A stretch of DNA of 22,773 nt from a virus. The notes below the pieces were generated by a model, which was given only the letters and a program-made list of their open reading frames with translations, ran no database searches and was not told where the DNA came from. The position numbers were made by a program, and so were the translations under genes. The number at the start of each line of letters is the position of its first letter. Positions within the stretch are counted from its first letter, which is position 1. The stretch is taken from the UHGV virus genome UHGV-0256221. One strand, 5' to 3'. Positions 1-22,773 of this stretch are shown in pieces.

Positions 1-204
1 AATTGATACCACGCCAGCCTCCGCAAACCTCCGACAAAAACACCTCAAGATCCCCATCAAATCAGCCTTTCCAAAAATTATACTGTTTGCATGTACAGTC
101 AACCTACGACATCATAAGTCATGGTTTTTGTGTCCACCAGCGCGTCCATATCCTATGATGGACACATAACCTCCCGTTCTGATGGACACACGCAGGGACA
201 AATC

Positions 205-1434
205 ATGGCTATTTCAGATAGTTATCTAAAGTCGTGCCTTGGGCGCGAACGAGACAAAGTTGAAGAAAAGGCAGACCGTGATGGTCTGTGGGTACGCATC
301 TCTAAAAAGGGGGCCGTTACTTTTTTCTACCGATTCCGCTTCCTGGGCAAACAGGACAAGATGACGATCGGCAGCTATCCGGAGTTCGGATTAAAAGCCG
401 CGCGCGATGAAGTCGCTAAGTGGGCCGCCATACTTGCCCGTGGCGAAAACCCACGGATCCGGCAAAGCCTCGACAAAGCCAAGATTAATAGGCAGTACAC
501 CTTCGAAGAGCTGTTTCGAGAATGGCATTCGATGGTGTGTGTTCAGAAAGAAACGGCAGGGCAGATTTTACGTACATTCGAATTGCACGTTTTCCCCAAG
601 CTTGGTAAATACCCTGCGCATCAGCTCACGCTGCATAACTGGCTCACTGTCCTTGACCGATTGGCCCAGGGGTACAGCGAGATCACCCGGCGCGTAATAA
701 GCAACGGCAAGCAGTGCTACTCTTGGGCAGTAAAACGCCAATTACTTGAGGTGAATCCTCTGTCTGAAATGTCAGGCCGTGACTTCGGTATTCAGAAACA
801 AATGGGGGAGCGAACTCTTGACCGTAATGAATTAGCTATGGTCTGGCGTGCTATCGACGATTCTCGCCTTATTGAGCGAAACAAGATCCTCTATAAATTA
901 TGCCTGATATGGGCGTGCAGGGTTGGAGAACTGCGGCAGGCAGAAACCGCGCATTTCGATTTCGAAGAAGGGATCTGGACCGTGCCATGGGAAAACCATA
1001 AGACGGGGCGGAAGAGTAAGAAACCGATAATCCGTCCAATTATTCCTGAAATGCTTCCGCTGATACAACGAGCCATTGAGCTGGCGCCGGGCCGCTTTGT
1101 TTTCTCAAAATATGAAGACAAGCCGATGAGCGAGGGCTTCCACATGAGCATCAGCAGTAACCTGGTCAAGTTCATGCTGAAGGCGTACAACGAGCAGGTG
1201 CCGCACTTCACTATTCACGATCTGCGCAGGACTGCGCGAACTAATTTTTCTGACCTGACAGAACCACATATAGCAGAGATCATGCTGGGGCATAAGTTGC
1301 CGGGTGTATGGTCTGTCTATGACAAGTATTCGTATGTAGAGGAAATGCGGGAGGCTTACGGTAAGTGGTGGGCCCGACTGATGAGCATCGTCGAGCCCGA
1401 TGTTTTAGAGTTCACGCCGCGTCAGGTCGGGTAA
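205..1434 (+). CDS. int: Tyrosine integrase, P4-like
   Basis: ORF 121..1434; N-terminus resembles P4-type integrase arm-binding domain (GLWVRISKKGAVTFFYRFRF), C-terminal catalytic-type motifs (HDLRRTARTNFSDL ... YSYVEEMREAYGKWW). Start refined to in-frame ATG at 205 (MAISD...). Confidence 0.85.
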   Translation: MAISDSYLKSCLGRERDKVEEKADRDGLWVRISKKGAVTFFYRFRFLGKQDKMTIGSYPEFGLKAARDEVAKWAAILARGENPRIRQSLDKAKINRQYTFEELFREWHSMVCVQKETAGQILRTFELHVFPKLGKYPAHQLTLHNWLTVLDRLAQGYSEITRRVISNGKQCYSWAVKRQLLEVNPLSEMSGRDFGIQKQMGERTLDRNELAMVWRAIDDSRLIERNKILYKLCLIWACRVGELRQAETAHFDFEEGIWTVPWENHKTGRKSKKPIIRPIIPEMLPLIQRAIELAPGRFVFSKYEDKPMSEGFHMSISSNLVKFMLKAYNEQVPHFTIHDLRRTARTNFSDLTEPHIAEIMLGHKLPGVWSVYDKYSYVEEMREAYGKWWARLMSIVEPDVLEFTPRQVG

Positions 1435-1666
1435 GTCTGCCCTTATCATCACGCGTTAGATTCAGATGAGACATTGGCTTACGGGTTGCCCGTGACATTT
1501 CTTTAATCTGCCAGGCCGTTACTTTGGTCTTAAGCCATTTATTGGGGCCGCCCATGTACGCGCAATCAGGTTCAGGAAAGGGATTCTCTTTTGTGTCTCT
1601 CTTCCTGTAACGTTCGAGAGTGCGTGAAGATATGCGCAGCTGATCGCAGACGTCCTTGGTACTCAT
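1412..1666 (-). CDS. AlpA/Xis-family small DNA-binding protein (putative excisionase or regulator)
   Basis: ORF 1412..1696; small basic protein, MSTKDVCDQLRISSRTLERYRK HTH-like N-terminus; adjacent and convergent to integrase, 3' ends overlap. Start taken at internal Met (MSTKD). Confidence 0.55.
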   Translation of the reverse strand: MSTKDVCDQLRISSRTLERYRKRDTKENPFPEPDCAYMGGPNKWLKTKVTAWQIKEMSRATRKPMSHLNLTRDDKGRLTRPDAA

Positions 1667-1736
1667 CAACTCAAATTTATTCGTTGTTTTGCTCATCTTT
1701 GTTCTCCAGTGGCCCCGGCGGGGCCATCGTGAATTT

Positions 1737-1997
1737 TCAGTGCGCCTGCGCCGGCAGGTTTCGAAGTTTACGAACGCTGATCATGGCGGTCGCGACATAG
1801 CTGGAGGCCCTGTTAACCACCTCGACGGTGACCTTTATTCCGTCAACAACGACGGTGTAATTGGTCCGATGCTTCTGTCTGCCATAGTCACCATATTTCG
1901 CGTGGTGCGTCGCTAATGCTGCATCGCACGCCCGACGCGCTAACGGGGATTGCTTACTACCTCGGTTAATTAGTCGCATGATCACCCCACTCAACAA
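1737..1997 (-). CDS. Hypothetical small protein, distal early-left operon
   Basis: 86-aa ORF overlapping the 3' end of the upstream peptidase-like gene; no recognisable motif. Confidence 0.35.
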   Translation of the reverse strand: MLSGVIMRLINRGSKQSPLARRACDAALATHHAKYGDYGRQKHRTNYTVVVDGIKVTVEVVNRASSYVATAMISVRKLRNLPAQAH

Positions 1998-2412
1998 CAG
2001 GAATTGCCAGGTCTATTGACCATGAGATGAGTTCACGTTCTTCGGAATGTTTGCATTCCCCGTAGACGTAGTATCTGGCACCATCGCGACCTTTTGCCGG
2101 GTCGAGAACTTCAACCACAGAACCTTCTTTTACTGCCACCAAAATTTGATGCGTCCCGCCAACGATATTCAGAGACGGAACGGTGAGGAAATAAACAAAG
2201 CCTGGGAGAAGTTCGGCCTTCCGCGGGTGTCCATAGAAATACGGAATGCTGTAATGGTCCATAGCATCATCAAGCCATGCTTCTTTGCTGTGAAATTTGT
2301 CATGCCATTGCGCGACAACATCAGTAACCGGCTGGCTTGATATCATTGCTACGCACGCTGACATGCAGGTATTGTGGGTTGGTTGTTGCTGATGTTTAAT
2401 GCTCATGTTCAT
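1966..2412 (-). CDS. Papain-fold (C39-like) cysteine-peptidase-like protein
   Basis: 148 aa; Gln10 then Cys16 (QPTHNTCMSAC), His88 (GGTHQILVAV), Asp104 (VLDPAKG): order and spacing fit a C39-type Cys-His-Asp triad. Not database-verified. Confidence 0.45.
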   Translation of the reverse strand: MNMSIKHQQQPTHNTCMSACVAMISSQPVTDVVAQWHDKFHSKEAWLDDAMDHYSIPYFYGHPRKAELLPGFVYFLTVPSLNIVGGTHQILVAVKEGSVVEVLDPAKGRDGARYYVYGECKHSEERELISWSIDLAIPVVEWGDHATN

Positions 2413-2440
2413 ACCGGGAGGGCGAACCCTCCCGCCTCCC

Positions 2441-3535
2441 TTAGTTCGCGTATTCCGGTTTCATGTCGTCGAGGGTGATACGGAACTGGTCATACAGTTC
2501 GTCGCCCAGGTGGCGGCGCGCCGCGGTAAGCGCTGATTCGGCCTTCGCAAACAGTTCTGCCGCGTCTGGTTCGCCGGGATTAGGCAGAGAGTTAATCGCC
2601 GCCTCGACTTTGTTGCGGTGATCCACCAGGTAGTAACGCTTAACGGCTTTGTTCTTCAGTTCGGTGAACAGTGCGGTACCCAGCAGCGCTTTCTGAGATT
2701 CGATATCCGCACGGATGGCTTTGGCCTGGTCGACGGAGCTGGCAGCTTCAATGCGATCACGAAGTTCGCCGGCTACATTGTCCGCGTTTGTTACCGATTG
2801 CTGATCGCAGCTGGCTGTAGTCACCGTCTCCCCAGTAATTTCGGTAACGCTCATTCGCTGTGGCGCTGGATTGATTTCCCGCTCTGGCTTGTCCTCAATC
2901 TCATCAGCGCTGTAAACGCCAAGAATTACATCTGGGCAATACAGTCGCGCCCAGCGCTTGACTGCGAGATATGCGAGTTGTTGACGGGGATCACTTGCCC
3001 AAAGTGTTGAGTTACGGACCTGAGCCTGAGATAGCATGAGCACCAACTCGCGTGGTTCATCCTCACCTTTCATAGTTGCCCATACTCGAATCCCAACGCC
3101 TGCTTCATCCTTTAAATCCCAGCCAGGGGCGATGTATTCATTCCCTTTGCCGCTGGTTTTCTTAATGAAGCGTCCAACGATATTTTCCCATTTCCCAAAC
3201 CAGTCATAATGAATACGGTCTTTCGTTGGGGACATGTTGGTAATAACCGCGTTGACCAACTGAGCCTCATACCCTAGGACTCCGCTATTGCCTACAATAT
3301 GAGTCTTCTGCGCGACTGCGAACGGGTCCATTCCCCAGCGGGCTGCCTGCATAACTACGGCCATACATGCGTCAGGCTTCTCGCGGAAATGACTCGGAAC
3401 GAATGCGCCGCTATTTGCCATCACGACTGATAATGTGCGCAGGCGGTCAAATAACTCGCCATTTGTTAAAATGGAGATGTTGTCGATCATTTGCGTCTTG
3501 TTTTCTGTGGTCGAAATTGCTGTAGACATGTTCAT
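2441..3535 (-). CDS. recT: RecT-family single-strand annealing recombinase
   Basis: 364 aa, recognised as RecT-like; immediately downstream of the recE-like gene with a 6-bp gap, as in Rac recE-recT. Confidence 0.8.
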   Translation of the reverse strand: MNMSTAISTTENKTQMIDNISILTNGELFDRLRTLSVVMANSGAFVPSHFREKPDACMAVVMQAARWGMDPFAVAQKTHIVGNSGVLGYEAQLVNAVITNMSPTKDRIHYDWFGKWENIVGRFIKKTSGKGNEYIAPGWDLKDEAGVGIRVWATMKGEDEPRELVLMLSQAQVRNSTLWASDPRQQLAYLAVKRWARLYCPDVILGVYSADEIEDKPEREINPAPQRMSVTEITGETVTTASCDQQSVTNADNVAGELRDRIEAASSVDQAKAIRADIESQKALLGTALFTELKNKAVKRYYLVDHRNKVEAAINSLPNPGEPDAAELFAKAESALTAARRHLGDELYDQFRITLDDMKPEYAN

Positions 3536-3541
3536 TTCCCC

Positions 3542-6500
3542 TTATGCCAAACGCAGCGCTTCAAGGCGGCGCATATCGAAATCATTCAGTTCGTCGGTGT
3601 AGTCGGCGGTGATCGGCGCTGGCCACTCACCCGTATCAAATCCGGTTGCGATGGCTCGCATGGCATTTCGATACTCGAGCATGCCCAGTTCCAGCAGTTC
3701 AGTGGACGCTTCAATAATGGCGATCCAGTGGTAGTTCTCGTCTTTGTTGACGAAAATCCAGAAGAACTGGTCAAGCGCTGCCGTCTCGCAGTACATGGCC
3801 GCGCTTAGGTGATAATCGCGGTCGATGATTTCGCGGTGTAACTTGGCGCGCAGACCTTCCTGTTTGATGTTCCACATGCTGATGGTTTTCAGGTCGGCAC
3901 CGATGCGCACACCGTCCAGGTCGATTTCCAGATCCGGACGTACACGGACTTCCAGCCCGGTTTCGTCGTCGAACCCGAAATAACTCACTTCTACAGCGCG
4001 GTTCGGGTGCGTTAGCAGCTTGCCGGCGGTCGGGTGCTGGAGCAGAGCTTTCTGGATATTCAGCGCGGTACTTAGCTGCTGGCGGGTGACCAGTACTTTT
4101 CCTTCAGGATTCTCGCGCCATGCATCGATAAGTTCGTCGGCAAATACAGCACCCGGGTTTACTGCCTTCACGGCCTGAATCAGATCTGCCTTCGTGCCGG
4201 ATACTTTCAGTGGCTGCGGCTTCTGCGCTTCCTGCGCGACCAGATCAGGATTGATGATTGCCAGTTGCTCAAGCAGCGAGTCGCGGCTACCGCTGGTTTT
4301 TACCGGCGCAGGCTTATTGGATTCTTCCTCTACCAAATCGGCGTTGATGACCGCCAGTTGCTCCAACAGCGCGTCGCGGCTGCCGCTGGTTTTCACTTGA
4401 GCGGGCAGGGTAGCGTTGTACTCTTTGATGCATGCTTTCATGGCAGCAGCAGTGAAGTTTTTTTCGTCGCCAACAATCCGCTTAAACTCAGCAGGCAATT
4501 CGAGATACGCCAGACCGATCGCGTCTTTATCGCCGCCTAAAGGCACTTGAGCGGGCAGGGTAGCGTTGTGCGCTTCCAGTAGCGCTTTGATATCGTCAGC
4601 AGATAGCGGCGCTGGCAGGCTAGTGTTGTACTCTTCCAGTAACGCTTTGATATCTTCGACTGACAGCAGCGCCTGCAGGCTGGCATTGTATTCATCGATA
4701 AACGCGCGGATCGTTGCGGTTGTCGTGAATGCGCCTTCCGGGATTTCTGGCTCAACGCTGAATTCAGCATCCAGTTGCTCAGGTTGCAGCGCCAGTGCAT
4801 GTACCAGGTTCCCCATATCCAGAACCGGAGAGCGTTCCTTCGTGATGGTCTTCTCAACATGGCGCGCATTGAAGTACATCAGGCTCACGCGAGCATCTTT
4901 AACCTGGGTGCTGCTGATACCGTTGGCGGCGTGATATACCTCGTTTGGTAAACCTTCATAACGGCCAGGCTCGAAGAATGCCGGGTACTCGATGGCTGGT
5001 TCTGCCTGCAGGTCTTCCGGCTCGCTGGCTGTTTCCATCGGCACTAATTCCTGTGCTGTGTCGTCTGCCGGAATCGGCGCTTCAGTTGTCAGAGTTTCCT
5101 GCTTGTTGGTGTCATGCTCCTGCGTGTCCAGTTCTTCTTTCAAACCGGATTCCATCGCTGCATATGTTGCATCACCCATCACAGCACCGCAGTCCTGGCA
5201 ATGCCCGCCACCAATAGCGCCGCATCCGGTACACACGGTTTCCGTTACGGTATCTGCCTGCGAATCATCTTCCACAGTACCTTCGCCTGCTGGTAACGCA
5301 GCGCTATTTTCGGCTTGGGGTTGCTCAGTCGTTTCCATCTGGCCATTGTTGGTGGTCTCGCTTTTGTTGCCGTAAAGTTTTGAGTTCGCCATCAAACCCT
5401 CAACCGAAAAGATGCCACCGCCAACGTTGGTGACTTCAGGCTGTTTAGTAGATGTCAGGTCTTCGCGCACCCACTTCGGATCTTCCGGGTCGCTGATTCC
5501 ATCAACAAATTCCCCGCGCTCCGCTGCGAGTGTGTCACTGATTTCCTTATCCCAGCTTTGTGCAGGGTTATGGCGAGCAGCCTTCAATGTTTCATCAGAA
5601 GGTTTTTCGTGGTTGCTTTCTGTCAGGTTAGCGTTGATGTATCCACTGAGACGGCCGGGATACTGGTAATGCTCTGGGTGGCACTCCCTGATCAGCGCGA
5701 AAATGGCTGCGCGGGAGTAATCGAGTATTCCGGCACGTTTGCGAAGAGCTGCTGACCATTCTTTGAAAGGGCTTTCTTTTTTGCTGACGATCTCTTTCGC
5801 CCGACGATAAACACCACCAGGAATGTCGTAGATGTTAAAGTCCATCGGTAGTGTGGCGAGTGCAATTTCAATGTCTAATGAGTCCAGCGTGTGGGTTAAC
5901 TCAGGGTTACGGTCGGTTTTATTGCCGCCGCCTGCGTTTGTGCCTACGTCAGTTCGTGTAACCGACTGTTTATCCAGCGTCGCCTTATTATGTTTTGCGA
6001 ACCACTTCGCCGTTACATCGTCGCGGGAAACGCGATCGCTCTGATGTGTATTGATCCATTCTGCAAAGAAGGTGATCAGGTCATTGAGCATCGGAGCTTT
6101 ACCGTCCACCGGCCAGATTGATTTTGTGGCCGTAAACAGGTCGGCCAGTGTTTCCGGGAACACGTGTTCAATAGGGCGAGTTTTGAAATCACGCGCGGAC
6201 AGCAATACGTTCTGTGCGTATGTTTCATCCATATCCAGCTCTACACGCGTAATCTCCTGCAACTGCTCAGTAGTCAGCGTATCGAAAAGACCGTACAGCC
6301 AGGTGCCGAGTACTTTTTTCTCATATGGAAATTTGCCGTAGGCGAACAGGTCAACAGCTTCCTTCTCTGTTTCTTGCGTAGTGGTTACTGCGTGCGCATC
6401 GGTAGACGCGGTGGCATCGGCGGCAGCCGCTGGTGTGCTTTCATTGTGAAATGCATCATCAGGCTTGCTGCCTGGCTTCAGTTGCCAGGTGCGCATGTCT

Positions 6501-6748
6501 TCCGCCAGCTCATAGCGTTCGCACCAGGTCAAATCAACGGTGCTTTCTTCCGGGAGGTCATTAAATACGGGAAAATCAGTGCGGATCGGCTTCTGATAAT
6601 CTTTACCGCGTCCGGTCTCGATATTCGCATCTTCCAGTTCAACATCGAGCTGGAGATTGGCGCGAGCTTCGGTTTTTGCCGTGAACCAGACGACTGCGTC
6701 TGGCTTGCCGGATTTCTGAGTGGCTTTAACCACGTAGAAGAATTCCAT
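3542..6748 (-). CDS. recE: RecE-like exonuclease VIII (large multidomain, C-terminal nuclease domain)
   Basis: 1068 aa; C-terminal region resembles the RecE PD-(D/E)xK nuclease domain; central acidic linker with tandem repeats and a Cys4 cluster; GAGGA RBS upstream of the ATG at 6748. Confidence 0.7.
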   Translation of the reverse strand: MEFFYVVKATQKSGKPDAVVWFTAKTEARANLQLDVELEDANIETGRGKDYQKPIRTDFPVFNDLPEESTVDLTWCERYELAEDMRTWQLKPGSKPDDAFHNESTPAAAADATASTDAHAVTTTQETEKEAVDLFAYGKFPYEKKVLGTWLYGLFDTLTTEQLQEITRVELDMDETYAQNVLLSARDFKTRPIEHVFPETLADLFTATKSIWPVDGKAPMLNDLITFFAEWINTHQSDRVSRDDVTAKWFAKHNKATLDKQSVTRTDVGTNAGGGNKTDRNPELTHTLDSLDIEIALATLPMDFNIYDIPGGVYRRAKEIVSKKESPFKEWSAALRKRAGILDYSRAAIFALIRECHPEHYQYPGRLSGYINANLTESNHEKPSDETLKAARHNPAQSWDKEISDTLAAERGEFVDGISDPEDPKWVREDLTSTKQPEVTNVGGGIFSVEGLMANSKLYGNKSETTNNGQMETTEQPQAENSAALPAGEGTVEDDSQADTVTETVCTGCGAIGGGHCQDCGAVMGDATYAAMESGLKEELDTQEHDTNKQETLTTEAPIPADDTAQELVPMETASEPEDLQAEPAIEYPAFFEPGRYEGLPNEVYHAANGISSTQVKDARVSLMYFNARHVEKTITKERSPVLDMGNLVHALALQPEQLDAEFSVEPEIPEGAFTTTATIRAFIDEYNASLQALLSVEDIKALLEEYNTSLPAPLSADDIKALLEAHNATLPAQVPLGGDKDAIGLAYLELPAEFKRIVGDEKNFTAAAMKACIKEYNATLPAQVKTSGSRDALLEQLAVINADLVEEESNKPAPVKTSGSRDSLLEQLAIINPDLVAQEAQKPQPLKVSGTKADLIQAVKAVNPGAVFADELIDAWRENPEGKVLVTRQQLSTALNIQKALLQHPTAGKLLTHPNRAVEVSYFGFDDETGLEVRVRPDLEIDLDGVRIGADLKTISMWNIKQEGLRAKLHREIIDRDYHLSAAMYCETAALDQFFWIFVNKDENYHWIAIIEASTELLELGMLEYRNAMRAIATGFDTGEWPAPITADYTDELNDFDMRRLEALRLA
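4240..4720. repeat. Degenerate in-frame tandem repeats (about 60 and 90 bp units) inside recE
   Basis: Near-identical DNA blocks such as gccagttgctc(a/c)a(g/a)cagcg(a/c)gtcgcggct(a/g)ccgctggtttt and cacttgagcgggcagggtagcgttgt occur twice or more; encode repeated LPAQV / SGSRD(A/S)LLEQLA(V/I)IN peptide units. Confidence 0.7.
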
Positions 6749-6879
6749 GTGAGATCCTCATTTTTGGATGTTAGAATCCCCGGGCCATTGATAGCGCCCA
6801 TTGGGTGTTCATTGGTTTTGTGTAATTTCCGGTGTAACTTTGGTCGGAAGCACCGGAGCGTTTCAGCATTGCGCTGGTT

Positions 6880-7377
6880 TTATAAATTTCTGGCGAATAA
6901 GCCGTGATTTGCTTCGCGGAAGTCTTTTATTGCTTCCGCTGCCTTTTCTAATTCAACAAAATTTCCTACCGTGTATCTTTTCCCATCAACGCGACAGATG
7001 GCTCTCCAGCGCTGCTTACCCTTGTGCCAGTACACGCCTTTCACTCCGCTTGTGTTGTTCTTCTGGAGTGACTTGTTGAAGTTGTTCTGCGAACAAGTTG
7101 CTTCGCGCAGATTCTTCAATCGGTTGTCAGAGCACTTCCCATTTACATGGTCAATCTGGTCTTCAGGCCATTTACCATGTACGTAGAACCAGGCCAGGCG
7201 GTGTGCGCGATACTTTTTCCCATCAATGATGATTCGAATGTATCCGCGTGAATCAAGATGACCTGCAACTTCACCTGCGGCAACGCGACCACGTTTTTCT
7301 AACCAGGTAAAATCACCTGTTTCCGGTGAGTAGCTGAGTAATTCTTTCAGGCGCTCAAGTGGTAACTTCTCGCTCAT
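6880..7377 (-). CDS. HNH endonuclease with AP2-like DNA-binding domain
   Basis: ORF 6880..7425; HNH-type motif (IDHVNGKCSDNRLKNLREAT) plus AP2-like segment (KGVYWHKGKQRWRA). Start refined to ATG at 7377 (MSEKLPLERL). Confidence 0.65.
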   Translation of the reverse strand: MSEKLPLERLKELLSYSPETGDFTWLEKRGRVAAGEVAGHLDSRGYIRIIIDGKKYRAHRLAWFYVHGKWPEDQIDHVNGKCSDNRLKNLREATCSQNNFNKSLQKNNTSGVKGVYWHKGKQRWRAICRVDGKRYTVGNFVELEKAAEAIKDFREANHGLFARNL

Positions 7378-7388
7378 ATCCGTCACCG

Positions 7389-7550
7389 TTAGCCTTCGTG
7401 AGCCATCTGGTCGAACGAAGCGCAACGTACTGAACAGTAATCACGTTGCTCGCGTTTCAACTGCGTGCCGTGGATAAAGAGCAGTTCGTTTTTAACTTCC
7501 TTCCCTTGCTTGATCGGCTTGCGGCAGTACGCGCATTTTTTCTCCTGCAT
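7389..7550 (-). CDS. Small zinc-ribbon protein (53 aa), not in the ORF track
   Basis: Hand translation: MQEKKCAYCRKPIKQGKEVKNELLFIHGTQLKREQRDYCSVRCASFDQMAHEG; CxxC ... CxxxC; GGAG RBS upstream; stop 12 bp before the HNH start. Position like Rac ydaE, homology unverified. Confidence 0.4.
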   Translation of the reverse strand: MQEKKCAYCRKPIKQGKEVKNELLFIHGTQLKREQRDYCSVRCASFDQMAHEG

Positions 7551-7561
7551 AACTCACTCCG

Positions 7562-7927
7562 TTAATGGCTAAGGCCATGTCCTAAACCGTTTAGATAAAC
7601 CTCAACCAGCAAATCTTTGGTGTAGGTACGTTCGATGCCACGGTGAAGATACAGGCGTCCGCGAGCGTTAGCTGATGCCGTCCAGGTTGAGTCTTTGTGT
7701 TTGACGAGCATCCCCGGCTGAACTGCGCCGCGGTTTACTGTCTGTGTACCGTAGTGCTGATGAACCATGATGTTCTCCACTATTGCTGAGTGAACTTCGC
7801 TGGTGGTGCCGTGGTGCTGATCTTCACAGTTGAGCGTTTTAACTCTGCAGTTCACCACCGCGAAACCCACTCTTATGTGCCTGTCTTTTATCCACTTCAG
7901 GCTCGGTGGTATGCTGGTAGTTCTCAC
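7562..7927 (-). CDS. Hypothetical protein, early-left operon
   Basis: 121-aa ORF with GTG start; true start may be the internal ATG (MVHQHYG...). No recognisable motif. Confidence 0.35.
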   Translation of the reverse strand: MRTTSIPPSLKWIKDRHIRVGFAVVNCRVKTLNCEDQHHGTTSEVHSAIVENIMVHQHYGTQTVNRGAVQPGMLVKHKDSTWTASANARGRLYLHRGIERTYTKDLLVEVYLNGLGHGLSH

Positions 7928-7947
7928 ACAGCCAGCAAGGAATAACT

Positions 7948-8241
7948 ATGAAATCAGTAACTAAGCCATGTCCTATTTGTGGTGAAGATTCTTTGTCTTT
8001 TAACCAGACAAATCAGTTGGTTAACATCAAAGTAAAACCACCAACTATTCGTGAAGTTCCATCAGTGGTTTACGTTTGCGATACTCACGGATGGTTTTCA
8101 CTTTCAGAACAGATAAACAGACTCGTCACATCTAATGACGACCCTGCGGCTAAGCAAAAACTGGCTGTTATTGTCAAAGAGCGATATGTGCCGGAACAGG
8201 ATCAGCCGTTAGCCCTGAAACCTATTGAGTCGCTCGCATAA
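7948..8241 (+). CDS. Zinc-ribbon protein encoded antisense to the early-left operon
   Basis: 97 aa; AAGGAA RBS 5 nt before ATG; CPICG ... VCDTHG (C-x2-C ... C-x2-H); candidate extended -10 (TGgTATGCT) about 35 bp upstream; 3' end overlaps the convergent N-like gene by 20 bp. Confidence 0.45.
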   Translation: MKSVTKPCPICGEDSLSFNQTNQLVNIKVKPPTIREVPSVVYVCDTHGWFSLSEQINRLVTSNDDPAAKQKLAVIVKERYVPEQDQPLALKPIESLA

Positions 8242-8491
8242 GGTCTTTTCGGCTCTCGCTGCGATATCCCAGGCGGTACATTTTCACGTAGGCTTTGCCG
8301 CGAGGAATGCCGCCTGTTTTGTTGAATCTCTGCTGGGCGCGGCGATGGTGTTTTGCTTCAGGGCTGTTTGAACCTTTCCCGCCATTCGATCGAGAACTTG
8401 GGAGTTGCATTGGCTTTTGGCGTGAATAGAATTTACGTGCCCAGCATGCTCCAAAGCCGATCATGCCTGTTTTCTTCGTATTACCTTTCAT
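8222..8491 (-). CDS. Small Arg/Lys-rich protein, first gene after the putative PL; N-like antiterminator candidate
   Basis: 89 aa, highly basic and low complexity; GAGGGG RBS; positional analogy to lambda N only. Confidence 0.3.
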   Translation of the reverse strand: MKGNTKKTGMIGFGACWARKFYSRQKPMQLPSSRSNGGKGSNSPEAKHHRRAQQRFNKTGGIPRGKAYVKMYRLGYRSESRKDLMRATQ

Positions 8492-8570
8492 CTCAATCCC
8501 CTCGTTTGCCCTTGTCGCCAGGCCAGCGGAACGTTTGAACTTGATGCGCTTAGTGTTTCTCGATGGGGTG

Positions 8571-8612
8571 ATGATAGCTAAGGCGATTTATTTTATCAAT
8601 CGCTTAAACGAT
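8571..8612 (-). promoter_or_regulatory. Putative PL promoter with OL operator half-sites
   Basis: Leftward strand: -35 TTGATA, 17-bp spacer, -10 TATCAT; overlaps ATAGC-N4-GCGAT and ATCGC-N4-ACGAT elements matching the OR repeats. Confidence 0.4.
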
Positions 8613-8936
8613 AATATTGTGATTTTGCCGATTATTATTTGATTTATAAAGTGATTTATTTTTGTATGAGATGCGTGATATGCTCAAAAAAACACCAGGC
8701 GGGGATATTGATATGGGTTTAGGAATGGATATGTCACGTGATGAGCTGCTGGAAGATCGCGCTGCTTTCATGGCTGGCGAGATTGGCGGTGCAGTTGTCG
8801 AGTAGATAATCAACGGTGTGGTGATAAGTCGAGATGCGATAGTAGATAGCTTGGAGACTAAGCGTCGCGCGGTTGGAAATGTGATTCACAAAGGAGTGTT
8901 GTGGGATGTCACTGCTATGGTGAGAAAAGGAATATG

Positions 8937-8970
8937 AAAACCGGCATAATGCCGGTTTACTTTGATTTTT
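8937..8970. terminator. Bidirectional intrinsic terminator at the end of the repressor-linked operon
   Basis: AAAACCGGC-ATAAT-GCCGGTTT hairpin with T-runs on both strands; overlaps the stop codon of the 210-aa gene. Confidence 0.55.
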
Positions 8971-9589
8971 CCTGTTGGTGAAGTACTCGTGGAGTAGTTG
9001 GTTCTTGAGGTAATTGGATGATAACAGGTTGCTGCGCTACTGGTTGAACTACGGGCGGATCACTCTTCAAGGCAGAAACAAGACTAGGTAATGCAACGAC
9101 AACCGCAATGATAACGCCAAAAATAGCAAGCCTAGTGGAAATACCTGATTGAATACCGCCAATCGCAGTGTTTATTCCTGTAATTTGCCCTTGTATACCT
9201 TCGAATTTGCCATTGATGGCTTTTACATCCCCATCAACGCTATCCATTTTCCCTTCAATTTTAGAAGAAATAGAGCTAATAGATGAATTGAGCGATGCCA
9301 GCTGAACGTTCATATTCTCGCGTGACAAAGCCATTTCAGCTCTAATCGAAGATGCAATGGACTCCATCTCCGCCTTATTGGCAGCTAGAAGTGCTTGCAT
9401 TTCTTCACGGCTAACTGATGACATTTCATTTCCCCCATCAGTTTCATTAGCTTCATCTGTTGATTTGATAAAGTTAGTATACATTTCTTCTTTATCGACG
9501 CGTAGTCTGTTTTGAACATTGGGGTACAGGTCATCTTTATCAATGCCAGAACCGCAGTCTGGGACAGCTTTGAGAGATGGGCCCATCAC
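8957..9589 (-). CDS. Tail-anchored coiled-coil membrane protein (candidate exclusion / abortive-infection effector)
   Basis: 210 aa; long heptad-like Ser/Ala/Glu-rich region, single C-terminal hydrophobic helix (LAIFGVIIAVVVALPSLVSAL), Pro/Gln-rich tail; start overlaps the upstream stop (ATGA); AT-rich. Confidence 0.55.
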   Translation of the reverse strand: MMGPSLKAVPDCGSGIDKDDLYPNVQNRLRVDKEEMYTNFIKSTDEANETDGGNEMSSVSREEMQALLAANKAEMESIASSIRAEMALSRENMNVQLASLNSSISSISSKIEGKMDSVDGDVKAINGKFEGIQGQITGINTAIGGIQSGISTRLAIFGVIIAVVVALPSLVSALKSDPPVVQPVAQQPVIIQLPQEPTTPRVLHQQEKSK

Positions 9590-9948
9590 TTCCCATCCTC
9601 TCCTTGATCTTCTTTTCTTTTATTAATCAGTGTCCTGGCTTTTTTATAAGAAAAAAGCAGTACATGTGCGCAGTGATCACACGTGATTCGAAATAGTGGC
9701 ATACCGCCAGGATATGTCACAGCACTATCAGTATCAGGTTTGTATTGTGCATAACTAAGTGTTTCGATCACATGATGTTTTGGCTGATTTTCTTCTACAT
9801 CAAGATCAAAGGCACCAACTACAGACCATGACTGGTTCCCGCAGATTTGGCAAGTTATTGGTTTTTTGAATGAATTTATGAAATCAATGAACTCATCCGC
9901 TGTGATAATCTCGGAGTTTGCTTCACTATGAAATAATTCCGATTTCAT
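9586..9948 (-). CDS. Zinc-ribbon protein, first gene downstream of the repressor gene
   Basis: ORF 9586..9972 (TTG); likely ATG at 9948 (MKSELFH) with AAGGA RBS; CQICG ... CDHCAH; only 44 bp after the repressor stop, no terminator between; AT-rich. Confidence 0.5.
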   Translation of the reverse strand: MKSELFHSEANSEIITADEFIDFINSFKKPITCQICGNQSWSVVGAFDLDVEENQPKHHVIETLSYAQYKPDTDSAVTYPGGMPLFRITCDHCAHVLLFSYKKARTLINKRKEDQGEDGK

Positions 9949-9992
9949 AATTATGATCCTTTTTTGGGCCAAAGTAGATAAAAAGTACAGTT

Positions 9993-10676
9993 TTACAATC
10001 GGTTATACTTTATTGATTCATGAATCAATGCCTTACCCATTACGTAGAGTTGATCCTGATTACCTTCGTTAATGTACCACTTCTCATAAGCTGAGTTATC
10101 AGACAAAACTGCCAACCTATCGCCCTGCATCTGCAAGCGCTTCACATGGAAATGTTGTCCGAAAACGAACGCATAAACACCGTCGACCTTGAAGTTTCTT
10201 ACAGAAATATCGAAAAACAATCTGTCACCAGACTGTATAGTTGGACACATGCTGTCGCCATCGACCGTCATTACTTTTACGTCTTCCTGAGAACGATTTC
10301 CGAAGAGTGAACGAGCGTGTTCGGTTGTGAACTCAATGGCGTGTAGAACCTCAACAAACTCAGAAATCATGAAAGAACCTGGCCCCGCGCTAAATGTCAG
10401 GTCAAGTACGTCAACTCTGAATATGTTTGAGTCTTTTTTTGTCGCGGTAATGGGAGGCGGTAGCTGGCCATCGTTACGCATCGGTCCGGATCCCGTGGAA
10501 AGCCATTCAGGGCGAACATTGAGAACAGAAGCTATCTCGACCGTTTTTCTTGAGCTTGATGCACCATTTAGCAGCTTGTTAACACTTGACTGTGCCATGC
10601 CAACTGCCTTAGCTAGCTTGCCCTGTGTATAACCCGCCTCATTCATTGCGCGATCTAATCGCTCAGAAAAACTCAT
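9993..10676 (-). CDS. CI-like repressor (N-terminal HTH, C-terminal S24 LexA-like peptidase domain)
   Basis: 227 aa; HTH (YTQGKLAKAVGMAQSSVNKLL); S24 motifs (GDSMCPT, KR); divergent from the cro-like gene across an operator-rich region. Confidence 0.85.
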   Translation of the reverse strand: MSFSERLDRAMNEAGYTQGKLAKAVGMAQSSVNKLLNGASSSRKTVEIASVLNVRPEWLSTGSGPMRNDGQLPPPITATKKDSNIFRVDVLDLTFSAGPGSFMISEFVEVLHAIEFTTEHARSLFGNRSQEDVKVMTVDGDSMCPTIQSGDRLFFDISVRNFKVDGVYAFVFGQHFHVKRLQMQGDRLAVLSDNSAYEKWYINEGNQDQLYVMGKALIHESIKYNRL

Positions 10677-10707
10677 TAAAGATACCCCCTAATAACCTTC
10701 ATAAATA

Positions 10708-10778
10708 TTATCGCCACAGCGATTAATAAGCAAAAAATCGCATAGGCGATTGACATTCGTTAAAGCGATAAACATAAT
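10708..10778. promoter_or_regulatory. OR operator cluster with PR (and presumed divergent PRM)
   Basis: Three ATCGC-N4-GCGAT elements (about 10710-10723, 10737-10750, weaker 10756-10769); PR -35 TTGACA (10750-10755), 17-bp spacer, -10 CATAAT (10773-10778). Confidence 0.6.
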
Positions 10779-10805
10779 CAACCTAAATTGATAGAAGGAG
10801 CGATT

Positions 10806-11036
10806 ATGAAAAACCCTGCTGTAGAAAAAGCGATTGCAATCGCCGGTAGTCAGAAAGAGCTAGCGAAGCGATGTGGTAAGGCCCAATCCACGGTCTGTGA
10901 CTGGTTAAATGGGAAAAAACAAATCTCCCCGATCCATGTTCCTGTTTTGGTAAAGGCAAGCGAAGGACAGATTCAAGCTCATGAATTCCGTCCCGACCTT
11001 CCTGAATTGTTTCCGCATCCACATTCAGCCGCCTGA
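10806..11036 (+). CDS. Cro-like / YdaS-family HTH regulator
   Basis: ORF 10788..11036; ATG at 10806 with GAAGGAG RBS; small HTH protein (SQKELAKRCGKAQSTVCDWLNG) transcribed from PR. Confidence 0.7.
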   Translation: MKNPAVEKAIAIAGSQKELAKRCGKAQSTVCDWLNGKKQISPIHVPVLVKASEGQIQAHEFRPDLPELFPHPHSAA

Positions 11037-11067
11037 CCGGCGGCGCTAACCATCAAGGGAAAGCACT

Positions 11068-11607
11068 ATGCAATCACTTACGTTTTACCAGGATACAGGA
11101 TTGCCGCAGCAGGCGGTGATAAATCGTGCTCAAGCGTGCAAGGGACCTAGCCATGAAGATATTCGTGATGCCGTTCGCTCATGGGCGGGTGTAGATGGTC
11201 AGGATGTCGTTTCTGCTCTGATCATCGAAGAGTACCAGGCGCAGGGTGGTGATGACATCACTTTCCCTGATGATCTCTGCCGAAAGCGCCAGAAGCTGTT
11301 TCGCTTCCTGGACAACCACTTCAACAGCGAGCGTTACCGCGAGAACGTCCGCCAGCTGACTCCGGCAATCCTCGCTGTCTTGCCGATTGTGTACCGCAGT
11401 CGCCTGCTGCCAGAAGACAACATCATGGCTCGCCTGGCACGTATGGAGAAAGAAACCAGCGAAGCAAAGATTGCCGTCGCAATGGATGCGCCACGCCATC
11501 AAAAGCTGAAAGAGTTGAGCGAGGGGATCGTGGAGATGTATCGCGTTGACCCTGGGTTAACCGGTCCACTGATGGAGATGGTGCAGATGATGCTGGGGGC
11601 TATATGA
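11068..11607 (+). CDS. YdaT-like protein in the CII position
   Basis: 179 aa directly after the cro-like gene; PAILAVLP segment resembles Rac YdaT (from memory). Confidence 0.5.
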   Translation: MQSLTFYQDTGLPQQAVINRAQACKGPSHEDIRDAVRSWAGVDGQDVVSALIIEEYQAQGGDDITFPDDLCRKRQKLFRFLDNHFNSERYRENVRQLTPAILAVLPIVYRSRLLPEDNIMARLARMEKETSEAKIAVAMDAPRHQKLKELSEGIVEMYRVDPGLTGPLMEMVQMMLGAI

Positions 11608-11691
11608 CCGGTTCAAAAATGGCGAAAGCCGCGGTGCGCGAACACCAACGGCTTTCAGGTGCAAAAACAGTGCGTAATTGCGGAGAACAGT

Positions 11692-12600
11692 ATGTCAAAC
11701 ACCGCTGAAATAATCAATTTCCCAAATAAAACCGAACAACCGGGAGGTCGTATGGCCGACCTGTCGAACGGGTATACCAAGGTCGCTAACGAGATCCAAC
11801 AGCTTAAGCCTCGCCTGAGACTGTCAGGCCGGGAATGGCAATGTTTTGAGGCGGTGATCTGGCTTACCTACGGCTGGAACAAGAAACAGGACCGCGTGAC
11901 AAATACGGTTATTGCCGAGCTTACGGGCCTGAGCGATACGCATGTATCGGACGCGCTCAAGTCTCTCGCAGAACGCAAAATCATCTTTTCACAGAAGCAG
12001 GGCATGATGAAAATCGTCGGTGTAAACACTGACCTTTCAGCATGGATTTTAGACAAACCGGAAACGGGAAGAAAATTCCCGAAAACGGGAAAATCCTTCC
12101 CGAAATCAGGAATAACCTTCCCGAAAACGGTAGACACCCAATACAAGAACAAGAACAGTATTAAAAGATCTTCGTCCGAGAATTCTGACGAATCCTCTGA
12201 CGCACGTCTGAAGAAATTTTTATCAACTCATCCTGAAGCTGCGGTCTACACACCATCCGGTGCGAAGTGGGGCTCTGCTGAAGACCTCAAGACAGCTAAG
12301 TGGATTTCCTCCAGGGTGAAGCTGATTAACCCAACCTGCAAAGCCCCGGACATGACCTCCTGGTCTAACACTGTTCGCCTGATGCGCCAGATAGACAACC
12401 GGTCGCACCAGGACATCTGCGCGCTGTATGACTGGGCTAGCAAACACCACTTCTGGCAGACCAACATCCTGAGTCCCGAAAGCCTGCGTAAGCAGTGGGA
12501 CAAGCTGACAATGCAACGCAACGCTGGTGGTGAGCAACGCACCGGAAAGCCAGATCTGGACTTCAACAACACTGACTGGGCCTATGGGGTGATGCCATGA
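11692..12600 (+). CDS. O: Replication initiator O (lambda O-like)
   Basis: ORF 11659..12600; start refined to ATG 11692 (MSNTAEIINFPN, GGAG RBS); N-terminus aligns with lambda O; ori iterons inside the gene; stop overlaps the P start. Confidence 0.8.
   Translation: MSNTAEIINFPNKTEQPGGRMADLSNGYTKVANEIQQLKPRLRLSGREWQCFEAVIWLTYGWNKKQDRVTNTVIAELTGLSDTHVSDALKSLAERKIIFSQKQGMMKIVGVNTDLSAWILDKPETGRKFPKTGKSFPKSGITFPKTVDTQYKNKNSIKRSSSENSDESSDARLKKFLSTHPEAAVYTPSGAKWGSAEDLKTAKWISSRVKLINPTCKAPDMTSWSNTVRLMRQIDNRSHQDICALYDWASKHHFWQTNILSPESLRKQWDKLTMQRNAGGEQRTGKPDLDFNNTDWAYGVMP
12055..12180. repeat. ori-lambda-like origin: four iterons at 21-bp spacing plus AT-rich tract
   Basis: AAACCGGAAACGGGAA, TTCCCGAAAACGGGAA, TTCCCGAAATCAGGAA, TTCCCGAAAACGGTAG starting near 12055, 12076, 12097, 12118; followed by caatacaagaacaagaacagtattaaaagatc. 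Confidence 0.7.
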
Positions 12601-13286
12601 AATCTCTTGCAGAGCAGATGCGCAACCACGACCGCGAGCAGATGAGCCGCATGGCCCATAACCTGCCAGAACAGTACCAGGAGCGTGCACCGGTCGAGCA
12701 GGTTGCGCAGGTATTCAACAAGCTGTTCAACGAGCTGCGCGCCGCGTTCCCGGCCAGCATGGCGAACTTCCGCAGTCAGGACGACCTGAACGAATTCCGC
12801 CGTCAGTGGCTGCTGGCGTTTCAGGAGAACGGGATCCACTCAATGGCCCAAGTCGATGCTGGTATGCGCATTGCCCGCCGCCAGGAGCGTCCATTCCTGC
12901 CGTCGCCGGGCCAGTTCGTAGCATGGTGCAAACAGAGTGGCGGGGCGCTGGGTATCACCGTTGACCAGGTGATCGCCGAATACTGGGACTGGCGTAACCG
13001 TTCGTTCGAATTCACATCCAGTGAGCAATTCCCTTGGTCGAAGCCGGTCATGTACCACATCTGCGTCGAACTGCGCCACCGCAGCACAGAGCGCCAGTTA
13101 ACGCATGGTGAACTTGAGCGCGAAGCTGGCGATCTGCTGGATATGTGGGAGAAGCGTGTCACTGAGGGTAAGCCTGTGCCGCCGGTACGCCGGGCAATTG
13201 CAGCACCTGCCGCCGAGCATGGTCCTACGCCGATCCAGCTGCTTAAGGCGAAGTACAACCGCAACAAGTCGAACGGGATGGTGTGA
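12597..13286 (+). CDS. P: Replication protein P (helicase loader, lambda P-like)
   Basis: 229 aa; N-terminal half closely parallels lambda P as recalled (EQM..R.A.N.PEQY, VAQ, RRQ.RPFLPSPGQFVAWC). Confidence 0.85.
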   Translation: MKSLAEQMRNHDREQMSRMAHNLPEQYQERAPVEQVAQVFNKLFNELRAAFPASMANFRSQDDLNEFRRQWLLAFQENGIHSMAQVDAGMRIARRQERPFLPSPGQFVAWCKQSGGALGITVDQVIAEYWDWRNRSFEFTSSEQFPWSKPVMYHICVELRHRSTERQLTHGELEREAGDLLDMWEKRVTEGKPVPPVRRAIAAPAAEHGPTPIQLLKAKYNRNKSNGMV

Positions 13287-13287
13287 G

Positions 13288-13629
13288 ATGGCCATAACAA
13301 TTCGTGAGCAACTGCTGGCAGCACTGCGTAATAACCCAGGGCTTAACTCCGCGCTACTGGCCTCAATGGTTGGCATGACCAGCAAAAAGATATCGGGAAC
13401 GATTAGCGCACTGATGGCCGATGGGTTGATTTCCTGTGAAGGCCGCTATGGCCAGCGTCTGTATAGCCTGACCAGTTACGGAATGCGCTATGCAGCTGAC
13501 ACAGTACCAGGCAGGAAGATTGGCACGACGAAGTTAATTCAGCGGACGGACACAAACGTGATCTGCCAGGAGTGCCGCAATAGCGCGGTGATGAAACGAA
13601 TTTTAAGCGTATACGGGGTGAGAGCATGA
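13288..13629 (+). CDS. Hypothetical winged-helix-like protein
   Basis: ATG at 13288 (MAITIREQLLAALRNNPGL); the longer 13105 ORF overlaps P and is rejected. Confidence 0.45.
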   Translation: MAITIREQLLAALRNNPGLNSALLASMVGMTSKKISGTISALMADGLISCEGRYGQRLYSLTSYGMRYAADTVPGRKIGTTKLIQRTDTNVICQECRNSAVMKRILSVYGVRA

Positions 13630-14114
13630 AACCAACCTATGAAGAACTTGAGCAGCAGCTTGCAGAATCACATCGCGCTCTGCGTGCAGAGACTACTGCT
13701 CACGATCACGTGAAGATGCATCTGGAGAAGATGGCTGCGGAGAATGCGGCACTGAAGAAGTTCTGCAAAGACGCTGCATTCGATGCCGATTACGAAGCAG
13801 AGCTAGGTATGGAGCGTGGTGGATTCAGTGATGCACTTAACGATATCGAAACCACAGCCACCGACGCTTTCCTGGCTGAAGTGAAGACTGAAGCACGCAA
13901 GGAGGGCGCTTACTTTGTGGCGAACAGAATGCTGGCTGCCTGGGAAGCTGGTTTTATTGATGATACTGCGAAGAACGCCGCGGATATTGCCCGGATGATT
14001 CTTACCTCTACTGAGTTTATGGCTAATGCGCCGGAAGGCGATTTTGACCGCTCATTCTCTGATGGCGTACTCGAAGACATCGCTGCCCAGCTTCGCAAAG
14101 GAGTGCAGTCATGA
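13626..14114 (+). CDS. Hypothetical nin-region protein (acidic, coiled-coil N-terminus)
   Basis: 162 aa; start overlaps previous stop. Confidence 0.5.
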   Translation: MKPTYEELEQQLAESHRALRAETTAHDHVKMHLEKMAAENAALKKFCKDAAFDADYEAELGMERGGFSDALNDIETTATDAFLAEVKTEARKEGAYFVANRMLAAWEAGFIDDTAKNAADIARMILTSTEFMANAPEGDFDRSFSDGVLEDIAAQLRKGVQS

Positions 14115-14371
14115 GCATTCTTGAAATTCTAAACACTGGCCTCGCTCTGATGGGGTGGTTATTCATCATGTTCAAAACGGGCCAGTGGTTTATCTCCATT
14201 GCGCTAAAGCAGTGGGATAAGCGTAGAAAGCTATCTCGTAGACAGAAGGCAGTAAACGAATTTTACGATGCGTTTGACCTGTCCAGCATCGAACCAGGAA
14301 CAACGGTGCGCCTGGCGACTAAAGGCGATCTGACAATCATGATGTATCGCACAGAAGGATCCGCCCAATGA
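14111..14371 (+). CDS. Small membrane protein
   Basis: 86 aa; N-terminal hydrophobic stretch (LALMGWLFIMF); coupled to neighbours. Confidence 0.4.
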   Translation: MSILEILNTGLALMGWLFIMFKTGQWFISIALKQWDKRRKLSRRQKAVNEFYDAFDLSSIEPGTTVRLATKGDLTIMMYRTEGSAQ

Positions 14372-14754
14372 GCAACATCGACAAACAGGCGCTGCGTGAA
14401 GCGGCGGAGAAGGCGACAAAAGGTCAGTGGGCTGTTGAGTTCGACGATGAGATTTACTCCACTGATGGCGTGAACCATGAGCAAATAGCCATGGTATTCA
14501 GTGAAAACGAAGCGCGTGATGCTGCATTTATCGCCGCAGCCAACCCCGCCACCGTGCTGGCGCTGCTGGATGAGCTGGAAGCCGCAGAGAAGCGCATAGC
14601 AGAACTGGAGGCGCGGACGGTGAAGCTGCCCGAATATCGCAATTCACCGGACATGCACACAAAACAGTTTTATGAGGCTATCGGATTTAATCAGGGGCTT
14701 GATGTTTTCATAGAAGCACTCCGCGCCGCTGGCATTGGCGTGAAGGGGGAGTGA
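14368..14754 (+). CDS. Ead/Ea22-like protein
   Basis: MSNIDKQALREAAEKATKGQW N-terminus typical of Ead/Ea22-like proteins (from memory). Confidence 0.55.
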   Translation: MSNIDKQALREAAEKATKGQWAVEFDDEIYSTDGVNHEQIAMVFSENEARDAAFIAAANPATVLALLDELEAAEKRIAELEARTVKLPEYRNSPDMHTKQFYEAIGFNQGLDVFIEALRAAGIGVKGE

Positions 14755-14755
14755 G

Positions 14756-15064
14756 ATGGATAAATTAATCAAACCTACTACCAAAGGTAAACATGATGGT
14801 TCATGTGATTATCTTTGCTCGGACGATGCGCGATTCATCGTTATGCGCGGCGATTATACGGAAGCGGAAATAATTCAGGCTTCTGTGTACCAAGATGTAA
14901 TCGACTCGGATGGCGCGGCTGATTTTGCAAGTAGCGCCCGCTATTACCAGTGCTGGTACAAAGTTAGCCCAGTAGGTGGTCAGGATGGCTATTCAGGCTG
15001 GCATCATCCTCGTGACTCGCCGTGTCGCGGTGCATATTTCGCATCAGTTTTGCAATGGGATTAA
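14756..15064 (+). CDS. Hypothetical nin-region protein
   Basis: 102-aa ORF in the coupled gene string. Confidence 0.4.
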   Translation: MDKLIKPTTKGKHDGSCDYLCSDDARFIVMRGDYTEAEIIQASVYQDVIDSDGAADFASSARYYQCWYKVSPVGGQDGYSGWHHPRDSPCRGAYFASVLQWD

Positions 15065-15077
15065 GGAGGACTAACCC

Positions 15078-15404
15078 ATGACAACTAACAACCACCCGGC
15101 GCACGGTCCTGTATCACTCGATCGCCTGCACCAGATAAGCGAAATACTCAGCAACGCAGCAGCACAAAGCGACGGCGGTAATCTCGGCTACGCAATGGCT
15201 GATGCTGTGAAGGTGATTGATGAAGTGCTGGCGGCGCGCGCTGAAACCGTGAAGCTGCCGGCAGGGTACAACGTCCGACCTGGGCATCCAATTAACGAAT
15301 CAGAGCGCGGCGTAATGATCCCCAAAGATAACGGCCAATGGCTTTCGCGTTTCGACGTTGAGCATGCCCTGCGAGTGGCGGGCGTCAGATTTAAGGAGGA
15401 CTGA
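15078..15404 (+). CDS. Hypothetical nin-region protein
   Basis: 108 aa; AGGAGGA RBS upstream. Confidence 0.45.
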   Translation: MTTNNHPAHGPVSLDRLHQISEILSNAAAQSDGGNLGYAMADAVKVIDEVLAARAETVKLPAGYNVRPGHPINESERGVMIPKDNGQWLSRFDVEHALRVAGVRFKED

Positions 15405-15661
15405 TGGAACCTCAACTGGAATACGCCACGAAACGCATCGTCGAACTGGAAAACCTGCTGCTGGTGGATGTGACCGAAACCGTCTGGCCTGCTGAGGTGG
15501 GAATGGTATATAGCCAGATTGAAAGTGCCGGGGATCTCCCGGCGCATCACCAGCGCCGCCTGAAGCATCACATCAACCGTATGTGGCTGGAGAAAATGCC
15601 GGTACCAGCCATCGTAAACGCCGCCCAGTCACTGGCCACCGCTATGGAGAAATACGCGTGA
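15404..15661 (+). CDS. Hypothetical nin-region protein
   Basis: 85 aa; stop overlaps the GTG start of the methyltransferase-like gene. Confidence 0.45.
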   Translation: MEPQLEYATKRIVELENLLLVDVTETVWPAEVGMVYSQIESAGDLPAHHQRRLKHHINRMWLEKMPVPAIVNAAQSLATAMEKYA

Positions 15662-15816
15662 GAGAAATCATCGTTGATAACTTTGCCGGCGGCGGCGGGG
15701 CGAGCACGGGCATTGAGCTGGCGATCGGTCGTAGTGTGGATATTGCGATTAACCACGACCCGAACGCTGTTGCGATGCACACTACGAACCACCCGGATAC
15801 ACTGCACTACTGGTGA
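15658..15816 (+). CDS. C5-methyltransferase N-terminal segment (motif I), ends at an in-frame stop
   Basis: GTG at 15658; translation (M)REIIVDNFAGGGGASTG...NHPDTLHYW-stop carries the AdoMet motif I; the rest of the enzyme continues in another frame. Confidence 0.5.
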   Translation: MREIIVDNFAGGGGASTGIELAIGRSVDIAINHDPNAVAMHTTNHPDTLHYW

Positions 15817-17374
15817 GACCTTCGAGGCTTTCTGCGGCATGCTATCCGGTGGTATTCCTGCCGGTCATCCGGCGCTGGCGGAGTGCTGCGAGTTCCTGGG
15901 TATTACTGCCGACGGCGAACTGGCGCAGCAACTGGTGGCCGGGCTGGGTTACGCTGTTGATCATCGTGAGCTGCGCGCCTGCGACTTTGGCGCACCGACC
16001 ATCAGGAAGCGTTTCTTCATGGTAATGCGTTGCGATGGTATGCCGGTGACCTGGCCGGACCCGACCCACGGCGACCCGAAATCTCCAGCTGTGCAGAGTG
16101 GAAAGTTGGCGCCATGGCGTACAGCTGCGGAGTGTATCGACTGGACCATTCCGGCACCGTCGATATTCGACCGCAAAAAGCCACTGGCTGAAAATACGCT
16201 CAAACGCATCGCTCGTGGCATCCAGCGGTTTGTGATCGAGAGCGCGTCGCCGTTCATCGTCAAGTGCAACCACACGACGACCAAAGGGAAATACGACTGT
16301 TTCCGTGGGCAGGCGCTGAGAGAGCCTCTGCAGACCATTACGAAAACCCACGGCTACGCGTTAGCCGTTCCACACCTGACAAAGTTCCGTACTGGCGCAA
16401 CCGGGCAGCCCGTTACCGAACCTGTGCCCACTGTCACAGCTGGGACGTCGGTGCGCCCGGGCGGCAATGGTCATGCTCTTGGGTTGGTTGAGGCGGCGAT
16501 CACTCCGTTCCTGGCTGGCAATGGGGGCAGTGAATATCAGGCGAAGCCGCGCCCACTAAATAAACCCGCTCACACTATTCTGAAGCAATCGCGCAGTTGC
16601 CTGGTGGCTCCGGTTATTGCCCGGCAGTTTGGTGCCAGTATCGGCCACCGGGCAGACGAACCGAGCGCAACTATCACCGCGGGCGGTGGCGGTAAATCAC
16701 AGCTGGTGACGCCAACGCTGATTCAGATGGGTTATGGCGAACGTCCAGGGCAAGAGCCGCGTGTGCTGAAACTTGATAGCCCGCTTGGCACGGTCACCGC
16801 TGGCGGTAATAAATTTGCGGTTGCCGCTGCACATCTCATTAAACATTACGGCGGGAATTACCAGGGCGCCGGAGTGGGGATGGATGAGCCGATGCATTCT
16901 GTGACCACCGTCGATCACCATGCTGTGGTTGCTTCTCACCTGGTTAAATTGCGCGGAACCTGCCGGGATGGACAACGCACCGACGCGCCAATGCCGACTG
17001 TCACGGCTGGTGGCCTGCATGTAGGGAACGTTGAAACTCATCTTGCCGTAGATGAGTACGACGAAGAACGCGCGCAACAAACGCTGGCGTTCCTGCGCAA
17101 ATACTGTGGTGAGGATTGTACCGGGTTGGTGGTGATCGATGGCGTGACGTATCGCATTGTTGATATTGGTATGCGCATGTTACAGCCGCGCGAACTGTAC
17201 CGGGCGCAGGGCTTCCCGGACTGGTACATCATCGACCAGGACTACCGGGGCAAGAAGTACGCGAAGGATAAACAGGTTGCCCGCTGCGGTAACGCGGTGC
17301 CACCGCCGTTCGCTGAAGCGCTGGTGCGTGCTAATTTGCCGGAACTATGCCAATCGAAACAAATAGCGGCTTAG
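15674..17374 (+). CDS. DNA (cytosine-5)-methyltransferase-like protein, main body in shifted frame; no canonical PCQ seen
   Basis: 566-aa ORF (TTG start is an over-extension) with motif VIII-like LRACDFGAPTIRKRFF, five P-x-x-T-V-T-A-G-G repeats, C-terminal motif IX/X-like QPRELYRAQGFPDWY and CGNAVPPPFAEAL. Confidence 0.55.
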   Translation: MITLPAAAGRARALSWRSVVVWILRLTTTRTLLRCTLRTTRIHCTTGETFEAFCGMLSGGIPAGHPALAECCEFLGITADGELAQQLVAGLGYAVDHRELRACDFGAPTIRKRFFMVMRCDGMPVTWPDPTHGDPKSPAVQSGKLAPWRTAAECIDWTIPAPSIFDRKKPLAENTLKRIARGIQRFVIESASPFIVKCNHTTTKGKYDCFRGQALREPLQTITKTHGYALAVPHLTKFRTGATGQPVTEPVPTVTAGTSVRPGGNGHALGLVEAAITPFLAGNGGSEYQAKPRPLNKPAHTILKQSRSCLVAPVIARQFGASIGHRADEPSATITAGGGGKSQLVTPTLIQMGYGERPGQEPRVLKLDSPLGTVTAGGNKFAVAAAHLIKHYGGNYQGAGVGMDEPMHSVTTVDHHAVVASHLVKLRGTCRDGQRTDAPMPTVTAGGLHVGNVETHLAVDEYDEERAQQTLAFLRKYCGEDCTGLVVIDGVTYRIVDIGMRMLQPRELYRAQGFPDWYIIDQDYRGKKYAKDKQVARCGNAVPPPFAEALVRANLPELCQSKQIAA

Positions 17375-17435
17375 AGTCTGAGTTTCAGGGCAGGACGTAA
17401 CAAATCCTGCTACTTCAATGACGTAGATTTAAACT

Positions 17436-17444
17436 TGATATAAT
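17436..17444 (+). promoter_or_regulatory. Candidate extended -10 promoter (TGaTATAAT) for the 17474 gene
   Basis: Perfect TATAAT preceded by TG; weak -35; about 30 bp before the RBS. Confidence 0.35.
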
Positions 17445-17473
17445 TGGGCTCCAATCGACAAAGGAGCTATAAA

Positions 17474-17710
17474 ATGCATCACTATATATTTCCACGCAAT
17501 AACGGCATAACACTGATTAAAACTGAGGAATTTATTCCTCAAGGCTCAATTTACGATATAGATGGTGGAGACCATTTGTGTATGCATGTGACGCTTAAAG
17601 ATGGTACTTACGGGTATCTTCTACCTGTAGGAACCGCCTACAATCATCAATGGGTCATTGGACAAATAAACGCTGTTCGCCCAAATCCACTGGCATTTGA
17701 TATCAACTAG
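17474..17710 (+). CDS. Hypothetical small protein (78 aa), stand-alone cassette
   Basis: ATG at 17474 with AAGGAG RBS; AT-rich; own promoter-like element and terminator. Confidence 0.5.
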   Translation: MHHYIFPRNNGITLIKTEEFIPQGSIYDIDGGDHLCMHVTLKDGTYGYLLPVGTAYNHQWVIGQINAVRPNPLAFDIN

Positions 17711-17741
17711 CCAGATATTGAGATGAATATTTGAAAACTAC

Positions 17742-17767
17742 AAAACCGCTTCGGCGGTTTTTCTTTG
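17742..17767 (+). terminator. Intrinsic terminator
   Basis: AAAACCGC-TTCG-GCGGTTTTTCTTTG hairpin with T-run, about 30 bp after the 17710 stop. Confidence 0.6.
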
Positions 17768-17802
17768 TATAATCCTTCTCAAAGCATTGAGGGGGATTCA
17801 TC

Positions 17803-18060
17803 ATGTCTAGCCATAACATCGCAGCAAAATCAAAAGAAGAACAGGACAAGGTGAACGTTGACCTTGCTGCTTCTGGTGTGGCGTACAAAGAACGCCTAAA
17901 CATGCCAGTTATCGCTGAGCAGGTGGCCCGCGAGCAGCCAGAGAATCTTCGCGAATACTTCATGGAGCGCGTTCGTTACTACCGCGAGCAGAGCCTGACG
18001 CTGCCGAAAGCATCCGATTCGCGTTATCTGGATATGGCTGCGCAGAATGAGAAGAAGTAA
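17803..18060 (+). CDS. Hypothetical small protein (85 aa), first of a coupled pair
   Basis: GAGGGGGA RBS; TATAAT about 30 bp upstream; stop overlaps next start (TAATGG). Confidence 0.5.
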
Positions 18061-18314
18061 TGGGCTGCCTCATTGTAAGCGGAATCAAGTTTTACGTTCT
18101 GGCAGAAGGTGACTCATATCCCGATCCGCATAATGATAATCGGTATGTCGGTGCATATGCCGTATTCCCGTTTGAGGGAAAGTGGGTTGCTCAGAAGTAT
18201 TTCAGGGGAGGACGCTGGAGTGATATCACCGAACGCCGATTTAACACTGAAAACGAGGCATTCAACTTCACATACGAATACGCGTTTCTCCCGGAAAACC
18301 GCTACAAATATTAA
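18060..18314 (+). CDS. Hypothetical small protein (84 aa), aromatic-rich
   Basis: Translationally coupled to the upstream gene. Confidence 0.5.
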   Translation: MGCLIVSGIKFYVLAEGDSYPDPHNDNRYVGAYAVFPFEGKWVAQKYFRGGRWSDITERRFNTENEAFNFTYEYAFLPENRYKY

Positions 18315-18336
18315 TCAGTTCAGCTAAAAGCAACAT

Positions 18337-18365
18337 TTGATTTTCCATTATCAGCTGTACATAAT
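18337..18365 (+). promoter_or_regulatory. Candidate sigma70 promoter before the 18416 gene
   Basis: TTGATT, 17 bp, CATAAT; followed by inverted repeat TGTCAG...CTGACA. Confidence 0.3.
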
Positions 18366-18415
18366 GTCAGTGTCAGCCTGAACAACTGACAACTTGATGC
18401 GCCACGGAGAGTACC

Positions 18416-19015
18416 ATGGCGCACGAACTACAACTCATTAAGCAATCATCAGGAATCCTGATCCCCGCTACGCCGGAGACCAGCGATATTCTGCAATCAA
18501 AAATCAAACTCGGCGCCGTGCTGGTAGCCGAATTTCGTCAGGTGAGGAATCCCGCATTCCATCGCCGTTTTTTTGCGCTCCTGAATCTCGGGTTTGAATA
18601 CTGGGAACCTACTGGAGGGGCGATCTCCTCCAACGAGCGCAAACTGGTAACCGGCTACGCCAAATTCCTTGCCTCATTCGCGGGAAGTGAAGCTGCACTC
18701 CTGGATGCAGCTGAGCAATATCTGGAGCGTATCGCTGATAAGCGAGCCGGTAGCATTAGCATCTGCAAATCCTATGATGCTTATCGTGCATGGGTGATCA
18801 TCGAGTCTGGTCACTACGACGCCATTCAGCTTCCCGACGGCACCCTTCGCAAACACCCCCGCAGCATTGCCTTCGCCAACATGGACGAAACCGAGTTCCA
18901 GCAGCTGTACAAAGCCGCGCTTGATGTCCTCTGGCGCTGGATATTGTCAAAAGCGTTCACGGACCAGCGCGAGGCGGAGAACGCCGCTGCGCAGCTCATG
19001 AGCTTCGCGGGGTGA
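18416..19015 (+). CDS. nin-region protein (DUF1367-like, from memory)
   Basis: 199-aa ORF; stop overlaps next start. Confidence 0.45.
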   Translation: MAHELQLIKQSSGILIPATPETSDILQSKIKLGAVLVAEFRQVRNPAFHRRFFALLNLGFEYWEPTGGAISSNERKLVTGYAKFLASFAGSEAALLDAAEQYLERIADKRAGSISICKSYDAYRAWVIIESGHYDAIQLPDGTLRKHPRSIAFANMDETEFQQLYKAALDVLWRWILSKAFTDQREAENAAAQLMSFAG

Positions 19016-19221
19016 TGGGGATGAAGCATACCTGGTTCCATCATACCGATTGCACAACCCAGCAGGCCGAAGAGCTCATGGAGGAATACCAGCGCCGCGG
19101 CGTAATGGTAGAGCGCAGCCTGAACTCCGATTATCTCACCTGGACCGTCAGCGCCCGGCTTCCTGAAGGCAATAAACCACCGCGTATAAATCGCCAGTGG
19201 CAAAACCGGATATGGGGGTGA
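19012..19221 (+). CDS. Hypothetical small protein
   Basis: 69-aa ORF coupled to neighbours. Confidence 0.4.
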   Translation: MMGMKHTWFHHTDCTTQQAEELMEEYQRRGVMVERSLNSDYLTWTVSARLPEGNKPPRINRQWQNRIWG

Positions 19222-19505
19222 GCGTGGCTATTTATCGCAGCAAGAAATGGCTCGCCGCCGTCGGGCAGATCGAACGTTGTGTTCTTTGTGGCGCATGGGG
19301 AACGCAGGTGGCACACCGGAACGAAGGGAAAGGCATGGGATTAAAAACTGATGACTGTGCGACAGCTGCGCTCTGCGTTTGCTGTCATGACAGCATTGAT
19401 AACGGGAATAAGCTGAACAGGGAAGAGCGCCGGCAGCTTATGGATCGCGCGATTGTTCTGACAGTGATTGAAGTTGCCCGCCGCGGGCTGGTGGTGCCCG
19501 CATGA
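19197..19505 (+). CDS. Cys/His-rich nin-region protein (possible zinc-binding)
   Basis: ORF has GTG start; alternative ATG at 19212 (MGVSVAIYRS); CVLCG ... CVCCHD; stop overlaps the rusA start. Confidence 0.45.
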   Translation: MAKPDMGVSVAIYRSKKWLAAVGQIERCVLCGAWGTQVAHRNEGKGMGLKTDDCATAALCVCCHDSIDNGNKLNREERRQLMDRAIVLTVIEVARRGLVVPA

Positions 19506-19858
19506 AAATTTACGAAATTACGCCGATTGGCAAGCCCAGGATGACTCAGCGTGACCGATGGCATAAACGGCCAGCAACGGCAGCGTACTGGGCTTACAAA
19601 GAACAGGTCAGGTTGCTCGGCATCCGTCTGCCTGAGTCCGGATATCACGTCACGTTCGTTATCCCCATGCCAAAGAGCTGGAGTAAGGCAAAGCGGGCGC
19701 AATATGTCGGCAAGCCACATCGACAAAAGCCGGACAAAGACAACCTGGAAAAAGCTTTGCTGGATGCAGTGTTTGACGAGGATAGCCATGTCTGGGACGG
19801 ACGGGTTACCAAAATCTGGGGAGAAACCGGGCAAATCATTATTGAGGAGGCCAAATGA
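19502..19858 (+). CDS. rusA: RusA-family Holliday junction resolvase
   Basis: 118 aa; RusA-like acidic motif (KPDKDNLEKALLDAVFDEDSHVWD); located just before Q. Confidence 0.8.
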   Translation: MKIYEITPIGKPRMTQRDRWHKRPATAAYWAYKEQVRLLGIRLPESGYHVTFVIPMPKSWSKAKRAQYVGKPHRQKPDKDNLEKALLDAVFDEDSHVWDGRVTKIWGETGQIIIEEAK

Positions 19859-19992
19859 AGCCAGAAACGCTTGAGATACTCCGCGCGCGCTGGCAGCGCC
19901 TTCGCATTTATCGCTACCGGGGATCGGTGCTGGTGGATTATCGCATTCTTCGTAATTTTGTTCGTATCTATCATTCAGCAGGAGCAGCCTAA
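19855..19992 (+). CDS. Possible 45-aa Arg-rich protein between rusA and Q
   Basis: Hand translation MKPETLEILRARWQRLRIYRYRGSVLVDYRILRNFVRIYHSAGAA; GAGGAGG RBS 4 nt upstream; start overlaps rusA stop, stop overlaps Q start. Confidence 0.3.
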   Translation: MKPETLEILRARWQRLRIYRYRGSVLVDYRILRNFVRIYHSAGAA

Positions 19993-20774
19993 TGAACCTC
20001 GAAAACACCGTGAAATATCACTTCGCCAAGTCGACGCTTATTAGCGACTCTCCGCGCGCCACTGGTTCAGATTCGCTGACCGGGACGGATGTCATGGCGG
20101 CCATGGGCATGACCCAGGAACGTGCCGCCATGGGATACAGTGCCTTCCTCGGCAAGATGGGCATAAGCAATAACGACCGGGATCGGGCGATCGGTCTGCT
20201 GGCTGAGTACGCGATGACAAAATGCGATAAAGTAGCCGCGCTGCGCAAGCTCGCCGACGGGGTTAGGCCGTTGGTTATACATCAGCTTGCTACCTTCGCT
20301 TTTGAGGACTATTCCCGCAGTGCCGCCAGCGTGAAGCAGTGCGATTGCTGCTCTGGCGTTGGATTCATTCAGGCTGATGTATTCACCAATAAATTCCGCA
20401 AGCCAGAAGGCAAAATGACAGTGTCCGGAATGGTGAAGGTCAAAGAGTCTGTGAAGGTGCTCTGCAAAAAGTGCAATGGTGCCGGAACCGTTAGCGCGGC
20501 ATGCAGTGATTGCCACGGGCGAGGAAAGGCAGTAAACCAAGACCTGACGGAAAAGCAGGGTATTCCTGTCCTGGCGGATTGTAAGCGCTGCGGCGGTCGC
20601 GGATATGAACGTATCCCATCAACTGAGGCCCACGCAGCTGTTTGCCAAATTACGGATGCTATCAGCCTGGATACGTGGAAGAAGTCTGTTAAACCGTTCT
20701 ATGATCAGCTGATTACGAAATTCGATATTGAAGAGGCATGGGCCGAAACACAGCTTAAGCAAATAACACGATAG
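19992..20774 (+). CDS. Putative late antiterminator Q (Cys-rich, four CxxCxGxG motifs)
   Basis: 260 aa between rusA and the late promoter/lysis module; CDCCSGVG, CKKCNGAG, CSDCHGRG, CKRCGGRG; call rests on position plus zinc motifs. Confidence 0.55.
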   Translation: MNLENTVKYHFAKSTLISDSPRATGSDSLTGTDVMAAMGMTQERAAMGYSAFLGKMGISNNDRDRAIGLLAEYAMTKCDKVAALRKLADGVRPLVIHQLATFAFEDYSRSAASVKQCDCCSGVGFIQADVFTNKFRKPEGKMTVSGMVKVKESVKVLCKKCNGAGTVSAACSDCHGRGKAVNQDLTEKQGIPVLADCKRCGGRGYERIPSTEAHAAVCQITDAISLDTWKKSVKPFYDQLITKFDIEEAWAETQLKQITR

Positions 20775-20810
20775 CGATTACGAAAATAGTCTGCGCTTTG
20801 ATTGCGGCTA

Positions 20811-20838
20811 TTTACTTTTCCCGAATCTGTGTTAATTT
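20811..20838 (+). promoter_or_regulatory. Candidate late promoter PR'
   Basis: TTTACT, 16 bp, TAATTT about 40 bp after the Q stop; weak match. Confidence 0.25.
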
Positions 20839-20869
20839 TATCCCAACGATGGGTTAATGCCTTCGTTTC

Positions 20870-20906
20870 AAGCCCTGCGGTTAACACCGTGGGGCTTTTG
20901 CGTTTC
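20870..20906 (+). terminator. Intrinsic terminator after the late promoter (tR'-like)
   Basis: AAGCCCTGCGG-TTAACA-CCGTGGGGCTT hairpin (two G-U pairs) followed by TTGCGTTTC. Confidence 0.5.
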
Positions 20907-21150
20907 TGGAGGGTAAGAAAATGCACCAGTAAACGGATAGACCGCAGCCGAAAGGCAAAGCAGCAGTCATGATGCTGCCCTGAGTCGCCATTGAGCGAGC
21001 CTGTGTAGCGATGGGTTAAGGTTCATGTATTAAAAATAGCTCCGGTAGAGCAGCGCGAACGCCAGACGCGCACCGGTTATAAGCGGCGATAGAGCGACAG
21101 CACCTCAAGGGCATGAGCGTGGCCACTCCGGGTAGTGGCAAAGAATTTAT

Positions 21151-21180
21151 AGCCTCGCTTATGCGGGGCTTTTCTATTTC
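21151..21180 (+). terminator. Second intrinsic terminator before the lysis genes
   Basis: AGCCTCGC-TTAT-GCGGGGCT hairpin followed by TTTTCTATTTC. Confidence 0.5.
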
Positions 21181-21288
21181 AGGCCTCACGGGAATCATCC
21201 GCTACGTGCTTTGTTGATAAATCCAGCCCGTGAAGCCTGACCCTTTTCAAACACACACAGCGCCATCCGAAAAATCGGAGGTGAGGCT

Positions 21289-21567
21289 ATGACCAGAATG
21301 AGCACCATTTACAGCAGACTTTCATATGGAACAGGCACCACGCTGACCGGCTGCGGTGTATCAGCGAAGGCATATGCCGAAACAGCTAAAACAGCAAAAG
21401 AGGTGTCCTGGATGTTGGCCGACAGAATTGCAGGGTTAAGCCTGAGCGACTGGGCAATTATTGTCGGTATCTCATGCACTGTTATCACCTGTGCAGTGAA
21501 CTGGTACTACAGGAAAAAGGAAAGGGAGGACCGGCTTAATGGCAATGTCACCAAAGCTGAAGAATAG
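21289..21567 (+). CDS. Pinholin (phage-21 S21-like)
   Basis: 92 aa; [32 protein letters not shown] resembles S21 (SPSQWAAIGVLGS...YFKIREDRR, from memory); GGAGGTGAG RBS; followed by a SAR endolysin. Confidence 0.6.
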
Positions 21568-22111
21568 TGTTATTGCAGCTATACCCGCTGGCGCTATTGC
21601 TATCGCTGCGGCGTTGATTACTGGCCCAACGGGTAATGATGGCCTTGAAGGTGTACGCTATCAGCCTTATCGGGATGTTGTTGGGGTGTGGACGGTATGC
21701 TACGGGCACACTGGCAGCGACGTCAAAATCGGGAAGACGTACACCGAGACAGAGTGTGCCATTCTGCTCACAAAAGATCTGAATACCATCGCACGTCAGA
21801 TTGACCCCTACATCAAGGTTCCGATCCCGGCAACAATGCGGGGTGCACTTTACTCATTCGCGTACAACGTCGGCGCTGGCAACTTCAAAACCTCCACGCT
21901 GTTACGCAAAATCAACCTGGGCGACACAAAAGGGGCTTGCGAACAATTACGGCGCTGGACATATGCCGGTGGCAAACAGTGGAAGGGTTTAATTACCCGG
22001 CGTGAGATTGAGCGTGAAGTTTGCCTGTGGGCAGAAAAACCTCAGGTTCTTGGTGATGGGCTCGGGCCGCTTAACCCTGGCATTCCGGTATCAGTTCCGG
22101 GGGTATTCTGA
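21539..22111 (+). CDS. SAR endolysin (GH24 lysozyme with N-terminal signal-anchor-release domain)
   Basis: Gly/Ala-rich N-terminal helix ([17 protein letters not shown]) then T4-lysozyme-type catalytic region ([25 protein letters not shown]). Confidence 0.8.
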
Positions 22112-22698
22112 TGAGCCCGAAACGCCAGATTATTGTTGGGTTGCTGCTGGTGGTCGTCGCATTCATCGCCGGCAGTGTATGGAGCAGTCGCGGGTGGGAA
22201 AAAAAGTGGGCGGAACGTGACAGCGTTGAATCATCGCAAACAGCGAACGCGCAGACCGCCGCCCGCATGATTGAGCAAGGGCGAGCCGCTGCCCGTGAAG
22301 AGGCTGTGAAAGATGCACAACAACAAGCGGCAAAAGCTGCTGCCACTGCTGCTGGTCTGTCTGCCACTGTTAGCCAGCTGCGCACCGAAGCAACAAAACT
22401 TGCCATCCACCTGGATGCCGCAAAGCACACCGCAGATCTTGCCGCTACCGTCCGAAGCAAAACAACCGACACCAACGCAGGATTGCTTGCCGACATGCTC
22501 GGAGATATTGCAGCAGAAGCTAAACGATATGCTGGAATCGCTGACGAACGCTACCGGGCAGGAATGACGTGTGAGCGCGTTTACGACTCGGTGAGAGAGT
22601 CAAATAACGGGATCTGGCAAAAAGCGGGGACGAATCCCATAAGCGCTAACTTAAGGGTTGAACCATCTGAAGAATGCGACGCCTCGGTGCCTCGTTAA
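22111..22698 (+). CDS. Rz-like i-spanin
   Basis: N-terminal TM helix ([15 protein letters not shown]), Ala/Gln-rich coiled-coil periplasmic domain; start overlaps endolysin stop; Rz1-like ORF embedded. Confidence 0.6.
22313..22567 (+). CDS. Rz1-like o-spanin lipoprotein embedded in Rz
   Basis: Signal peptide with lipobox LLASC, Pro-rich mature region, fully inside the Rz ORF in another frame. Confidence 0.55.
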
Positions 22699-22773
22699 GA
22701 CGATGCCTCGCGTTCTTCAATTGCGTTTTGTAGGCTGTCAGGGATACTGTCCCACGAATGGCCACCTGTAAGC

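Follow-up and report, generated by a model that had tools for sequence, protein, structure and literature searches.

The window analysed here is the whole stretch of 22,773 nucleotides from the virus genome UHGV-0256221, and its left end is a lambdoid prophage arm. An integrase gene lies on the plus strand, and a string of genes on the minus strand reads recE-recT-peptidase-DUF4060-xis. The features of this arm that enter the argument are as follows.

121..1434, plus strand, integrase
1412..1696, minus strand, excisionase-like gene (phrog_5914)
1737..1979, minus strand, DUF4060 gene, 80 aa from ATG 1979 (PF13269, E 1.5e-38; phrog_1852)
1966..2412, minus strand, ORF of a predicted stand-alone C39-like cysteine peptidase
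2415..2434, minus strand, GC-rich hairpin (8-bp stem, UUCG loop) in the gap that separates the recT stop (2441) from the start of the peptidase gene
2441..3535, minus strand, recT
3542..6748, minus strand, RecE-like gene, 1068 aa, with an Exonuc_VIII N-terminus and a PDDEXK C-terminus

Along the minus strand the five genes either overlap or leave gaps of 6 to 40 nt, and no terminator-like site was found on that strand among them. The tight spacing and the lack of such a site make a five-gene operon plausible, and we infer that the peptidase is made early after induction or infection. Between the DUF4060 gene and xis, at 1709..1727, there is a terminator-like hairpin (8 bp, 6 GC) followed by a T-run on the plus strand only; on the minus strand it has no U-tract, and on the plus strand it could halt transcription coming from the integrase side. 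The hairpin at 2415..2434 also lacks a U-tract and is thus not a terminator. GGGAGG occurs there twice, once 5' of the stem and once inside it, and the hairpin may bring a distant Shine-Dalgarno sequence near the ATG or mask one; its region folds at -18.4 kcal/mol over 66 nt, which at a z of only -1.4 relative to shuffled sequences is not unusual. In the closest relatives of the locus (L014-L017, from Citrobacter and others, with peptidases 86 to 88% identical), two genes stand between recT and the peptidase gene, one of 114 aa and one for a D12-class DNA methyltransferase. Both genes are absent from the window, where positions 2413..2440 form a 28-nt spacer with the hairpin.

The peptidase ORF translates from ATG 2412 into 148 aa. 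A second in-frame ATG at 2406 gives a 146-aa product, which is the NCBI start and matches exactly a protein recorded as "hypothetical protein [Escherichia coli]" (HFN8033300.1). The 146-aa form is thus on record, and no record of the 148-aa form was found; an exact-match contig search with the 5' end of the gene gave no match. We keep the numbering of the 148-aa ORF, in which four residues are of particular interest.

2383..2385, minus strand, codon of Gln10, predicted oxyanion-hole residue, aligned with ComA Gln11
2365..2367, minus strand, codon of Cys16, predicted nucleophile, within the motif CMSACVAMI
2149..2151, minus strand, codon of His88, predicted general base, after a conserved VPSLN..GG
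2098..2103, minus strand, codons of Asp104 and Pro105, Asp104 being the predicted third member of the triad

The preliminary description of this DNA had pointed to these residues as having the order and spacing of the C39 bacteriocin-processing peptidases. Reading the codons directly (Asp104 at 2103..2101, Pro105 at 2100..2098) confirmed that order and spacing: Q-x5-C, 72 residues from Cys to His, and 16 residues from His to Asp, with the Asp in a DP context. In the 146-aa numbering the same residues are Q8, C14, H86 and D102.

The bare pattern Q..C..H..DP is not rare by itself, and the conservation of the four positions is more telling. We aligned 138 representatives, each more than 50% different from all the others, with MAFFT. 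Gln10 and Cys16 are each present in 134 of them, and the few sequences with gaps there are truncated at the N-terminus. His88 and Pro105 are each kept in 137 of the 138 and Asp104 in all. The positions conserved in at least 94% of sequences are Q10, C16, M23, V78, S80, N82, H88, D104, P105 and Y115, and a second alignment (A2) yielded an identical list. All four residues named beforehand thus fall within a set of about 10 of the 148 positions, for which our own arithmetic gives a chance probability of about 1e-5. Over the 138 to 143 divergent members considered, Q, C, H and D are kept in 97 to 100%; the assignment had been made to hang on good conservation of the Cys, His and Asp positions in homologues, and that is what we found. 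The near-invariance of the four residues is the pattern expected of catalytic residues under purifying selection.

The predicted structure points in the same direction. AlphaFold2, run on alignment A1, gave a model with a pLDDT of 85.1 and a pTM of 0.83, in which helix 16-25 begins at Cys16, His88 lies at the head of strand 87-94 and Asp104 comes just after strand 100-103. In the model this placement is the papain-fold arrangement; the geometry of the active site is deduced from secondary structure and alignment. When the model was compared with the PDB by Foldseek, chains of the C39-bearing transporter PCAT1 came out on top (probability about 1.0, E about 3e-3, TM about 0.5). Further down the structural ranking stands a long list of papain-fold enzymes, with Josephin/UFSP deubiquitinases, AvrRpt2, AvrPphB, coronavirus PLpro and cathepsins. 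Structure prediction, which the preliminary description had proposed as a check, therefore bears out the papain fold, with a C39 domain as the best PDB match. The close matches in BFVD are uncharacterised phage proteins, one of which, from a Bacillus phage, is named "Peptidase C39 domain-containing".

Sequence comparison places the relationship to C39 at a considerable distance. The window protein had no match in Pfam even at E <= 1, PF03412 and C39_2 included, and none in NCBIfam or PADLOC. Neither the protein alone nor either of two profiles retrieved a peptidase from the PDB sequences, and the only match near the threshold was the His/Asp motif of PfhB2 at E 0.48. Among 143 family members compared with Pfam, 47 matched PF03412 weakly (best E 2.4e-6), 9 matched C58 and 8 matched C39_2; the longer members, scanned singly, all stayed under the 22-bit cut-off of PF03412, and one family member has a precomputed PF03412 match. 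The Pfam search that had been suggested thus succeeded for a third of the relatives, weakly, and failed for the window protein itself. Profile-profile comparison was more sensitive. The N-terminal sequence of ComA, confirmed to be 100% identical to PDB 8hf7, aligned with the family profile by hhalign at E 2.7e-3, and a profile of 88 ComA-like C39 domains did so with a probability of 59% and E 9.5e-5. Both alignments set Q10, C16, H88 and D104 on Q11, C17, H96 and D112 of ComA, which are its oxyanion Gln and catalytic triad, and Asp104-Pro105 on Asp112-Pro113. BLASTP against CvaB, whose sequence was confirmed against plasmids, found only a 9-residue match (CMSACVAMI/CGLACLAMI, E 0.079). As judged from sequence profiles and the predicted model, the homology to C39 is remote, yet it is consistent over three independent kinds of evidence. 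The reading as a C39-like papain-fold protein, first put forward on residue spacing, is upheld by the register on ComA together with the near-invariant residues, and similarity to papain-fold peptidases, the lack of which would have counted against it, was found.

With the double-glycine peptidases of MEROPS C39 and Pfam PF03412 (ComA, CvaB, LahT, PCAT1) the family shares a papain-like alpha/beta fold, a nucleophile at the N-terminus of the first helix, and conserved Gln, Cys, His and Asp in that order. It differs from them in several respects. The window protein and the longer members scanned fall below the gathering threshold of PF03412; motifs particular to the phage family are conserved (VPSLN before the His, His37 and Tyr115); and whereas the C39 unit of the PCAT/AMS transporters is the N-terminal domain of an ABC exporter, the phage protein is a stand-alone product of 146 to 148 aa flanked by RecT and DUF4060. 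The phage family is also encoded in early or DNA-metabolism modules, unlike the transporter domains, and has no evident gene for a Gly-Gly-leader substrate. Since it lies below the family threshold and lacks a transporter context, we do not file the phage protein as a strict Pfam or MEROPS C39 member; it most likely works like a C39 peptidase, and we regard the family as an unannotated, phage-restricted, stand-alone branch of the C39 fold. Matches to peptidase C58 (YopT/AvrPphB/PfhB2-type effectors) were not significant, and C58 enzymes are larger and scored below C39 domains in the structural comparison.

Other functions of a papain-like fold have to be weighed against a peptidase. The protein could be a deamidase, a transglutaminase, an acyltransferase or a gamma-glutamyl-type transferase acting on a host or phage protein or on a small molecule; we hold this to be unlikely, as structure and profile comparison both match it best to genuine C39 peptidases and the Q-x5-C-x2-A-C-[VLI]-A-M motif and the H-x15-D-P spacing copy the C39 pattern. 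A partner-binding protein with an inactive C39-like domain, in the manner of the CLD of HlyB, is much less likely again. CLDs of the HlyB type lack the catalytic Cys, whereas Cys, His, Asp and Gln are here among the most conserved positions of the family; because Cys16 is kept in 134 of 138 sequences, the remaining four being N-terminally truncated, the window protein is not a CLD and we rejected this candidate. Least probable of all is an enzyme that attacks the cell wall, either a hydrolase or an endolysin-like amidase from the papain superfamily (NlpC/P60, CHAP or a Pei-type isopeptidase). The gene lies not in a lysis cassette but in an early-left operon or, in other phages, in replication modules; inspection by eye showed neither a signal peptide nor a cell-wall-binding domain, and the Cys is already residue 16 of 148; and C39 domains rank above lysins among the structural matches. 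An endolysin was accordingly rejected on context, N-terminus and structural ranking.

The family to which the window protein belongs is large. Thirty relatives, none of them named or assigned a Pfam domain, turned up in a homology search; they come from Citrobacter, Klebsiella/Raoultella, Enterobacter, Serratia and Yersinia. An exhaustive profile search extended these to 801 clusters (50% identity) at E <= 1e-3, of which 454 remained at E <= 1e-10. The protein is real and conserved, and a chance ORF, which we also considered, was rejected. Nearly all clusters are stand-alone proteins of 130 to 170 aa. Of the longer relatives, one carries a YunG-like and one a Zn-ribbon extra domain, and the others have extra parts without a match; residues 155-219 of the 229-aa relative P0078 form a C-terminal zinc-ribbon region with sub-threshold matches, Lar_restr_allev included (E 0.035), that are too weak to interpret. 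By tblastn the family is present in 198 of 50,697 phage records, labelled "hypothetical" in all of the matches listed, and in only 2 of 72,556 plasmids. Its carriers include Kuttervirus and Agtrevirus (Ackermannviridae), Vequintavirinae, Nonagvirus, Enhodamvirus of Vibrio cholerae and Pseudomonas phages. The family is therefore stand-alone and almost restricted to phages. In PHROGs the window protein is phrog_4049, function unknown, and every library and record checked labels the family "hypothetical protein" or "unknown function"; our literature search returned no account of this phage family or of DUF4060. Several carrier lineages have non-canonical DNA (hypermodified thymidine in Kuttervirus, 7-deazaguanine in Nonagvirus and 2-aminoadenine in phiVC8-like Enhodamvirus), and methyltransferase genes lie beside the peptidase gene in 9 of 65 prophage loci; there may be a link to restriction evasion.

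In lambdoid prophages the gene has two positions, one flanked by the recombination module and xis/int, the other in the nin region, where the replication genes lie upstream of it. Virulent phages have it among small early genes or beside replication genes, for example those for DNA polymerase (Brenneria phage BREN6), a helicase (Vibrio phage H1), or a clamp loader and SbcC (a jumbo Erwinia phage). Early or DNA-metabolism contexts thus recur in unrelated phages. Comparative genomics of the slot, which the preliminary description had recommended, brought out no conserved neighbour: clustering of the neighbours at 65 loci gave more than 25 families, none of them general, and apart from integrases no partner is conserved across identity classes at the 58 to 65 loci compared. 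In other lambdoid prophages the downstream gene encodes DUF4222 or an unrelated small protein, and upstream there are genes for TraR-like zinc-finger proteins, DNA methyltransferases and others. A DNA methyltransferase gene is the immediate neighbour at the 9 loci mentioned above, directly upstream at eight and downstream at one. No ABC transporter was seen at the phage and prophage loci inspected.

These contexts bear directly on the suggestion that the small ORF overlapping the 3' end of the peptidase gene encodes its partner or substrate. The mechanical ORF runs from 1737 to 1997 and would encode 86 aa from a TTG at 1997. It is real and does overlap the peptidase gene, but it is likely shorter than had been described. 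The 80-aa product is an exact match to NCBI HFN8033299.1, "DUF4060 family protein", and the Pfam and PHROG profiles begin at residues 7 to 9 of the 86-aa ORF; on sequence grounds the start is likely ATG 1979, so that the overlap with the stop of the peptidase gene is 14 nt (ATGCGACTAATTAA) and not 32. The two genes are probably translationally coupled through this overlap, and the closest relatives show the same pairing, which is what one would expect if the DUF4060 product were the substrate or partner in a leader-processing maturation pair of C39 type. The pairing does not extend further. DUF4060 lies beside the peptidase gene at 9 of 58 related loci (10 of 65 when the window and later loci are included); at these loci, where the genes are within 5 kb of each other, all peptidases are at least 84% identical, and at three of the nine an ORF intervenes. 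Moreover, the immediate neighbours over the 65 loci are of more than 25 unrelated families, the 80-aa DUF4060 sequence contains no Gly-Gly or Gly-Ala leader motif, and no ABC transporter was found near the two genes. Because the association is confined to the closest subclade, the neighbours are not general and the leader motif is missing, a DUF4060 partnership is unsupported and we consider it very unlikely.

Our results are thus consistent with a model in which the product of the gene between recT and xis in this E. coli prophage is very probably a miniature C39-type cysteine protease, as indicated by sequence comparison and structure prediction. We put the probability at roughly 0.7 that the product is a catalytically competent, cytoplasmic, single-domain papain-fold cysteine peptidase remotely homologous to C39, and by the same comparisons the protein is probably active as a catalyst. 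Cys16, at the N-terminus of helix 1, would pair with His88 as a thiolate/imidazolium couple, Asp104 would orient His88, and Gln10 would supply the oxyanion hole. The bond cut would be a peptide (or isopeptide) bond, most likely one after small residues such as Gly-Gly, as in C39 enzymes; by analogy with these enzymes a Gly-Gly-type specificity is a tentative proposal, a little short of even odds. No secretion signal was seen by eye in the peptidase. Since there is no transporter, no secretion signal and no conserved neighbour, and the family is almost confined to phages, we infer that the substrate is already in the infected cell; it would be a conserved host protein or a component of host defence, and less likely a phage protein.

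What that substrate may be is suggested by two leads. To our knowledge, Cpe1 and StbD-CT are the only free cytosolic C39 enzymes that have been characterised. Free C39 domains act on cytosolic proteins, and these two cleave GyrB/ParE at Gly-Gly (PMC12136450; bioRxiv 10.64898/2026.05.07.723447). In Kuttervirus the homologue of the window peptidase lies exactly between genes for gp39-like and gp52-like subunits of topoisomerase II, at 3980..4429 of L004 in Salmonella phage Maynard and at 4067..4444 of L002 in Escherichia phage 4HA11. In both phages its stop overlaps the start of the gp52-like gene. In Maynard the stop of the gp39-like gene precedes the homologue by 1 nt; in 4HA11 it overlaps the tblastn match, with the annotated CDS of the homologue beginning 65 nt downstream, and the match in phage Ag3 has coordinates identical to those in 4HA11. 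The gp39-like subunit of Maynard reads YAGSN in the segment that we take to be the equivalent of HAGGK in GyrB, a correspondence drawn from the known GyrB sequence rather than from a computed alignment. By analogy with Cpe1 and StbD-CT, the family could therefore be a host-takeover protease that clips GyrB/ParE at the Gly-Gly of the ATP lid, with Kuttervirus co-expressing a replacement topoisomerase II that lacks the Gly-Gly site.

We judge this reading improbable. In the stretches read of the lambdoid and other smaller carrier phages there is no topoisomerase gene, and lambda depends on the gyrase of its host. In structure the family resembles the toxins no more than it does the transporter domains. 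Junctions of T4-type topoisomerase genes are known landing sites of mobile genes, and a lid of the AGSN type is, as far as is known, general to T4-type and eukaryote-type topoisomerase II. Given carriers without a topoisomerase, no special likeness to the toxins, landing-site junctions and a lid sequence that is general, the topoisomerase context is only a lead. The comparison with Cpe1 and StbD-CT is also limited in other ways. These T6SS and CDI toxins are fused to delivery domains and accompanied by an immunity gene, whereas the phage protein has no N-terminal extension and no conserved downstream gene, and the extra parts of its longer relatives are unrelated or unrecognisable domains, unlike the T6SS and CDI fusions; and cleavage of the HAGGK ATP lid of GyrB/ParE, which the toxins carry out, is suggested for the phage family by circumstantial gene context. 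Alternatively, the protein may serve counter-defence as a Gly-Gly-specific protease by which a component of host immunity, for example ubiquitin-like conjugates, is removed or destroyed. Such a role agrees with the slots for accessory genes in which the gene sits, with its frequent methyltransferase neighbours and with its patchy occurrence over phage families, while the near-absence of the family from plasmids speaks mildly against it. As the target of the proposed peptidase, host defence or counter-defence is a possibility that we hold at better odds than host GyrB/ParE, itself unlikely, and the remainder, the largest share, goes to other or unknown targets.

If the prediction of a C39-like peptidase holds, it would give a biochemical identity to a conserved enzyme family of many unrelated phages, which has about 800 clusters (50% identity) and is found in lambdoid prophages, Kuttervirus, Vequintavirinae, Nonagvirus, and Vibrio and Pseudomonas phages. 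Tailed phages, for which very few small early proteases have been described, would gain another, and the C39 fold, so far linked to peptide export and to toxins used between bacteria, would reach into virus-host conflict. Substrate discovery and tests of GyrB/ParE or of defence components would be straightforward, since the protein is small, looks soluble and has an obvious catalytic Cys.

Two further observations concern the ends of this gene string. The integrase gene and the excisionase-like gene converge, with 23 nt shared between their 3' ends, an arrangement that differs from the co-directional int-xis of lambda. The gene for the RecE-like protein contains a 60-nt tandem repeat at 4554..4690 (2.3 copies, 79% matches), and its translation has more peptide modules that are similar (..DIKALLEEYN..LPA..), so that its central region looks like a repetitive linker.

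Follow-up and report, generated by a model that had tools for sequence, protein, structure and literature searches.

A predicted repeat-built helical insert and a portable Cys4 cassette in the RecE-family exonuclease of a lambdoid prophage

The recE-like gene of the virus genome UHGV-0256221 is best described, with slightly better than even confidence, as encoding a RecE nuclease with two separate modules. One would be a helical arm built of repeats that captures or guides the DNA end and perhaps provides a landing place for RecT; the other would be a portable docking knuckle with four cysteines (Cys4). The window, that is, the whole stretch of DNA analysed, is 22,773 nucleotides long.

The product of positions 3542–6748 is identified, from the reading frame and its homologues, as an intact RecE-family nuclease of a lambdoid prophage, predicted to act as a 5'-3' exonuclease in recombination. 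The genes around recE and recT are int, xis, kil, a CI-like repressor and O- and P-like replication genes; no tRNA gene that could mark an attachment site was found in the window. The full-length homologues of the 1068-aa protein bear the name 'RecE family exodeoxyribonuclease'. Two Pfam families score above their gathering thresholds, PF06630 (Exonuc_VIII, 71.9 bits, cut-off 25) and PF12684 (DUF3799 PDDEXK, 46.7 bits, cut-off 26), whereas the NCBIfam equivalog NF007259 for the Rac exodeoxyribonuclease VIII yields 504.4 bits and does not reach its cut-off of 1269. The protein is a member of the RecE family and not a Rac equivalog. The layout of the gene is as follows.

3542..6748, minus strand: recE-family exonuclease gene, 1068 aa, intact (open reading frame, Pfam, full-length homologues).
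6407..6742, minus strand: N-terminal Exonuc_VIII domain, aa 3–114 (PF06630, E = 8.5e-20; Rac RecE aa 6–119 aligned).
5549..6358, minus strand: central helical domain, aa 131–400 (block pLDDT mostly 75–90; alignable to Rac RecE).
4982..5548, minus strand: acidic interdomain linker, aa 401–589, net charge -32 (pLDDT 23–36 over most of its length).
4763..4981, minus strand: N-terminal part of the PD-(D/E)XK nuclease domain, aa 590–662 (aligned to 3H4R and Rac RecE 598–664).
4799–4801, minus strand: active-site His650, invariant in 59 homologues.
4103..4723, minus strand: helical-repeat insert domain, aa 676–882, 207 aa (AlphaFold2; the site is the Rac RecE loop 665–698).
3545..4102, minus strand: nuclease catalytic core, aa 883–1068 (aligned to Rac RecE 693–850).
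3932–3934, 3893–3895 and 3887–3889, minus strand: catalytic residues D939, D952 and K954.

The closest known system is Rac RecE (exonuclease VIII, E. coli K-12 b1350, PDB 3H4R), which shares the Exonuc_VIII domain, the helical region, an acidic linker with Cys4, the C-terminal PD-(D/E)XK nuclease with its His/Asp/Asp-x-Lys residues, and recT immediately downstream, although identity in the main aligned segments is 21–31%. H650, D939, D952 and K954 match the Rac catalytic motifs, and all four are invariant in the 59 homologues. The linker is hypervariable in the homologue alignment, with many indels. The full-length AlphaFold2 model (mean pLDDT 54.5, pTM 0.27) is too poor for use in the nuclease domain, the linker and the Cys4 region, and aa 131–400 is its sole confidently predicted part; a Foldseek search with this model recovered 3H4R alone, and weakly.

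The main difference from Rac RecE lies at the rim of the nuclease channel. In both the HMMER comparison with PDB 3H4R and the BLAST comparison with Rac RecE, the aligned parts are aa 603–715 and 883–1047, which leaves about 190 residues between FSVEPEIPEGAFTT and GKVLVT with no Rac counterpart. The insert site is exactly Rac residues 665–698, a 34-residue loop at the channel rim with a presumed role in DNA capture (PMC11611040, section 2.3). The window counterpart of this loop is about 226 aa long (aa 663–888) and contains the 207-aa domain. When aa 668–884 are modelled separately, AlphaFold2 yields 11 helices with pLDDT 89.5 and pTM 0.63 (87.9–89.5 over five models). Hence the repeats are confidently predicted to fold into an insert of about 207 aa that is helical throughout, and not to form a loose linker. 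Many of its residues are invariant or nearly so in 58–59 homologues, across genera, and the insert is as conserved as the catalytic core. When the insert model was compared with the PDB and BFVD by Foldseek, neither an analogous structure nor a fold family for the insert emerged (best E = 0.67 and 0.42, respectively; TM about 0.1).

The sequence-only reading had proposed tandem coding repeats in this part of the gene, and these are real. All four peptides that it quoted were located: IKALLEEYNTSLPAPL at aa 700–715 (window 4604–4651), IKALLEAHNATLPAQV at aa 720–735 (4544–4591), KTSGSRDALLEQLAVINADLV at aa 786–806 (4331–4393) and KTSGSRDSLLEQLAIINPDLV at aa 817–837 (4238–4300). The best 14-residue self-match of the protein has a BLOSUM62 score of 62, whereas 200 protein shuffles give 28.7 +/- 3.3 with the maximum of 40. 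In the DNA, 4554–4690 is detected by Tandem Repeats Finder (period 60, 2.3 copies, 79% matches, score 169), and a DNA repeat search yields a 60-nt family at 4401–4460, 4551–4610 and 4611–4670 with identity 65–80% and a 93-nt pair, 4205–4297 and 4298–4390, with 74% identity. The array is larger than had been described: it occupies 4115–4723, thus extending past the low end of the interval 4240–5240 assigned to it, and consists of four 20-aa A units, one 30-aa C unit and three 31-aa B units.

4664–4723, 4604–4663 and 4544–4603 (together 4544..4723), minus strand: units A1 (aa 676–695), A2 (aa 696–715) and A3 (aa 716–735).
4454..4543, minus strand: C unit, aa 736–765, type-2 allele GDKDAIGLAYLELPAEFKRIVGDEKNF; two allele types exist among homologues.
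4394..4453, minus strand: A4 unit, aa 766–785.
4301–4393, 4208–4300 and 4115–4207 (together 4115..4393), minus strand: units B1 (aa 786–816), B2 (aa 817–847) and B3 (aa 848–878).

In the AlphaFold2 insert model, A1, A2 and A3 form one 14-residue helix each, B1 and B2 are each a helix-kink-helix, and B3 is one helix followed by a separate one. The most conserved motif is formed by A4 and B1, MKACIKEYNATLPxxVKTSGSRDALLEQLA, nearly invariant across genera. A profile of the A.B motif applied to PDB sequences produced nothing beyond chance matches, N-WASP WH2 motifs and designed helical proteins, which we treat as a chance resemblance to the helix cap SG-RDALL-Q.

The A.B junction weakly resembles the SAP motif (PF02037): a helix, an extended loop with a conserved glycine, and a helix, with the pattern L-K-x-S/T-G-x-K/R-x-x-L. 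Sub-threshold Pfam matches to SAP, SAP_new25 and FANC_SAP recur on the B units, and the A region has a weak sub-threshold match to Thymopoietin. The best SAP match, on B3, has 20.3 bits with the threshold of 23.9 and covers profile positions 19–32 of the 35-residue motif; the homologues score 12–15 bits. DSSP on the model shows a helix-loop-helix at the A.B junctions with an invariant Gly, but the loop is longer than that of SAP, Foldseek yields no SAP match, and the domain is acidic. All matches are below the gathering threshold and fall in the second half of the profile only, and the SAP assignment could not be brought past this level. DNA binding by the insert through a SAP-like motif should be considered with caution, its net charge being -13.

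The length of the insert varies in steps. The spacing between the catalytic His and the RPD motif was measured in about 300 relatives and falls into six size classes: 91 (the Rac type, n=17), 134 (n=6), 183 (n=1), 230–234 (n=202), 283–285 (n=72) and 330 (n=1). Two classes hold more than 90% of the sequences. The insert architectures among the relatives are none (Rac), A.B, AABB, AACABB, AAACABBB and AACACACABB, and the window carries the long AAACABBB (3+3) allele. An insert with one more A but no further B would give a distance of about 252, and one with a further B only, about 263; neither class is present among these relatives, in which extra units of the two kinds are always found jointly. 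Both types of the C allele are found with the 2+2 and with the 3+3 architecture. One homologue, P0044, contains three identical 49-aa copies, which points to a recent expansion. The representative search left out P0171, P0178 and P0187, long low-complexity repeat proteins with eight matched stretches.

Comparison with the nearest relative shows how the long allele is embedded in the gene. DNA identity is mostly 96–100% up to gene nucleotide 2067 (the lowest 90-nt block has 87%), falls to 58–82% over nucleotides 2071–2430, and then returns to 87–96%; gaps of 60 and 93 nt are situated in and just past the region 2071–2430. The long allele of the window is therefore inside a divergent recombination patch. 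As the two gaps are separate and about 280 nt apart, origin of the extra A and the extra B by a single contiguous duplication is rejected. It may be that recombination has spread the long and short alleles as old haplotypes, and if so, the approximately 300 sequences are not independent samples.

The preferred reading of these data is that the insert would have grown by serial duplication of a helix-loop-helix A.B unit, weakly similar to SAP. An insert in a surface loop must exit and re-enter the core at nearly one point, and lengthening of such an out-and-back arm would require one A on the outgoing limb and one B on the returning limb. The joint occurrence of extra A and extra B units in all cases would follow from this; the pairing of A with B and the hairpin geometry are read from unit counts and topology only. 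The four arms of a ring would then serve as extended elements for capture or guidance of the DNA end, and could also be where RecT lands with its C-terminal domain.

The annealing protein is encoded 6 nt downstream of recE.

2441..3535, minus strand: recT, 364 aa (Pfam RecT at aa 38–219, E = 2.7e-40).

It is longer than Rac RecT (269 aa), having an extra C-terminal domain. This extension, about 125–140 aa, matches no Pfam family. A homologous C-terminal domain is present at 153 of 155 insert-bearing loci and at none of the 15 Rac-type loci; in three of those 153 annealing proteins the core is undetected by BLAST. This distribution suggests an alternative in which the insert would serve above all to dock the RecT C-terminal domain, the number of copies setting how many RecT monomers are held near the emerging single strand. 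The acidic, invariant surface motifs of the insert suit a protein–protein contact better than contact with DNA, and there is an analogy in lambda, where Red-beta's C-terminal domain binds Exo, a ring-forming 5'-3' PD-(D/E)XK exonuclease encoded beside the annealing protein (PMC11611040). However, the association amounts in essence to a single contrast of two lineages, and these differ in their nuclease cores too. Besides, RecT length is independent of the repeat number, since the long RecT accompanies the single A.B forms as well as the expanded ones; the idea that repeat number tracks RecT length was rejected on the same grounds. We consider docking as the main function of the insert unlikely, though it is the strongest competitor of the DNA-capture arm.

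The second module is situated in the acidic linker.

5105..5239, minus strand: Cys4 cassette, aa 504–548, a clean presence/absence indel among homologues.
5186–5233, minus strand: the four cysteines C506, C509, C517 and C520 (peptide aa 506–521).

A cysteine cluster had been placed at about 5165–5235 in the sequence-only reading, close to the position found, and its conservation in homologues is upheld. On the other hand, the accompanying belief that classical Rac RecE lacks such an element is wrong: RecE of E. coli K-12 has C517, C520, C528 and C531. It was fair to say that published descriptions of RecE do not mention a zinc element, as a term search of the main text of PMC11611040 yielded no words starting with 'zinc' or 'cysteine', and our literature search found no zinc or cysteine description of RecE. 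The same 2023 structural review refers to the N-terminal region of RecE as 'of unknown function' (PMC11611040).

The four cysteines together with GDATY are common to Rac RecE, Rv2179c-like exonuclease fusions, tails of Dam methylases and an Aeromonas phage protein; the carriers include proteins with a DnaQ-like exonuclease domain, and in the Dam methylases of P2-like phages the module is C-terminal. Over five protein contexts, three cysteines do not vary at all, and conservation of the fourth is 90% or more. When the 47-aa Dam tail was used as the query of a word-index protein search, it was too short to give any match. Of 120 close homologues, about 40 have CTGCGA[IV]GGGHCP[DE]C almost unchanged; about two thirds have no Cys4 module, and thus it is dispensable for the basic function. 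The cassette is absent from the Salmonella homologues sampled. The cassette is portable, about 30–45 aa in length (CxxCG-x6-7-CP[D/E]...), and would very probably be a zinc knuckle. It resembles rubredoxin-like zinc knuckles and zinc ribbons in having two CxxCG knuckles, with a Gly after each pair and a Pro in the second pair, but differs from them in the seven residues between the knuckles, the invariant GAVMGDATY tail and the absence of any family above threshold.

One possible role of this module is to bind DNA as a zinc finger and so help the nuclease to grip it. The two CxxCG knuckles, the occurrence only in enzymes acting on DNA (nucleases and methylases) and weak Pfam zinc-ribbon matches fit this. 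Yet none of the curated zinc-ribbon families exceeds its Pfam threshold (Zn_Ribbon_TF, 14.3 bits against 29; ZnF_RZ-type, 11.9 against 27), the module contains few or no basic residues, and its flanks in the exonuclease fusions are very acidic. Moreover, conservation is highest not in the cysteines but in the stretch GAVMGDATY, and this has the look of a docking motif. DNA binding by the module itself is thus improbable, and its most likely role, as suggested by these patterns, would be to present a docking motif for a common partner. The block pLDDT over the Cys4 region in the full-length model is about 34–36.

The repeats had also been interpreted as a variable protein-interaction linker whose copy number changes by slipped-strand events. 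In such a model the array would be flexible and fast-changing, in the manner of a contingency locus. Copy number does differ by whole units among the homologues, P0044 with its identical copies shows expansion, and the exact run of 26 nt shared by A3 and A4 could support unequal recombination across a C.A unit; this part of the earlier interpretation stands. The slippage part does not. Identity between repeat copies is 74–75% at best at the DNA level, and the longest in-register exact runs are 11–12 nt apart from the A3/A4 run, thus the locus is not slippage-prone; no copies are both long and alike enough in their DNA to slip or exchange unequally at a high rate. In most pairs of copies codon positions 1 and 2 are better kept than position 3, for example, 0.75 vs 0.25 for A1/A4 and 0.81 vs 0.61 for B1/B2. 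This codon constraint, the confident all-helical prediction, the invariant residues, the strong conservation of amino acids across genera and the existence of as few as six size classes in about 300 sequences all speak against a loose linker, which we regard as largely refuted and hardly tenable. Finally, an acidic arm that acts as a regulatory lid or a DNA mimic, sitting in or gating the channel entrance as long as neither a proper DNA end nor RecT has pushed it away, would agree with the net charge of the insert and its position at the entrance rim, but is very unlikely, as the charge count shows acidity to be a property of the whole protein, nuclease core included, and no sequence or structural likeness to known DNA mimics was found (Foldseek, PDB and BFVD).

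The window protein may be compared with two further systems. RecE proteins of Gifsy-1, Gifsy-2, HK225, mEp237 and SPN3UB have the insert-bearing nuclease domain, with tblastn identity of 53–58% over the whole insert; the match in the lambdoid phage records is 465 nt, or 155 residues, compared to 207 residues of the window query. The window protein differs from this type by one more A and one more B (AAACABBB) and by the Cys4 cassette. In Salmonella, mutational activation of the Gifsy recET genes suppresses recombination defects (PMC3121763). Lambda Exo, unlike the window RecE, consists of one 226-aa domain and lacks an N-terminal region, a rim insert and a Cys4 module.

It is possible, though here we are decidedly tentative, that two modules not described previously are present. 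The first would be a length-quantised arm grown from the DNA-capture loop of RecE by matched addition of A and B units, its length being selectable and exchangeable. The second would be a peptide anchored by a zinc knuckle, passed as a cassette among RecE nucleases, DnaQ-like exonuclease fusions, Dam methylases of P2-like phages and further phage proteins, and used as a mobile address tag for a common host or phage partner. If this is true, the Cys4 tag could account for a part of the long-unexplained contribution of the RecE N-terminus.

RecE/RecT is the workhorse of recombineering, and to our knowledge, structural study of RecE has covered the Rac nuclease domain only. Most RecE proteins of enterobacterial prophages differ from Rac at the loop presumed to catch DNA, where they have a conserved, predicted helical arm of quantised size, and Rac RecE itself holds an overlooked Cys4 module common to unrelated phage DNA enzymes. 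The arm and the Cys4 module may bear on the capture of DNA ends, on the coupling of nuclease and annealase, and on the difference in behaviour between full-length RecE and the bare nuclease domain.

The RecE-like gene of the window encodes one protein that holds both the tandem repeats and a four-cysteine (Cys4) cluster:
3542-6748, minus strand: RecE-like ORF, 1068 aa, single ORF with repeats and Cys4
aa 3-114: Exonuc_VIII domain, enterobacterial (Pfam, above threshold)
aa 888-1044: DUF3799 domain, PD-(D/E)XK-like (Pfam, above threshold)
2441-3535: RecT-family gene, beginning 6 nt downstream of recE

The neighbouring genes encode integrase and excisionase, Kil-like, CI-like (repressor) and CII-like (activator) proteins, O-like and P-like replication proteins and a DNA methyltransferase; together they make up the early-left arm and the immunity and replication region of a prophage of lambdoid or Rac-like type. 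The closest database proteins, from Escherichia, Pseudocitrobacter, Kluyvera, Citrobacter, Klebsiella and Salmonella, are annotated as 'RecE family exodeoxyribonuclease'. Residues H650, D939, D952 and K954 (the catalytic His, Asp and Asp-x-Lys, aligning with those of Rac RecE, exonuclease VIII of E. coli K-12) are invariant in 59 homologues, so that the gene looks intact and functional. Domain content, catalytic residues and context all agree on membership in the RecE family, and the insert-bearing type seen here is that of Gifsy-1, Gifsy-2, HK225, mEp237 and SPN3UB; thus, as a family member the gene is ordinary. The recET function of the Gifsy prophages has been established by genetics (PMC3121763). 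With an NCBIfam score of 504 bits against the cut-off of 1269, the protein is not a Rac RecE equivalog.

Four other features of the window are as follows:
121-1434, plus strand: integrase gene (Arm-DNA-bind_3, Phage_int_M, Phage_integrase domains)
1412-1696, minus strand: excisionase gene, convergent with the integrase gene, 23-nt overlap
6880-7425, minus strand: 181-aa ORF, HNH_3 (52.5 bits, above the cut-off) and AP2 (sub-threshold)
12058-12130: 21-nt tandem repeat, 3.5 copies, 78% matches, within the O-like replication initiator gene (11659-12600)

The integrase gene and recET point in opposite directions, which is not the case in Rac or in the closest relative, the E. coli contig L082. No tRNA gene was found within the window. 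The HNH_3 ORF occupies the interval between kil and recE, immediately upstream of recE, and resembles a homing endonuclease gene; at this site L082 has the YdaE and DUF1482 genes and no HNH gene. The 21-nt repeats are probably origin iterons, by analogy with lambda.

The positions given in the sequence-only reading for all four repeat peptides and for the Cys cluster hold to within a few bases. Tandem Repeats Finder yields a 60-nt period at 4554-4690 (2.3 copies, 79% matches), a repeat search adds a 93-nt pair at 4205-4390 (74% identity), and the top 14-residue self-match scores 62, compared with 28.7 ± 3.3 (maximum 40) in 200 shuffles. The array extends beyond the original description:
Residues 676-735: units A1, A2 and A3, 20 aa each
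Residues 736-765: unit C, 30 aa
Residues 766-785: unit A4, 20 aa
Residues 786-878: units B1, B2 and B3, 31 aa each

Residues 603-715 and 883-1047 align with K-12 RecE and with its nuclease-domain structure (PDB 3H4R), which leaves some 190 residues between FSVEPEIPEGAFTT and GKVLVT unmatched in both. The equivalent site in Rac RecE, residues 665-698, is the rim loop; hence the repeats elaborate a Rac-type rim loop instead of forming an interdomain linker. The short helix of the Rac loop (EKAFLMEC) evidently gave rise to unit A (IRAFIDEY). The Rac rim-loop residues are disordered in the crystal and become partly visible once DNA is present (PMC11611040).

The AlphaFold2 model of the full-length protein is poor (pLDDT 54.5). 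The insert alone (aa 668-884, 58 aligned sequences) gives pLDDT 89.5 and pTM 0.63, with all five models within 87.9-89.5 pLDDT; each A unit is predicted to be a single 14-residue helix, and B1 and B2 a helix-kink-helix each. Foldseek found no structural analogue of the insert in PDB or BFVD. Of 1.84 billion cluster representatives scanned, only 68 matched: the full-length matches are mostly of RecE size, many of the rest are short fragments, and two, of about 425 aa, are stand-alone nucleases with the same insert. Numerous positions of the insert vary little or not at all among homologues, and the A4.B1 junction, MKACIKEYNATLPxxVKTSGSRDALLEQLA, is near-identical from Escherichia to Serratia, although the whole proteins are just 50-60% identical or so. 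In most pairs of repeat copies, codon positions 1 and 2 are more similar than position 3, which argues for the duplicates being old and under purifying selection.

The insert size was measured as the distance between the catalytic His and the RPD motif in about 300 sequences (the 120 best protein matches, 80 genomes that each represent a species, and 200 loci of IMG/VR). The distances are confined to six classes:
91: no insert (Rac type), n=17
134: single A.B, n=6
183: AABB, n=1
230-234: AACABB, n=202
283-285: AAACABBB (the window), n=72
330: AACACACABB, three identical 49-aa copies, n=1

In none of these sequences does an added A occur without an added B, or the reverse, and both types of C allele occur with two A plus two B units and also with three plus three. 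The simplest reading of the geometry is an out-and-back arm: the start and the end of a surface-loop insert would have to lie near each other, and every added layer would take one A plus one B. The class of 330 is the RecE of Citrobacter portucalensis (P0044), whose identical C.A units stand in tandem, the sole sign of recent expansion in the sample. We found no prior description of this domain-level anatomy, a conserved size-quantised helical arm replacing the presumed DNA-capture loop.

The recE DNA is mostly 96-100% identical to that of L082 up to gene nucleotide 2067. Identity falls to 58-82% at 2071-2430 and then returns to 87-96%; in and just after the low stretch, the alignment has a 60-nt gap (one A) and a 93-nt gap (one B). 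The top protein match of the insert in the whole sample is just 74-75%. The long arm thus arrived, or persists, as a recombination patch. Units A3 and A4 have a 26-nt exact run in common; unequal exchange there would delete or multiply the C.A unit, events exemplified by the homologues P0110 and P0044.

Two readings of the role of the arm are left. It may be an element of DNA-end capture or guidance, the role presumed for the Rac loop (PMC11611040). This agrees with the insert's position and with recurrent weak matches of the B units to SAP-type helix-extended-helix families; however, all these matches are below threshold, the net charge of the insert is -13, and the PDB profile search gave chance WH2 matches only. 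The helix cap SG(S)RDALLEQ of the B1/B2 peptides (window 4208-4393) resembles GRDALLDQI of the actin-binding WH2 of N-WASP, and this likeness (E = 0.0022, PDB sequences) was judged to be chance.

Alternatively, the arm may be a docking site for the partner RecT, which is extended at its C-terminus by about 125-140 aa:
2441-2860, minus strand: RecT C-terminal extension, RecT aa ~225-364, no Pfam family

Of 155 recE genes with the insert, 153 are followed by a homologous domain, in three cases attached to a RecT core that is very divergent; of 15 Rac-type recE genes, none is. However, this association is essentially one lineage contrast, and the RecT length does not track the repeat number. The extension includes a conserved motif, LGTxL[F/Y]TELKNK, and accompanies insert-bearing RecE even with a divergent RecT-core subtype (loci L063-L065, L072, L073).

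The Cys4 cluster forms the centre of a cassette of 45 residues (aa 504-548), cleanly present or absent within an otherwise hypervariable acidic linker in the homologue alignment; about 40 of the 120 nearest homologues carry it as near-invariant CTGCGA[IV]GGGHCP[DE]C. The sequence-only reading contrasted the cluster with the classical description of Rac RecE, but the K-12 protein has C517, C520, C528 and C531 followed by the same GAVMGDATY, so at the sequence level that contrast fails. We found no prior description of this promiscuous cassette, including its presence in Rac RecE: a review describes the N-terminal part of RecE as 'of unknown function', its main text gave no word starting with 'zinc' or 'cysteine' in a term search (PMC11611040), and the element is unmentioned in a 2026 truncation study.

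Among 82 sampled loci, the module was confined to RecE. A wider survey (tblastn on phage genomes and a motif pattern scan of IMG/VR) found it in Rac-type and Gifsy-type RecE; in many proteins of 817-862 aa with a C-terminal Rv2179c-like 3'-5' exonuclease, some having and some lacking the Exonuc_VIII N-terminus; in the extreme C-terminal tail of Dam methylases, whereas in RecE it is internal; and in a hypothetical phage protein:
L163:1652-2623, L165:661-1644, L192 and L193: D12-class Dam methyltransferases of P2-like phages, ending in Cys4-GDATY
L164:2470-3477: 335-aa Cys4 protein, Aeromonas phage 13AhydR10PP

In the latter, the first Cys pair is spaced differently, and a repeated EEAP[IL]KPAKV stretch lies on either side. 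Two IMG/VR proteins of about 820 aa (L171, L201) combine an N-terminal region that is RecE-like or unrelated, the linker of RecE with its Cys4, and the Rv2179c-like exonuclease, the latter standing where RecE has the PD-(D/E)XK nuclease. PMC12315714 mentions DnaQ-like nucleases in lambdoid Rec modules, and these two proteins may be examples of them.

In all these protein contexts, the invariant positions are three Cys, two Gly and the Thr of D-A-T-Y; the fourth Cys and most other motif positions are at least 90% conserved. Given the absence or paucity of basic residues and the extreme conservation of the non-ligand stretch, the module seems more likely to be a zinc-stabilised docking motif for a shared partner than a DNA-binding finger.

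What the first reader, a model, noticed from the sequence alone, without database searches (positions are those of the whole stretch)
6880..7377. HNH-AP2 endonuclease gene immediately upstream of recE
HNH endonucleases with AP2 DNA-binding domains are frequently mobile homing-type insertions in phage genomes. Its placement between the small zinc-ribbon gene and recE may mark a mosaic junction.
Basis: partly seen in the sequence, partly recalled or inferred. Interest (0 to 1): 0.25.

Follow-up and report, generated by a model that had tools for sequence, protein, structure and literature searches.

The report
Mobile HNH-AP2 endonuclease gene in prophage
A small, intact nuclease gene of a well-known selfish ("homing") type sits as an optional 0.5-kb cassette between two genes of a lambda-like prophage, and related prophages show it present, absent or recently copied in, so it is a real but ordinary example of a known kind of mobile gene.

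Summary
Window 6880-7377 (- strand) is an intact 165-aa ORF with an N-terminal I-HmuI-like HNH_3 nuclease domain and a C-terminal AP2 DNA-binding domain. It lies 11 nt after the ydaE zinc-ribbon gene and 131 nt before recE, in the early-left operon of a Rac/lambda-like prophage.

- **Polymorphic slot:** the ydaE-recE slot has three states: empty, HNH, or a 95-aa RacC-like gene. Only 3 of 5426 complete E. coli genomes carry an HNH of this lineage, and about 46 of the 60 listed junctions are empty.
- **Clean indel:** HNH+ and empty alleles can have 99.5-100% identical flanks.
- **Discordant cassette:** the HNH gene is 100% identical in backbones whose ydaE is only 68.5% identical.
- **Cassette transfer:** E. 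coli OW1E2 is a clean three-way mosaic. It has an empty-type backbone on both sides and a 618-646 bp donor tract holding the HNH.
- **Breakpoint in the window:** the window itself switches ancestry at the ydaE stop codon.
- **Intact gene:** the catalytic residues are present and dN/dS is about 0.05.

Endonuclease-driven homing is inferred, not shown. This is a new member of a known kind and of low interest.

The parts
6880..7377 (-). Free-standing HNH-AP2 endonuclease gene (165 aa), intact
   Evidence: ORF; Pfam HNH_3 and AP2; PHROG 99 at 4.6e-72; dN/dS 0.05-0.07 against other alleles
7081..7212 (-). HNH_3 (His-Me finger, 'HNN' subset 2) catalytic domain, residues 56-99. D76, H77 and N98 align with I-HmuI D74, H75 and N96
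   Evidence: The roles of the I-HmuI residues come from my own knowledge of Shen et al. 2004
6901..7050 (-). AP2-type DNA-binding domain, residues 110-159 (three strands plus a helix in the model)
   Evidence: Pfam AP2 at 30.3 bits, below the cut-off; profile hits to WRI1, TEM1 and ERF AP2 domains; fold
7378..7388 (-). 11-nt spacer CGGTGACGGAT between the ydaE stop and the HNH ATG, with a weak Shine-Dalgarno-like GGTGA. The first 2 nt (CG, 7387-7388) are shared with empty alleles
   Evidence: Read directly from the sequence
6858..7386 (-). Cassette-specific DNA (529 nt) that replaces 27 nt (TAAAACCCGCGCAAGGCGGGATCTACG) of the empty alleles. No target-site duplication and no terminal inverted repeats
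   Evidence: Alignments; repeat scan
6863..6877 (-). Small hairpin at the 3' end of the cassette (CCAGCGCAATGCTGA). Empty and RacC-type alleles have their own hairpin here, with a compensatory A-U to C-G change
7382..7392 (.). Mosaic breakpoint in the window: ancestry switches from OW1E2-type (kil, ydaE) to L010-type (HNH)
   Evidence: 168 A / 1 B sites upstream, 102 B / 2 A sites downstream
7389..7550 (-). ydaE (53-aa zinc-ribbon protein), the upstream flank. Its last ~40 nt are conserved across otherwise diverged alleles
6749..6857 (-). Conserved ~108-nt leader upstream of recE, the downstream flank and the right-hand recombination substrate
3542..6748 (-). recE (exonuclease VIII family, 1068 aa), the downstream neighbour. 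recT follows at 2441-3535

Best explanation
This is a free-standing homing endonuclease gene of the HNH-AP2 (I-HmuI-like, 'HNN-AP2') family. It occupies an optional intergenic slot between ydaE and recE in the early-left operon of a Rac/lambda-like prophage.

Shown:
- The gene is intact, keeps its catalytic residues and is under strong purifying selection.
- It is present in a small minority of otherwise near-identical junctions.
- It has moved as a discrete ~0.6-kb cassette between diverged prophage backbones, leaving short conversion tracts on either side.

Inferred:
- After induction or infection the gene is co-transcribed with kil-ydaE-recE-recT.
- The AP2 domain and the N-terminal region dock the protein on the HNH-less junction of a related phage or prophage. 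That junction is the conserved ydaE 3' end plus the GC-rich CCCGCGCAAGGCGGG hairpin.
- The HNH domain nicks or cuts there.
- Recombinational repair, by RecET or host functions, copies the cassette from the HNH+ genome.
- HNH+ alleles are protected because the site is split and its hairpin sequence is altered (CAGC..GCTG instead of CCGC..GCGG).
For: Domains and fold. The conserved boxes HRLAW, WP, DH, DNR and NLRE match the HNN-AP2 class described in PMC2248197. D76, H77 and N98 are near-invariant in 86 homologues and align to I-HmuI D74, H75 and N96.

Polymorphism.

Same slot in all HNH+ loci, across four different ydaE alleles.

Discordant identities:
- L001 vs L004: HNH 497/497 identical, but ydaE 68.5% and recE 77.7%.
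- Window vs L010: HNH 98.4%, but ydaE 72.8%.
- Window vs L001: ydaE 100%, but HNH 78.7%.

Three-way mosaic of OW1E2, where R marks sites matching the empty recipient type and D marks sites matching the donor type:
- kil 3' + ydaE: 82 R / 0 D.
- Last 12 nt of ydaE through the HNH to 96 nt of the intergenic region: 0 R / 28 D, plus the indel.
- Rest of the intergenic region + recE 1-760: 300 R / 1 D.

Other support:
- No TSD or inverted repeats, and no intron RNA.
- dN/dS 0.05-0.07 with dS 1.1-2.4.
- The family is widespread and often multi-copy in phages: 3617 phage records, 6143 places.
- HEGs at boundaries of genetic exchange are a described pattern (PMC10448857).
- I-HmuI-type enzymes are site-specific nicking homing endonucleases with an N-terminal catalytic domain and a C-terminal DNA-binding domain (PMC3428280).
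Against: - No cleavage activity or target site has been measured, so the target is a guess from position.
- The cassette is flanked by unusually conserved sequence: the ydaE 3' end and the 108-nt recE leader. Ordinary homologous recombination between lambdoid genomes could move any cassette in this slot without a nuclease, and the RacC-like gene occupies the same slot.
- HNH alleles are as diverged as their flanks (dS > 1). The lineage is therefore old in this slot, and strong purifying selection could equally reflect a function useful to the phage.
- The single-sequence AP2 Pfam score is just under the gathering cut-off.
- I-HmuI itself cuts both intron-plus and intron-minus DNA, so self-immunity need not apply.
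Confidence: 0.7

Rival explanations
1. Passive accessory cassette ('moron') with a phage-beneficial nuclease function. The gene is shuffled among lambdoid prophages only by ordinary homologous recombination at the conserved ydaE 3' end and the recE leader. Its product serves the phage, for example by nicking competing phage, satellite or host DNA, rather than promoting its own spread.
For: - The slot also holds an unrelated 95-aa RacC-like gene with the same boundaries.
- The flanks are conserved enough to act as recombination substrates.
- dN/dS is about 0.05 over deep divergence.
- The next-closest relatives (55% identity) sit in satellite/PICI-like islands. HEG-derived domains are used in phage-satellite conflicts (PMC10448857).
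Against: - No PADLOC defence-family match.
- The gene is rare (3 of ~67 comparable E. coli junctions), which is not what a generally useful gene would show.
- The identical cassette occurs in two diverged backbones with very short conversion tracts, the classic HEG signature.
- The domain architecture is that of characterised homing nucleases.
Confidence: 0.2
2. A bona fide member of the recombination (Rec) module. The HNH nuclease would work with RecE/RecT to initiate or process recombination intermediates, as proposed for tightly packed HNH genes in some lambdoid Rec modules.
For: The gene is immediately adjacent to, and co-oriented with, recE-recT. PMC12315714 lists HNH nucleases as a fourth nuclease type in lambdoid Rec modules.
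Against: - The same recE-recT modules occur far more often without it.
- RecE already supplies the module's nuclease.
- The Rec-module HNH named in that paper (ES18 gp47) belongs to a different subfamily: HNH_3 + zf-His_Me_endon, no AP2, 39% identity over only 57 aa.
- That paper itself warns that HNH mobility makes position a poor guide to function.
Confidence: 0.07
3. A decaying relic of a past insertion, or a packaging-type HNH like HK97 gp74, with no current site-specific activity.
For: HNH-AP2 genes often degenerate after fixation (PMC2248197).
Against: - The ORF is full length in all eight loci, the catalytic residues are intact and dN/dS is about 0.05.
- The gene is not near the terminase genes. 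It lacks the CxxC zinc sites typical of packaging HNH proteins and matches HNH_3, not the packaging-type family.
Confidence: 0.03

Closest known systems
I-HmuI / I-HmuII / I-BasI (HNH 'subset 2' nicking homing endonucleases of Bacillus phages; PDB 1U3E)
   Same: Both have an N-terminal HNH_3-type His-Me finger without zinc-binding cysteines. The D-H...N...N catalytic residues align, I-HmuI is the best structural match, and both follow a two-domain plan of a nuclease plus a C-terminal DNA-binding module.
   Different: Those enzymes are encoded inside group I introns of DNA polymerase genes and use a helix-turn-helix-type C-terminal domain. This one is free-standing in an intergenic slot and uses an AP2 domain. 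Sequence identity is only ~23% over 100 columns.
HNN-AP2 free-standing endonuclease genes of lytic phages (Xanthomonas phages Xp10/OP1/Xop411, T5, T1, RB-type; PHROG 99), and the HNH-AP2 HEG family of Magnani et al. 2004
   Same: Same architecture and conserved boxes: HRLAW, WP, DH, DNR, NLRE and an AP2 domain. Strong PHROG 99 match. Up to ~53% identity to phage copies. Free-standing, with variable presence.
   Different: Those are mostly multi-copy in virulent phages at varied positions. This lineage (>=83% identity within the clade, <=56% to everything else) is single-copy. In every case found it sits in one fixed slot of temperate Rac/lambda-like prophages.
Free-standing HEGs of T4-like phages (segA-G, mobA-E) and 'HEG islands' in ICP1 (Barth, Dunham & Seed 2023)
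   Same: An intergenic, ORF-sized indel between conserved genes, with co-conversion of short flanks. The gene sits at a boundary of genetic exchange (PMC10448857).
   Different: The seg genes are GIY-YIG. The mob genes are HNH but lack AP2. The ICP1 IPA-HNH domains are too divergent for the HNH_3 profile, whereas this one matches it well.
E. coli RefSeq protein WP_024192363.1 'HNH endonuclease' (strains OW1E2, KMi029, NCTC 13148)
   Same: Same clade, same slot, same length; 83% amino-acid identity to the window protein.
   Different: A different allele: 78.7% DNA identity, with dS about 1.7. It is annotated by name only, and I found no functional study.

Membership tests
HNH / His-Me finger nucleases, Pfam HNH_3 (I-HmuI-like, 'HNN' subset 2) | Profile match above the curated threshold | tested here: met
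   HNH_3 at 52.8 bits against a cut-off of 24.8, E=3e-14; PHROG 99 at 4.6e-72
HNH / His-Me finger nucleases, Pfam HNH_3 (I-HmuI-like, 'HNN' subset 2) | Catalytic Asp-His general base and metal-binding Asn residues present | tested here: met
   D76, H77, N85, N89 and N98 are near-invariant in 86 homologues. D76, H77 and N98 align with I-HmuI D74, H75 and N96
HNH / His-Me finger nucleases, Pfam HNH_3 (I-HmuI-like, 'HNN' subset 2) | Beta-beta-alpha-metal fold | tested here: met
   The AF2 model (pLDDT 93.3) has strands 74-77 and 90-93 and helix 95-100. The Foldseek top hit is 1u3e_M with probability 1.00 and 100 aligned columns. This is a prediction, not an experiment
HNH / His-Me finger nucleases, Pfam HNH_3 (I-HmuI-like, 'HNN' subset 2) | Metal-dependent DNA nicking or cleavage | not testable with these tools
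   Needs biochemistry
AP2/ERF DNA-binding domain | Pfam AP2 above the gathering score | tested here: inconclusive
   30.3 bits against 33.3, E=5.4e-7. The precomputed hits for close relatives are marked 'weak' in some and unmarked in P0003
AP2/ERF DNA-binding domain | Homology to solved AP2 domains, and the three-stranded sheet plus helix fold | tested here: met
   Profile against PDB: WRI1 4.1e-8, TEM1 6.1e-5, ERF096 and ERF1. The model has strands 115-118, 123-130 and 133-140 and helix 143-161. Foldseek gives TEM1, ERF1 and ERF96 at probability 0.96-1.0
Free-standing homing endonuclease gene (HEG) | Presence/absence polymorphism at one fixed site with conserved flanks | tested here: met
Free-standing homing endonuclease gene (HEG) | Gene history discordant with the flanks; transfer as a discrete cassette with short co-conversion tracts | tested here: met
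Free-standing homing endonuclease gene (HEG) | Not a transposon, intron or intein: no TSD or terminal inverted repeats, no transposase, intergenic, no intron RNA | tested here: met
   repeats; no Rfam match; intergenic; its own start and stop codons
Free-standing homing endonuclease gene (HEG) | The enzyme cleaves the HEG-less allele near the insertion site, and this drives biased inheritance | not testable with these tools
   Requires a cleavage assay and genetic crosses
Phage packaging HNH (HK97 gp74-like) | Adjacent to the terminase or cos, with a CxxC zinc-binding HNH motif | tested here: not met
   The gene lies in the early-left operon between ydaE and recE. It has no CxxC pairs in the HNH region (sequence) and matches HNH_3, not the packaging-type family

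The most novel reading that the evidence does not exclude
The nuclease and the adjacent RecE/RecT genes act as a functional unit. The HNH-AP2 enzyme would break the ydaE-recE junction of co-resident or superinfecting lambdoid genomes. The element's own RecET would then process that break. The cassette would therefore not only home but drive exchange of the whole Rec-module region, or disable competitors in the way intron endonucleases mediate interference between co-infecting phages. That would make it an active engine of lambdoid mosaicism rather than a passenger.
Probability: 0.1. Interest if true: 0.5.

Novelty: new member of a known kind. Interest (0 to 1): 0.22.

Why it matters
The finding gives a clean natural example, in temperate enterobacterial prophages, of an HNH-AP2 homing-type gene tied to one intergenic slot. 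The donor, the recipient and the product of a transfer can all be identified: NCTC13148-type, AR_0119-type and OW1E2. It supports the view that nuclease genes sit at boundaries of genetic exchange in phages, and it explains a mosaic breakpoint in this window. It also offers an easily testable target-site hypothesis. It does not change what is known about HNH-AP2 endonucleases.

Tried and rejected
- **Genome-contig scan with the HNH protein:** returned only distant hits (41-45% identity, in Stenotrophomonas and MAGs), so it gave no extra junctions.
- **Single-sequence phmmer against PDB:** no hit. A profile was needed.
- **Rfam on 6600-8300:** nothing, so there is no intron or known RNA.
- **PADLOC and NCBIfam for the HNH:** no family.
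- **Phage megablast:** no phage record carries this HNH. By tblastn, phage relatives are all below 60% identity.
- **HNH-less counterpart of the window's own backbone:** I looked for one to repeat the three-way test on both sides. None of the fetched loci has a close recE 5' region (76-82% identity at best), so only the left breakpoint of the window could be mapped.
- **ES18 Rec-module HNH as a possible homologue:** it belongs to a different subfamily.
- **Packaging-HNH and decaying-relic readings:** rejected on position, motif and dN/dS.
- **Magnani et al. 2004:** not held in the library, so it is cited only through PMC10448857 and PMC2248197.

Full report
**1. What is there**

On the - strand an ORF runs from the ATG at 7377 to the TAA at 6880-6882 (165 aa). 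It sits in a run of co-oriented genes:
- kil (7562-7768; PHROG 294)
- ydaE (7389-7550; 53-aa zinc ribbon; PHROG 1520, NCBIfam YdaE_coli)
- this ORF
- recE (3542-6748; Exonuc_VIII + DUF3799)
- recT (2441-3535)

A cI-like repressor (9993-10676), a cro/YdaS-like gene, YdaT and O/P replication genes lie to the right. An integrase (121-1434) and an excisionase lie to the left. The window is therefore the left half of a Rac/lambda-like prophage, and the ORF lies in its early-left operon. The best E. coli match to the whole window covers only 52% at 96% identity. The exact HNH protein was found on only two short metagenomic contigs with the same neighbours.

**2. The domain call**

- Pfam gives HNH_3 (E=3e-14, above the cut-off) for residues 56-99.
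- Pfam gives AP2 (E=5.4e-7, 30.3 bits against a gathering score of 33.3) for residues 110-159.
- PHROG 99 'HNH endonuclease' scores 4.6e-72.
- A profile built from 86 homologues hits the solved HNH homing endonuclease I-HmuI (1U3E, E=1.5e-6) with the N-terminal half. The C-terminal half hits the plant AP2 domains WRI1 (4e-8), TEM1 (6e-5), ERF096 and ERF1.
- The AlphaFold model is confident (pLDDT 93.3). Foldseek against the PDB ranks I-HmuI first and AP2 domains next.
- D76, H77 and N98 align with I-HmuI D74, H75 and N96 and are near-invariant in the family.
- The boxes HRLAW, WP, DH, DNR and NLRE, and the lack of CxxC zinc sites, match the 'HNN-AP2' class described for Xanthomonas, T5 and T1 phages (PMC2248197).

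**3. Presence/absence at the junction**

- *Counts.* In 5426 complete E. coli genomes, an HNH gene of this lineage occurs in only three: OW1E2, KMi029 and NCTC 13148. All three copies are 100% identical in DNA. A query spanning an empty junction finds 67 genomes with this recE-leader type. Of the 60 listed, about 46 have ydaE directly followed by the recE leader, 3 carry the HNH and 11 break at the slot.
- *Three discrete states.* Measured from a conserved ydaE motif to a fixed point just past the recE ATG, the slot is 170-171 nt (empty), 545 nt (a 95-aa RacC-like gene, annotated 'DNA breaking-rejoining protein') or 672-674 nt (HNH).
- *Boundaries.* Alignments show that 529 nt in the window (6858-7386) replace 27 nt (TAAAACCCGCGCAAGGCGGGATCTACG) of the empty alleles. 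The junction begins 2 nt after the ydaE stop codon and ends just before the conserved TCCGGTG...CACCGGA element of the recE leader.
- *No transposon features.* There are no target-site duplications or terminal inverted repeats, and Rfam finds no intron or other RNA family.

**4. Evidence that the cassette moves**

Segment identities:

| Comparison | HNH | Flanks |
|---|---|---|
| OW1E2 vs NCTC 13148 | 497/497 identical | ydaE 68.5%, recE 5' end 77.7% |
| Window vs metagenomic locus L010 | 98.4% | ydaE 72.8%, upstream gene unrelated |
| Window vs OW1E2 | 78.7% | ydaE 100% |
| NCTC 13148 (HNH+) vs TBU0218 (empty) | present vs absent | 99.5-100% |

The strongest result is a three-way test. It uses sites where an empty allele (AR_0119, L016) and an HNH+ allele (NCTC 13148, L004) differ, and asks which of the two OW1E2 matches:
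- kil 3' + ydaE: empty type at 82 of 82 sites.
- From 12 nt before the ydaE stop, through the HNH, to 96 nt into the intergenic region: HNH+ type at 28 of 28 sites, plus the indel.
- Rest of the leader and the first 760 nt of recE: empty type at 300 of 301 sites.

OW1E2 is therefore an AR_0119-like backbone that received a 618-646 bp tract containing the HNH from an NCTC 13148-like donor. This is exactly the footprint expected of homing with short co-conversion tracts.

The window itself shows the same kind of breakpoint. kil-ydaE is OW1E2-type at 168 of 169 informative sites and spacer+HNH is L010-type at 102 of 104. The switch lies within 7382-7392, at the ydaE stop codon. The right-hand boundary of the window's tract could not be mapped, because no fetched locus has a close relative of its recE 5' end.

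**5. State of the gene**

All eight HNH+ loci carry full-length ORFs of 165-167 aa. Pairwise dN/dS between the four alleles is 0.05-0.07 with dS of 1.1-2.4. The lineage is therefore old, has stayed in this slot, and is under strong purifying selection.

The clade is sharply bounded. Members are 83% or more identical to each other, and the next relatives drop to 56% or less. Those next relatives lie in a different context, satellite/PICI-like islands of the form int-AlpA-AntA-...-primase. Across phages the family is very common and often multi-copy, with 3617 records and 6143 places.

**6. Mechanism**

*Shown:*
- domain architecture
- intact catalytic residues
- polymorphism at the slot
- discrete cassette transfer
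- a mosaic breakpoint

*Inferred from the family:* I-HmuI-type enzymes are site-specific nicking homing endonucleases with an N-terminal catalytic domain and a C-terminal DNA-binding domain (PMC3428280). HNH-AP2 genes are regarded as HEGs (PMC10448857). By analogy:
- The protein is made from the early-left transcript.
- It binds the HNH-less junction of a related genome.
- It nicks or cuts nearby.
- Recombinational repair copies the cassette in.

The likely target region is the conserved ydaE 3' end plus the GC-rich hairpin CCCGCGCAAGGCGGG. In HNH+ alleles this region is split, and the hairpin is replaced by CCAGCGCAATGCTG. That replacement includes a compensatory change that preserves the stem. 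This target assignment is speculation.

**7. Rivals**

- *Passive shuffling.* The slot is bounded by unusually conserved DNA and also hosts a RacC-like gene. Ordinary recombination could therefore shuffle the cassette passively, with the nuclease retained for another use such as competition or defence. PADLOC gives no support for a defence role, and the rarity of the gene argues against a general benefit. Sequence alone cannot exclude this reading (0.2).
- *Rec-module role.* PMC12315714 raises this for some lambdoid HNH genes. It is unlikely here because most identical Rec modules lack the gene, and because the ES18 example belongs to a different subfamily.
- *Packaging-HNH and decaying-relic readings.* Both are rejected.

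**8. Verdict**

This is a new, site-specific lineage of a well-known kind of selfish gene, already annotated 'HNH endonuclease' in RefSeq for its E. coli allele. It is a tidy example but not surprising. Interest is about 0.2.

Noticed in passing
window 6749-6857 (- strand), and the same region in L001-L018: The ~108-nt leader upstream of recE is more conserved (86-92% against the window, and near-identical among many loci) than the coding DNA on either side. RNAalifold predicts a 7-bp stem (TCCGGTG...CACCGGA) and an 8-bp stem (GGGATTCT / AGGATCTC) that would sequester the recE Shine-Dalgarno sequence. The stems are invariant, so there is no covariation support. There is no Rfam match.
   Followed up: partly
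L013 and L015 (E. coli 730V1, MSB1_9D); also phage HK225 (H41): The same ydaE-recE slot can hold a 95-aa RacC-like ORF (MEIVKIEMNLK...). RefSeq annotates it as a frameshifted 'DNA breaking-rejoining protein', and it has no Pfam hit. It carries its own terminal hairpin (GCCCACCGAAGTGGGC). The slot is therefore a three-state cassette site.
   Followed up: partly
L020-L027 (Enterobacteriaceae and Klebsiella genomes and metagenomes): The next-closest relatives of the HNH (P0009 and P0015, ~55% identity, HNH_3 only in the precomputed Pfam hits) lie in small integrase-AlpA-AntA-...-primase (DUF927/D5) islands that look like phage satellites (PICI-like). One locus (L022) has two HNH_3 genes.
   Followed up: partly
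window 15674-17374 (+): A 566-aa C5 cytosine DNA methyltransferase ORF. Its Pfam DNA_methylase match is split into two stretches, and its PHROG methyltransferase matches are also split, leaving a long middle segment. Out-of-frame HNH genes hidden inside phage methylases have been reported (PMC11855218), so the alternative frames here might be worth checking.
   Followed up: no
L010 1536-3461: In the metagenomic relative with the 98%-identical HNH, a 641-aa SIR2_2-domain gene (a defence-like accessory gene) sits next to the cI-like repressor. The window has two unknown-function ORFs at that position (8957-9589 and 9586-9972).
   Followed up: no
window 6500-11100: The terminator-like hairpin count is 12, against 4.2 +/- 2.1 expected from shuffles. 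The set includes a strong 9-bp stem at 8938-8958 between convergent ORFs.
   Followed up: no
window 7562-7927 (-): The mechanical ORF list gives kil as 121 aa from a GTG start. Homologues (68 aa, KilR) and the alignments indicate that the real start is the ATG at 7768.
   Followed up: yes

What the first reader, a model, noticed from the sequence alone, without database searches (positions are those of the whole stretch)
7928..8260. Antisense-oriented zinc-ribbon gene inside the early-left operon, convergent with the N-like gene
The 7948..8241 ORF lies on the plus strand within an otherwise leftward operon. It has a strong RBS (AAGGAA, 5-nt spacing) and a plausible extended -10 (TGgTATGCT, about 7907-7915) embedded in the upstream minus-strand gene, and its 3' end overlaps the N-like gene by 20 bp. 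The geometry implies expression when PL is repressed and transcriptional collision with PL readthrough on induction. The CPICG ... VCDTHG arrangement resembles the YgiT/MqsA-type zinc ribbon of some antitoxins.
Basis: partly seen in the sequence, partly recalled or inferred. Interest (0 to 1): 0.6.

Follow-up and report, generated by a model that had tools for sequence, protein, structure and literature searches.

The report
Small zinc-ribbon gene in sieB slot
A real 97-residue zinc-ribbon gene sits backwards in the early-left operon of a Rac-like prophage, in the position and behind the same regulatory DNA that phages lambda and P22 use for their exclusion gene sieB, so the layout is a known one and only the gene (function unknown) is new.

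Summary
The ORF at 7948-8241(+) is a genuine gene. It has a conserved length and dN/dS of 0.10-0.29, every other frame is full of stops, and the AlphaFold model scores pLDDT 91.

Its geometry is not unusual. It is the classic sieB slot of lambdoid phages: lambda sieB(+)/N(-), P22 sieB/24 and K-12 Rac sieB/ydaF.

The 35 bp upstream of the ORF are 94% identical to lambda and P22 DNA just upstream of PsieB. They correspond to the 3' double hairpin of the P22 sas antisense RNA, and one stem covaries across phages. The proposed extended -10 (TGGTATGCT) is conserved in all Rac-like relatives. It lies in intergenic DNA, because kil really starts at 7768.

In every one of 20 distinct loci examined (23 fetched), including relatives of only about 30% identity, ORF97 is paired with the convergent, overlapping 89-aa gene. 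That protein is very basic (pI 11.5) and predicted to be disordered. It is the first gene after an operator-bearing PL-like promoter. It shows no homology to N, and no nut sites were found.

The MqsA/YgiT resemblance is not supported: hhalign probability is 1.6%, there is no HTH domain, and no fold match appeared.

Other phages carry unrelated cargo behind the same promoter. Verdict: a new cargo gene in a known prophage accessory slot, biochemical function unknown.

The parts
7562..7768 (-). kil (septation inhibitor) at its likely true extent. The 7769-7927 GTG extension is probably not coding.
   Evidence: PHROG 294 (Kil) matches residues 48-120 of the 121-aa ORF. PGAP annotates a 68-aa CDS at the equivalent position in L001 and L002.
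7874..8500 (.). About 627 bp, present in the window and in L001 but absent from the otherwise near-identical E. coli prophage L002. It holds the sas-like block, ORF97, ORF89 and the ORF89 RBS.
   Evidence: Three-way alignment. L002 keeps the PL leader up to about 8503, so it is a deletion derivative rather than an empty site.
7879..7936 (-). sas-like double hairpin, the 3' domain of the P22 sas antisense RNA. Hairpin 2 is GCCTG 7879-7883 / CAGGC 7898-7902. Hairpin 1 is TGCTGG 7912-7917 / CCAGCA 7931-7936.
   Evidence: Window 7876-7910 is 94% identical to lambda 34394-34428 and P22 29650-29684, and 140 phage records match. The published P22 sas RNA sequence ends with this element (PMC13397905). 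The hairpin 1 stem covaries: UGCUGG/CCAGCA, UACUGG/CCAGUA, UGCUU/AAGCA, CCUUUUA/UAAAAGG, UUCUCG/CGAGAA. The hairpin 2 stem is GCCCGG/CCGGGC in K-12 Rac.
7907..7915 (+). Candidate extended -10 promoter element TGgTATGCT for ORF97. The -35 is poor (TTTATC, 7887-7892).
   Evidence: Invariant in all 18 distinct ORF97 loci. It is kept as TGGTATACT or TGGTATCCT in Rac-like phages with other cargo, and is absent from lambda and P22. The generic scan did not flag it. It has not been tested experimentally.
7937..7942 (+). Shine-Dalgarno sequence AAGGAA, 5 nt before the ATG.
   Evidence: Read directly from the sequence. CAGCAAGG is conserved in all loci.
7948..8241 (+). ORF97: a 97-aa protein with a Cys8/Cys11/Cys44/His47 zinc-ribbon-like beta-hairpin domain followed by two short helices. 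PHROG 31519, function unknown.
8222..8241 (.). 20-nt 3'-3' overlap of ORF97 and ORF89. It codes for both proteins at once (…IESLA* on one strand, …RATQ* on the other).
   Evidence: The overlap is 20 nt in most loci and 68 nt where the ORF89 stop is displaced.
8222..8491 (-). ORF89: an 89-aa, very basic (pI 11.5) protein predicted to be mostly disordered. It is the first gene of the leftward early operon. PHROG 29236, function unknown.
   Evidence: pLDDT 58; dN/dS 0.10-0.25.
8510..8535 (-). Conserved PL-leader motif AACGTTCCGCTGGCCTGGCGACAAGG, which includes a small GC-rich hairpin. There is one copy in the window.
   Evidence: Conserved upstream of ORF89 in all loci. A related motif lies upstream of rac11 in Rac-SA53. 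It is unique in the window.
8571..8612 (-). PL-like promoter, TTGATA-17-TATCAT (8599..8571). An operator-like palindrome, ATCGCTTAAACGAT (8599-8612), overlaps it.
   Evidence: The promoter scan scores it 10/12. The palindrome matches ATCGC-N4-GCGAT sites between the cI-like and cro-like genes, at 10710-10723 and 10737-10750.

Best explanation
ORF97 is a genuine accessory ('moron') gene. It is transcribed rightward and sits in the sieB slot of a Rac-like lambdoid prophage, between kil and the first gene of the PL operon. It has replaced sieB inside the same regulatory scaffold.

Shown:
- The gene is under purifying selection and folds confidently into a zinc-ribbon-like beta domain plus helices.
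- Its upstream DNA is homologous to the region upstream of lambda and P22 sieB, and to the 3' double hairpin of the P22 sas antisense RNA.
- PL upstream of ORF89 carries an operator-like site that matches the PR operators.
- Other phages carry unrelated genes behind the same promoter and leader.

Inferred:
- In the lysogen PL is repressed, and ORF97 is transcribed from the conserved extended -10 promoter TGGTATGCT, with a start near 7922.
- No terminator separates the two genes. On induction or superinfection, leftward transcription from PL (or a sas-like RNA ending at 7879-7936) runs antisense through ORF97 and its RBS and shuts it down. This is what sas does to sieB.
- By analogy with sieB and other antisense prophage morons, the protein most probably acts in the lysogen. 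It may work as a superinfection-exclusion or phage-interference factor, or as a modulator of its ever-present partner ORF89. Its biochemical target is unknown.
For: - Real gene.
- Same geometry as lambda sieB/N, P22 sieB/24 with a mapped PsieB and start site, and K-12 Rac sieB/ydaF.
- The upstream block is 94% identical to lambda and P22 and is found in 140 phage records. It equals the 3' end of the P22 sas RNA as sequenced (PMC13397905).
- Hairpin covariation.
- TGGTATnCT is conserved in all Rac-like loci even where the overlapping stem sequence differs.
- Cargo is swapped behind the same promoter and leader in Rac-SA53 (rac10/rac11), Klebsiella phage 5 LV-2017 (a 76-aa CxxC..CxxC ORF), pAEv1818 and 720R4.
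- Presence/absence polymorphism: L002, and only 2 of 5426 E. coli genomes carry the pair.
- PL-like promoter with an operator.
- Orientation antisense to lytic genes is described as typical of expressed prophage accessory loci (PMC7067206).
- GC content is lower (41-42%) than in the flanks.
Against: - No transcript or protein data exist for this locus.
- The promoter has a weak -35, the generic scan missed it, and the bare motif is common.
- Part of the -10 lies inside hairpin 1. Its G-to-A variant comes with a compensatory change on the other arm. Some of the conservation may therefore serve the RNA or DNA hairpin rather than the promoter.
- In P22 the mapped PsieB lies to the right of the block, where the ORF97 RBS and ATG now sit. 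The promoter here would therefore be a different one from PsieB.
- ORF97 has no similarity to SieB, to any PADLOC defence model or to any solved or viral structure. The proposed exclusion function rests on position alone.
Confidence: 0.55

Rival explanations
1. ORF97 and ORF89 form a two-component neutralisation pair, similar to a toxin/antitoxin system. The basic, disordered ORF89 would be harmful or strongly active when made from PL. ORF97, made constitutively, would bind or counteract it, or its convergent transcript would silence leaky ORF89 mRNA.
For: - The two genes are strictly paired in all 20 distinct loci examined (23 fetched), including relatives of only about 30% identity (P0055, P0057), whose partners still begin MKGNTKK….
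- Both genes are lost together in L002.
- Their properties are complementary: pI 6.6 against 11.5, folded against disordered.
- The 3' overlap guarantees RNA-RNA complementarity.
Against: - Neither protein matches any Pfam, NCBIfam-type, PADLOC or toxin-antitoxin family.
- MqsA homology was tested and rejected.
- The genes are convergent, not co-transcribed.
- ORF89 lies behind a repressed PL, so a lysogen would not need an antidote.
- Physical overlap alone explains co-inheritance.
- ORF89 stays 71-78% identical where ORF97 has dropped to 34-42% (L016-L019). That is not the pattern expected for a tightly co-evolving binding pair.
- Other phages carry different convergent pairs in the same slot, so the pairing may simply reflect how the slot is built.
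Confidence: 0.2
2. ORF89 is an analogue of the N antiterminator: first PL gene, basic and disordered. It would be needed to read through the sas-type hairpins into kil-ydaE-recET. ORF97 would be unrelated cargo that happens to abut it, as sieB abuts N in lambda.
For: - Its position is identical to that of lambda N and P22 gp24.
- It has a high pI and a low pLDDT, as expected for an N-like protein.
- The PL leader carries a conserved GC hairpin.
- P22 sas transcripts end at the homologous block, so the block can stop unmodified leftward transcription.
- The L002 deletion removes ORF89 and the block together.
Against: - There is no similarity to lambda N or P22 gp24.
- The N-terminus is not arginine-rich.
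- There is no boxA, and the leader motif has no second copy downstream of cro. Only 31 nt separate the cro-like and ydaT-like genes.
- The terminator-like hairpin inside ORF97 (8141-8123) is not conserved.
- The same leader motif precedes the unrelated rac11 in Rac-SA53.
- Most Rac-like prophages lack ORF89.
Confidence: 0.15
3. The conserved block upstream of ORF97 is only a mosaic-junction or recombination linker of lambdoid phages with no regulatory role here. ORF97 would then be expressed, if at all, by read-through from elsewhere.
For: - The block sits exactly at module boundaries. Its left neighbours differ (ral/orf28, kil) and so do its right neighbours.
- Sequence to the left of the block is unrelated between loci.
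Against: - Compensatory changes in both stems point to selection on structure, not only on sequence identity.
- In P22 the element is part of an expressed, functional RNA.
- There is no plus-strand gene or promoter to the left from which read-through could come. kil, ydaE and recE are all on the minus strand.
Confidence: 0.1

Closest known systems
sieB/esc/sas locus of phages P22 and lambda (also sieB of the K-12 Rac prophage)
   Same: - A rightward gene is wedged into the leftward early operon and converges on the first PL gene (N, gp24 or ydaF).
- The upstream DNA is homologous, including the 3' double hairpin of the sas antisense RNA.
- The gene is expected to be expressed from the prophage.
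   Different: - ORF97 is a 97-aa soluble zinc-ribbon-like protein with no similarity to the 160-190-aa hydrophobic SieB.
- It has no internal esc-type start.
- The mapped PsieB -35/-10 is replaced by the RBS and ATG, and a different extended -10 lies further left.
- Exclusion activity has not been tested.
Prophage 'moron'/accessory loci encoded antisense to lytic genes (e.g. STMMW_20121 of ST64B; concept in PMC7067206)
   Same: - It is small, points against the surrounding lytic operon and has lower GC content.
- It shows presence/absence polymorphism and cargo swapping at a fixed site.
   Different: It has no terminator of its own. It overlaps its neighbour by 20 nt and always travels with that neighbour.
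MqsA (YgiT) antitoxin
   Same: Only a CxxC … Cxx(C/H) zinc-binding arrangement at the N-terminus.
   Different: - No detectable homology: Pfam shows nothing and hhalign probability is 1.6%.
- No XRE-HTH domain.
- The partner gene is convergent and unrelated to MqsR.
- MqsA is absent from the fold-search hits.
Lambda N / P22 gp24 antiterminators (for the partner ORF89)
   Same: It is the first gene after an operator-controlled PL. It is small, very basic and predicted to be disordered.
   Different: - No sequence similarity, no N-terminal arginine-rich motif and no boxA/boxB pair on both arms.
- It is dispensable in a closely related prophage.

Membership tests
MqsA/YgiT antitoxin | N-terminal zinc-ribbon domain homologous to MqsA | tested here: not met
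MqsA/YgiT antitoxin | C-terminal XRE-type helix-turn-helix DNA-binding domain | tested here: not met
   There is no HTH Pfam hit. The AF2 model has only two short helices, at 54-62 and 66-78.
MqsA/YgiT antitoxin | Co-transcribed MqsR-type toxin gene next to it | tested here: not met
   The only constant neighbour is convergent and matches no Pfam or PADLOC family.
SieB superinfection exclusion protein | Sequence homology to SieB of lambda, P22 or Rac | tested here: not met
   hhalign probability is 0.6% or less against lambda, P22 and K-12 SieB.
sieB-type locus (architecture, not protein family) | Rightward gene between kil/ral and the first PL gene, convergent with that gene | tested here: met
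   Window layout compared with lambda, P22 and K-12 Rac.
sieB-type locus (architecture, not protein family) | Upstream regulatory DNA homologous to the sieB/sas region | tested here: met
   33 of 35 nt are identical to lambda and P22. The element coincides with the 3' end of the P22 sas RNA. The stems covary.
sieB-type locus (architecture, not protein family) | Expression from the prophage and exclusion of superinfecting phage | not testable with these tools
   Needs transcript mapping and plating assays.
Lambda N-type antiterminator (ORF89) | First gene downstream of repressor-controlled PL | tested here: met
   A 10/12 promoter lies at 8599..8571. An operator-like palindrome shared with the PR region overlaps it.
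Lambda N-type antiterminator (ORF89) | nut sites (boxA plus boxB hairpin) on both the PL and PR transcripts | tested here: not met
   The conserved leader motif occurs once in the window. No boxA-like sequence was seen in the leader. Only 31 nt separate the cro-like and ydaT-like genes.
Lambda N-type antiterminator (ORF89) | Sequence similarity to N proteins / N-terminal arginine-rich motif | tested here: not met
   hhalign probability is 0.3% or less against lambda N and P22 gp24. The N-terminus MKGNTKKTG is lysine-poor to moderate and is not an arginine-rich motif.
Zinc ribbon | Two knuckles at beta-hairpin turns supplying four ligands | tested here: inconclusive
   C8/C11 lie between strands 4-7 and 14-26. 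C44/H47 lie between strands 33-44 and 48-53. All four are invariant in the close family, but H47 is Asp in distant relatives. Metal binding was not tested.
Prophage moron | Own promoter and own terminator flanking the gene | tested here: inconclusive
   A conserved extended -10 is present but untested. There is no terminator, because the gene overlaps ORF89.

The most novel reading that the evidence does not exclude
Probability: 0.08. Interest if true: 0.7.

Novelty: new member of a known kind. Interest (0 to 1): 0.35.

Why it matters
The sieB slot turns out to be a shared expression socket in lambda-, P22- and Rac-like phages. It has a conserved sas-type double hairpin and a promoter/leader, and unrelated small genes are plugged in behind them. 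This gives a simple sequence handle (the 35-nt block) for harvesting prophage accessory genes that are likely to be expressed in lysogens, and so for finding candidate exclusion or defence factors. ORF97 and its obligate partner ORF89 are one such pair. Both belong to narrow, uncharacterised families with no structural relatives, so a phenotype for them would define a new small-protein function. The architecture itself is textbook.

Tried and rejected
- **MqsA/YgiT homology.** Rejected.
- **Lar/restriction-alleviation hit.** E = 0.03, covering the CPICG knuckle only and far below the cut-off. Not meaningful.
- **Relation to the other zinc-ribbon ORF of the window (9586-9972, PHROG 4293).** Only the 11-residue knuckle aligns, at probability 7%.
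- **Defence-system models (PADLOC).** No hit for either protein.
- **Exhaustive HMM search of 1.84 billion representatives.** It found only 4 clusters of 95-97 aa plus one spurious repeat protein. No distant annotated relatives can be reached.
- **tblastn of ORF97 against 50,697 phage records.** No match.
- **tL1-like terminator inside ORF97 on the minus strand (8141-8123).** Present in the window but not conserved in homologues.
- **Rfam.** No family matches in 7300-9200.
- **RNAalifold on the MAFFT alignment of the sas-like region.** The lambda-type hairpin 1 was misaligned by 2 columns. I therefore tabulated stems per sequence with RNAfold and did not quote covariation statistics.
- **'Mobile insertion cassette' reading of the L002 indel.** Rejected. 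L002 keeps the ORF89 leader, so it is a deletion.
- **A Psas-like minus-strand promoter inside the ORF97 5' codons.** None recognisable (plus inspection).

Full report
**1. Context**

The window is a Rac-like lambdoid prophage. Reading rightwards it holds:
- recE, 3542-6748 (-)
- an HNH endonuclease ORF, 6880-7425 (-)
- ydaE, 7389-7550 (-)
- kil, 7562-7768 (-)
- ORF97, 7948-8241 (+)
- ORF89, 8222-8491 (-)
- an AT-rich control region
- two minus-strand genes, 8957-9589 and 9586-9972
- a LexA/cI-type repressor, 9993-10676 (-)
- a cro/ydaS-like gene, 10788-11036 (+), followed by ydaT-like and replication genes

A 97%-identical E. coli prophage (NZ_LT883142, L001) has both ORF97 and ORF89 annotated as hypothetical proteins.

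**2.

The ORF, the AAGGAA RBS with 5-nt spacing, TGGTATGCT at 7907-7915, the 20-nt 3' overlap and the CPICG/VCDTHG motifs are all present.

The gene is real.
- The 5.8-billion-protein search found 22 clusters, all from Enterobacteriaceae. They are 57-97% identical and nearly all 97 aa long, with C8, C11, C44, H47, GWF and the C-terminal IESL invariant.
- Pairwise dN/dS in the annotated frame is 0.10-0.29. The other five frames carry 4-12 stops each. The low value in frame -1 is the usual mirror-frame artefact.
- AlphaFold2 gives pLDDT 91. The model has four strands (4-7, 14-26, 33-44, 48-53) and helices at 54-62 and 66-78. The Cys/His ligands sit at the two hairpin turns.

That is not met, so the plus-strand gene stands.

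One correction is needed. The 'upstream minus-strand gene' that supposedly contains the promoter is a GTG-extended mechanical ORF. The Kil family matches only its last 73 residues, and PGAP starts kil at the equivalent of 7768. The promoter region is therefore intergenic.

**3. The geometry is the sieB slot**

- In lambda, sieB (+, 34482-35036) abuts N (-, 35037-35438).
- In P22, sieB/esc (+) faces gene 24 (-). A mapped PsieB and start site are annotated there.
- In K-12 Rac, sieB (+) overlaps ydaF (-) by 4 nt, directly to the right of kilR and the kilS sRNA.

ORF97/ORF89 has exactly this arrangement.

**4. The upstream DNA is sieB/sas regulatory DNA**

All 18 distinct ORF97 loci share an almost invariant block, GCCTGTCTTTTAnCCACnTCAGGCTCGGTGGTATGCTGG. 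This holds even where the coding sequence is only 34-42% identical and where the left flank is unrelated.

BLAST showed that window 7876-7910 is 94% identical to lambda 34394-34428. A search of the phage collection found the block in 140 records, including P22 (29650-29684), HK620, Stx phages and Klebsiella phages.

In P22 the block ends 6 nt before the annotated PsieB. The P22 sas antisense RNA, as sequenced from infected cells, ends …GAGAACCACCGAGCCUGACGUGGUUAAAAGACAGGCACAAUCUUUACUACCGC. That is the block read on the minus strand (PMC13397905).

On that strand two hairpins form.
- **Hairpin 2:** GCCUG/CAGGC, which becomes GCCCGG/CCGGGC in K-12 Rac.
- **Hairpin 1:** its stem sequence changes completely between lineages while the pairing is kept. 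The variants are UGCUGG/CCAGCA (window), UACUGG/CCAGUA (Rac-SA53, L027), UGCUU/AAGCA (L030), CCUUUUA/UAAAAGG (720R4) and UUCUCG/CGAGAA (lambda, P22, HK620).

I take this as good comparative evidence for a structured sas-type element at 7879-7936 (-). It is complementary to the ORF97 leader. No Rfam family covers it.

**5. The promoter**

By alignment, the PsieB -35 and -10 of lambda and P22 correspond to GGTAGT and GAATAA in the window. A start from there would fall inside ORF97, so PsieB itself cannot serve this gene.

The Rac-like lineages instead carry TGGTAT(G/A/C)CT immediately after GGTGG. It is invariant in the ORF97 loci and is kept even where the hairpin 1 stem is different.

It is a plausible extended -10 promoter, but it is unproven.
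- The -35 matches only 3 of 6 positions.
- The generic scan missed it.
- The bare motif occurs at the chance rate.
- Its 3' half is also stem sequence, so selection on the hairpin is a confounder.

**6. PL and ORF89**

A 10/12 promoter lies on the minus strand at 8599..8571. The palindrome ATCGCTTAAACGAT overlaps it. That palindrome matches two ATCGC-N4-GCGAT sites between the repressor and cro-like genes. ORF89 is therefore the first gene of a repressor-controlled leftward operon.

ORF89 is a real gene.
- It forms 32 clusters.
- dN/dS is 0.10-0.25.
- MKGNTKK, LPSSR and GGIPRGK are invariant or nearly so, and YRLGYRSESRKD is largely conserved.
- Its pI is 11.5, and its predicted structure is poorly ordered (pLDDT 58).

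It is N-like only in these general respects. It shows no similarity to lambda N or P22 gp24. No boxA was seen, the conserved leader motif has no second copy, and there is no room for a nutR/tR1 after cro. The same leader motif precedes the unrelated rac11 gene in Rac-SA53.

**7. Linkage of the two genes**

In every locus examined (20 distinct, 23 fetched), an ORF97-type gene and an ORF89-type gene are convergent and overlapping. This includes the most distant relatives found by the exhaustive HMM search. P0055 and P0057 are about 30% identical, and their partners still begin MKGNTKK/MKGNTKE.

E. coli NZ_AP021894 (L002) has the same prophage backbone but lacks 7874-8500. That stretch is the block, both genes and the ORF89 RBS. 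L002 keeps the PL leader, so it is a deletion.

ORF89 diverges more slowly than ORF97: 71-78% against 34-42% identity in L016-L019. The linkage could be functional. It could also be the trivial result of a 20-nt overlap.

**8. The slot takes other cargo**

Behind the same block, -10 and leader:
- Rac-SA53 has rac10(+)/rac11(-).
- Klebsiella phage 5 LV-2017 has an unannotated 76-aa CxxC…CxxC ORF.
- pAEv1818 has gp19/gp20.
- 720R4 has an 81-aa ORF.

None of these is related to ORF97 or ORF89. Only 2 of 5426 complete E. coli genomes carry the pair.

**9. What ORF97 is not**

- Pfam, PADLOC and the PDB sequence search gave nothing.
- hhalign against MqsA gave probability 1.6%.
- In distant relatives His47 is Asp, so zinc binding itself still needs testing.

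**10. Conclusion**

The finding is a correct reading of a real gene, and its regulatory logic is sound. That logic is already known from sieB/sas.

What is new is modest. ORF97 is an uncharacterised zinc-ribbon-like protein family with an obligate basic partner. It occupies a slot that uses a widely conserved sas-type element and, across lambdoid phages, accepts many different small genes.

I commit to the following model at about 55% confidence: a lysogen-expressed accessory gene in the sieB slot, silenced on induction by convergent PL/sas-type transcription. The exclusion or partner-modulating function is inferred from position only.

Noticed in passing
window 7879-7936 (-); lambda 34394-34428; P22 29650-29684; L022 about 6560-6600: A double-hairpin element of about 35-60 nt, equal to the 3' end of the P22 sas RNA. 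It is conserved in 140 phage records across lambda-, P22- and Rac-like phages, with compensatory stem changes. Rfam has no family for it. It could serve as a marker for the sieB-type accessory slot.
   Followed up: yes
window 7989-8001 (+) versus 7882-7894 (+): The 13-mer TGTCTTTTAACCA from the upstream block recurs exactly inside ORF97 (codons 15-19). This holds in the window, L003, L004 and L006-L009, but not in more divergent homologues. It may be chance, a duplication or a second binding site.
   Followed up: partly
window 6880-7425 (-): An HNH endonuclease ORF with an AP2-like domain (PF13392, E = 4e-14) lies between recE and ydaE and overlaps the start of ydaE. The otherwise similar E. 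coli prophage L001 has only about 140 nt there. It is probably a homing-endonuclease-type insertion.
   Followed up: no
window 8662-8937 (+), promoter-like TGATATGCT at 8676-8684, hairpin terminator at 8938-8958: A plus-strand stretch with very strong GC skew (+0.3 to +0.45) lies between PL and a bidirectional-looking terminator. PGAP calls it a pseudogene with an internal stop in related E. coli. It looks like a decayed second rightward accessory gene.
   Followed up: no
window 8957-9972 (-): Two genes lie directly downstream of the cI-like repressor, in the position of rexAB. One is a 128-aa CxxC…CxxC protein (PHROG 4293). The other is a 210-aa protein that looks coiled-coil or membrane-associated (PHROG 5820). 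In related prophages the same position holds HipA-like, DUF6414, protein kinase, BstA_C, ASCH or SDH-protease genes. It is therefore a defence-type hotspot.
   Followed up: partly
L003, L004, L011-L013, L016, L017, L021: about 60-110 nt upstream of the ORF89 start (not in the window): Many relatives carry an extra hairpin in the PL leader with compensatory changes (CCGG…CCGG, CCGAC…GTCGG, CCCGG…CCGGG), embedded in conserved sequence (…CACGAAGTAGC…GCATACGAA…GATGAGGTGGAGAG…). It may be a cis-acting RNA element of the early-left transcript.
   Followed up: no
L025 (Klebsiella phage 5 LV-2017, KY271399.1) 2572-2802 (+): An unannotated 76-aa CxxC…CxxC ORF sits behind the same block, -10 and leader as ORF97. 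It is a second, unrelated small zinc-ribbon protein in the same slot.
   Followed up: partly
window 8599-8612, 10710-10723, 10737-10750: Operator-like palindromes ATCGC-N4-GCGAT are shared by the PL-like and PR regions. They are probably the binding sites of the 227-aa LexA-family repressor.
   Followed up: partly

Follow-up and report, generated by a model that had tools for sequence, protein, structure and literature searches.

The slot between cI and N in lambdoid phages is the home of RexAB, the oldest known abortive-infection system. What, then, are two small genes doing behind the repressor of an enterobacterial lambda-like prophage, UHGV virus genome UHGV-0256221? An original prediction, made from the letters of this 22,773-nt stretch (the window), had singled the pair out as a candidate for an undescribed exclusion or abortive-infection system. 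Is the pair cargo? Do its proteins belong to a known family? And how might a small zinc protein and a membrane protein act together?

The cassette and its setting

The cassette stands behind a cI-like prophage repressor of 227 aa (9993-10676, minus strand) with HTH_3 and Peptidase_S24 domains (E 5e-17 and 8e-8, Pfam scan). This repressor, a member of the transcriptional repressors of phrog_4 (E 1e-57, PHROG scan), is the first gene of a putative repressor-A-B operon. Gene A (9586-9948) and gene B (8957-9589 from a GTG start or 8957-9586 from an ATG) follow on the same minus strand. A opens with an ATG at 9948 and closes with a TGA at 9586-9588, where the start of B overlaps it by 1 nt (ATG at 9586, the RefSeq choice for an identical sequence) or by 4 nt (GTG at 9589); a GGAGAGG Shine-Dalgarno lies upstream. 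Two overlapping genes had been placed at about 9948 to 9586 and 9589 to 8957, coordinates which the sequence bears out. The spacer from the repressor stop to the start of A (9949-9992, minus strand) is exactly the 44 nt announced, carries an AAGGA Shine-Dalgarno at 9957-9961, and was found to hold neither a minus-strand terminator nor a promoter. A GC-rich hairpin at 8938-8958, with a 9-bp stem, 5 GC pairs, a dG of -13.1 and T-runs on each strand, closes the repressor-A-B unit; it is an intrinsic terminator for both strands, as expected, and the stop codon of B (8957-8959) falls within it.

The same prediction had put this terminator just before PL/OL, which needs correction: the operators and promoter lie about 340 bp further on, with a convergent pseudogene (8731-8937, plus strand) in between. 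OL/PL (8571-8612, minus strand) consists of two operator-like half-palindromes of the ATCGC-N4-GCGAT type, found by pattern search at 8574-8587 and 8599-8612, and a sigma-70-like leftward promoter running from 8599 to 8571 (TTGATA-17-TATCAT). On the other side of the repressor, OR/PR (10710-10778, plus strand) has two perfect operator palindromes (10710-10723 and 10737-10750) and a rightward promoter (TTGACA-17-CATAAT). The operator pattern occurs six times in the window against 1.4 expected, four of the six at OL and OR. Neither Rfam nor ARAGORN found RNA genes in the window.

Comparison with a related E. coli O157:H16 prophage without the cassette bears on the question of cargo. The pair is a discrete insertion of about 1.07 kb, low in GC and absent behind the related repressor: it extends over 8943-10010, its site measures 1069 bp here against 90 bp in the other prophage, and homology resumes on either side at 8654-8942 (79%) and 10011-10415 (83%). 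At 40.4% GC against 51.5% for the window, the cassette falls among the 1.6% of 1-kb windows with the least GC, and the repressor is somewhat low in GC too (45%). Both the AT-richness and the cargo nature suspected earlier are borne out by these figures, the insertion being a clean one.

The two proteins

Protein A (phrog_4293) is a 120-aa cytosolic Cys4 zinc-ribbon protein. Its two CxxC knuckles, C33-Q-I-C36 (9841-9852, minus strand) and C90-D-H-C93 (9670-9681, minus strand), were read directly from the codons and sit on beta-hairpins. Across 41 members of the A family these four cysteines are the only invariant columns, which gives the two Cys pairs noticed at the outset a family-wide footing. 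Structure prediction models A with confidence as a compact zinc protein; the search for fold relatives returned no known one, and the search with the protein sequence matched no phage record. A is small and acidic, with a pI of 5.45.

Protein B (209 or 210 aa, depending on the start) matches phrog_5820 with an E of 1.4e-70 in the PHROG scan, and its architecture agrees with the original description: a long helix (61-146), a hydrophobic helix (about 150-175) and a Pro/Gln-rich tail of 35 aa. In the AF2 monomer (pLDDT 57.7) the two helices, 61-146 and 150-175, form one long continuous helix, and heptad a/d occupancy reaches 0.70 in the best register. The protein begins with a variable region of about 58 aa (9413-9586, minus strand), assigned to the cytoplasm and predicted to be disordered (pLDDT < 50). 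The conserved core starts at an A-N-K-A-E motif (9368-9382, minus strand), the most invariant of the family, with N71, K72, A73 and E74 invariant or nearly so. Glycine-rich heptads (GKFEGIQGQITGINTAIGGIQSGIS) lead into a single transmembrane helix (aa about 149-174; 9065-9142, minus strand), which lies in the only hydrophobic segment (hydropathy 2.66 over 146-177). The C-terminal tail (8960-9064, minus strand; about 35 aa) is presumed to be periplasmic; its motif QP(I/V)IIQ(V/L)PQ is kept in most members and P188 is invariant. Sequence and profile searches of the PDB gave coiled-coil and zinc-finger noise only, and B matched no solved structure.

A conserved membrane protein with exchangeable partners

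Where else is B found? Its family comprises 85 homologous clusters across the Enterobacterales, all labelled hypothetical, and every locus examined is a prophage or phage context. A repressor lies upstream of B in 37 of the 40 informative IMG/VR loci, and B is downstream of a repressor in nearly all other examined loci too. The order repressor, partner, B, terminator holds in all 13 repressor-linked loci checked by hand, with a similar hairpin 3' of B in 12 of them; the copy in HK244 is annotated as Timm. The repressors themselves are highly diverse (24-71% identity, two structural classes), and the proposed survey of the same slot in related prophages finds a mobile B behind many different repressors. 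The A+B pair is also found outside this slot, as a moron in tail modules beside tape-measure genes (L009, L062). The cassette occurs in 63 of 5,426 complete E. coli genomes, clinical (human-stool) isolates among them, and in prophages of Klebsiella, Enterobacter, Salmonella, Yersinia, Serratia, Proteus, Providencia and Xenorhabdus. E. coli 2013C-3264, for example, has the HK542-type version. No near-identical DNA was found in phage genomes. One E. coli genome, NZ_AP021894, matches the window at 98.5% over 8505-11664 only; colinearity with the window was rejected, as the flanks of that segment are 81-87% identical or unalignable.

What varies is the partner. Three partner families, mutually unrelated by profile-profile comparison (probability < 1%), precede B, with start and stop codons overlapping in most loci, and A is the window's version of this variable subunit. 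Each family comes with a B N-terminus of its own class, and BLAST links between N-termini are confined to a partner class, while the core of B stays 50-80% identical. Such co-variation could reflect mere physical linkage of adjacent DNA. The association also holds when viewed from A: in all seven A-family contexts, down to about 18-25% identity, the abutting or overlapping gene encodes a single-pass coiled-coil membrane protein. Some of these (loci L012 and L018) have the reversed order, transmembrane helix then coiled coil, which weakens the case for a single uniform mechanism. Some B-family members have no long N-terminus, or no partner that can be recognised (L058), and B may therefore act alone.

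Could B then simply block the entry of phage DNA from the inner membrane, through its periplasmic tail or transmembrane helix? HK97 gp15, P22 SieA and T4 Imm are precedents for blocking injection. Superinfection exclusion of this kind would be aimed at tape-measure or ejection proteins, or at an inner-membrane entry factor, and would make the partner an assembly or stability factor and not a sensor. It would account for the solo B genes and for the conservation profile of the family, in which the transmembrane helix and the presumed periplasmic QPIIIQVPQ motif are among the best-conserved parts. It would also suit the A+B pairs found in tail modules just downstream of tape-measure genes (L009, L062), a typical site for injection-blocking morons. 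In the PHROG scan B weakly resembles the coiled coils of tape-measure proteins (phrog_8462, E 0.0098), at a level that is not significant, and the tail available for the task is only about 35 aa of low complexity. A blocker of this kind would not require a cytosolic partner, yet one is nearly always there, translationally coupled, and matched to the cytoplasmic N-terminus. On this balance we regard direct blocking of entry as unlikely.

RexAB and other occupants of the cI-N slot

How close is the cassette to RexAB? Both occupy the slot between cI and tImm/PL in the orientation of cI, and both consist of a gene for a cytosolic protein followed by one for a membrane protein. The parallel with the lambda cI-rexA-rexB layout, drawn earlier for the window, is strengthened by HK244 and HK542: both phages have cI, N, operators and nut sites of lambda, and between cI and Timm/PL/N they carry a B-family cassette instead of rexAB. 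The window's cassette likewise lies between cI and PL, co-oriented with the repressor and ending at a tImm-like terminator. The proteins differ. RexB is a polytopic membrane protein, whereas B has one C-terminal transmembrane helix and a long coiled coil, and the 120-aa A is a zinc ribbon; no homology of A or B to RexA or RexB appeared in the Pfam, PHROG, NCBIfam or PADLOC scans. HK24404 of HK244 belongs to the B family, with 70% identity across aa 55-200 (E 2e-69), and both HK244 and HK542 share the repressor-partner-B-terminator layout of the window. In HK244, however, the partner (HK24405, 144 aa, phrog_5893) bears no relation to the zinc-ribbon A, and the first ~55 residues of B diverge.

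The cI-N slot has been published as a mosaic and defence hotspot holding RexAB, BstA and HigBAC; BstA in BTP1 and the toxin-antitoxin-chaperone system HigBAC in NT1F31, both recent finds, lie downstream of the prophage repressor and protect the lysogen (PMC8585504; a preprint). The cassette is another recurrent occupant of this slot, and shares with BstA and HigBAC the place behind the repressor and, presumably, its promoter. Nun (HK022) and Stk (933W) are further cargo of the same hotspot, likewise placed behind the repressor and protective of the lysogen. The proteins and mechanisms of all four are nevertheless unrelated to those discussed here, none being a zinc ribbon paired with a tail-anchored coiled coil. 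Neither SieB nor BstA families were among the Pfam and PHROG matches of A and B. PADLOC-DB v2 had nothing for A and a single hit for B (PbeC, E 0.019, 11 bits), which does not amount to a match. Membership of Rex, Sie, BstA or another known system was rejected, the matches being unnamed PHROGs and sub-threshold coiled-coil hits; the early impression that neither protein is RexA/RexB, SieB or BstA has held. The searches also found no housekeeping homology for A or B.

Is the pair undescribed? No annotation, defence-database model or literature description was found, the citing papers of Degnan et al. 2007 standing in for that work. To that extent the claim stands; less so for the genes as such, since the HK24404/HK24405 ORFs of HK244 and the gp35 pair of HK542 were deposited in 2007 and 2012, annotated as hypothetical.

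The HigBAC precedent brings up a self-directed module, in which B would be a membrane toxin and the partner its cognate neutraliser, serving prophage addiction or tuning the prophage's induction, lysis timing or lysis-lysogeny switch, as has recently been reported for RexA (PMC11077077). A small acidic protein encoded before, and translationally coupled to, a membrane protein would fit this scheme, and the pairing of each partner with its own B N-terminus resembles toxin-immunity specificity, all in a slot that a toxin-antitoxin-chaperone system fills in another lambdoid prophage. In none of the partners, however, can a DNA-binding or antitoxin fold be recognised, and A and B match no toxin-antitoxin family, type II folds included. 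A is a compact, confidently folded zinc protein and not a labile antitoxin, and the window has separate Cro-like and CII-like regulators for lytic control. Together these points make a toxin-antitoxin-like module distinctly improbable. Defence and toxin-antitoxin roles are not mutually exclusive.

Distant relatives of B

Does B resemble anything outside phages? Its closest relatives by sequence, though borderline ones, are in DUF1640/CCDC90 (PF07798), the family of MCUR1, CCDC90B and prokaryotic members. The design is alike: a variable head, a motif at the start of the stalk, and a coiled-coil stalk ending in a single C-terminal transmembrane anchor. B's A-A-N-K-A-E resembles, and is equivalent in place to, the DUF1640 beta-layer consensus [aliphatic]-A-T-K-x-[DE] (PMC4786415), with N instead of T. 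B differs in its Pro/Gln periplasmic tail and glycine-rich heptads. In profile searches the window's B has no PF07798 match at E <= 0.1 (Pfam scan) and one of 31 family members matches at E <= 0.01; distant members score 25.5-31.1 bits (best E 3e-7), none passing the gathering threshold of 33.5 bits. NCBI names some B-family members DUF1640 proteins.

This kinship allows for a lysogenic conversion unrelated to phages, with B as a tail-anchored scaffold that alters host membrane physiology and the partner as its regulator, for instance in a stress response or, in the manner of MCUR1 with MCU, in a complex that acts as channel or transporter. The scores just below the threshold and the beta-layer-like ANKAE speak for it, as does MCUR1, described as a scaffold factor and not a toxin or pore (PMC7519068), a point that also counts against a membrane-perturbing B. 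The confinement of the B family to prophages and phages at every examined locus speaks against it, and fast swapping of partner and N-terminus is more typical of arms-race modules. We consider such a host-directed role improbable.

A second resemblance points towards the membrane. At the junction between its helix and its hydrophobic segment, B recalls SmhB and MakE, alpha-pore-forming toxin subunits of the ClyA superfamily in which a helix runs into a membrane-inserting hydrophobic segment (compare QITGINTAISGIQSGI of B with DIDGINAAIDGAIAGI of SmhB). Of 31 family members, 18 show the MakE similarity (best E 2.9e-6), which stays sub-threshold: B scores 20.6 bits where the cut-off is 360. SmhB gives an E of 0.099. 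Both similarities could reflect only coiled-coil and transmembrane composition, and B, with about 200 aa and one transmembrane helix, differs from these toxins, which are 350-aa helical bundles. B has neither the family profile nor the helical bundle. Homology to alpha-pore-forming toxins was rejected on account of scores that fall far short of the threshold; the junction is kept as a lead on the membrane activity of B.

A possible mechanism

The cassette lies in the rexAB slot, is mobile and encodes an uncharacterised pair, and is therefore a good but unproven candidate anti-phage system. From its genomic associations and protein architecture we infer exclusion or abortive infection, and since no PADLOC model matches, the case for defence is one of guilt by association. 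The reading that we prefer, with a confidence somewhat short of even, is an exclusion module co-expressed with the repressor, in which a membrane effector is combined with an exchangeable subunit that confers specificity from the cytosol.

How would it work? The cassette would be a mobile accessory module (moron), most likely transcribed in lysogens by read-through from the repressor's maintenance promoter, and most likely serving to exclude other phages. B would be a DUF1640-related, tail-anchored inner-membrane protein, probably trimeric, with its stalk and disordered N-terminus in the cytoplasm and the short Pro/Gln tail in the periplasm. Translational coupling would supply A in a fixed ratio with B, and A would dock on the variable N-terminus of B as specificity subunit, either sensor or gate. 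Infection by a sensitive phage may then change the state of the A-B complex, whereupon the conserved membrane part of B would disturb either the inner membrane, leading to abortive infection, or a step of the infection that takes place at the envelope. A broader proposal, possible though on balance doubtful, is that B and its at least three unrelated, swappable partner families make up a class of prophage immunity modules that spans the Enterobacterales and is so far undescribed. In such modules a DUF1640-like trimeric effector carried on the repressor transcript would be re-targeted by exchange of the N-terminal docking region together with the cognate cytosolic sensor.

If the cassette does exclude phages, the defence catalogue would gain a new protein family, bacterial DUF1640-like proteins would have a first function, and the coupling of a membrane effector to exchangeable sensors could be studied in a simple natural system. 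One of its carriers, HK542, is a cultured phage.

Layout of the cassette

The cI-like S24/HTH repressor (9993-10676, minus strand; Pfam Peptidase_S24 E 5e-17, HTH_3 E 8e-8) is followed on the same strand by gene A (9948->9586, 120 aa), which begins exactly 44 nt past it. This spacer holds an AAGGA Shine-Dalgarno sequence, and a scan of it for a terminator and a promoter detected neither, as the original prediction of a terminator-free gap had it. The predicted translational coupling holds as well: the TGA of gene A overlaps the start of gene B (minus strand, 209/210 aa), which begins at ATG 9586 (the RefSeq start in the annotation of an identical sequence) or GTG 9589 and ends at 8957. The stop codon of B falls within a hairpin at 8938-8958 (9-bp GC-rich stem, dG -13.1) flanked by T-runs on both strands, i.e. 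the anticipated bidirectional terminator. Its supposed position directly before PL/OL has to be corrected: a convergent plus-strand pseudogene (8731-8937) lies between OL and the terminator. A pattern search for operator-like ATCGC-N4-GCGAT palindromes gave 6 matches (1.4 expected), with two at 8574-8612 and two at 10710-10750; a PL-like promoter runs 8599->8571. The cassette is placed for transcripts from the repressor promoter to pass through it to the terminator.

The pseudogene, of the phrog_3975 family and 68 aa if intact, ends at the same bidirectional terminator as the cassette. Its in-frame TAG at codon 25 is a Leu codon in the intact copy of E. coli O157:H16, and the RefSeq annotation of an identical E. 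coli sequence calls the gene a pseudogene.

Acquisition and mobility

Is the cassette an acquired cargo, as was proposed from its AT-richness? The composition is as described (GC content 40.4%, with 51.5% over the whole window; a value within the bottom 1.6% of 1-kb windows), and comparison with an E. coli O157:H16 prophage carrying a related repressor reveals a discrete insertion. That prophage aligns to the window at 10011-10415 (83%) and 8654-8942 (79%); the gap between these blocks measures 90 bp (repressor stop, ~60 bp of spacer, a terminator), against 1069 bp in the window. Five complete E. coli chromosomes carry the immunity module of the window at 98.5% identity over 8505-11664 (100% over 8800-10800), whereas the rest of the window is 81-87% identical or unalignable. 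Judged from these alignments, the repressor-cassette block therefore travels as one unit among different lambdoid/Rac-like prophages.

The cassette-less O157:H16 prophage (NZ_CP062876) encodes a RelA/SpoT-domain protein (1997-3112 of locus L020) ~1 kb past its immunity region. It is possibly a defence gene of the small alarmone-synthetase toxin type, which would be different cargo in a neighbouring position.

Anatomy and relatives of B

B was described as a coiled coil with one C-terminal TM helix and a Pro/Gln tail, and family alignment, predicted helix and hydropathy agree. The N-terminus is hypervariable in the family alignment (~40-130 aa) and predicted to be disordered (pLDDT < 50). The core is sharply conserved, opening with S-R-E-E-L-x-A-x-L-x-A-N-K-A-E, in which E63, A66, L68, K72, A73 and E74 are invariant. 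It continues as a heptad coiled coil (hydrophobic a/d occupancy 0.70 in the best register), then glycine-rich heptads (GKFEGIQGQITGINTAIGGIQSGIS), followed by a single hydrophobic helix (~150-175) and a Pro/Gln tail of ~35 aa with a conserved QP(I/V)IIQVPQ motif. B is most likely tail-anchored N-in/C-out, because it lacks a signal peptide and has ~145 N-terminal residues. The family is mosaic at its C-terminal end too (sequences P0127-P0130, loci L011 and L062): one subgroup has the same N-terminal core, with the glycine-rich GINTAISGIQSGIS-TM segment swapped for another TM segment (…SSVQWMLGIILALLAIIFAIPQVQ…).

Searches for a curated family for B reached none, only sub-threshold coiled-coil models. 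The PF07798 model (CCDC90-like/DUF1640, cut-off 33.5 bits) gives 25-31 bits, with E down to 3e-7, for distant members of the family in Proteus and Providencia, and NCBI names some of these DUF1640 proteins. Proteins of the DUF1640 family occur in membranes of prokaryotes and organelles and carry, where their trimeric stalk begins, a beta-layer motif, [aliphatic]-A-T-K-x-[DE] (PMC4786415); the invariant A-A-N-K-A-E of B stands at the equivalent position. On account of these near-cut-off scores and this motif, we place B at the border of DUF1640 and consider a trimer probable. The DUF1640/MCUR1 relationship would also suit a non-phage lysogenic conversion or scaffold function for the cassette, a reading we consider quite improbable. 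MakE, an alpha-pore-forming toxin subunit, gives sub-threshold matches to 18 of 31 B members (best E 2.9e-6), and the family profile aligns the helix-to-TM junction of B to the hydrophobic head of SmhB (E 0.1). This similarity is a weak lead, compatible with a membrane-inserting role of B, and not evidence of homology.

Gene A and the exchange of partners

Gene A belongs to phrog_4293. Searched with a profile, 1.84 billion representatives yielded ~40 small proteins of 100-130 aa, and the only invariant columns of the 41-sequence alignment are C33, C36, C90 and C93, the two Cys pairs already noted. All seven A-family contexts examined have an abutting or overlapping gene for a single-pass coiled-coil membrane protein after A: in the window, L009 and L011 a clear B-family member; in L014 and L016/17 a remoter B-like protein, with its coiled coil before a C-terminal TM; in L012/13 and L018/19 a protein of the opposite domain order (TM, then coiled coil). 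The last are phrog_24865 proteins of 159-173 aa (L012/L013 3856-4377; L018/L019 787-1266) with a cytoplasmic N-terminus, a TM helix and a C-terminal coiled coil, paired with distant A genes; L012 and L013 carry an identical pair behind two different cI/cro sets.

B itself has at least three families of upstream partner, mutually unrelated in profile-profile comparison (probability < 1%): the zinc ribbon (A3), a 144-aa phrog_5893 protein as in phage HK244 (A4; 30 of 40 IMG/VR loci) and an 84-101-aa family (A5). The class of the B N-terminus tracks that of the partner while the core stays 50-80% identical, which places a recombination joint within gene B, near codon 55-60 on these alignments. 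Such co-variation is expected if the partner docks on this N-terminus, but would also arise from mere physical linkage of neighbouring DNA. The cassette is a mobile, low-GC, translationally coupled unit in which a conserved stalk protein, anchored in the membrane, is combined with a small cytosolic protein that can be exchanged.

Distribution and genomic address

The B family comprised 35 clusters at 90% identity by single-sequence search and 85 by profile search, all from Enterobacterales (Escherichia, Enterobacter, Klebsiella, Kosakonia, Leclercia, Cedecea, Salmonella, Yersinia, Serratia, Pantoea, Pectobacterium, Morganella, Proteus, Providencia, Xenorhabdus). Labels are hypothetical throughout, save two auto-assigned domains (DUF1640; baculovirus PEP C-terminus). 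The order repressor, one or two small genes, B recurs in six of seven genome contexts, with long S24 or short HTH repressors, and 37 of 40 informative IMG/VR loci have a same-strand repressor homologue upstream of B. Thirteen loci were checked by hand: their repressors are no more than 24-71% identical, 12 of the loci have a GC-rich hairpin and T-run at most ~10 nt past B, and none has a convincing terminator between repressor and partner. The family occurs in 63 of 5,426 complete E. coli genomes, five identical to the window, nine at 81% identity (A+B behind a different repressor, among prophage neighbours including ymfL and yfdP/Q/R) and 49 of HK542 type (3' of a lambda-like cI, next to N, ral, cIII, kil, gam and bet).

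In many HK542-type loci (IMG/VR L028-L038 and L044, at ~2496-2837), an extra 113-aa ORF (MAFTDLEYQAVKKEVHQF…) lies between repressor and partner, giving a unit of three genes that occurs behind four or more different repressors. In L058 (IMG/VR, 3492-3932), a 'solo' B gene of 146 aa begins at the conserved core, with neither variable N-terminus nor recognisable partner, and is preceded by a 281-aa protein.

Other addresses exist. An A-type+B pair lies in a tail module, closely behind a tape-measure gene, in L009, L062 and L063, and more distant pairs sit at capsid-module edges in L014 and L018. The tail-module copies, together with a conserved motif of B predicted to be periplasmic, would fit a block of DNA injection, which we judge unlikely; both tail-module and capsid-edge positions are also classic moron sites.

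A putative exclusion cassette

What could the pair do for a lysogen? HK022 Nun and 933W Stk are among the occupants of the slot between cI and N. The slot, a hotspot for mosaic variation, also houses RexAB, BstA and HigBAC, all lysogen-protecting (PMC8585504; preprint). GenBank records for HK244 and HK542, phages of lambda immunity, show a B-family pair downstream of cI and ahead of the annotated Timm terminator, oL1-3, pL, nutL and N, i.e. in the place of rexA/rexB, consistent with the proposed lambda-like layout. The cassette resembles RexAB in position, gene order and predicted localisation of its parts, but its proteins show no homology to RexA/RexB in Pfam, PHROG and PADLOC scans, and B crosses the membrane once and has a long coiled coil; membership of the RexAB family is rejected on these grounds. 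PADLOC models gave no match to the cassette and a search of the accessible literature found no paper on its proteins. Its counterparts in HK244 and HK542 entered the databases from 2007 onwards, labelled as hypothetical ORFs.

We regard the cassette as a putative prophage exclusion cassette of the cI-N hotspot, made of new proteins; some anti-phage role is reasonably probable. Its sensor and membrane-effector version is more tentative. Lysogens would express the pair, A would bind the N-terminus of B and supply specificity, and the conserved membrane part of B would carry out exclusion; an abortive, Rex-like disturbance of the membrane is the most likely means. A toxin-antitoxin-like or self-regulatory pair is the least favoured reading. 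Defensive cargo in this slot will not surprise the specialist; what is new, and widespread, is the putative design of plug-in partners for a DUF1640-like effector, which is open to direct testing in the cultured phage HK542.

Other features of the window

An 89-aa Arg/Lys-rich ORF (8222-8491, minus strand; phrog_29236, E 1.5e-56) starts ~80 nt downstream of the PL-like promoter and by position could be an N-like early leftward gene; a homologous E. coli record lists no CDS there. On the strand opposite to its early-left neighbours, 7948-8241 (plus) encodes a protein of 97 aa (phrog_31519, E 1.7e-60) that has a CPxCG motif in its N-terminal part and only weakly resembles Lar restriction alleviation (E 0.03). 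A homing-type endonuclease gene with HNH_3 and AP2 domains (6880-7425, minus; phrog_99, E 6.6e-73) forms an insert between the gene for the RecE-like exonuclease and those of YdaE/Kil-like type. The RecE-family exonuclease itself (3542-6748, minus; 1068 aa) has several tandem copies of a ~30-aa motif in its mid-region (…IKALLEEYNTSLPAPLS… / …KTSGSRDALLEQLAVINADLV…).

What the first reader, a model, noticed from the sequence alone, without database searches (positions are those of the whole stretch)
10700..10800. Shared operator grammar (ATCGC-N4-GCGAT) at OR and at the putative OL
The cI/cro intergenic region has three 14-bp inverted-repeat elements with half-site ATCGC, interleaved with a near-consensus PR (TTGACA, 17 bp, CATAAT). 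The same half-sites recur about 2.1 kb to the left (about 8574-8612), overlapping a leftward TTGATA-17-TATCAT promoter. This defines the immunity specificity of the prophage and delimits the repressor-linked cassette between OL and the repressor gene.
Basis: partly seen in the sequence, partly recalled or inferred. Interest (0 to 1): 0.4.

Follow-up and report, generated by a model that had tools for sequence, protein, structure and literature searches.

The report
Prophage repressor operators, new immunity type
The repeated ATCGC-N4-GCGAT motifs are very probably the binding sites through which this E. coli prophage's repressor and Cro protein control its early promoters: an ordinary lambda/434-style genetic switch whose DNA specificity has not been described before.

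Summary
ATCGC-N4-GCGAT occurs exactly twice in 22.8 kb (expected 0.03), both between the divergent repressor (9993-10676, minus strand) and cro (10806-11036) genes. A third copy matching 8 of 10 bases fills the spacer of an 11/12-consensus rightward promoter (PR). Two copies matching 9 of 10 lie 2.1 kb to the left on a 10/12 leftward promoter (PL).

- About 35 diverged relatives with the same repressor recognition helix (QSSVNKLL) keep the half-sites at the same positions, while centres and flanks drift. They include Klebsiella phages Mulock and ST11-VIM1phi8.1.
- Relatives with other helices keep the 5-N4-5 geometry but change the letters: ATAGC, ATAAC (HK639), ATCGG, ATACG. Their Cro helices change in step.
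- The repressor's DNA-binding domain is homologous to the 434 repressor, whose operators are also 14 bp.

- A conserved leftward repressor-maintenance promoter (PRM: TTGnnn-17-TAnnnT, 37 of 37 relatives) with site 1 in its spacer.
- A decayed third left-operator (OL) site.
- A candidate weak fourth site over the cro ribosome-binding site.
- A variable cargo slot between the repressor gene and OL.

Verdict: a new member of a known kind, of low to moderate interest.

The parts
10710..10723 (.). OR site 1 (OR3-like), ATCGCCACAGCGAT, exact; it fills the spacer of the leftward PRM promoter
   Evidence: conserved half-sites with a variable centre in relatives
10737..10750 (.). OR site 2 (OR2-like), ATCGCATAGGCGAT, exact; its last base is the first base of the PR -35, and it lies 3 bp upstream of the PRM -35
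   Evidence: present in all 22 distinct same-helix relatives
10756..10769 (.). OR site 3 (OR1-like), TTCGTTAAAGCGAT, 8/10; lies in the PR spacer directly after the -35
   Evidence: same position, with 1-2 mismatches, in relatives (TTCGC-N4-GTGAT, ATCTC-N4-GCGAT)
10791..10804 (.). Candidate weak fourth site, ATAGAAGGAGCGAT (8/10), over the cro Shine-Dalgarno sequence, about +6 to +19 of PR
   Evidence: the equivalent position in other immunity groups matches their own consensus; ambiguous in the window's own group
10750..10778 (+). PR promoter, TTGACA-17-CATAAT
10705..10733 (-). Inferred PRM promoter for the repressor operon, TTGCTT-17-TAATAT on the minus strand
   Evidence: TTGnnn-17-TAnnnT in the same register in 37/37 distinct relatives
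8574..8587 (.). OL site 1, minus-strand ATCGCCTTAGCTAT (9/10), overlapping the PL -10 by 3 bases
   Evidence: conserved as ATCGCYWTRGCTAT in relatives
8599..8612 (.). OL site 2, minus-strand ATCGTTTAAGCGAT (9/10), abutting the PL -35 exactly as OR site 2 abuts the PR -35
8619..8632 (.). Decayed third OL site, minus-strand ATCGGCAAAATCAC (one half-site kept); intact in the Klebsiella phages, 21 bp from OL2
8571..8599 (-). PL promoter, TTGATA-17-TATCAT on the minus strand
9993..10676 (-). cI-type repressor, 227 aa: 434-like HTH domain (helix QSSVNKLLNG, residues 29-38) plus a LexA/S24 autocleavage domain (Ala97-Gly98, GDSM Ser142, HVKRL Lys179)
10806..11036 (+). Cro, YdaS-family HTH, 76 aa, recognition helix QSTVCDWLN
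11068..11607 (+). YdaT-domain (cII-position) gene
8957..9972 (-). Two-gene cassette downstream of the repressor (128 aa with two CxxC pairs, phrog_4293; 210 aa, phrog_5820; their reading frames overlap by 4 bases), function unknown
   Evidence: absent in Mulock and ST11-VIM1phi8.1
8938..8958 (.). Strong hairpin terminator closing the repressor operon (-12.9 kcal/mol)

Best explanation
This is the immunity switch of a lambdoid (Rac/HK639-like) E. coli prophage.

Dimers of the repressor bind 14-bp operators ATCGC-N4-GCGAT through a 434-type helix-turn-helix domain, and dimers of the YdaS-family Cro probably bind the same sites.

At the right operator (OR), sites 2 and 3 cover the -35 edge and the spacer of PR, so occupancy shuts off cro and the rightward early genes. 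A weak fourth site at +6 to +19 may add to this. Site 1 fills the spacer of the leftward promoter PRM, which drives the repressor gene and its two-gene cassette. Occupancy of site 1 by excess repressor or by Cro therefore turns that operon down. Repressor at site 2, just upstream of the PRM -35, may stimulate PRM.

At the left operator (OL), two sites cover the -35 edge and the -10 of PL and silence the leftward early operon (Kil, RecET). The S24 domain makes the switch inducible by the SOS response.

Shown here: the sequence features, their conservation, and their covariation with both proteins' recognition helices. Inferred: binding itself, the order in which sites fill, activation of PRM, cooperativity and OL-OR looping.
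For: Statistics in the window:
- 2 exact sites against 0.03 expected.
- 32 sites with at most 2 mismatches against 15.4 expected.
- The densest half-site cluster of the window lies at OR.

Promoters: PR matches 11/12 and PL 10/12.

Gene identities: HTH_3 plus Peptidase_S24, YdaS, YdaT.

Conservation among relatives with the same helix:
- Sites sit at fixed offsets from the cro ATG (-96, -69, -50). Site 1 has 20 different central tetranucleotides.
- The OL pair is conserved at 25-bp spacing.

Specificity covariation:
- cI QSSV with Cro QSTV goes with ATCGC.
- QPSV with QPSV goes with ATAGC.
- QPAI with QPAV (HK639) goes with ATAAC.
- QSSINQ with QPTV goes with ATCGG.
- QPTI with QPTV goes with ATACG.

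Structure by homology: the N-terminal domain aligns end to end with the 434 repressor (E = 6e-6), helix on helix.

PRM: TTGnnn-17-TAnnnT is kept in 37 of 37 relatives.

Experimental precedent: in prophage CP-933P, a YdaS protein and the repressor PaaR2 footprint overlapping operators at PR/PRM and regulate a PL (PMC8630535).
Against: - No binding or transcription data exist for this element.
- The site that should be the strongest by the lambda analogy (site 3, OR1-like) is the most degenerate, while the OR3-like site 1 is perfect. Either the order of filling differs from lambda or it depends on the central bases. Central GC is 0.39 for site 1, 0.24 for site 2 and 0.06 for site 3.
- Centre-to-centre spacings are irregular (27, 19, 35 bp at OR; 25 bp at OL), so simple same-face cooperativity is not obvious.
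- Site 2 is centred near -45.5 of the inferred PRM start, further upstream than lambda OR2 (about -42, from memory). Activation of PRM is therefore uncertain.
- The relatives share ancestry, so part of the conservation is inheritance rather than selection.
Confidence: 0.85

Rival explanations
1. The palindromes are bound by only one of the two regulators, and the other acts through different sequences. For example, Cro could bind them alone, or the repressor alone.
For: In CP-933P the exact sequences bound by PaaR2 and YdaS could not be resolved, and two kinds of repeat were proposed (PMC8630535). The repressor and Cro here belong to different HTH families.
Against: In every immunity group the first four residues of the two recognition helices are alike (QSSV/QSTV, QPSV/QPSV, QPAI/QPAV, QPTI/QPTV), and both change when the half-site changes. 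De novo search for perfect palindromes of 4 to 6 bases per arm found one other in the OR intergenic region, ATCAACCTAAATTGAT at 10777-10792. It is not kept in Mulock or L010.
Confidence: 0.1
2. Only sites 1 and 2 at OR are functional. The degenerate third and fourth elements are vestiges or products of promoter and ribosome-binding-site constraints.
For: Site 3 has 2 mismatches here and site 4 also has 2. In the window's own immunity group the cro-start region matches ATAGC as well as it matches ATCGC (2.59 against 2.65 mismatches). Site 4 overlaps the Shine-Dalgarno sequence, which is conserved for its own reasons.
Against: Site 3 stays at exactly +19 bp from site 2 in most relatives, with 1-2 mismatches and variable centres. 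In the ATCGG, ATAGC and ATAAC groups the cro-start element matches that group's own consensus best. CP-933P has four repeats at its OR.
Confidence: 0.15
3. The inverted repeats act as RNA hairpins (attenuators or terminators) in leftward transcripts rather than as protein-binding sites.
For: The terminator scan flags 10751-10736, 10723-10710 and 10844-10829 on the minus strand as a short stem followed by a T-run.
Against: The stems have only 5-6 pairs and fold at -5 kcal/mol, against -12.9 for the real terminator at 8938-8958. Within a group the arms are invariant in sequence rather than changing by compensatory pairs. Between groups they switch together with the protein helices. Sites 1 and 2 lie upstream of the inferred PRM start, so they would not be in that transcript.
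Confidence: 0.02

Closest known systems
Phage 434 repressor/Cro and its 14-bp operators
   Same: The repressor N-terminal domain aligns end to end with the 434 repressor domain (PDB 2r63/1per, E = 6e-6), with QSSVNKLLNG on QQSIEQLENG. The operators are 14 bp with conserved outer bases and a variable centre. The repressor and Cro have similar recognition helices. The first helix residue is Gln and the first operator base is A in all groups seen here. In 434, Gln28 reads A1 (from memory of the 434 crystal structures).
   Different: The half-site is ATCGC rather than ACAA, so the immunity differs. Cro is a YdaS-family protein, not a 434 Cro homologue. The site spacings also differ.
Phage lambda OR/OL switch with rexAB behind cI
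   Same: - Divergent cI and cro genes.
- Three operators at OR overlapping PR and PRM.
- A second operator cluster on PL about 2.1 kb away.
- Accessory genes co-transcribed with the repressor, lying between cI and OL.
- An S24 autocleavage domain.
   Different: - Operators are 14 bp rather than 17 bp.
- The repressor mRNA has a leader of about 22 nt with a Shine-Dalgarno sequence; it is not leaderless.
- Only two good OL sites are present.
- The PR-proximal site is the weakest match to consensus rather than the strongest.
Phage HK639 (and HK022) cI
   Same: HK639 is the closest named phage repressor: 72% identity overall, with a nearly identical C-terminal domain. It has the same 5-N4-5 geometry, three OR sites and two OL sites as read from its sequence, and a YdaS-type Cro.
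   Different: The HK639 half-site is ATAAC and its helix is QPAIQKM. HK639 has a putL-like antiterminator RNA; none was found here by blastn or Rfam. HK022 uses TGAAC-N5-GTTCA-like repeats and a different N-terminal domain.
CP-933P PaaR2/YdaS/YdaT switch of E. coli O157:H7 (PMC8630535)
   Same: It has a YdaS-family protein acting as Cro and a YdaT at the cII position. The repressor is followed by a cargo cassette (paaA2-parE2), and OL/PL lie beyond it. Four repeats were reported at its OR. Binding and regulation were shown by EMSA, DNase footprinting and gfp reporters.
   Different: It uses 18-bp palindromes with consensus GTTTAGTAA, and paaR2 is leaderless. I did not compare PaaR2 with this repressor by sequence.
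Klebsiella phages Mulock, ST11-VIM1phi8.1, ST512-KPC3phi13.1, ST13-OXA48phi12.5
   Same: They carry the same repressor helix (MAQSSVNKLLNG), a near-identical Cro helix (QSTICDWLN) and the same operators at OR (spacings 27 and 19 bp) and OL. They are predicted to be homoimmune.
   Different: They have three intact OL sites and no cassette: OL lies about 105 bp after the repressor stop codon. Their C-terminal domains are more distant (about 62% identity overall). Their deposited annotation lists no operators.

Membership tests
Lambdoid immunity switch (cI / OR / cro plus OL) | Divergent genes for an HTH + S24 repressor and a small HTH Cro across an intergenic region of about 130 bp | tested here: met
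   ORFs 9993-10676 (-) and 10806-11036 (+), with a 129-bp gap. Pfam hits: HTH_3 + Peptidase_S24, and YdaS.
Lambdoid immunity switch (cI / OR / cro plus OL) | Several dyad-symmetric operators overlapping divergent promoters PR and PRM | tested here: met
   Sites at 10710, 10737 and 10756. PR matches 11/12. The PRM pattern is conserved in 37/37 relatives. Promoter activity itself was not measured.
Lambdoid immunity switch (cI / OR / cro plus OL) | A second operator cluster of the same sequence type on a leftward early promoter | tested here: met
   Sites 8574-8587 and 8599-8612 on TTGATA-17-TATCAT. The pair is conserved in relatives.
Lambdoid immunity switch (cI / OR / cro plus OL) | Repressor and Cro bind these sites and repress PR and PL | not testable with these tools
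   Only indirect support: covariation of both helices with the half-site.
Lambdoid immunity switch (cI / OR / cro plus OL) | LexA-type autocleavage motifs (Ala-Gly site, catalytic Ser and Lys) | tested here: met
   AGPG at residues 97-100, GDSM at 140-143, HVKRL at 177-181. Peptidase_S24 E = 5e-17. The assignment of Ser142 and Lys179 as catalytic residues is by motif, not by alignment to LexA.
434-type repressor domain and operator | N-terminal domain homologous to the 434 repressor DNA-binding domain | tested here: met
   phmmer against the PDB: 2r63_A at 5.7e-6 and 1per_L at 1.6e-5, residues 2-62 aligned to 1-62.
434-type repressor domain and operator | 14-bp operator with conserved outer bases and a variable centre | tested here: met
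   Site 1 information content: half-sites 1.8 bits, centre 0.5 bits.
434-type repressor domain and operator | 434 immunity: ACAA...TTGT half-sites and helix QQSIEQLENG | tested here: not met
   The half-site is ATCGC and the helix is QSSVNKLLNG. It works like 434 but does not have 434 immunity.
HK639 immunity group | Same repressor recognition helix and same operators as HK639 | tested here: not met
   HK639 has helix QPAIQKM and sites ATAAC-N4-GTTAT. Only the C-terminal domain is shared.
Rac-type ydaS-ydaT module | YdaS-family Cro followed by a YdaT-domain protein | tested here: met
   PF15943 at 1.6e-14 and PF06254 at 1e-24.
Rac-type ydaS-ydaT module | A RacR-type repressor | not tested
   The repressor here is a LexA/S24-type cI. 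No comparison with the RacR sequence was run.

The most novel reading that the evidence does not exclude
This repressor family may be a natural, readable recognition-code series on a 434-like scaffold. Single changes in helix positions 2, 3 and 6 track single base changes at operator positions 3 to 5:
- QSSV..K goes with ATCGC.
- QPSV..K goes with ATAGC.
- QPAI..K goes with ATAAC.
- QSSI..Q goes with ATCGG.
- QPTI..R goes with ATACG.

In addition, the right operator may really have four sites. The fourth is a weak site over the cro ribosome-binding site that is kept across at least four immunity groups. That would be a different switch layout from lambda and 434, resembling the four repeats of CP-933P.
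Probability: 0.35. Interest if true: 0.4.

Novelty: new member of a known kind. Interest (0 to 1): 0.25.

Why it matters
The result fixes the immunity specificity of a rare E. coli prophage, found in 5 of 5426 complete genomes. It also predicts that this prophage is homoimmune with a set of Klebsiella pneumoniae temperate phages.

It marks the promoters and the boundaries of a repressor-linked cargo slot. Among phages of this immunity type, that slot holds from nothing to about 2 kb of unknown genes, a likely place for exclusion or defence genes.

The family-wide helix-to-half-site correspondences are a ready-made test set for specificity swaps in a 434-like domain. None of this changes how such switches are understood.

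Tried and rejected
- Megablast of 8200-11100 against the phage collection found no match.
- The genome-contig scan with the whole repressor returned only 7 loci, none with the same helix. They proved useful as other-specificity controls.
- The protein search with the N-terminal domain returned only short or frameshifted fragments. Three of them were used to fetch DNA.
- Rfam gave no hit at gathering thresholds. Blastn with the HK639 putL-like and M3-like RNAs gave only chance 9-11-mers, apart from one 18-base match at 89% identity and E = 1.3, so no put-type antiterminator was detected.
- PADLOC gave no hit for the cassette or the first PL genes.
- Literature searches for the motif found nothing. 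The search for HK639 operators returned one unrelated paper.
- HK022 was considered as a model and rejected. Its repeats and its N-terminal domain differ.
- The extra sites with at most one mismatch, at 15763 and 21602, lie inside long open reading frames and were rejected as chance.
- The RNA-hairpin reading was rejected on energy and on the pattern of variation.
- The inverse palindrome GCGATCTAATCGC in repressor codons 5-9 (10650-10662) is not kept even in close relatives, so it is treated as chance.

Full report
**What is in the sequence**

The region 10677-10805 lies between two divergent genes.
- On the left is a 227-aa repressor on the minus strand (9993-10676). It has an N-terminal HTH_3 domain and a C-terminal Peptidase_S24 domain.
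- On the right is a 76-aa YdaS-family HTH protein at the cro position (10806-11036). A YdaT-domain gene follows it at the cII position.

The pattern ATCGCNNNNGCGAT occurs exactly twice in the 22,773-base window, at 10710-10723 and 10737-10750. The chance expectation is 0.03.

Allowing two mismatches adds 10756-10769 (TTCGTTAAAGCGAT) and 10791-10804 (ATAGAAGGAGCGAT). On the left it adds 8574-8587 and 8599-8612, each with one mismatch.

The promoter scan found two strong matches.
- TTGACA-17-CATAAT at 10750-10778 on the plus strand, 11 of 12 to consensus.
- TTGATA-17-TATCAT at 8599-8571 on the minus strand, 10 of 12 to consensus.

The 200-bp stretch richest in ATCGC/GCGAT pentamers in the whole window is 10641-10840, with 10 against a mean of 0.75.

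The third right-operator (OR) element is an 8-of-10 match, not a perfect repeat. Each left-operator (OL) element carries one mismatch.

**Where it comes from**

Bases 8200-11100 are 100% identical to a prophage next to kch/cls in E. coli NZ_LT883142. Near-identical copies occur in only 5 of 5426 complete E. coli genomes. No deposited phage matches at the DNA level.

The neighbouring genes in that record are RecE, RecT, YdaE, a Kil-like protein, DnaT-like and ATP-binding replication proteins, NinG, an antiterminator and lysis genes. This is a lambdoid, Rac-like prophage.

**Comparative test 1: same repressor helix, diverged DNA**

Several searches recovered about 35 distinct intergenic regions whose repressor carries the same recognition helix as the window, or a variant differing only at helix position 5 (QSSVNKLL, QSSVWKL). 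The sources were:
- a protein search with the N-terminal domain;
- look-ups of the contigs that encode the hits;
- a tblastn search of deposited phages;
- a scan of IMG/VR viral contigs.

The set includes Klebsiella phages Mulock and ST11-VIM1phi8.1.

All 22 distinct regions of the QSSVNKLL set contain ATCGC-N4-GCGATTG, that is, site 2 abutting the PR -35. Across the set, sites sit at fixed offsets from the cro ATG: -96, -69 and -50.

Site 1 half-sites carry 1.8 bits per position. Its centre carries 0.5 bits, with 20 different tetranucleotides, and its flanks about 1 bit.

Site 3 is always the least perfect site (TTCGC-N4-GTGAT, ATCTC-N4-GCGAT), but its position never moves.

The OL pair recurs 25 bp apart in nearly every relative with enough flanking DNA. 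Its form is ATCGTTTWRGCGAT abutting the -35, then ATCGCYWTRGCTAT overlapping the -10. The Klebsiella phages and some viral contigs have a third site 21 bp further out. In the window only one half of that third site survives: minus-strand ATCGGCAAAATCAC at 8619-8632.

**Comparative test 2: different helix, different letters, same geometry**

Relatives found through the conserved C-terminal domain, together with further IMG/VR loci, carry other helices. Their intergenic regions carry other 5-N4-5 palindromes.

| Repressor helix | Half-sites | Where seen |
|---|---|---|
| QPSVWKL | ATAGC / GCTAT | L003, L006, L009 |
| QPAIQKM | ATAAC / GTTAT | HK639 and four others |
| QSSINQLL | ATCGG / CCGAT | L039-L048 |
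| QPTIWRL | ATACG / CGTAT | L004 |

A de novo count of palindromic pentamers picks the group's own half-site as the top scorer in most of these regions. In a cross-matrix, each group's main intergenic region matches its own consensus best.

The Cro helices change in step and resemble the repressor helix within each group: QSSV/QSTV, QPSV/QPSV, QPAI/QPAV, QPTI/QPTV. This is what is expected if both proteins read the same operators, as they do in 434.

**Structural frame**

The repressor N-terminal domain aligns end to end with the 434 repressor DNA-binding domain (E = 6e-6). QSSVNKLLNG falls on QQSIEQLENG.

From established knowledge of the 434 complexes (cited from memory), 434 operators are also 14 bp, with conserved outer bases and a centre that is not contacted. 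All groups here keep Gln at helix position 1 and A at operator position 1.

The Cro protein's best solved relatives are two entries named 'antirepressor protein Cro' (E about 1e-3).

**Promoter logic**

Site 2 shares one base with the PR -35. Site 3 fills PR spacer positions 1-14.

On the minus strand, TTGCTT (10733-10728), a 17-bp spacer and TAATAT (10710-10705) form a weak promoter whose spacer is site 1. The pattern TTGnnn-17-TAnnnT is kept in this exact register in 37 of 37 distinct relatives, although the other hexamer positions vary.

I take this to be PRM, the promoter that maintains repressor expression. It would start near 10698 and give a leader of about 22 nt with a GGGGG Shine-Dalgarno sequence. 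That differs from the leaderless lambda cI and paaR2 mRNAs.

The layout therefore maps site 1 to OR3, site 2 to OR2 and site 3 to OR1.

One oddity remains. The OR1-like site is the poorest consensus match and the OR3-like site is perfect. Central GC content rises from site 3 (0.06) through site 2 (0.24) to site 1 (0.39). By analogy with 434, the central bases may set the affinity order. This is an inference only.

**The cassette**

The repressor gene is followed by two genes whose reading frames overlap by 4 bases.
- 9586-9972 encodes 128 aa with two CxxC pairs (phrog_4293).
- 8957-9589 encodes 210 aa (phrog_5820).

A strong hairpin at 8938-8958 (-12.9 kcal/mol) closes the unit. Neither gene has a known function or a PADLOC match.

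Among phages of this immunity type, the distance from the repressor stop codon to OL2 takes values from 105 to 2146 bp; it is 1381 bp in the window. OL therefore does bound a variable cargo slot, like the rexAB position in lambda or paaA2-parE2 in CP-933P.

**A possible fourth site**

The element over the cro Shine-Dalgarno sequence (10791-10804) has counterparts in other groups that match those groups' own consensus.
- ATAGGAGAACCGAT in the ATCGG group (1 mismatch).
- AAAGCAGGAGCTAT in the ATAGC group (1 mismatch).
- ATGAACAAAGTTAT in the HK639 group (2 mismatches).

In the cross-matrix, the group's own consensus is the best match in four groups. In the window's own group it ties with ATAGC (2.65 against 2.59 mismatches). 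I rate this site as a candidate only.

CP-933P was reported to have four repeats at its OR.

**Rivals**

- *Chance* is excluded by the counts and by the conservation among relatives.
- *RNA hairpins* are unlikely. They fold at only -5 kcal/mol, and their arms are invariant rather than compensatory.
- *One regulator using other sites* cannot be excluded without footprints. It is disfavoured by the matched helices.

**Comparison and novelty**

Functionally this is a lambda/434-type switch. By membership:
- the DNA-binding domain is 434-like, but the specificity is not that of 434;
- the C-terminal domain is HK639-like, but the operators are not those of HK639;
- the Cro/cII pair is of the YdaS/YdaT type studied in Rac and CP-933P.

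I found no description of the ATCGC-N4-GCGAT operator in the searchable literature. The deposited annotation of the Klebsiella phages that share it lists no operators.

It is a new member of a known kind. Interest is low to moderate. The main added value is the family-wide helix-to-operator series and the mapped cargo slot.

Noticed in passing
window 10827-10843 (cro codons 8-13): The cro codons for Lys-Ala-Ile are AAA GCG ATT, containing GCGAT, in 16 of 16 distinct cro genes of this immunity group, although neighbouring synonymous positions vary. The ATAGC group has AAA GCT ATT and HK639 has AAA GTT ATT, which are their own half-sites. In the window this forms the inverse palindrome GCGATTGCAATCGC.
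   Followed up: partly
window 8957-9972 (minus strand): A two-gene cassette is probably co-transcribed with the repressor: a 128-aa protein with two CxxC pairs (phrog_4293) and a 210-aa protein (phrog_5820). There is no PADLOC hit and no confident Pfam hit. The same slot is empty in Mulock and holds up to about 2 kb in other relatives. It is a candidate exclusion or defence module.
   Followed up: partly
window 8662-8937 (plus strand): A small reading frame convergent with the repressor operon lies between OL and the terminator. RefSeq annotates the identical DNA as a pseudogene with an internal stop. The first 47 codons hit phrog_3975. HK639 also has an opposite-strand gene at this position.
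   Followed up: no
window 8222-8491 (minus strand) and 7948-8241 (plus strand): The first gene after PL encodes a basic 89-aa protein (phrog_29236) of unknown function. No N-like or put-like antitermination element was recognised. A 97-aa gene on the opposite strand (phrog_31519) interrupts the leftward operon.
   Followed up: partly
window 10777-10792: A perfect 5-N6-5 palindrome, ATCAACCTAAATTGAT, spans the expected PR start site. It is not kept in Mulock or L010.
   Followed up: partly
window 10650-10662: GCGATCTAATCGC lies in repressor codons 5-9 and uses the Arg codon CGA. It is lost in close relatives (L021-L024 read GCGATCTAACCGC), so it is probably chance.
   Followed up: yes
window 7562-7927 (minus strand): The listed 121-aa ORF matches the Kil septation-inhibitor family only over residues 48-120. 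The real start is therefore probably internal.
   Followed up: no
L010-L012, P0001, P0008 and related entries: Several database copies of this repressor family are split or frameshifted after the N-terminal domain: an 83-aa HTH fragment followed by a separate S24 fragment. These may be decaying prophages or assembly errors.
   Followed up: no

What the first reader, a model, noticed from the sequence alone, without database searches (positions are those of the whole stretch)
12055..12180. Replication origin embedded in the O gene: four 21-bp-spaced iterons plus an AT-rich tract
Four iterons (consensus TTCCCGAAAACGGGAA, one a perfect palindrome) with 21-bp periodicity are followed by an AT-rich stretch, all inside the O reading frame where they encode the repeated FPKTGKSFPKSGITFPKT peptide. 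This is the lambda ori arrangement and locates the prophage origin.
Basis: partly seen in the sequence, partly recalled or inferred. Interest (0 to 1): 0.4.

Follow-up and report, generated by a model that had tools for sequence, protein, structure and literature searches.

The report
Phage phi80 replication origin, inside gene O
This is the well-known replication origin of phage phi80 (four initiator-binding repeats plus an A-rich unwinding tract inside the initiator gene), carried base-for-base unchanged by a mosaic lambda-like prophage, so it is a correct but ordinary finding.

Summary
Four dyad-symmetric 16-bp repeats start at 12055/6, 12076, 12097 and 12118, exactly 21 bp apart. They are followed by an A-rich tract (12134-12170) and a conserved right arm (12171-12201). 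All of this lies in frame inside a lambda-O-type initiator gene (11692-12600), which is followed by a lambda-P-type helicase-loader gene (12597-13286).

Window 12022-12240 is 100% identical to phage phi80 (and to mEp237). The four repeats coincide with the four "gp15" protein-binding sites annotated in the phi80 GenBank record. The O protein is 297/301 identical to phi80 gp15, and P is 216/229 identical to gp14.

In 56 distinct relatives fetched through the N-terminal domain alone, iteron third-codon positions vary far less than those of the flanking coding sequence. The 5-bp spacers vary freely. So the repeats are constrained as DNA, not only as peptide.

- The "perfect palindrome" is a perfect 6-bp dyad around a non-palindromic AAAA.
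- Iteron 1 is degenerate.
- The tract is only 68% A+T but extremely A-skewed.
- The conserved origin runs about 20 bp past 12180.

This element is already known, and interest is low.

The parts
10750..10778 (+). pR-like early rightward promoter (TTGACA-17-CATAAT) that would transcribe cro-like, cII-like, O and P and pass through the origin
   Evidence: Consensus scan, 11/12 match. It lies between the divergent S24 repressor gene (9993-10676, minus strand) and the YdaS-type cro-like gene. Its role in activating the origin is inferred by analogy with lambda (PMC5043065).
11692..12600 (+). O-type replication initiator gene (homologue of phi80 gene 15). The N-terminal DNA-binding domain covers codons 1-~120, the origin-encoding linker ~121-170, and the C-terminal domain the rest.
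   Evidence: Pfam Phage_rep_O 5.9e-25 over residues 31-129 of the longer GTG-start ORF. 297/301 identical to phi80 gp15 and 39% to lambda O. The ATG at 11692 with GGAG upstream is the start annotated in phi80 and mEp237.
12055..12070 (.). Iteron 1 (AAACCGGAAACGGGAA). The left half-site is degenerate and the right half CGGGAA is intact.
   Evidence: In 21-bp register with the others. Equals the phi80 'gp15' site at 36663-36677. Conserved in PHB10, Meifeng and IMG/VR relatives.
12076..12091 (.). Iteron 2 (TTCCCGAAAACGGGAA), with perfect 6-bp dyad arms
   Evidence: Equals the phi80 'gp15' site at 36683-36698.
12097..12112 (.). Iteron 3 (TTCCCGAAATCAGGAA)
   Evidence: Equals the phi80 'gp15' site at 36704-36719.
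12118..12133 (.). Iteron 4 (TTCCCGAAAACGGTAG). The right half-site is degenerate.
   Evidence: Equals the phi80 'gp15' site at 36725-36739.
12134..12170 (+). A-rich, strand-asymmetric tract (ACACCCAATACAAGAACAAGAACAGTATTAAAAGATC): the presumed DNA-unwinding element
   Evidence: 68% A+T and 54% A, in the top ~0.013% of 30-35-nt windows for A content. It aligns with the lambda AT-rich tract. Third-codon positions are conserved in relatives: 2/12 variable versus 73/121 in the N-terminal coding region, p = 0.005. Its unwinding role is inferred from lambda (PMC7466680, PMC5043065).
12171..12201 (.). Conserved right arm with a hyphenated dyad: TTCGTC (12171-12176), AGAATTCT (12179-12186), GACGAA (12187-12192), then TCCTCTGAC
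   Evidence: Near-identical to lambda TTCGTCAGAGAATTCTGGCGAATCCTCTGAC. Also shared by Klebsiella phage ST16-OXA48phi5.2, whose iterons are different.
12597..13286 (+). P-type helicase-loader gene (homologue of phi80 gene 14), overlapping the O stop codon
   Evidence: Pfam Phage_lambda_P 4.3e-50. 216/229 identical to phi80 gp14 and 47% to lambda P.

Best explanation
Window 12055-12201 is the origin of bidirectional (theta) replication of a lambda-like prophage, and specifically the phage phi80 type of origin.

The proposed mechanism is as follows:
1. After induction, transcription from the pR-like promoter produces the O-type initiator and the P-type helicase loader.
2. Dimers of the initiator's N-terminal winged-helix domain bind the four dyad-symmetric iterons. 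The iterons sit exactly two helical turns apart, so they lie on one face of the DNA.
3. The DNA wraps into an 'O-some'. On supercoiled DNA this destabilises the adjacent A-rich tract.
4. The initiator's C-terminal domain recruits the P-DnaB complex. Host chaperones release DnaB and replication starts.

Because the site lies inside the initiator gene, the 21-bp (7-codon) repeats also encode the repeated FPKTG peptide of the inter-domain linker.

Shown here: the sequence anatomy, its identity to phi80, the homology of both proteins, and constraint on the iterons and A-rich tract at the DNA level.

Inferred from lambda biochemistry: binding, bending, unwinding and DnaB loading.
For: Identity to phi80: 219 bases (12022-12240) are identical to phi80 and mEp237. 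The four repeats equal the four annotated gp15-binding sites of phi80. O is 99% and P 94% identical to phi80 gp15 and gp14, and both pass the Pfam gathering scores for Phage_rep_O and Phage_lambda_P.

The repeats exceed chance.

Same order of parts and same place in the gene as annotated lambda ori (iterons beginning at codon 116 in lambda and 121 here), with a near-identical right arm.

DNA-level constraint, three sequences: iteron columns 9/64 variable versus spacers 11/15 (Fisher p = 1.5e-5). Third-codon positions 3/20 variable in iterons versus 73/121 in the N-terminal domain (p = 1.8e-4).

DNA-level constraint, 56 distinct IMG/VR, PHB10 and Meifeng sequences fetched through residues 1-120 only: third-codon positions 8/20 versus 96/121 (p = 6e-4), and spacers 13/15 variable.

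Co-variation of initiator and site: other O N-terminal domain types carry different dyad repeats in the same place, each followed by an A-rich tract. Examples are 4A7 TTACCCGAATCAGGTAA x5, mEp213 ATTAGCCAAGTCGGCTAA x4, Pseudoalteromonas Y3 TTACCCGAAAACGGGTAA x5 and lambda ATCCCTCAAAACGAGGGA x4.

Mechanism in lambda: PMC7466680, PMC6022878 and PMC5043065.
Against: I could not read the primary phi80 papers, so I do not know whether the GenBank 'gp15' sites rest on footprinting or on analogy.

The 100% identity to phi80 is not in itself evidence of constraint. Nearly the whole O gene is identical (2 mismatches in 11689-12515), and the differences cluster from 12516 onward.

The A-rich tract is less A+T-rich (68%) than lambda's (79%).

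Only the early half of the prophage is in the window, so whether the prophage is inducible is unknown.
Confidence: 0.95

Rival explanations
1. The 21-bp repeats are only a coding repeat. On this view they are a 7-residue peptide repeat (FPKTGxx) in a flexible linker of the O protein, with no cis-acting DNA function, and the true origin lies elsewhere.
For: The period is exactly 7 codons and yields a visible peptide repeat. Copy number changes in relatives are always in frame, at +21 or -63 bp.
Against: Each unit is an inverted repeat, which a peptide repeat does not require. Third-codon positions inside the units are conserved while the spacers change at first and second codon positions, so the peptide is free to vary where the DNA is. 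In lambda the spacing is 20/24/23, not a multiple of 3, so no peptide repeat exists there, yet the annotated O-binding iterons occupy the same place. The sites are annotated as gp15-binding in phi80.
Confidence: 0.02
2. The sequence is a genuine phi80-type origin but is a silent relic. On this view the prophage is defective, and the origin never fires in this host.
For: The same 219 bp persist in laboratory strains such as DH5alpha, which from my own knowledge carries a defective phi80 lacZdeltaM15 prophage remnant. Only the early half of the element is visible in the window.
Against: int, recT/recE, the S24 repressor, the cro-like and cII-like genes, O, P, Q, the lysozyme gene and the DUF2514 (spanin-like) gene are all intact ORFs with full-length family matches. 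O and P have no frameshifts or stop codons relative to phi80.
Confidence: 0.15
3. The hairpin-plus-T-run on the minus strand at 12091-12076 is an intrinsic terminator for antisense transcription rather than an initiator-binding site.
For: The consensus terminator scan lists it: a 6-bp stem, a 4-nt loop and a TTTTCTTCCC tail.
Against: It is simply iteron 2 read on the other strand together with the A-run of the spacer. The stem has only 6 pairs. Four such units at 21-bp spacing are not explained by a terminator, and no antisense promoter was found downstream.
Confidence: 0.01

Closest known systems
Replication origin of phage phi80 (genes 15 and 14; GenBank JX871397 and X13065), also carried by mEp237 and HK225
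   Same: 219 bases covering the four iterons, the A-rich tract and the right arm are identical. The four iterons coincide with the annotated gp15-binding sites. O is 297/301 and P 216/229 identical. The same origin is present at 99% identity or more in 105 of 5,426 complete E. coli genomes.
   Different: The surrounding prophage is a different mosaic. It has another repressor/cro pair (an S24 repressor of 227 aa and a YdaS-type cro) and RecE/RecT in place of phi80 exo/bet. The cII-O intergenic (oop-like) region is of the mEp237 type, not the phi80 type. There are 77 nucleotide differences from phi80 in 11682-13286, clustered in the 5 bases at 11684-11688 upstream of O, the last ~85 bases of O, and P.
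ori lambda (iterons ITN1-4 plus the AT-rich tract inside gene O; J02459 39034-39160)
   Same: The origin sits inside the initiator gene at the junction of the N- and C-terminal domains. It has four dyad-symmetric iterons with an A-rich centre (YCCC..AAAAC..GGG), then an A-rich strand-asymmetric tract, then a near-identical right arm, and a P-type loader gene lies downstream.
   Different: The iteron arms differ (TTCCCG/CGGGAA versus TCCCTC/GAGGGA). Spacing is exactly 21/21/21 here versus 20/24/23 in lambda, so only here does a peptide repeat appear. The tract is 68% versus 79% A+T. The O N-terminal domain is only about 33% identical. From the literature, lambda and phi80 initiators are origin-specific (Furth and Yates 1978, listed as reference 50 of PMC6022878).
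Iteron-regulated plasmid origins (F, P1, R6K, pSC101 type). The comparison rests on my general knowledge and was not tested here.
   Same: A replicon-encoded initiator binds an array of about 20-bp repeats phased with the helix, next to an A+T-rich unwinding element.
   Different: Plasmid iterons are usually direct repeats bound by Rep monomers, lie outside the rep gene, need DnaA, and control copy number through extra iteron arrays. Here the units are dyads (bound by dimers in lambda), lie inside the initiator gene, and the helicase arrives through a P-type loader. No second iteron array exists in the window or in phi80.

Membership tests
Lambdoid O/P-type origin (ori lambda / ori phi80 class) | The origin lies inside the initiator (O) gene, between the N-terminal DNA-binding domain and the C-terminal domain | tested here: met
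   The iterons begin at codon 121 of a 302-codon Phage_rep_O gene. The Pfam domain ends just upstream. In lambda the iterons begin at codon 116 of 299.
Lambdoid O/P-type origin (ori lambda / ori phi80 class) | An array of about four 16-19-bp dyad-symmetric iterons at roughly two-helical-turn spacing | tested here: met
   Four units at 21-bp spacing. Three are within 2 mismatches of the consensus, against 0 of 100 shuffles. Dyad arms match at 6/6, 5/6, 4/6 and 3/6 positions (my reading).
Lambdoid O/P-type origin (ori lambda / ori phi80 class) | An A+T-rich, strand-asymmetric tract immediately to the right of the iterons | tested here: met
   12134-12170 is 68% A+T and 54% A, in the top ~0.013% of 30-35-nt windows for A content. 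It aligns with the lambda tract.
Lambdoid O/P-type origin (ori lambda / ori phi80 class) | A conserved right arm (TTCGTC.GAGAATTCTG.CGAATCCTCTGAC) after the A-rich tract | tested here: met
   12171-12201 is near-identical to lambda and to Klebsiella phage ST16-OXA48phi5.2.
Lambdoid O/P-type origin (ori lambda / ori phi80 class) | A P-type helicase-loader gene directly downstream of O | tested here: met
   12597-13286: Phage_lambda_P 4.3e-50, 47% identical to lambda P.
Lambdoid O/P-type origin (ori lambda / ori phi80 class) | The iterons are constrained as DNA, and the iteron sequence tracks the initiator's N-terminal domain type | tested here: met
   Third-codon variability is 8/20 in iterons versus 96/121 in the N-terminal coding region (p = 6e-4), and spacers are 13/15 variable. 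Five other N-terminal domain types carry five other dyad repeats in the same place.
Lambdoid O/P-type origin (ori lambda / ori phi80 class) | The initiator binds the iterons, bends the DNA and opens the A-rich tract, and the origin supports autonomous replication | not testable with these tools
   Biochemical and genetic property. Demonstrated for lambda and Stx phages (PMC7466680, PMC5043065).
Lambdoid O/P-type origin (ori lambda / ori phi80 class) | Rightward transcription from pR passes through or near the origin (transcriptional activation) | tested here: inconclusive
   A strong promoter-like site lies at 10750-10778 in the right orientation and place, and no plus-strand terminator-like site was found between it and the origin. 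Transcription itself was not observed.
Phage phi80 origin specifically | Sequence identity with the phi80 origin and its annotated gp15-binding sites | tested here: met
   219/219 identical. The sites map one-to-one.

The most novel reading that the evidence does not exclude
The most novel reading not excluded concerns the isolated iteron-like dyad at 18165-18180 (minus strand TTCCCTCAAACGGGAA, 2 mismatches). It could be a real secondary binding site for the initiator, giving this mosaic prophage a titration or handcuffing control of the kind known from iteron plasmids but not from lambdoid phages. The site lies in a small unknown gene next to a Pol III theta (Hot-like) homologue. None of 100 shuffles gave such a match, and my analytic expectation is about 0.01 per window.
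Probability: 0.03. Interest if true: 0.4.

Novelty: already known. Interest (0 to 1): 0.07.

Why it matters
It fixes the position of the prophage's replication origin and assigns its replication module to the phi80 specificity type. That helps with annotation, with predicting replication compatibility or exclusion between co-resident lambdoid prophages, and with interpreting coverage peaks after induction. It adds nothing new to the biology of lambdoid origins. The element is identical to one that, as I recall, was sequenced in the late 1970s-80s, and it is present in about 2% of complete E. coli genomes, including common cloning strains.

Tried and rejected
- Rfam gathering-threshold scan of the whole window: no family, so the oop-like RNA could not be confirmed that way.
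- tRNA scan: none.
- PDB sequence search with the O protein: only a weak winged-helix match (MntR-like regulator, E 0.009). No solved initiator structure is available for comparison.
- Exact-protein look-ups for the 302-aa and 313-aa O products, to identify the source organism: not on record.
- Megablast of the whole window against complete E. coli genomes: best coverage 52%, so the exact prophage is not in that set.
- Primary phi80 genome paper (doi 10.1128/JB.01353-12, PMC3510586): not held. The searches found no accessible paper with direct gp15 footprinting.
- DnaA boxes (TTWTNCACA) near the origin: none in 10700-13400; the only one is at 10624, inside the repressor gene.
- The minus-strand terminator-like hit at iteron 2 was rejected as an artefact of the dyad plus the A-run.
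- The idea that extra iteron-like sites are a recurrent feature was rejected. The complete phi80 genome has only one 3-mismatch site outside the origin, against 0.55 expected. The gene holding the window's extra site has no diverged homologues to test conservation.
- One Pfam batch failed on a wrong-frame coordinate and was not repeated.

Full report
**1. What is in the sequence**

Reading 11700-12500 shows four related 16-bp units:
- 12055: AAACCGGAAACGGGAA
- 12076: TTCCCGAAAACGGGAA
- 12097: TTCCCGAAATCAGGAA
- 12118: TTCCCGAAAACGGTAG

They are separated by 5-bp spacers, so start-to-start spacing is exactly 21 bp. Tandem Repeats Finder reports a 21-bp array at 12058-12130 (3.5 copies, no indels). 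The repeat finder finds three 31-nt copies at 21/21 spacing and several inverted repeats within the array.

The consensus matches three times in the array within 2 mismatches. At up to 3 mismatches 0.19 matches are expected per window, and at up to 2 mismatches none of 100 shuffles gave any. The first unit has 4 mismatches and is recognised through register and conservation.

Each unit is a hyphenated dyad, TTCCCG-AAAA-CGGGAA. The centre is not self-complementary, so "perfect palindrome" is imprecise. The outer half-sites of units 1 and 4 are the degenerate ones.

**2. The rest of the origin**

Directly after unit 4 comes ACACCCAATACAAGAACAAGAACAGTATTAAAAGATC (12134-12170). It is 68% A+T and 54% A. 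A+T content is in the top 0.5-3% of equal-sized windows of the 22.8-kb window. A content is in the top ~0.013% for 30-35-nt windows (0.07% for 40 nt).

It is followed by TTCGTCCGAGAATTCTGACGAATCCTCTGAC (12171-12201), which contains a hyphenated dyad (TTCGTC ... AGAATTCT ... GACGAA).

**3. Coding context**

The array lies in frame in an ORF whose biological start is the ATG at 11692. GGAG lies upstream, and this is the start annotated in phi80 and mEp237. The ORF ends at 12600. It matches Pfam Phage_rep_O (5.9e-25) over the residues just before the repeats. The next ORF (12597-13286) matches Phage_lambda_P (4.3e-50). The repeats encode ...PETGRKFPKTGKSFPKSGITFPKTVDT....

Upstream are a divergent S24/HTH repressor gene, a strong promoter-like site (TTGACA-17-CATAAT, 10750-10778), a YdaS-type cro-like gene and a YdaT-type cII-like gene.

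The whole window runs from an integrase through RecT/RecE, the immunity region, O-P, a nin-like region, a Q antiterminator and lysis genes. This is the early half of a lambdoid prophage.

**4. Identity**

Megablast of O+P against phage records gives mEp237, phi80 and HK225 at about 95.5% over the full length. The phi80 record (JX871397) annotates gene 15 as "similar to lambda O" and gene 14 as "similar to lambda P". It also annotates four protein_bind features named gp15 inside gene 15.

With the offset window = locus + 8682, these four sites map to 12056-12070, 12076-12091, 12097-12112 and 12118-12132. These are the four units. Window 12022-12240 is 100% identical to phi80 and mEp237. O is 297/301 identical to gp15 and P is 216/229 identical to gp14.

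So the finding is the phi80 origin itself. The same 219 bp occur at 99% identity or more in 105 of 5,426 complete E. coli genomes, including DH5alpha. From my own knowledge, DH5alpha carries a phi80 lacZdeltaM15 prophage remnant.

The prophage as a whole is a different mosaic. No complete E. coli genome covers more than 52% of the window.

**5. Comparison with lambda**

The lambda record annotates four 18-bp "ori iteron" O-binding sites starting at codon 116 of O, spaced 20/24/23. They are ATCCCTCAAAACGAGGGA-type dyads followed by a 79% A+T, 62% A tract. After that comes TTCGTCAGAGAATTCTGGCGAATCCTCTGAC, almost the same right arm as here.

O is 39% and P 47% identical to the lambda proteins, and the N-terminal domain alone about 33%. 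The architecture is therefore the same. The recognition sequence, the exact spacing and the N-terminal domain differ. Because 21 bp is 7 codons, only the phi80 type shows a peptide repeat.

**6. Is the array constrained as DNA?**

The identity to phi80 cannot answer this. The window and phi80 differ at only 2 positions in 11689-12515, and the 77 differences cluster upstream of O, in the last ~85 bases of O and in P. That pattern indicates recent shared ancestry plus a recombination junction.

More distant carriers of the same N-terminal domain are informative. In PHB10 (87.5% identity) and Hafnia phage Meifeng (83%), iteron columns are 9/64 variable against 11/15 for the spacers (Fisher p = 1.5e-5). 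Third-codon positions are 3/20 variable in the iterons and 2/12 in the A-rich tract, against 73/121 in the N-terminal coding region (p = 1.8e-4 and 0.005).

To avoid conditioning on the repeats, I fetched IMG/VR loci using only residues 1-120 of O. That gave 408 relatives, of which 80 were kept. In 56 distinct sequences the third-codon contrast holds: 8/20 versus 96/121 (p = 6e-4). The spacers are 13/15 variable, including first and second codon positions.

The peptide is thus free to vary where the DNA is free, and the DNA is conserved at silent sites inside the units. This is what a cis-acting binding site predicts, and it argues against a mere coding repeat.

**7. Co-variation of initiator type and site**

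A tblastn search with the N-terminal domain finds several diverged types. In each, the DNA just downstream of the domain carries its own dyad repeats at about 19-29 bp spacing (mostly 20-24), followed by an A-rich tract:
- 4A7: TTACCCGAATCAGGTAA x5
- mEp213: ATTAGCCAAGTCGGCTAA x4 at 20/24/23
- Pseudoalteromonas phage Y3: TTACCCGAAAACGGGTAA x5 at 22
- Aeromonas phiARM81mr: a GGGT-AAAAAC-ACCC type
- FSL SP-016: CCCGAAA..GGGA at 22

A Klebsiella phage (ST16-OXA48phi5.2) joins an unrelated N-terminal domain and non-dyad 12-bp repeats to the same A-rich tract, right arm and C-terminal domain as the window. This places a module junction at the A-rich tract.

The pattern is consistent with the classical finding, known from lambda-phi80 hybrids, that the N-terminal part of O determines origin specificity. 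That finding is Furth and Yates 1978, listed as reference 50 in PMC6022878. I did not read the 1978 paper.

**8. Mechanism**

The literature I could read describes lambda and Stx phages. The origin sits in the middle of O. O dimers bind each iteron, and the bound array (the O-some) bends the DNA. On supercoiled DNA it opens the neighbouring A+T-rich tract of about 40 bp. The two iterons nearest the tract are enough in vitro. The N-terminal domain of O binds DNA and the C-terminal domain binds P, which brings DnaB. [quoted passage not shown]

I infer the same steps here. The exact 21-bp spacing puts all four sites on one helical face. By my own reading, A-runs recur about every 10-10.5 bp through the array, which would favour intrinsic bending as reported for lambda. 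None of these steps was or can be tested with these tools.

**9. Rivals**

- A pure coding repeat is contradicted by the dyad symmetry, the silent-site conservation and the lambda spacing.
- The minus-strand "terminator" at 12091-12076 is iteron 2 read backwards together with a spacer A-run.
- A silent origin in a defective prophage cannot be excluded. However, every early gene in the window is an intact ORF with a full-length family match.

**10. Verdict**

Both the observation and the interpretation are correct, with minor corrections. The element is the already-described phi80-type lambdoid origin, carried unchanged by a mosaic prophage. Novelty: already known. Interest: low.

Noticed in passing
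window 11613-11722, minus strand: Candidate oop-like antisense RNA between the cII-like gene and O. A promoter-like TTGATT-17-CATACT has its -10 element over the O start codon, as lambda pO does. It is followed by a strong hairpin (GAAAGCCGUUGGUG...CACCGCGGCUUUC) and a U-run (-30.8 kcal/mol, z = -3.3). phi80 annotates an 'M3 RNA, homolog of lambda oop' at the same place, but the sequence here is of the mEp237 type, not the phi80 type. There is no Rfam match.
   Followed up: partly
window 18165-18180, minus strand: A lone iteron-like dyad TTCCCTCAAACGGGAA, 2 mismatches from the consensus. None of 100 shuffles gave such a match, and my analytic expectation is about 0.01. It lies inside an 84-aa ORF of unknown function (18060-18314). 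That gene occurs in only 3 of 5,426 E. coli genomes, all identical, and in no phage record, so conservation cannot be tested. Complete phi80 has no comparable extra site. It is most likely chance.
   Followed up: partly
window 17803-18060, plus strand: An 85-aa ORF ([40 protein letters not shown]...). I infer it is the feature RefSeq names 'DNA polymerase III subunit theta' in the three E. coli genomes whose matches abut it. From memory it resembles the phage P1 Hot protein. So the prophage appears to encode a homologue of a host replisome subunit in its nin region.
   Followed up: no
L060 and L069 (IMG/VR relatives), origin region aligned to window 12055-12133: Natural copy-number variants of the iteron array. 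L060 has five iterons (a +21-bp duplication of unit 3). L069 has only two (a -63-bp deletion). Both changes are in frame, as expected from unequal exchange between 21-bp units. Whether the two-iteron origin works is unknown; two iterons suffice for lambda in vitro (PMC7466680).
   Followed up: no
L006 931-1959 (Klebsiella phage ST16-OXA48phi5.2 O gene), compared with window 12140-12930: This O gene has an unrelated N-terminal domain and non-dyad 12-bp repeats (GCCGCACATGAA; peptide AHEAAHEAAH). From the A-rich tract onward it is 75% identical to the window: same right arm, same C-terminal domain, and the start of P. This marks a recombination junction at the A-rich tract.
   Followed up: partly
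window 12516-13286, and 11608-11691: Differences from phi80 are clustered. There are 2 in 11689-12515 and about 70 from 12516 to 13286. The cII-O spacer switches to the mEp237 type upstream of 11689. These are mosaic junctions flanking the N-terminal-domain-plus-origin module.
   Followed up: partly
window 15674-17374, plus strand: A 566-aa ORF with a TTG start matches Pfam C-5 cytosine DNA methylase only over its last ~60 residues (profile positions 266-320 of 324). It may be a diverged, fused or truncated methyltransferase.
   Followed up: no
window 121-1434, plus strand: A tyrosine integrase gene (Arm-DNA-binding, central and catalytic domains) at the very start of the window, so a prophage end and attachment site probably lie within or just before the first ~120 bases. 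No tRNA gene is in the window.
   Followed up: no

What the first reader, a model, noticed from the sequence alone, without database searches (positions are those of the whole stretch)
15658..17374. C5-methyltransferase-like gene split across two frames with no canonical PCQ catalytic motif
Motif I (FAGGGG) is encoded from a GTG at 15658 in a frame that stops at 15814-15816. The rest of the protein (motif VIII-like ...CDFGAPTIRKRFF, then motif IX/X-like QPRELYRAQGFPDWY and CGNAVPPPF) is in the +1 frame. Between them the expected GG-x-PCQ (motif IV) and ENV (motif VI) are not found in any frame; the best-aligned stretch reads GGIPAG ... ECCEF, and motif I to motif VIII is about 50 residues shorter than in M.HhaI-type enzymes (numbers recalled from memory). 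Explanations: an internal deletion making a pseudogene, a sequencing or assembly error, a programmed frameshift, or a non-catalytic methyltransferase-like DNA-binding protein. The variable region has five P-x-x-T-V-T-A-G-G repeats, suggesting a repeated target-recognition module.
Basis: partly seen in the sequence, partly recalled or inferred. Interest (0 to 1): 0.55.

Follow-up and report, generated by a model that had tools for sequence, protein, structure and literature searches.

The report
Deletion-killed prophage cytosine methyltransferase gene
This is an ordinary dead gene: a prophage DNA cytosine-methyltransferase lost 272 bases, including its catalytic centre, in one recent deletion, which explains the frame break and the missing motifs.

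Summary
A GTG-started frame (15658) encodes motif I and stops at 15814-16. The rest of a C5-methyltransferase (motifs VIII, IX, X) runs in the +1 frame to 17374. No frame encodes motif IV or motif VI.

The cause is a 272-bp deletion. The prophage of E. coli H5/H6 has an intact 662-aa gene (WP_073464677.1). It is identical to the window over 3.86 kb except for these 272 bp. A 5-bp TACTG lies at both ends of the deleted stretch, and one copy remains at 15808-15812.

The lost codons 52-142 carry the family's motif IV (SPDCRHFS, its version of PCQ) and motif VI (LENVEEF). Since 272 = 3x90+2, the frame also shifts.

The same junction is in contigs from four separate SRA runs, so it is not an assembly error. 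Close enterobacterial homologues are single-frame proteins of 627-698 aa, and representatives of the wider family run 470-1100 aa. This rules out a programmed frameshift or a natural split gene.

The "repeats" are seven diverged P-x-x-T-[VI]-T modules. Close relatives differ by exactly one module. Whether each module is a separate target-recognition domain is untested, and AlphaFold models of that region have low confidence.

Verdict: a recent pseudogene of an annotated prophage orphan methyltransferase. Low interest.

The parts
15658..15816 (+). N-terminal remnant ORF: codons 1-51 of the methyltransferase (motifs I-III region), then an out-of-frame Trp and TGA
   Evidence: The exact 52-aa product (P0007) is called on 3 Logan contigs.
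15682..15699 (+). Motif I, FAGGGG (AdoMet-binding loop)
   Evidence: G11, G13 and G14 are invariant in 131 family representatives.
15808..15812 (.). Deletion junction: the single surviving copy of TACTG, a 5-bp microhomology that flanks the 272-bp segment in the intact allele
   Evidence: base-by-base walk against L001 (E. coli H5). The left match ends at 15812, the right match starts at 15808, and the size difference is 272 bp.
15809..17374 (+). C-terminal remnant, +1 frame relative to the N-terminal part: codons T142-A662 plus the TAG stop. Identical to the intact allele
15839..17374 (+). Longest ATG-started ORF in the remnant (511 aa, starts at M152). This is how gene callers annotate it in public assemblies. 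Whether it is translated is unknown
   Evidence: P0001, exact match on Logan contigs. Pfam PF00145 matches only its C-terminal 60 residues.
15977..16024 (+). Motif VIII region, ACDFGAPTIRKRFFMV
   Evidence: Aligned to KASDYGAPTIRTRYFFI of PDB 3g7u. T205, R207 and R209 are invariant.
16325..17108 (+). Variable region with seven tandem 32-48-aa modules, each with a P-x-x-T-[VI]-T core (residues 314, 346, 394, 426, 466, 502, 535 of the intact protein)
   Evidence: Relatives of 627 and 690-698 aa differ by exactly one module. No DNA-level repeats. AlphaFold confidence is low here.
17174..17221 (+). Motif IX region, RMLQPRELYRAQGFPD
   Evidence: Aligned to 3g7u, DNMT1 and MET1.
17285..17308 (+). 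Motif X, CGNAVPPP
   Evidence: N636 is invariant.
15404..15661 (+). Upstream 85-aa nin-region ORF. Its TGA overlaps the methyltransferase GTG start (GTGA), which suggests translational coupling. Included as context only

Best explanation
The locus is a recently inactivated copy of an orphan DNA (cytosine-5) methyltransferase. It sits in the nin region (between replication gene P and antiterminator Q) of a lambdoid prophage.

One 272-bp deletion removed codons 52-142. Its endpoints are two copies of the pentanucleotide TACTG, which fits replication slippage or illegitimate recombination at a microhomology. The lost segment encodes the strand-loop carrying the catalytic cysteine (motif IV, SPDCRHFS in this family), the ENV glutamate (motif VI), and several core strands and helices of the AdoMet-dependent fold.

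Because 272 is not a multiple of three, the remainder is shifted to the +1 frame. The result is a 52-codon stub and an untethered 3' portion of 521 codons. Neither piece, nor any fusion of them, can form the covalent Cys-C6 intermediate, so the gene cannot methylate DNA.

Shown: the deletion, its exact ends, what it removed, that the junction recurs in assemblies of four separate sequencing runs, and that intact relatives are single-frame. Inferred: the microhomology mechanism, the loss of activity, and that the gene is dispensable (or counter-selected, for example in hosts with 5mC-dependent restriction such as McrBC).
For: - Intact allele: window 15500-17500 is 100% identical to E. coli H5/H6 in two pieces that span 272 extra bases there. 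H5 annotates an intact 1989-nt CDS, WP_073464677.1 'DNA cytosine methyltransferase'.
- Junction: the base-level walk gives TACTG at both ends and the deleted peptide ..CESVFDVDP..LAWFSPDCRHFSKAKG..MMLENVEEF..NPLRT.
- Recency: window 15065-18921 matches H5 with no other difference.
- What was lost: phmmer against PDB 3g7u aligns FSPDCRHFS with GGPPCQGFS and MMLENV with FFLAENV. P76, C78, S82, R95, E116, N117 and V118 are invariant in 131 representatives at 50% clustering, and SPDC is near-universal among them. The AlphaFold model of a 94%-identical intact homologue places strands 69-74, 112-117, 127-129, 135-137 and helices 92-107, 119-123 inside the deleted span, with pLDDT above 90 for most of it apart from the motif IV loop (about 63-84). 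Foldseek top hits are C5-methyltransferases.
- Not an artefact: the exact 52-aa and 511-aa products occur in Logan assemblies. Contigs from SRR6504918, SRR33960981, SRR13336902 and SRR34021108 are 100% identical to the window and carry the junction.
- Truly missing: the six-frame scan finds no motif IV or VI.
- Context: int, recT, recE, cI-like repressor, O, P, nin genes, DUF1367, RusA, Q, lysozyme and Rz all read as ORFs with the expected family matches. Within this window, the methyltransferase looks like an isolated lesion in an otherwise intact-looking prophage.
- Precedent: other dead alleles of the same gene exist, as 159-195-aa 3' remnants on more than 130 contigs and as apparently frameshifted (out-of-frame-tailed) 288-405-aa products. 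Truncated prophage 5mC methyltransferase homologues are also reported for M.BatI (PMC8936443).
Against: - No read-level data were inspected. The four Logan contigs could all come from one clone or strain sequenced repeatedly, so they show the junction is reproducible but not that it arose or spread independently.
- The junction was not found in 5,426 complete E. coli genomes, GTDB species representatives, IMG/VR or JGI metagenome contigs, so the allele is rare.
- Loss of activity is inferred from missing motifs and was not measured.
- The 511-codon ORF is intact and could in principle be translated from ATG 15839. A GAGG lies 11 nt upstream. A residual non-catalytic role is therefore not formally excluded.
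Confidence: 0.93

Rival explanations
1. Sequencing or assembly artefact: the real genome has the intact gene and the 272 bp were dropped during assembly.
For: The deleted allele is absent from RefSeq complete E. coli genomes, GTDB representatives, IMG/VR and JGI metagenome contigs. No reads were inspected.
Against: Contigs assembled separately from four SRA runs carry the identical junction and are 100% identical to the window over 1.6-4.5 kb. A 5-bp repeat is, in my judgement, far too short to make an assembler collapse 272 bp of unique sequence.
Confidence: 0.02
2. Programmed frameshift or naturally split enzyme: the two ORFs are joined by ribosomal +1 slippage, or assemble as two subunits as in M.AquI or M.EcoHK31I, to give an active methyltransferase.
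For: Two adjacent ORFs carry complementary sets of methyltransferase motifs, and the 0-frame stop sits right at the junction. Fragment complementation of C5-methyltransferases is known for M.SssI (PMC3404938, listed).
Against: The two pieces together still lack motif IV (catalytic Cys) and motif VI. All 120 listed close homologues and the 131 aligned representatives appear as single polypeptides that contain the segment. The frame break was created by a deletion that the otherwise identical allele lacks. In my reading, UAC-UGG-UGA offers no cognate re-pairing for a +1 shift.
Confidence: 0.01
3. Exaptation: the 511-aa C-terminal fragment (motif VIII, seven modules, motifs IX-X) is expressed as a non-catalytic DNA-binding protein that the prophage retains.
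For: The 1.5-kb ORF is uninterrupted and has an in-frame ATG at 15839. The variable region of C5-methyltransferases is the DNA-recognition part (established knowledge of the family).
Against: The ORF is intact because the deletion is very recent: there are 0 substitutions against the intact allele in 3.86 kb, so no selection can be inferred. Without the strands removed by the deletion the large domain cannot fold as modelled. No diverged lineage with this architecture was found. Other truncations in the clusters are heterogeneous. No promoter-like site was found in 15000-18000.
Confidence: 0.04
4. The polarity is reversed: the window has the ancestral short form, and H5/H6 gained 272 bp as a small mobile element with a 5-bp target-site duplication (TACTG).
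For: The 272-bp difference is bounded by a 5-bp direct repeat in H5, which superficially resembles a target-site duplication.
Against: The 272 bp are in-frame coding sequence for the most conserved part of the enzyme. They are present in every intact homologue down to about 45% identity and contain seven of the invariant residues. Their GC content (57%) matches the gene (58%).
Confidence: 0

Closest known systems
WP_073464677.1, 'DNA cytosine methyltransferase' of the lambdoid prophage in E. coli H5/H6 (NZ_CP010169.1 3347697-3349685)
   Same: This is the same gene. The flanks are identical for 3.86 kb, it occupies the same nin-region position, and codons 1-51 and 142-662 are identical.
   Different: The window copy lacks 272 bp (codons 52-142, covering motifs IV-VI) and is frameshifted. 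The H5 copy is intact.
Multispecific C5-methyltransferases of Bacillus temperate phages (M.SPRI, M.Phi3TI, M.Rho11sI, M.H2I; Trautner et al. 1996 as cited in PMC12707154; PMC8936443)
   Same: Both are orphan enzymes of temperate phages. Both have a long variable region between motifs VIII and IX built of short tandem modules. Here the modules are 32-48 aa, similar to the roughly 40-50-aa TRD size I recall for the Bacillus enzymes, and close relatives differ by whole modules.
   Different: Motif IV is SPDC here, not the PCQ I recall for the Bacillus enzymes. No direct sequence comparison with the Bacillus enzymes was made. Even the shortest family members inspected (472-512 aa) already appear, by eye, to have three to five modules, so the modules may be a structural repeat rather than independent TRDs. 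No specificity data exist for this family as far as my searches went.
M.BatI, orphan prophage 5mC methyltransferase of Bacillus anthracis (PMC8936443)
   Same: It is a prophage-borne orphan C5-methyltransferase that is silent in the lysogen. Related prophages carry truncated, inactivated copies, which led the authors to conclude that the gene is not always needed by the phage.
   Different: It is a different subfamily: small, with unusual motif I and a short TRD. Its inactivation events are unrelated to this one.
PDB 3g7u, putative DNA modification methyltransferase of E. coli O157:H7 prophage CP-933R
   Same: It is the best solved-structure match by sequence (E 1.3e-9) and by fold (Foldseek E 3.6e-11). 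Motifs I, IV, VI, VIII, IX and X all align.
   Different: It is 376 aa with a canonical PPCQ motif IV and a single short variable region. Identity over the Foldseek-aligned region is only about 20%.
Naturally split C5-methyltransferases (M.AquI alpha/beta, M.EcoHK31I; recalled from the literature, not checked here)
   Same: Two adjacent or overlapping ORFs each carry part of the motif set.
   Different: In those enzymes the two polypeptides together hold all ten motifs and are active. Here motifs IV and VI are physically gone.

Membership tests
Functional DNA (cytosine-5) methyltransferase (Pfam PF00145 / TIGR00675) | Motif I, F-x-G-x-G AdoMet-binding loop | tested here: met
   FAGGGG at 15682-15699.
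Functional DNA (cytosine-5) methyltransferase (Pfam PF00145 / TIGR00675) | Motif IV with the catalytic cysteine (P-C-Q, or SPDCxHFS in this subfamily) | tested here: not met
   Absent from all six frames. It lies inside the 272 bp missing relative to the intact allele.
Functional DNA (cytosine-5) methyltransferase (Pfam PF00145 / TIGR00675) | Motif VI, E-N-V | tested here: not met
   No ENV or ENI in any frame. LENVEEF lies in the deleted segment.
Functional DNA (cytosine-5) methyltransferase (Pfam PF00145 / TIGR00675) | Motifs VIII, IX and X | tested here: met
   GAPTIRKRFF, RELYRAQGFPD and GNAVPPP align to 3g7u, DNMT1 and MET1. Pfam matches residues 436-497 of the 511-aa fragment.
Functional DNA (cytosine-5) methyltransferase (Pfam PF00145 / TIGR00675) | All motifs on one uninterrupted polypeptide (or on complementing subunits) | tested here: not met
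   The 0-frame stops at 15814-16 and the remainder is in the +1 frame. The two pieces together lack motifs IV and VI.
Functional DNA (cytosine-5) methyltransferase (Pfam PF00145 / TIGR00675) | 5mC formation in DNA | not testable with these tools
   Needs bisulfite, EM-seq or nanopore methylome data, or an in vitro assay.
SPDC-type phage/prophage C5-methyltransferase family (intact 627-698-aa enterobacterial proteins; 2583 representatives at E<=1e-30) | Common descent with intact members | tested here: met
   Identical to WP_073464677.1 outside the deletion. 82-94% identical relatives occur in Citrobacter, Kluyvera, Enterobacter, Salmonella and Atlantibacter, and members occur in many phages.
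SPDC-type phage/prophage C5-methyltransferase family (intact 627-698-aa enterobacterial proteins; 2583 representatives at E<=1e-30) | SPDC[KRT]H[FH]S motif IV | tested here: not met
   Present in nearly all of the 150 representatives but deleted here.
Multispecific phage C5-methyltransferases (SPR / phi3T / rho11s / H2 type) | Several contiguous target-recognizing domains between motifs VIII and IX | tested here: inconclusive
   There are seven tandem modules with a shared P-x-x-T-[VI]-T..hLV..hL..G pattern, and relatives show whole-module indels. However, even the shortest members inspected have several modules (by eye), and AlphaFold gives pLDDT 25-60 for this region.
Multispecific phage C5-methyltransferases (SPR / phi3T / rho11s / H2 type) | Methylation of several unrelated target sequences, each assignable to one domain | not testable with these tools
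   Needs methylome analysis of an expressed intact allele and of module-deletion derivatives.
Programmed +1 ribosomal frameshift gene (prfB type) | The frame break is conserved in homologues, with a shift-prone site | tested here: not met
   Homologues are single-frame. The break is created by a deletion that the otherwise identical allele lacks.

The most novel reading that the evidence does not exclude
The pseudogene itself is ordinary. The family it belongs to may be an uncharacterised Gram-negative counterpart of the Bacillus-phage multispecific methyltransferases. These are orphan C5-methyltransferases of temperate phages with an unusual SPDC catalytic motif and arrays of several (about 3 to 11) short P-x-x-T-[VI]-T modules. 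Each module, or subsets of them, might confer a separate target specificity. Close relatives gain or lose whole modules (627, 662 and 694 aa), and the gene is inactivated repeatedly in E. coli prophages, perhaps because broad 5mC methylation is penalised by 5mC-dependent restriction (McrBC, McrA, Mrr).
Probability: 0.3. Interest if true: 0.45.

Novelty: already known. Interest (0 to 1): 0.12.

Why it matters
For this window it matters little. It is a correctly diagnosed, freshly made pseudogene of an accessory prophage gene. Its practical use is for annotation: the 52-aa and 511-aa ORFs should be merged and flagged as one disrupted methyltransferase gene, and no 5mC methylation should be attributed to this prophage.

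The case also shows that a "missing PCQ" should be judged against the subfamily's own motif (SPDC here) before a non-catalytic protein is invoked.

The wider family is large: 2583 representative clusters at E<=1e-30, spread across temperate phages of many bacterial genera. I found no publication on its specificity. If its module array encodes several specificities, it would be a useful natural system for studying modular DNA recognition and phage anti-restriction.

Tried and rejected
- Junction searches. An exact 34-nt pattern across the junction gave no hits in GTDB representative genomes, IMG/VR or JGI metagenome contigs. The allele was found only through exact-protein look-up in Logan assemblies.
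- Source of the window. No complete E. coli genome covers 80% or more of it (best 52%), so the source strain is unidentified.
- Structure of the module region. Two AlphaFold runs were made, on a 662-aa intact homologue with 131 sequences and on a 478-aa short member with 79 sequences. Both gave confident catalytic domains but pLDDT 25-60 for the modules, so the module fold is unresolved.
- Link between modules and known structures. phmmer of the last module plus motifs IX-X against PDB aligned only motifs IX-X. The equivalence of the T-[VI]-T-A-G-G core to the conserved Thr-Leu of the M.HhaI TRD therefore rests on my memory only.
- Module typing. Single-linkage clustering of 728 modules put most of them (417 of 728) into two big clusters. 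It shows variable module number but is not informative about shuffling.
- Internal repeats. BLASTP self-comparison of the variable region found nothing significant, and there are no DNA-level repeats.
- Literature. Six searches found no paper on this SPDC multi-module family. Trautner et al. 1996 (PMC450048) is not held.
- P0022 could not be submitted to the representative search, so the 94%-identical P0002 was used instead.
- Considered and rejected: a MITE-like insertion in H5 (the 272 bp are conserved coding sequence), a one-base error, and a +1 frameshift.
Full report
**1. The observation**

- A GTG at 15658 overlaps the TGA of the upstream 85-aa ORF. It opens a frame reading VREIIVDNFAGGGGASTGIELAIGRSVDIAINHDPNAVAMHTTNHPDTLHYW and stops at TGA 15814-15816.
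- The +1 frame carries the rest of a C5-methyltransferase to TAG 17372-17374. It includes ACDFGAPTIRKRFFMV (motif VIII), RMLQPRELYRAQGFPDWY (motif IX) and CGNAVPPPF (motif X).
- A six-frame scan of 15500-17500 finds no ENV in any frame and only chance matches to PCQ-like strings.

**2. What happened**

A megablast of 15500-17500 against 5,426 complete E. coli genomes found two full-length matches, strains H5 and H6. Both are 100% identical but in two pieces that span 2273 bases instead of 2001.

In H5 the region is annotated as one intact 1989-nt CDS, WP_073464677.1 "DNA cytosine methyltransferase". It lies between replication gene P and the DUF1367, RusA and Q genes, which is the nin region of a lambdoid prophage.

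A base-by-base walk places the difference exactly. The window lacks 272 bp. In the intact allele TACTG occurs at both ends of that segment, and the window keeps one copy at 15808-15812. Outside the deletion, window 15065-18921 (3.86 kb) is identical to H5. The deletion is therefore a single, very recent lesion.

The lost sequence encodes residues 52-142: CESVFDVDPIVATAGRPVGLAWFSPDCRHFSKAKGSKPVEKEIRGLAWIVIRWALAVRPRVMMLENVEEFRTWGPLIESADGGLRPNPLRT. Since 272 = 3x90+2, the downstream part is thrown into the +1 frame.

**3. The deleted part is the catalytic core**

- phmmer against PDB aligns FSPDCRHFS with GGPPCQGFS and MMLENV with FFLAENV of the CP-933R prophage methyltransferase 3g7u.
- In an alignment of 131 representatives at 50% clustering, P76, C78, S82, R95, E116, N117 and V118 are invariant. 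SPDC[KRT]H[FH]S is the near-universal form of motif IV.
- An AlphaFold model of a 94%-identical intact homologue has a confident catalytic domain. It places four core strands and two helices inside the deleted span.
- Foldseek returns 3g7u, DNMT1, MET1, M.HaeIII and M.HhaI.

Without the nucleophilic cysteine and the ENV glutamate, neither fragment nor any fusion of them can methylate cytosine. This is an inference from the established C5-methyltransferase mechanism.

**4. Not an artefact, a frameshift gene or a split enzyme**

- The exact 52-aa and 511-aa products are present in the public protein collection.
- The contigs that encode them come from four different SRA runs (SRR6504918, SRR33960981, SRR13336902, SRR34021108). 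All are 100% identical to the window over 1.6-4.5 kb and contain the junction.
- Close homologues (81-94% identity; Citrobacter, Kluyvera, Enterobacter, Atlantibacter, Salmonella, E. coli) are single-frame proteins of 627-698 aa that contain the segment.
- The family is large, with 2583 representatives at E<=1e-30 and lengths of 470-1100 aa. It occurs in many temperate phages, including Klebsiella Kpn_R1, Escherichia Flotzy and Eeyore, Citrobacter phiNP, Pectobacterium ZF40, and Aeromonas, Vibrio, Pseudomonas and Burkholderia phages.
- The reverse polarity, an insertion in H5, is excluded because the 272 bp are the most conserved coding part of the gene.

The allele is rare. The junction is absent from complete E. 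coli genomes, GTDB representatives, IMG/VR and JGI metagenome contigs.

**5. Context**

The window is a mosaic lambdoid prophage carrying integrase, RecT, RecE, a cI-like repressor, O, P, Ead/Ea22, the methyltransferase, DUF1367, RusA, Q, lysozyme and Rz. These all read as ORFs with the expected family matches. The methyltransferase is thus an isolated lesion in an otherwise intact-looking element. This fits a dispensable accessory gene.

Other dead alleles of the same gene are common. There are 159-195-aa 3' remnants on more than 130 contigs, and products of 288-405 aa with out-of-frame tails that look frameshifted. A published parallel is M.BatI, whose homologues are truncated in related prophages (PMC8936443).

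Phage orphan methyltransferases are generally viewed as anti-restriction functions expressed on induction. In addition, 5mC in an RmC context is a target of McrBC (PMC12707154). Counter-selection in Mcr-positive hosts is a plausible reason for recurrent loss, but I did not test it.

**6. The repeats**

The variable region (residues about 306-575; window 16325-17108) contains seven modules of 32-48 aa. Each starts with P-x-x-T-[VI]-T, at residues 314, 346, 394, 426, 466, 502 and 535. Four have the strict ...TAG[GT] form. The modules align to a common pattern..D-E-P-x-x-T-V-T-A-G-G-x-x-x-a-l-V-x-p-x-L-i-k-x-x-G. They are repeats at protein level only.

Close relatives differ by exactly one module. 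The 627-aa form common in E. coli lacks the 35-aa module 3, and the 690-698-aa forms have one extra 32-aa module after module 6. Across the family the number of regex-detected cores ranges from 1 to 11, but the regex undercounts. By eye, the shortest members inspected (472-512 aa) still show three to five modules.

This resembles the tandem target-recognizing domains of Bacillus-phage multispecific methyltransferases (cited in PMC12707154 and PMC8936443). Two things keep the question open:
- The persistence of several modules in the shortest members allows for a structural repeat instead.
- Both AlphaFold runs gave low confidence for this region (pLDDT 25-60).

I found no paper on this family.

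**7. Verdict**

The feature is a recent 272-bp microhomology-flanked deletion in an annotated prophage orphan C5-methyltransferase gene. It is ordinary, and I score it low. The only open and mildly interesting question is a family-level one: whether the module array encodes multiple specificities.

Noticed in passing
window 16325-17108; proteins P0089, P0022, P0044 (alignment A1): Natural length variants of the intact methyltransferase (627, 659-664 and 690-698 aa) differ by exactly one 32-35-aa P-x-x-T-x-T module in register. This suggests module gain and loss within the variable region.
   Followed up: partly
window 15404-15661: The 85-aa ORF just upstream has a stop overlapping the methyltransferase GTG. 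It matches phrog_16025 ('DNA methyltransferase', E 5e-50) and the C-terminal 66 positions of the 345-aa phrog_111 methyltransferase profile (E 1e-9), but has no Pfam hit. In a related E. coli prophage (L002), a 377-aa 'DNA-methyltransferase' and a 90-aa ORF precede the C5 enzyme. It may be a small accessory protein that travels with methyltransferases.
   Followed up: no
proteins P0024, P0030, P0031, P0029 (cluster of WP_073464677.1); E. coli hits H7-H29: 3' remnants of the same methyltransferase gene (159-195-aa ORFs covering the last two modules and motifs IX-X) sit on more than 130 contigs, including complete E. coli chromosomes. Products with out-of-frame tails (P0003, P0004, P0006) also exist and look frameshifted. 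Inactivation of this gene is therefore recurrent.
   Followed up: partly
family-wide (P0156-P0304): Motif IV in this family is SPDC[KRT]H[FH]SKA, with Asp-Cys in place of the canonical Pro-Cys. It appears in nearly all of the 150 representatives. I found no literature mention of it.
   Followed up: partly
window 17803-18060: A DNA polymerase III theta (HolE-like) homologue (phrog_1105, E 2e-40) lies in the nin region downstream of the methyltransferase. It is annotated the same way in E. coli H5.
   Followed up: no
window 17742-17761: A perfect 8-bp-stem hairpin (AAAACCGC-TTCG-GCGGTTTT) is flanked by T-runs on both strands, so it looks like a bidirectional intrinsic terminator. It lies between the 78-aa ORF and the theta homologue.
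   Followed up: no
window 15658-17374 compared with the whole window: The methyltransferase gene has 58% G+C against 51.5% for the window. This fits an imported accessory gene.
   Followed up: no
models m69fdf6d3642e and m906340c727c0: AlphaFold2 models the catalytic domain of intact homologues at pLDDT above 90 but leaves the whole module array at pLDDT 25-60, even in a short (478-aa) family member. The region may fold only on DNA or may be poorly captured by the alignments.
   Followed up: partly

Follow-up and report, generated by a model that had tools for sequence, protein, structure and literature searches.

A predicted Hot-type theta homologue and its coupled neighbor in a probable pair of accessory units beside the nin genes of a lambdoid E. 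coli prophage

What are the three small genes that lie between a methyltransferase gene and the nin genes of a lambdoid E. coli prophage, and do they form one kind of cargo or two? The stretch of DNA that carries them, UHGV virus genome UHGV-0256221 (22,773 nucleotides, referred to here as the window), places them in its rightward early region, between the replication and methylase genes and the gene at the NinB position. An earlier note, made from the letters alone, had read the segment as two AT-rich cassettes with their own expression signals, a combination that it took as the hallmark of phage morons, and had been unable to assign any of the three proteins. Every element that it listed is present: the three open reading frames, whose coordinates were read directly in the sequence, both Shine-Dalgarno sites, two TATAAT hexamers, the hairpin terminator and the TAATG overlap. 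The features are as follows.

17297..17374, plus strand: 3' end of the (cytosine) methyltransferase gene, with stop codon TAG at 17372-17374; left junction of cassette 1.
17418..17444, plus strand: promoter-like element of cassette 1, with a -35 ATGACG at 17418-17423, a 15-nt spacer and an extended -10 TGATATAAT at 17436-17444.
17461..17466, plus strand: Shine-Dalgarno sequence AAGGAG of g1, 7 nt before the ATG, read directly.
17474..17710, plus strand: g1, 78 aa, phrog_30079, ATG start, with five strands and one helix predicted.
17742..17767, plus strand: intrinsic-terminator-like hairpin, with an 8-bp stem and a TTCG loop followed by TTTTTCTTT; listed in the terminator scan.
17768..17802, plus strand: leader of cassette 2, with TATAAT at 17768-17773, an inverted repeat CCTTCTC (17774-17780) / GAGGGGG (17789-17795), then ATTCATC.
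17803..18060, plus strand: g2, 85 aa, DNA polymerase III theta homologue by sequence (PF06440, PRK10969, phrog_1105).
18060..18314, plus strand: g3, 84 aa, phrog_17759, aromatic-rich, with a TAATG overlap with g2.
18315..18353, plus strand: right end of the theta-g3 module; homology with three related loci (L025, L026, L047) stops at 18337-18353.
18416..19015, plus strand: DUF1367 gene (Pfam E = 1e-91); the DUF1367 module begins at 18360-18391.

Taken as a whole, the segment is in our judgment very probably made of two independently shuffled accessory units stacked side by side. Most of it is ordinary and already recognizable from databases, and the main value of the analysis is a correction, in that the g2 protein left unassigned in the earlier note is a Hot-type theta subunit by homology. 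The only leads that seem worth following are the coupling of theta to g3 and the portable leader in front of them, in which a TATAAT, a hairpin and a Shine-Dalgarno sequence succeed one another.

The description of two AT-rich cassettes fits the first and not the second. The GC content of g1 is 0.401 (GC3 0.34), below the methylase (0.587) and the window (0.515), whereas g2, at 0.512 (GC3 0.58), equals the window mean and g3 stands at 0.463. The spacers on both sides of g1 have a GC content of 0.38-0.39, and the spacer between g3 and the DUF1367 gene 0.43. The whole region, at 0.445, falls at the 8th percentile among equal-sized windows, the minimum of the window being the immunity region near 9.2-10 kb. 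A GC-skew plot, which had been suggested as a check, shows no discontinuity.

Homology searches gave g2 a name. The protein scores 119.5 bits against Pfam PF06440 (cut-off 34.6, profile positions 2-68 of 70) and 106.1 bits against NCBIfam PRK10969 (cut-off 97), matches phrog_1105 with E = 2e-40, and carries the PGAP/RefSeq label "DNA polymerase III subunit theta". In the PDB it matches Hot (1se7/2ido, E = 2e-34) and theta (1du2, E = 5e-19; also 5m1s_F); as a small single-domain protein it aligns by sequence with these solved three-helix structures without gaps. It is identical to P1 Hot at 60 of 75 positions (80%) and to E. coli theta at 39 of 63 (62%), again with no gaps in either alignment, and its dN/dS is 0.08. 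We conclude from these matches that g2 is a homologue of the theta subunit, of the Hot type. The earlier note had named a clear relationship to phage structural or housekeeping proteins as a result that would speak against a moron; the match to Hot is of another kind because Hot is an accessory gene.

Hot can replace theta, stabilizes epsilon and complements the phenotypes of delta-holE and dnaQ49, and the structure of the epsilon186-Hot complex has been solved (PMC2528190; PMC3664792). By analogy, g2 would bind the N-terminal exonuclease domain of host epsilon (DnaQ), instead of or beside host theta, and, given its 80% identity with P1 Hot, would stabilize epsilon. It would in this way tune the host Pol III core, on which the phage depends because only its O/P-type initiators are phage-encoded. 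P1 Hot likewise resides on a temperate phage that uses host Pol III, and it shares its Pfam and NCBIfam families with g2. The two genes differ in their surroundings: a lambdoid prophage carries g2 in its nin region, and P1 hot is found among late genes beside lxr and humD; P1 hot has a phage late (Lpa-type) promoter, whereas g2 has none and instead follows the TATAAT-hairpin-Shine-Dalgarno leader; and g2 is followed by the coupled g3, which P1 lacks. The passage on hot in PMC7556043, which cites Chikova & Schaaper 2007, describes its expression during both lysogeny and lytic growth. Mobile theta homologues are found in 37 phage records, among them lambdoid phage HK639, and in 571 of 5426 complete E. 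coli genomes (about a tenth).

The second gene of the pair, g3, is as the earlier note had described it, coupled to g2 by the one base shared in TAATG and rich in aromatic residues (22.6%). It diverges faster than its neighbor, with identities of 61-100% as against 76-100% for g2. The two lie together in most of the loci that carry g3: g3 directly follows theta with a stop/start overlap in 38 of 40 IMG/VR loci, and the overlap is also present in 9 of 11 loci collected earlier and in the closest representative at 50% identity. Theta is nevertheless often found without g3, as in all 37 theta-carrying phage records and about 560 E. coli genomes; in Klebsiella phages a theta belonging to the same subtype, with full-length identity of 81-87%, is found without g3. 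The reverse also occurs, with g3 lacking theta in L036 and L039, where theta has been precisely deleted, and in L009.

These distributions bear on the proposal of the earlier note that both cassettes are morons carrying toxin-antitoxin (g2 and g3), defense or anti-defense cargo. Two small overlapping genes in an accessory position, a g3 that diverges faster than g2, as arms-race genes often do, and the lack of an assigned function for g1 and g3 are what such cargo could look like. We nevertheless consider this proposal improbable. The g2 protein scores above the curated Hot/theta cut-offs, and since it is a theta of the Hot type by homology, the coupled genes are no enigmatic toxin-antitoxin cassette. 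Searches of g2 and g3 against Pfam, NCBIfam and PADLOC for type II toxin-antitoxin systems returned no toxin or antitoxin family, and theta and g3 do not show the co-inheritance expected of such a pair: the occurrence in nature of theta without g3 and of g3 without theta contradicts the toxin-antitoxin idea. The g3 gene evolves under purifying rather than diversifying selection (dN/dS 0.10-0.14 over 304 pairs). Nor did the defense idea gain from the PADLOC search, which gave no credible match for the cassette genes; the only match, to GajA with E = 0.006, covers a coiled stretch of g2.

Could g1 or g3, or both, be chance spacer ORFs, or parts of a non-coding RNA unit, rather than genes? The absence of g3 from the PGAP annotation of strain H5 and the lack of a Pfam family would fit such a reading, which is however very improbable. 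Purifying selection acts on all three genes (dN/dS near 0.25 in g1), and the ORFs keep their length. Both proteins match PHROG families at E values of about 1e-49 (5e-49 for g3), g3 is annotated in other RefSeq genomes, and the AF2 models are confident (pLDDT 87 for g3 and 77 for g1). An Rfam scan of the window returned no family at the gathering score, and a tRNA search of the window returned none. The sub-threshold Rfam matches at 17685-17764 (isrK, rsmX and RsaJ, E = 0.5-0.8) were rejected, as they are far under the threshold and arise from the terminator hairpin. At a dN/dS of about 0.1, the g3 gene is real.

The inability of the earlier note to assign the two remaining proteins still holds at the level of domain families, as g1 and g3 have no match in Pfam, NCBIfam or PADLOC, the only matches being to PHROGs without a function. 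PDB sequence and profile searches were empty for both, and a tblastn search of the phage records with the g3 protein gave no match. For g1, whose start codon is identical in the PGAP annotation of strain H5, relatives fall into 5 sequence clusters, with none known beyond, and the model has no assignable fold; its product would be a small soluble beta-rich protein. The g3 family is larger, with 19 clusters at 90% identity and 41 representatives at 50% in an exhaustive profile search, mostly proteins of about 80 aa without domains. Four long matches to the g3 profile were discarded as artefacts of low complexity or of repeats (CBM_14, WD40 and similar). Distant relatives are found elsewhere among accessory genes: behind P2 gpA, ahead of the small terminase and behind the tail fiber. 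The family thus fills accessory slots in several phage types.

Fold comparison of the g3 model gives weak matches to small DUF1508 / YegP-like (UPF0339) domains and to DHHA1 domains. Identity in these superpositions is 8-23%, with no relation at the sequence level, and the GGGH motif of DHHA1 is missing from g3, in which the corresponding loop is variable; the modeled resemblance is too slight for a function to be drawn from it. We would describe g3 as a conserved small alpha/beta protein, translated through coupling to g2 and most likely acting as a protein-binding accessory factor. Two further ideas were rejected: that g1 and g3 are paralogues (hhalign probability 0.1%, despite a similar order of secondary structures), and that the "MGC" start of g3 marks a lipoprotein or that either protein is a membrane protein (neither a signal peptide nor a hydrophobic segment is present; GRAVY -0.62 for g3 and -0.15 for g1).

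A more specific role for g3 would be that of a dedicated partner of the phage theta, the two acting jointly on epsilon or the Pol III core, with g3 for example binding the theta-epsilon complex or altering proofreading or processivity during phage replication. The overlap seen in 38 of 40 IMG/VR loci spans many flanking contexts, theta and g3 move as a unit with the leader, and the alternative cargo of the slot is DinI, itself a small modulator of a host DNA-metabolism protein. We still hold the partnership to be unlikely, as g3 is kept after precise deletion of theta and stands without theta in L009, its distant relatives sit in unrelated accessory slots, and theta of the same subtype does without g3 in Klebsiella phages, as it does in most E. 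coli elements. Rather improbable in our view is the broader idea that g3, with its family of about 40 clusters, is an unrecognized small phage factor that acts with the phage theta on the host replisome; it could for instance bind the epsilon-theta module, shifting fidelity or processivity or shielding the module from the host or a competitor. If this were true, the leader would serve as a switch dedicated to expression: in read-through transcripts its hairpin would mask the Shine-Dalgarno sequence, and in transcripts that start at the local promoter the left arm of the hairpin would be missing.

Comparison with related phages delimits the two units. In HK97 and HK022, morons were defined as extra DNA between neighbors that are adjacent in a relative, with their own signals, a deviant composition and expression from the repressed prophage (PMC3594210). 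Cassette 1 (17375..17767) is a 397-nt indel with respect to related phages and is absent from L042 and L041; in L042, which lacks it, the methyltransferase stop is 6 nt from the second TATAAT. It is thus extra DNA separating elements that a related phage has side by side, and composition deviates for g1, not for g2, and marginally for g3. As far as sequence can tell, cassette 1 fits the definition of a moron and resembles those of HK97 and HK022 (e.g. HK97 gp15) in its extra DNA, deviant GC content and promoter-like and terminator elements. It would be a classical moron, with an extended -10, a Shine-Dalgarno sequence, an AT-rich 78-aa gene and an intrinsic terminator, gained or lost as one 397-nt block, and offers a clean and well-bounded example. 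Cassette 2 was not what the earlier note had described, since the host-like GC content of g2 and g3 sets it apart from morons in composition.

In many different settings, homology of the second unit sets in precisely with the TATAAT (17766/17768) or with the terminator (17742), and its right limit falls at 18314-18353. The leader marks the left limit of homology next to many upstream sequences that are unrelated, and it precedes at least 6 different first genes. The Shine-Dalgarno sequence, GAGGGGG(A) at 17789-17796, is contained in the right arm of the leader's inverted repeat. Across loci the stem is paired in 98% of cells, compared with 42-69% when it is slid, and this comparative pairing modestly supports a hairpin; as an RNA in the window it folds at -5.9 kcal/mol (z = 0.15), no better than shuffled sequence. 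A terminator scan between g3 and the DUF1367 gene found none, which leaves cassette 2 without a terminator of its own, and transcription from it would continue into the DUF1367 gene. The second unit (17768 to about 18340) would in sum be a small operon under a portable TATAAT-hairpin-Shine-Dalgarno leader.

The signals proposed for the two cassettes are thus present, although as promoters they are incomplete. Both TATAAT hexamers are there and the block of cassette 1 is conserved, and neither has a good -35: the ATGACG of cassette 1 is weak, cassette 2 has no usable -35 and its TG is one base too close for an extended -10, and neither element was listed in the two-hexamer promoter scan. In the 22.8-kb window TGNTATAAT occurs once, within TGATATAAT, a single occurrence that is not rarer than chance when counted over the whole window (41 of 100 shuffles). 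TGATATAAT is invariant in 36 of 36 loci of the g1 family, across g1 alleles that are only 42% identical.

A reading that we regard as somewhat unlikely dispenses with autonomous expression altogether. All three would be delayed-early genes read through from pR, the TATAAT blocks would be conserved linker (boundary) sequences at which modules recombine, and the hairpin at 17742, instead of closing a moron, would regulate the early operon as a tR-type terminator. All genes are indeed co-oriented with the O/P-to-Q operon, a consensus -35 is absent, the mosaic joints fall exactly at the TATAAT and hairpin elements, and the 3' end of the methylase gene is found again as a duplicated junction, with a second copy in mEp237 (L002 3925-3988), L011, L041, L003 and L012 in a blastn search of the loci. 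The annotation of HK639 by its authors places a terminator shortly before theta, in the nin region, and P1 hot is served by a late promoter of its phage. Against this, the only two TATAAT hexamers on the plus strand of the window each end 29 nt (and start 35 nt) before a cassette start codon, the extended -10 remained fixed while the coding sequence downstream fell to 42% identity, and a leader that precedes six different first genes is explained no less well by an expression signal than by a linker. We favor expression from local signals, and transcription of the first unit is probably autonomous, including in the repressed prophage. The gene identities proposed here are compatible with read-through as well.

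The hairpin behind g1 is as the earlier note had recognized: AAAACCGC-TTCG-GCGGTTTT at 17742-17761 is followed by a T-run, and the 65-nt stretch that includes it (17711-17775) has a folding energy of -16.4 kcal/mol (z = -3.4). Its homologues in mEp237 and L010 show one compensatory stem change from A-T to C-G. As the hairpin also moves with the theta unit in L010, L026 and L056, it may not "belong" to g1.

Known phages show how the slot can be filled. HK639 carries a theta cassette (HK639_60 and HK639_61) in the same position, just upstream of the gene at the NinB position, with the same TATAAT-CCCCTC...GAGGGG leader 213 nt upstream of theta and a small ORF at most 3 nt after it; it differs in an extra 60-aa ORF between leader and theta. 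Its authors labeled the homologous leader hairpin as a terminator and not as part of a promoter. HK639_61 (73 aa, acidic) was considered as an analogue of g3 and rejected, as there is no detectable similarity. The prophage-like phages of Klebsiella carry theta alone. A literature search on phage theta in anti-defense, on lambdoid theta homologues and on the function of DUF1508/YegP proteins yielded nothing relevant.

In mEp237 the slot reads methylase, promoter, gp47, terminator and DinI. Its gp47 is a 42%-identical allele of g1 with the same conserved promoter block and a homologous terminator, and its authors annotated the promoter-like element of cassette 1 as a promoter. The cargo that comes next is DinI in mEp237 and about 30 E. 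coli prophages, and theta-g3 here. Such alternation at one slot, together with the coupled g3, suggests that this place in the nin region accumulates small modulators acting on replication and repair proteins of the host. The coupling to g3 and the alternation with DinI provide a concrete handle on why temperate phages carry theta. Between gp47 and the terminator, mEp237 and those prophages also carry a 64-nt duplicate of the methylase 3' end.

The window is a lambdoid (Rac/mEp237-like) E. coli prophage, and the H5 and H6 chromosomes match its three-ORF region at 100% identity. In both strains the element runs from an integrase adjoining kch through RecE/RecT, an XRE repressor, O/P-type replication genes and a cytosine methyltransferase to the three ORFs, which are followed by a DUF1367 gene in the NinB position, ybcO, rusA, ylcG, Q, and the lysis and head genes. 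The region gives a new example of each of two established kinds, a moron (cassette 1, carrying g1) and a Hot-type theta gene (g2, in cassette 2 with g3). An earlier note had described two AT-rich moron cassettes here; the observation was largely right and all the sequence features it listed are present, but its interpretation stands for cassette 1 and not for the details of cassette 2. The features are:

17436-17444, promoter-like element of cassette 1, TGATATAAT (read from sequence)
17461-17466, Shine-Dalgarno of g1, AAGGAG (read from sequence)
17474..17710, g1 (ORF)
17742-17767, hairpin with T-run after g1 (terminator scan)
17768-17773, TATAAT of cassette 2 (read from sequence)
17789-17795, GAGGGGG of cassette 2 (read from sequence)
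17803..18060, g2 (ORF)
18060..18314, g3 (ORF, TAATG overlap with g2)

Of 200 shuffled versions, 198 fold less well than the 65-nt stretch holding the terminator-like hairpin. On the plus strand, TATAAT occurs only twice in the window, each copy ending 29 nt upstream of a cassette start codon, and TGNTATAAT occurs once. A two-hexamer promoter scan lists neither promoter-like element because neither has a good -35. It is possible, if doubtful, that the three genes have no autonomous transcription; the gene assignments are the same whether or not this is so. The window's top sigma-70 match (10750-10778, TTGACA-17-CATAAT, 11/12) lies directly upstream of a cro-like ORF (10788..11036); it is presumably pR. 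AT-richness is confined to g1 (GC 0.401, GC3 0.34) and its spacers (0.38-0.39 on both sides), whereas g2 (0.512) sits at the window mean (0.515) and g3 reaches 0.463, with 0.43 between g3 and the DUF1367 gene. The GC minimum of the window (0.32-0.39) falls in the immunity/KilA-N region (about 9160-10100), adjoining the pR candidate.

In an IMG/VR locus (L042), 6 nt separate the end of the methylase gene (C-terminus and stop codon) from the TATAAT equivalent to window position 17768, so window 17371-17767 (397 nt) is an indel. The g1 family is tiny: 5.8 billion proteins yield five clusters at 90%, and these comprise two alleles that are 42% identical, the second being gp47 of phage mEp237. Both are preceded by a common block of ~55 nt (ATGACG-N15-TATAAT with a TG extension), which the mEp237 authors annotated as a promoter upstream of gp47. 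All 36 retrieved g1-family loci keep TGATATAAT, and 28 of the 36 have a homologous terminator hairpin downstream, with one compensatory change from A-T to C-G between types. A constant length of 78 aa and a dN/dS of ~0.25 mark g1 as a real gene. On those published moron criteria that can be read from sequence (PMC3594210), cassette 1 is a textbook case, with expression putative. A non-coding reading of g1 or g3 was rejected by selection analysis (dN/dS) and by Rfam, where nothing in the window reached the gathering score.

The earlier note had left all three proteins unassigned; g2 is identified by homology as a Hot-type theta subunit. It scores 119.5 bits against Pfam PF06440 (cut-off 34.6) and 106.1 bits against NCBIfam PRK10969 (cut-off 97), aligns ungapped with P1 Hot (60/75 identical; PDB 1se7/2ido, E = 2e-34) and with E. 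coli theta (39/63; 1du2, E = 5e-19), and an identical protein is labeled 'DNA polymerase III subunit theta' in RefSeq. Epsilon, the proofreading subunit, is stabilized by theta and can likewise be stabilized by Hot; the epsilon186-Hot structure has been solved, and P1 otherwise depends on host Pol III (PMC2528190; PMC3664792). Expression of P1 hot has been reported in both lysogeny and lytic growth (PMC7556043). Mobile theta genes are common: 37 phage records carry one, lambdoid HK639 and several Klebsiella phages among them, and so do 571 of the 5426 complete E. coli genomes (377 places on plasmids, 232 on chromosomes). Together with the family matches, this places g2 among the accessory genes already known from phages.

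By gene position, g3 appears to be a conserved partner of theta. It is missing from the PGAP annotation of strain H5 but annotated in other genomes, matches phrog_17759 (E = 5e-49), forms 19 clusters at 90% identity (41 representatives at 50%) and has a dN/dS of 0.10-0.14. It lies directly 3' of theta with a stop/start overlap in 38/40 IMG/VR loci and 9/11 earlier loci, regardless of flanking genes. Two loci (L036 and L039, 2963-3278) have lost exactly the theta ORF, and their g3 begins with GTG and is joined straight to the theta leader (window equivalent 17766-17803 joined to 18061-18337), as if retained alone under that leader's signal. Another locus (L009) has g3 without theta, no phage record carrying theta has g3, and just 11 E. 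coli genomes have both; the association can be broken in either direction. Distant g3 relatives, which score E = 1e-12 to 1e-18 with the family profile, occupy further classic accessory slots: after a P2-type gpA, directly before the small terminase, or after a tail-fibre gene at the prophage end beside fimbrial genes (L091-L093 2501-2809; L094 165-416; L095 2501-2761; L096-L098 2501-2812). The loop that would match the DHHA1 GGGH motif varies within the g3 family. We go no further than proposing that g3 is a small, soluble accessory factor that binds protein and would be co-expressed with theta; that it works directly with theta/epsilon as a functional partner is unlikely. The suggestion that g2-g3 form a toxin-antitoxin or defence unit is disfavoured by the theta identity of g2, by the occurrence of each gene apart from the other, and by family searches of the pair that returned no toxin, antitoxin or defence match.

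Where cassette 2 shares homology with unrelated contexts, its left edge is exactly the TATAAT (17766/17768) or, one element leftward, the terminator (17742), and its right edge falls at 18314-18353. Its portable leader block, TATAAT-CCYYCTC-N8-GAGGGGG-N7-ATG (17768-17805), holds the Shine-Dalgarno GAGGGGG within an inverted repeat. In related prophages the block also occupies accessory slots of the nin region (L014 1588; L090 1273; L079 3489; L017 5743; L027 2223; L036/L039 2965), and the first genes behind it are of six or more sorts: theta, g3, a 60-aa ORF (HK639, strain 23713) and three further small ORFs. In the inverted repeat, 98% of cells are paired, against 42-69% when it is slid, with one CG/UA exchange; folding energy did not distinguish the hairpin in the window. 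The HK639 authors annotated the counterpart hairpin as a terminator, and the block may act as a promoter combined with a translational hairpin, as a terminator or as a linker for recombination. Cassette 2 lacks its own terminator and has host-like GC; it is better called a small accessory operon than a classic moron.

In mEp237 and ~30 E. coli prophages, the g1 allele and homologous terminator are followed by DinI, not theta-g3 (L002 4135-4368; L011 3306-3539; L062-L084), and some loci carry theta-g3 and then DinI. DinI regulates the RecA filament. What accumulates in this slot seems to be small modulators of host proteins for replication and repair. The theta-g3 coupling, this alternation with DinI and the portable leader are modest leads.

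The methyltransferase gene of the window (about 15658-17374) has an internal deletion of ~268 nt relative to the H5 allele (L001 16242-16508), with a frameshifting junction near 15808-15812. Only the C-terminal part still matches Pfam DNA_methylase (profile 266-320); the catalytic motifs went with the missing N-terminal half, and the enzyme probably lacks activity. In relatives, the gene's final 64-126 nt turn up again beside differing cassettes, either duplicated or as a junction (window 17297-17373; L002 3925-3988; L011 3096-3159; L041 1323-1448 and 2642-2716; L003 3701-3768; L012 3360-3439), which looks like a recombination linker where cassettes get stacked. On the other side, the mosaic joint between the theta-g3 and DUF1367 modules lies in the g3-DUF1367 spacer, which carries convergent promoter-like hexamer pairs at 18337-18376 (plus strand, TTGATT-17-CATAAT; minus strand, CTGACA-18-GATAAT).
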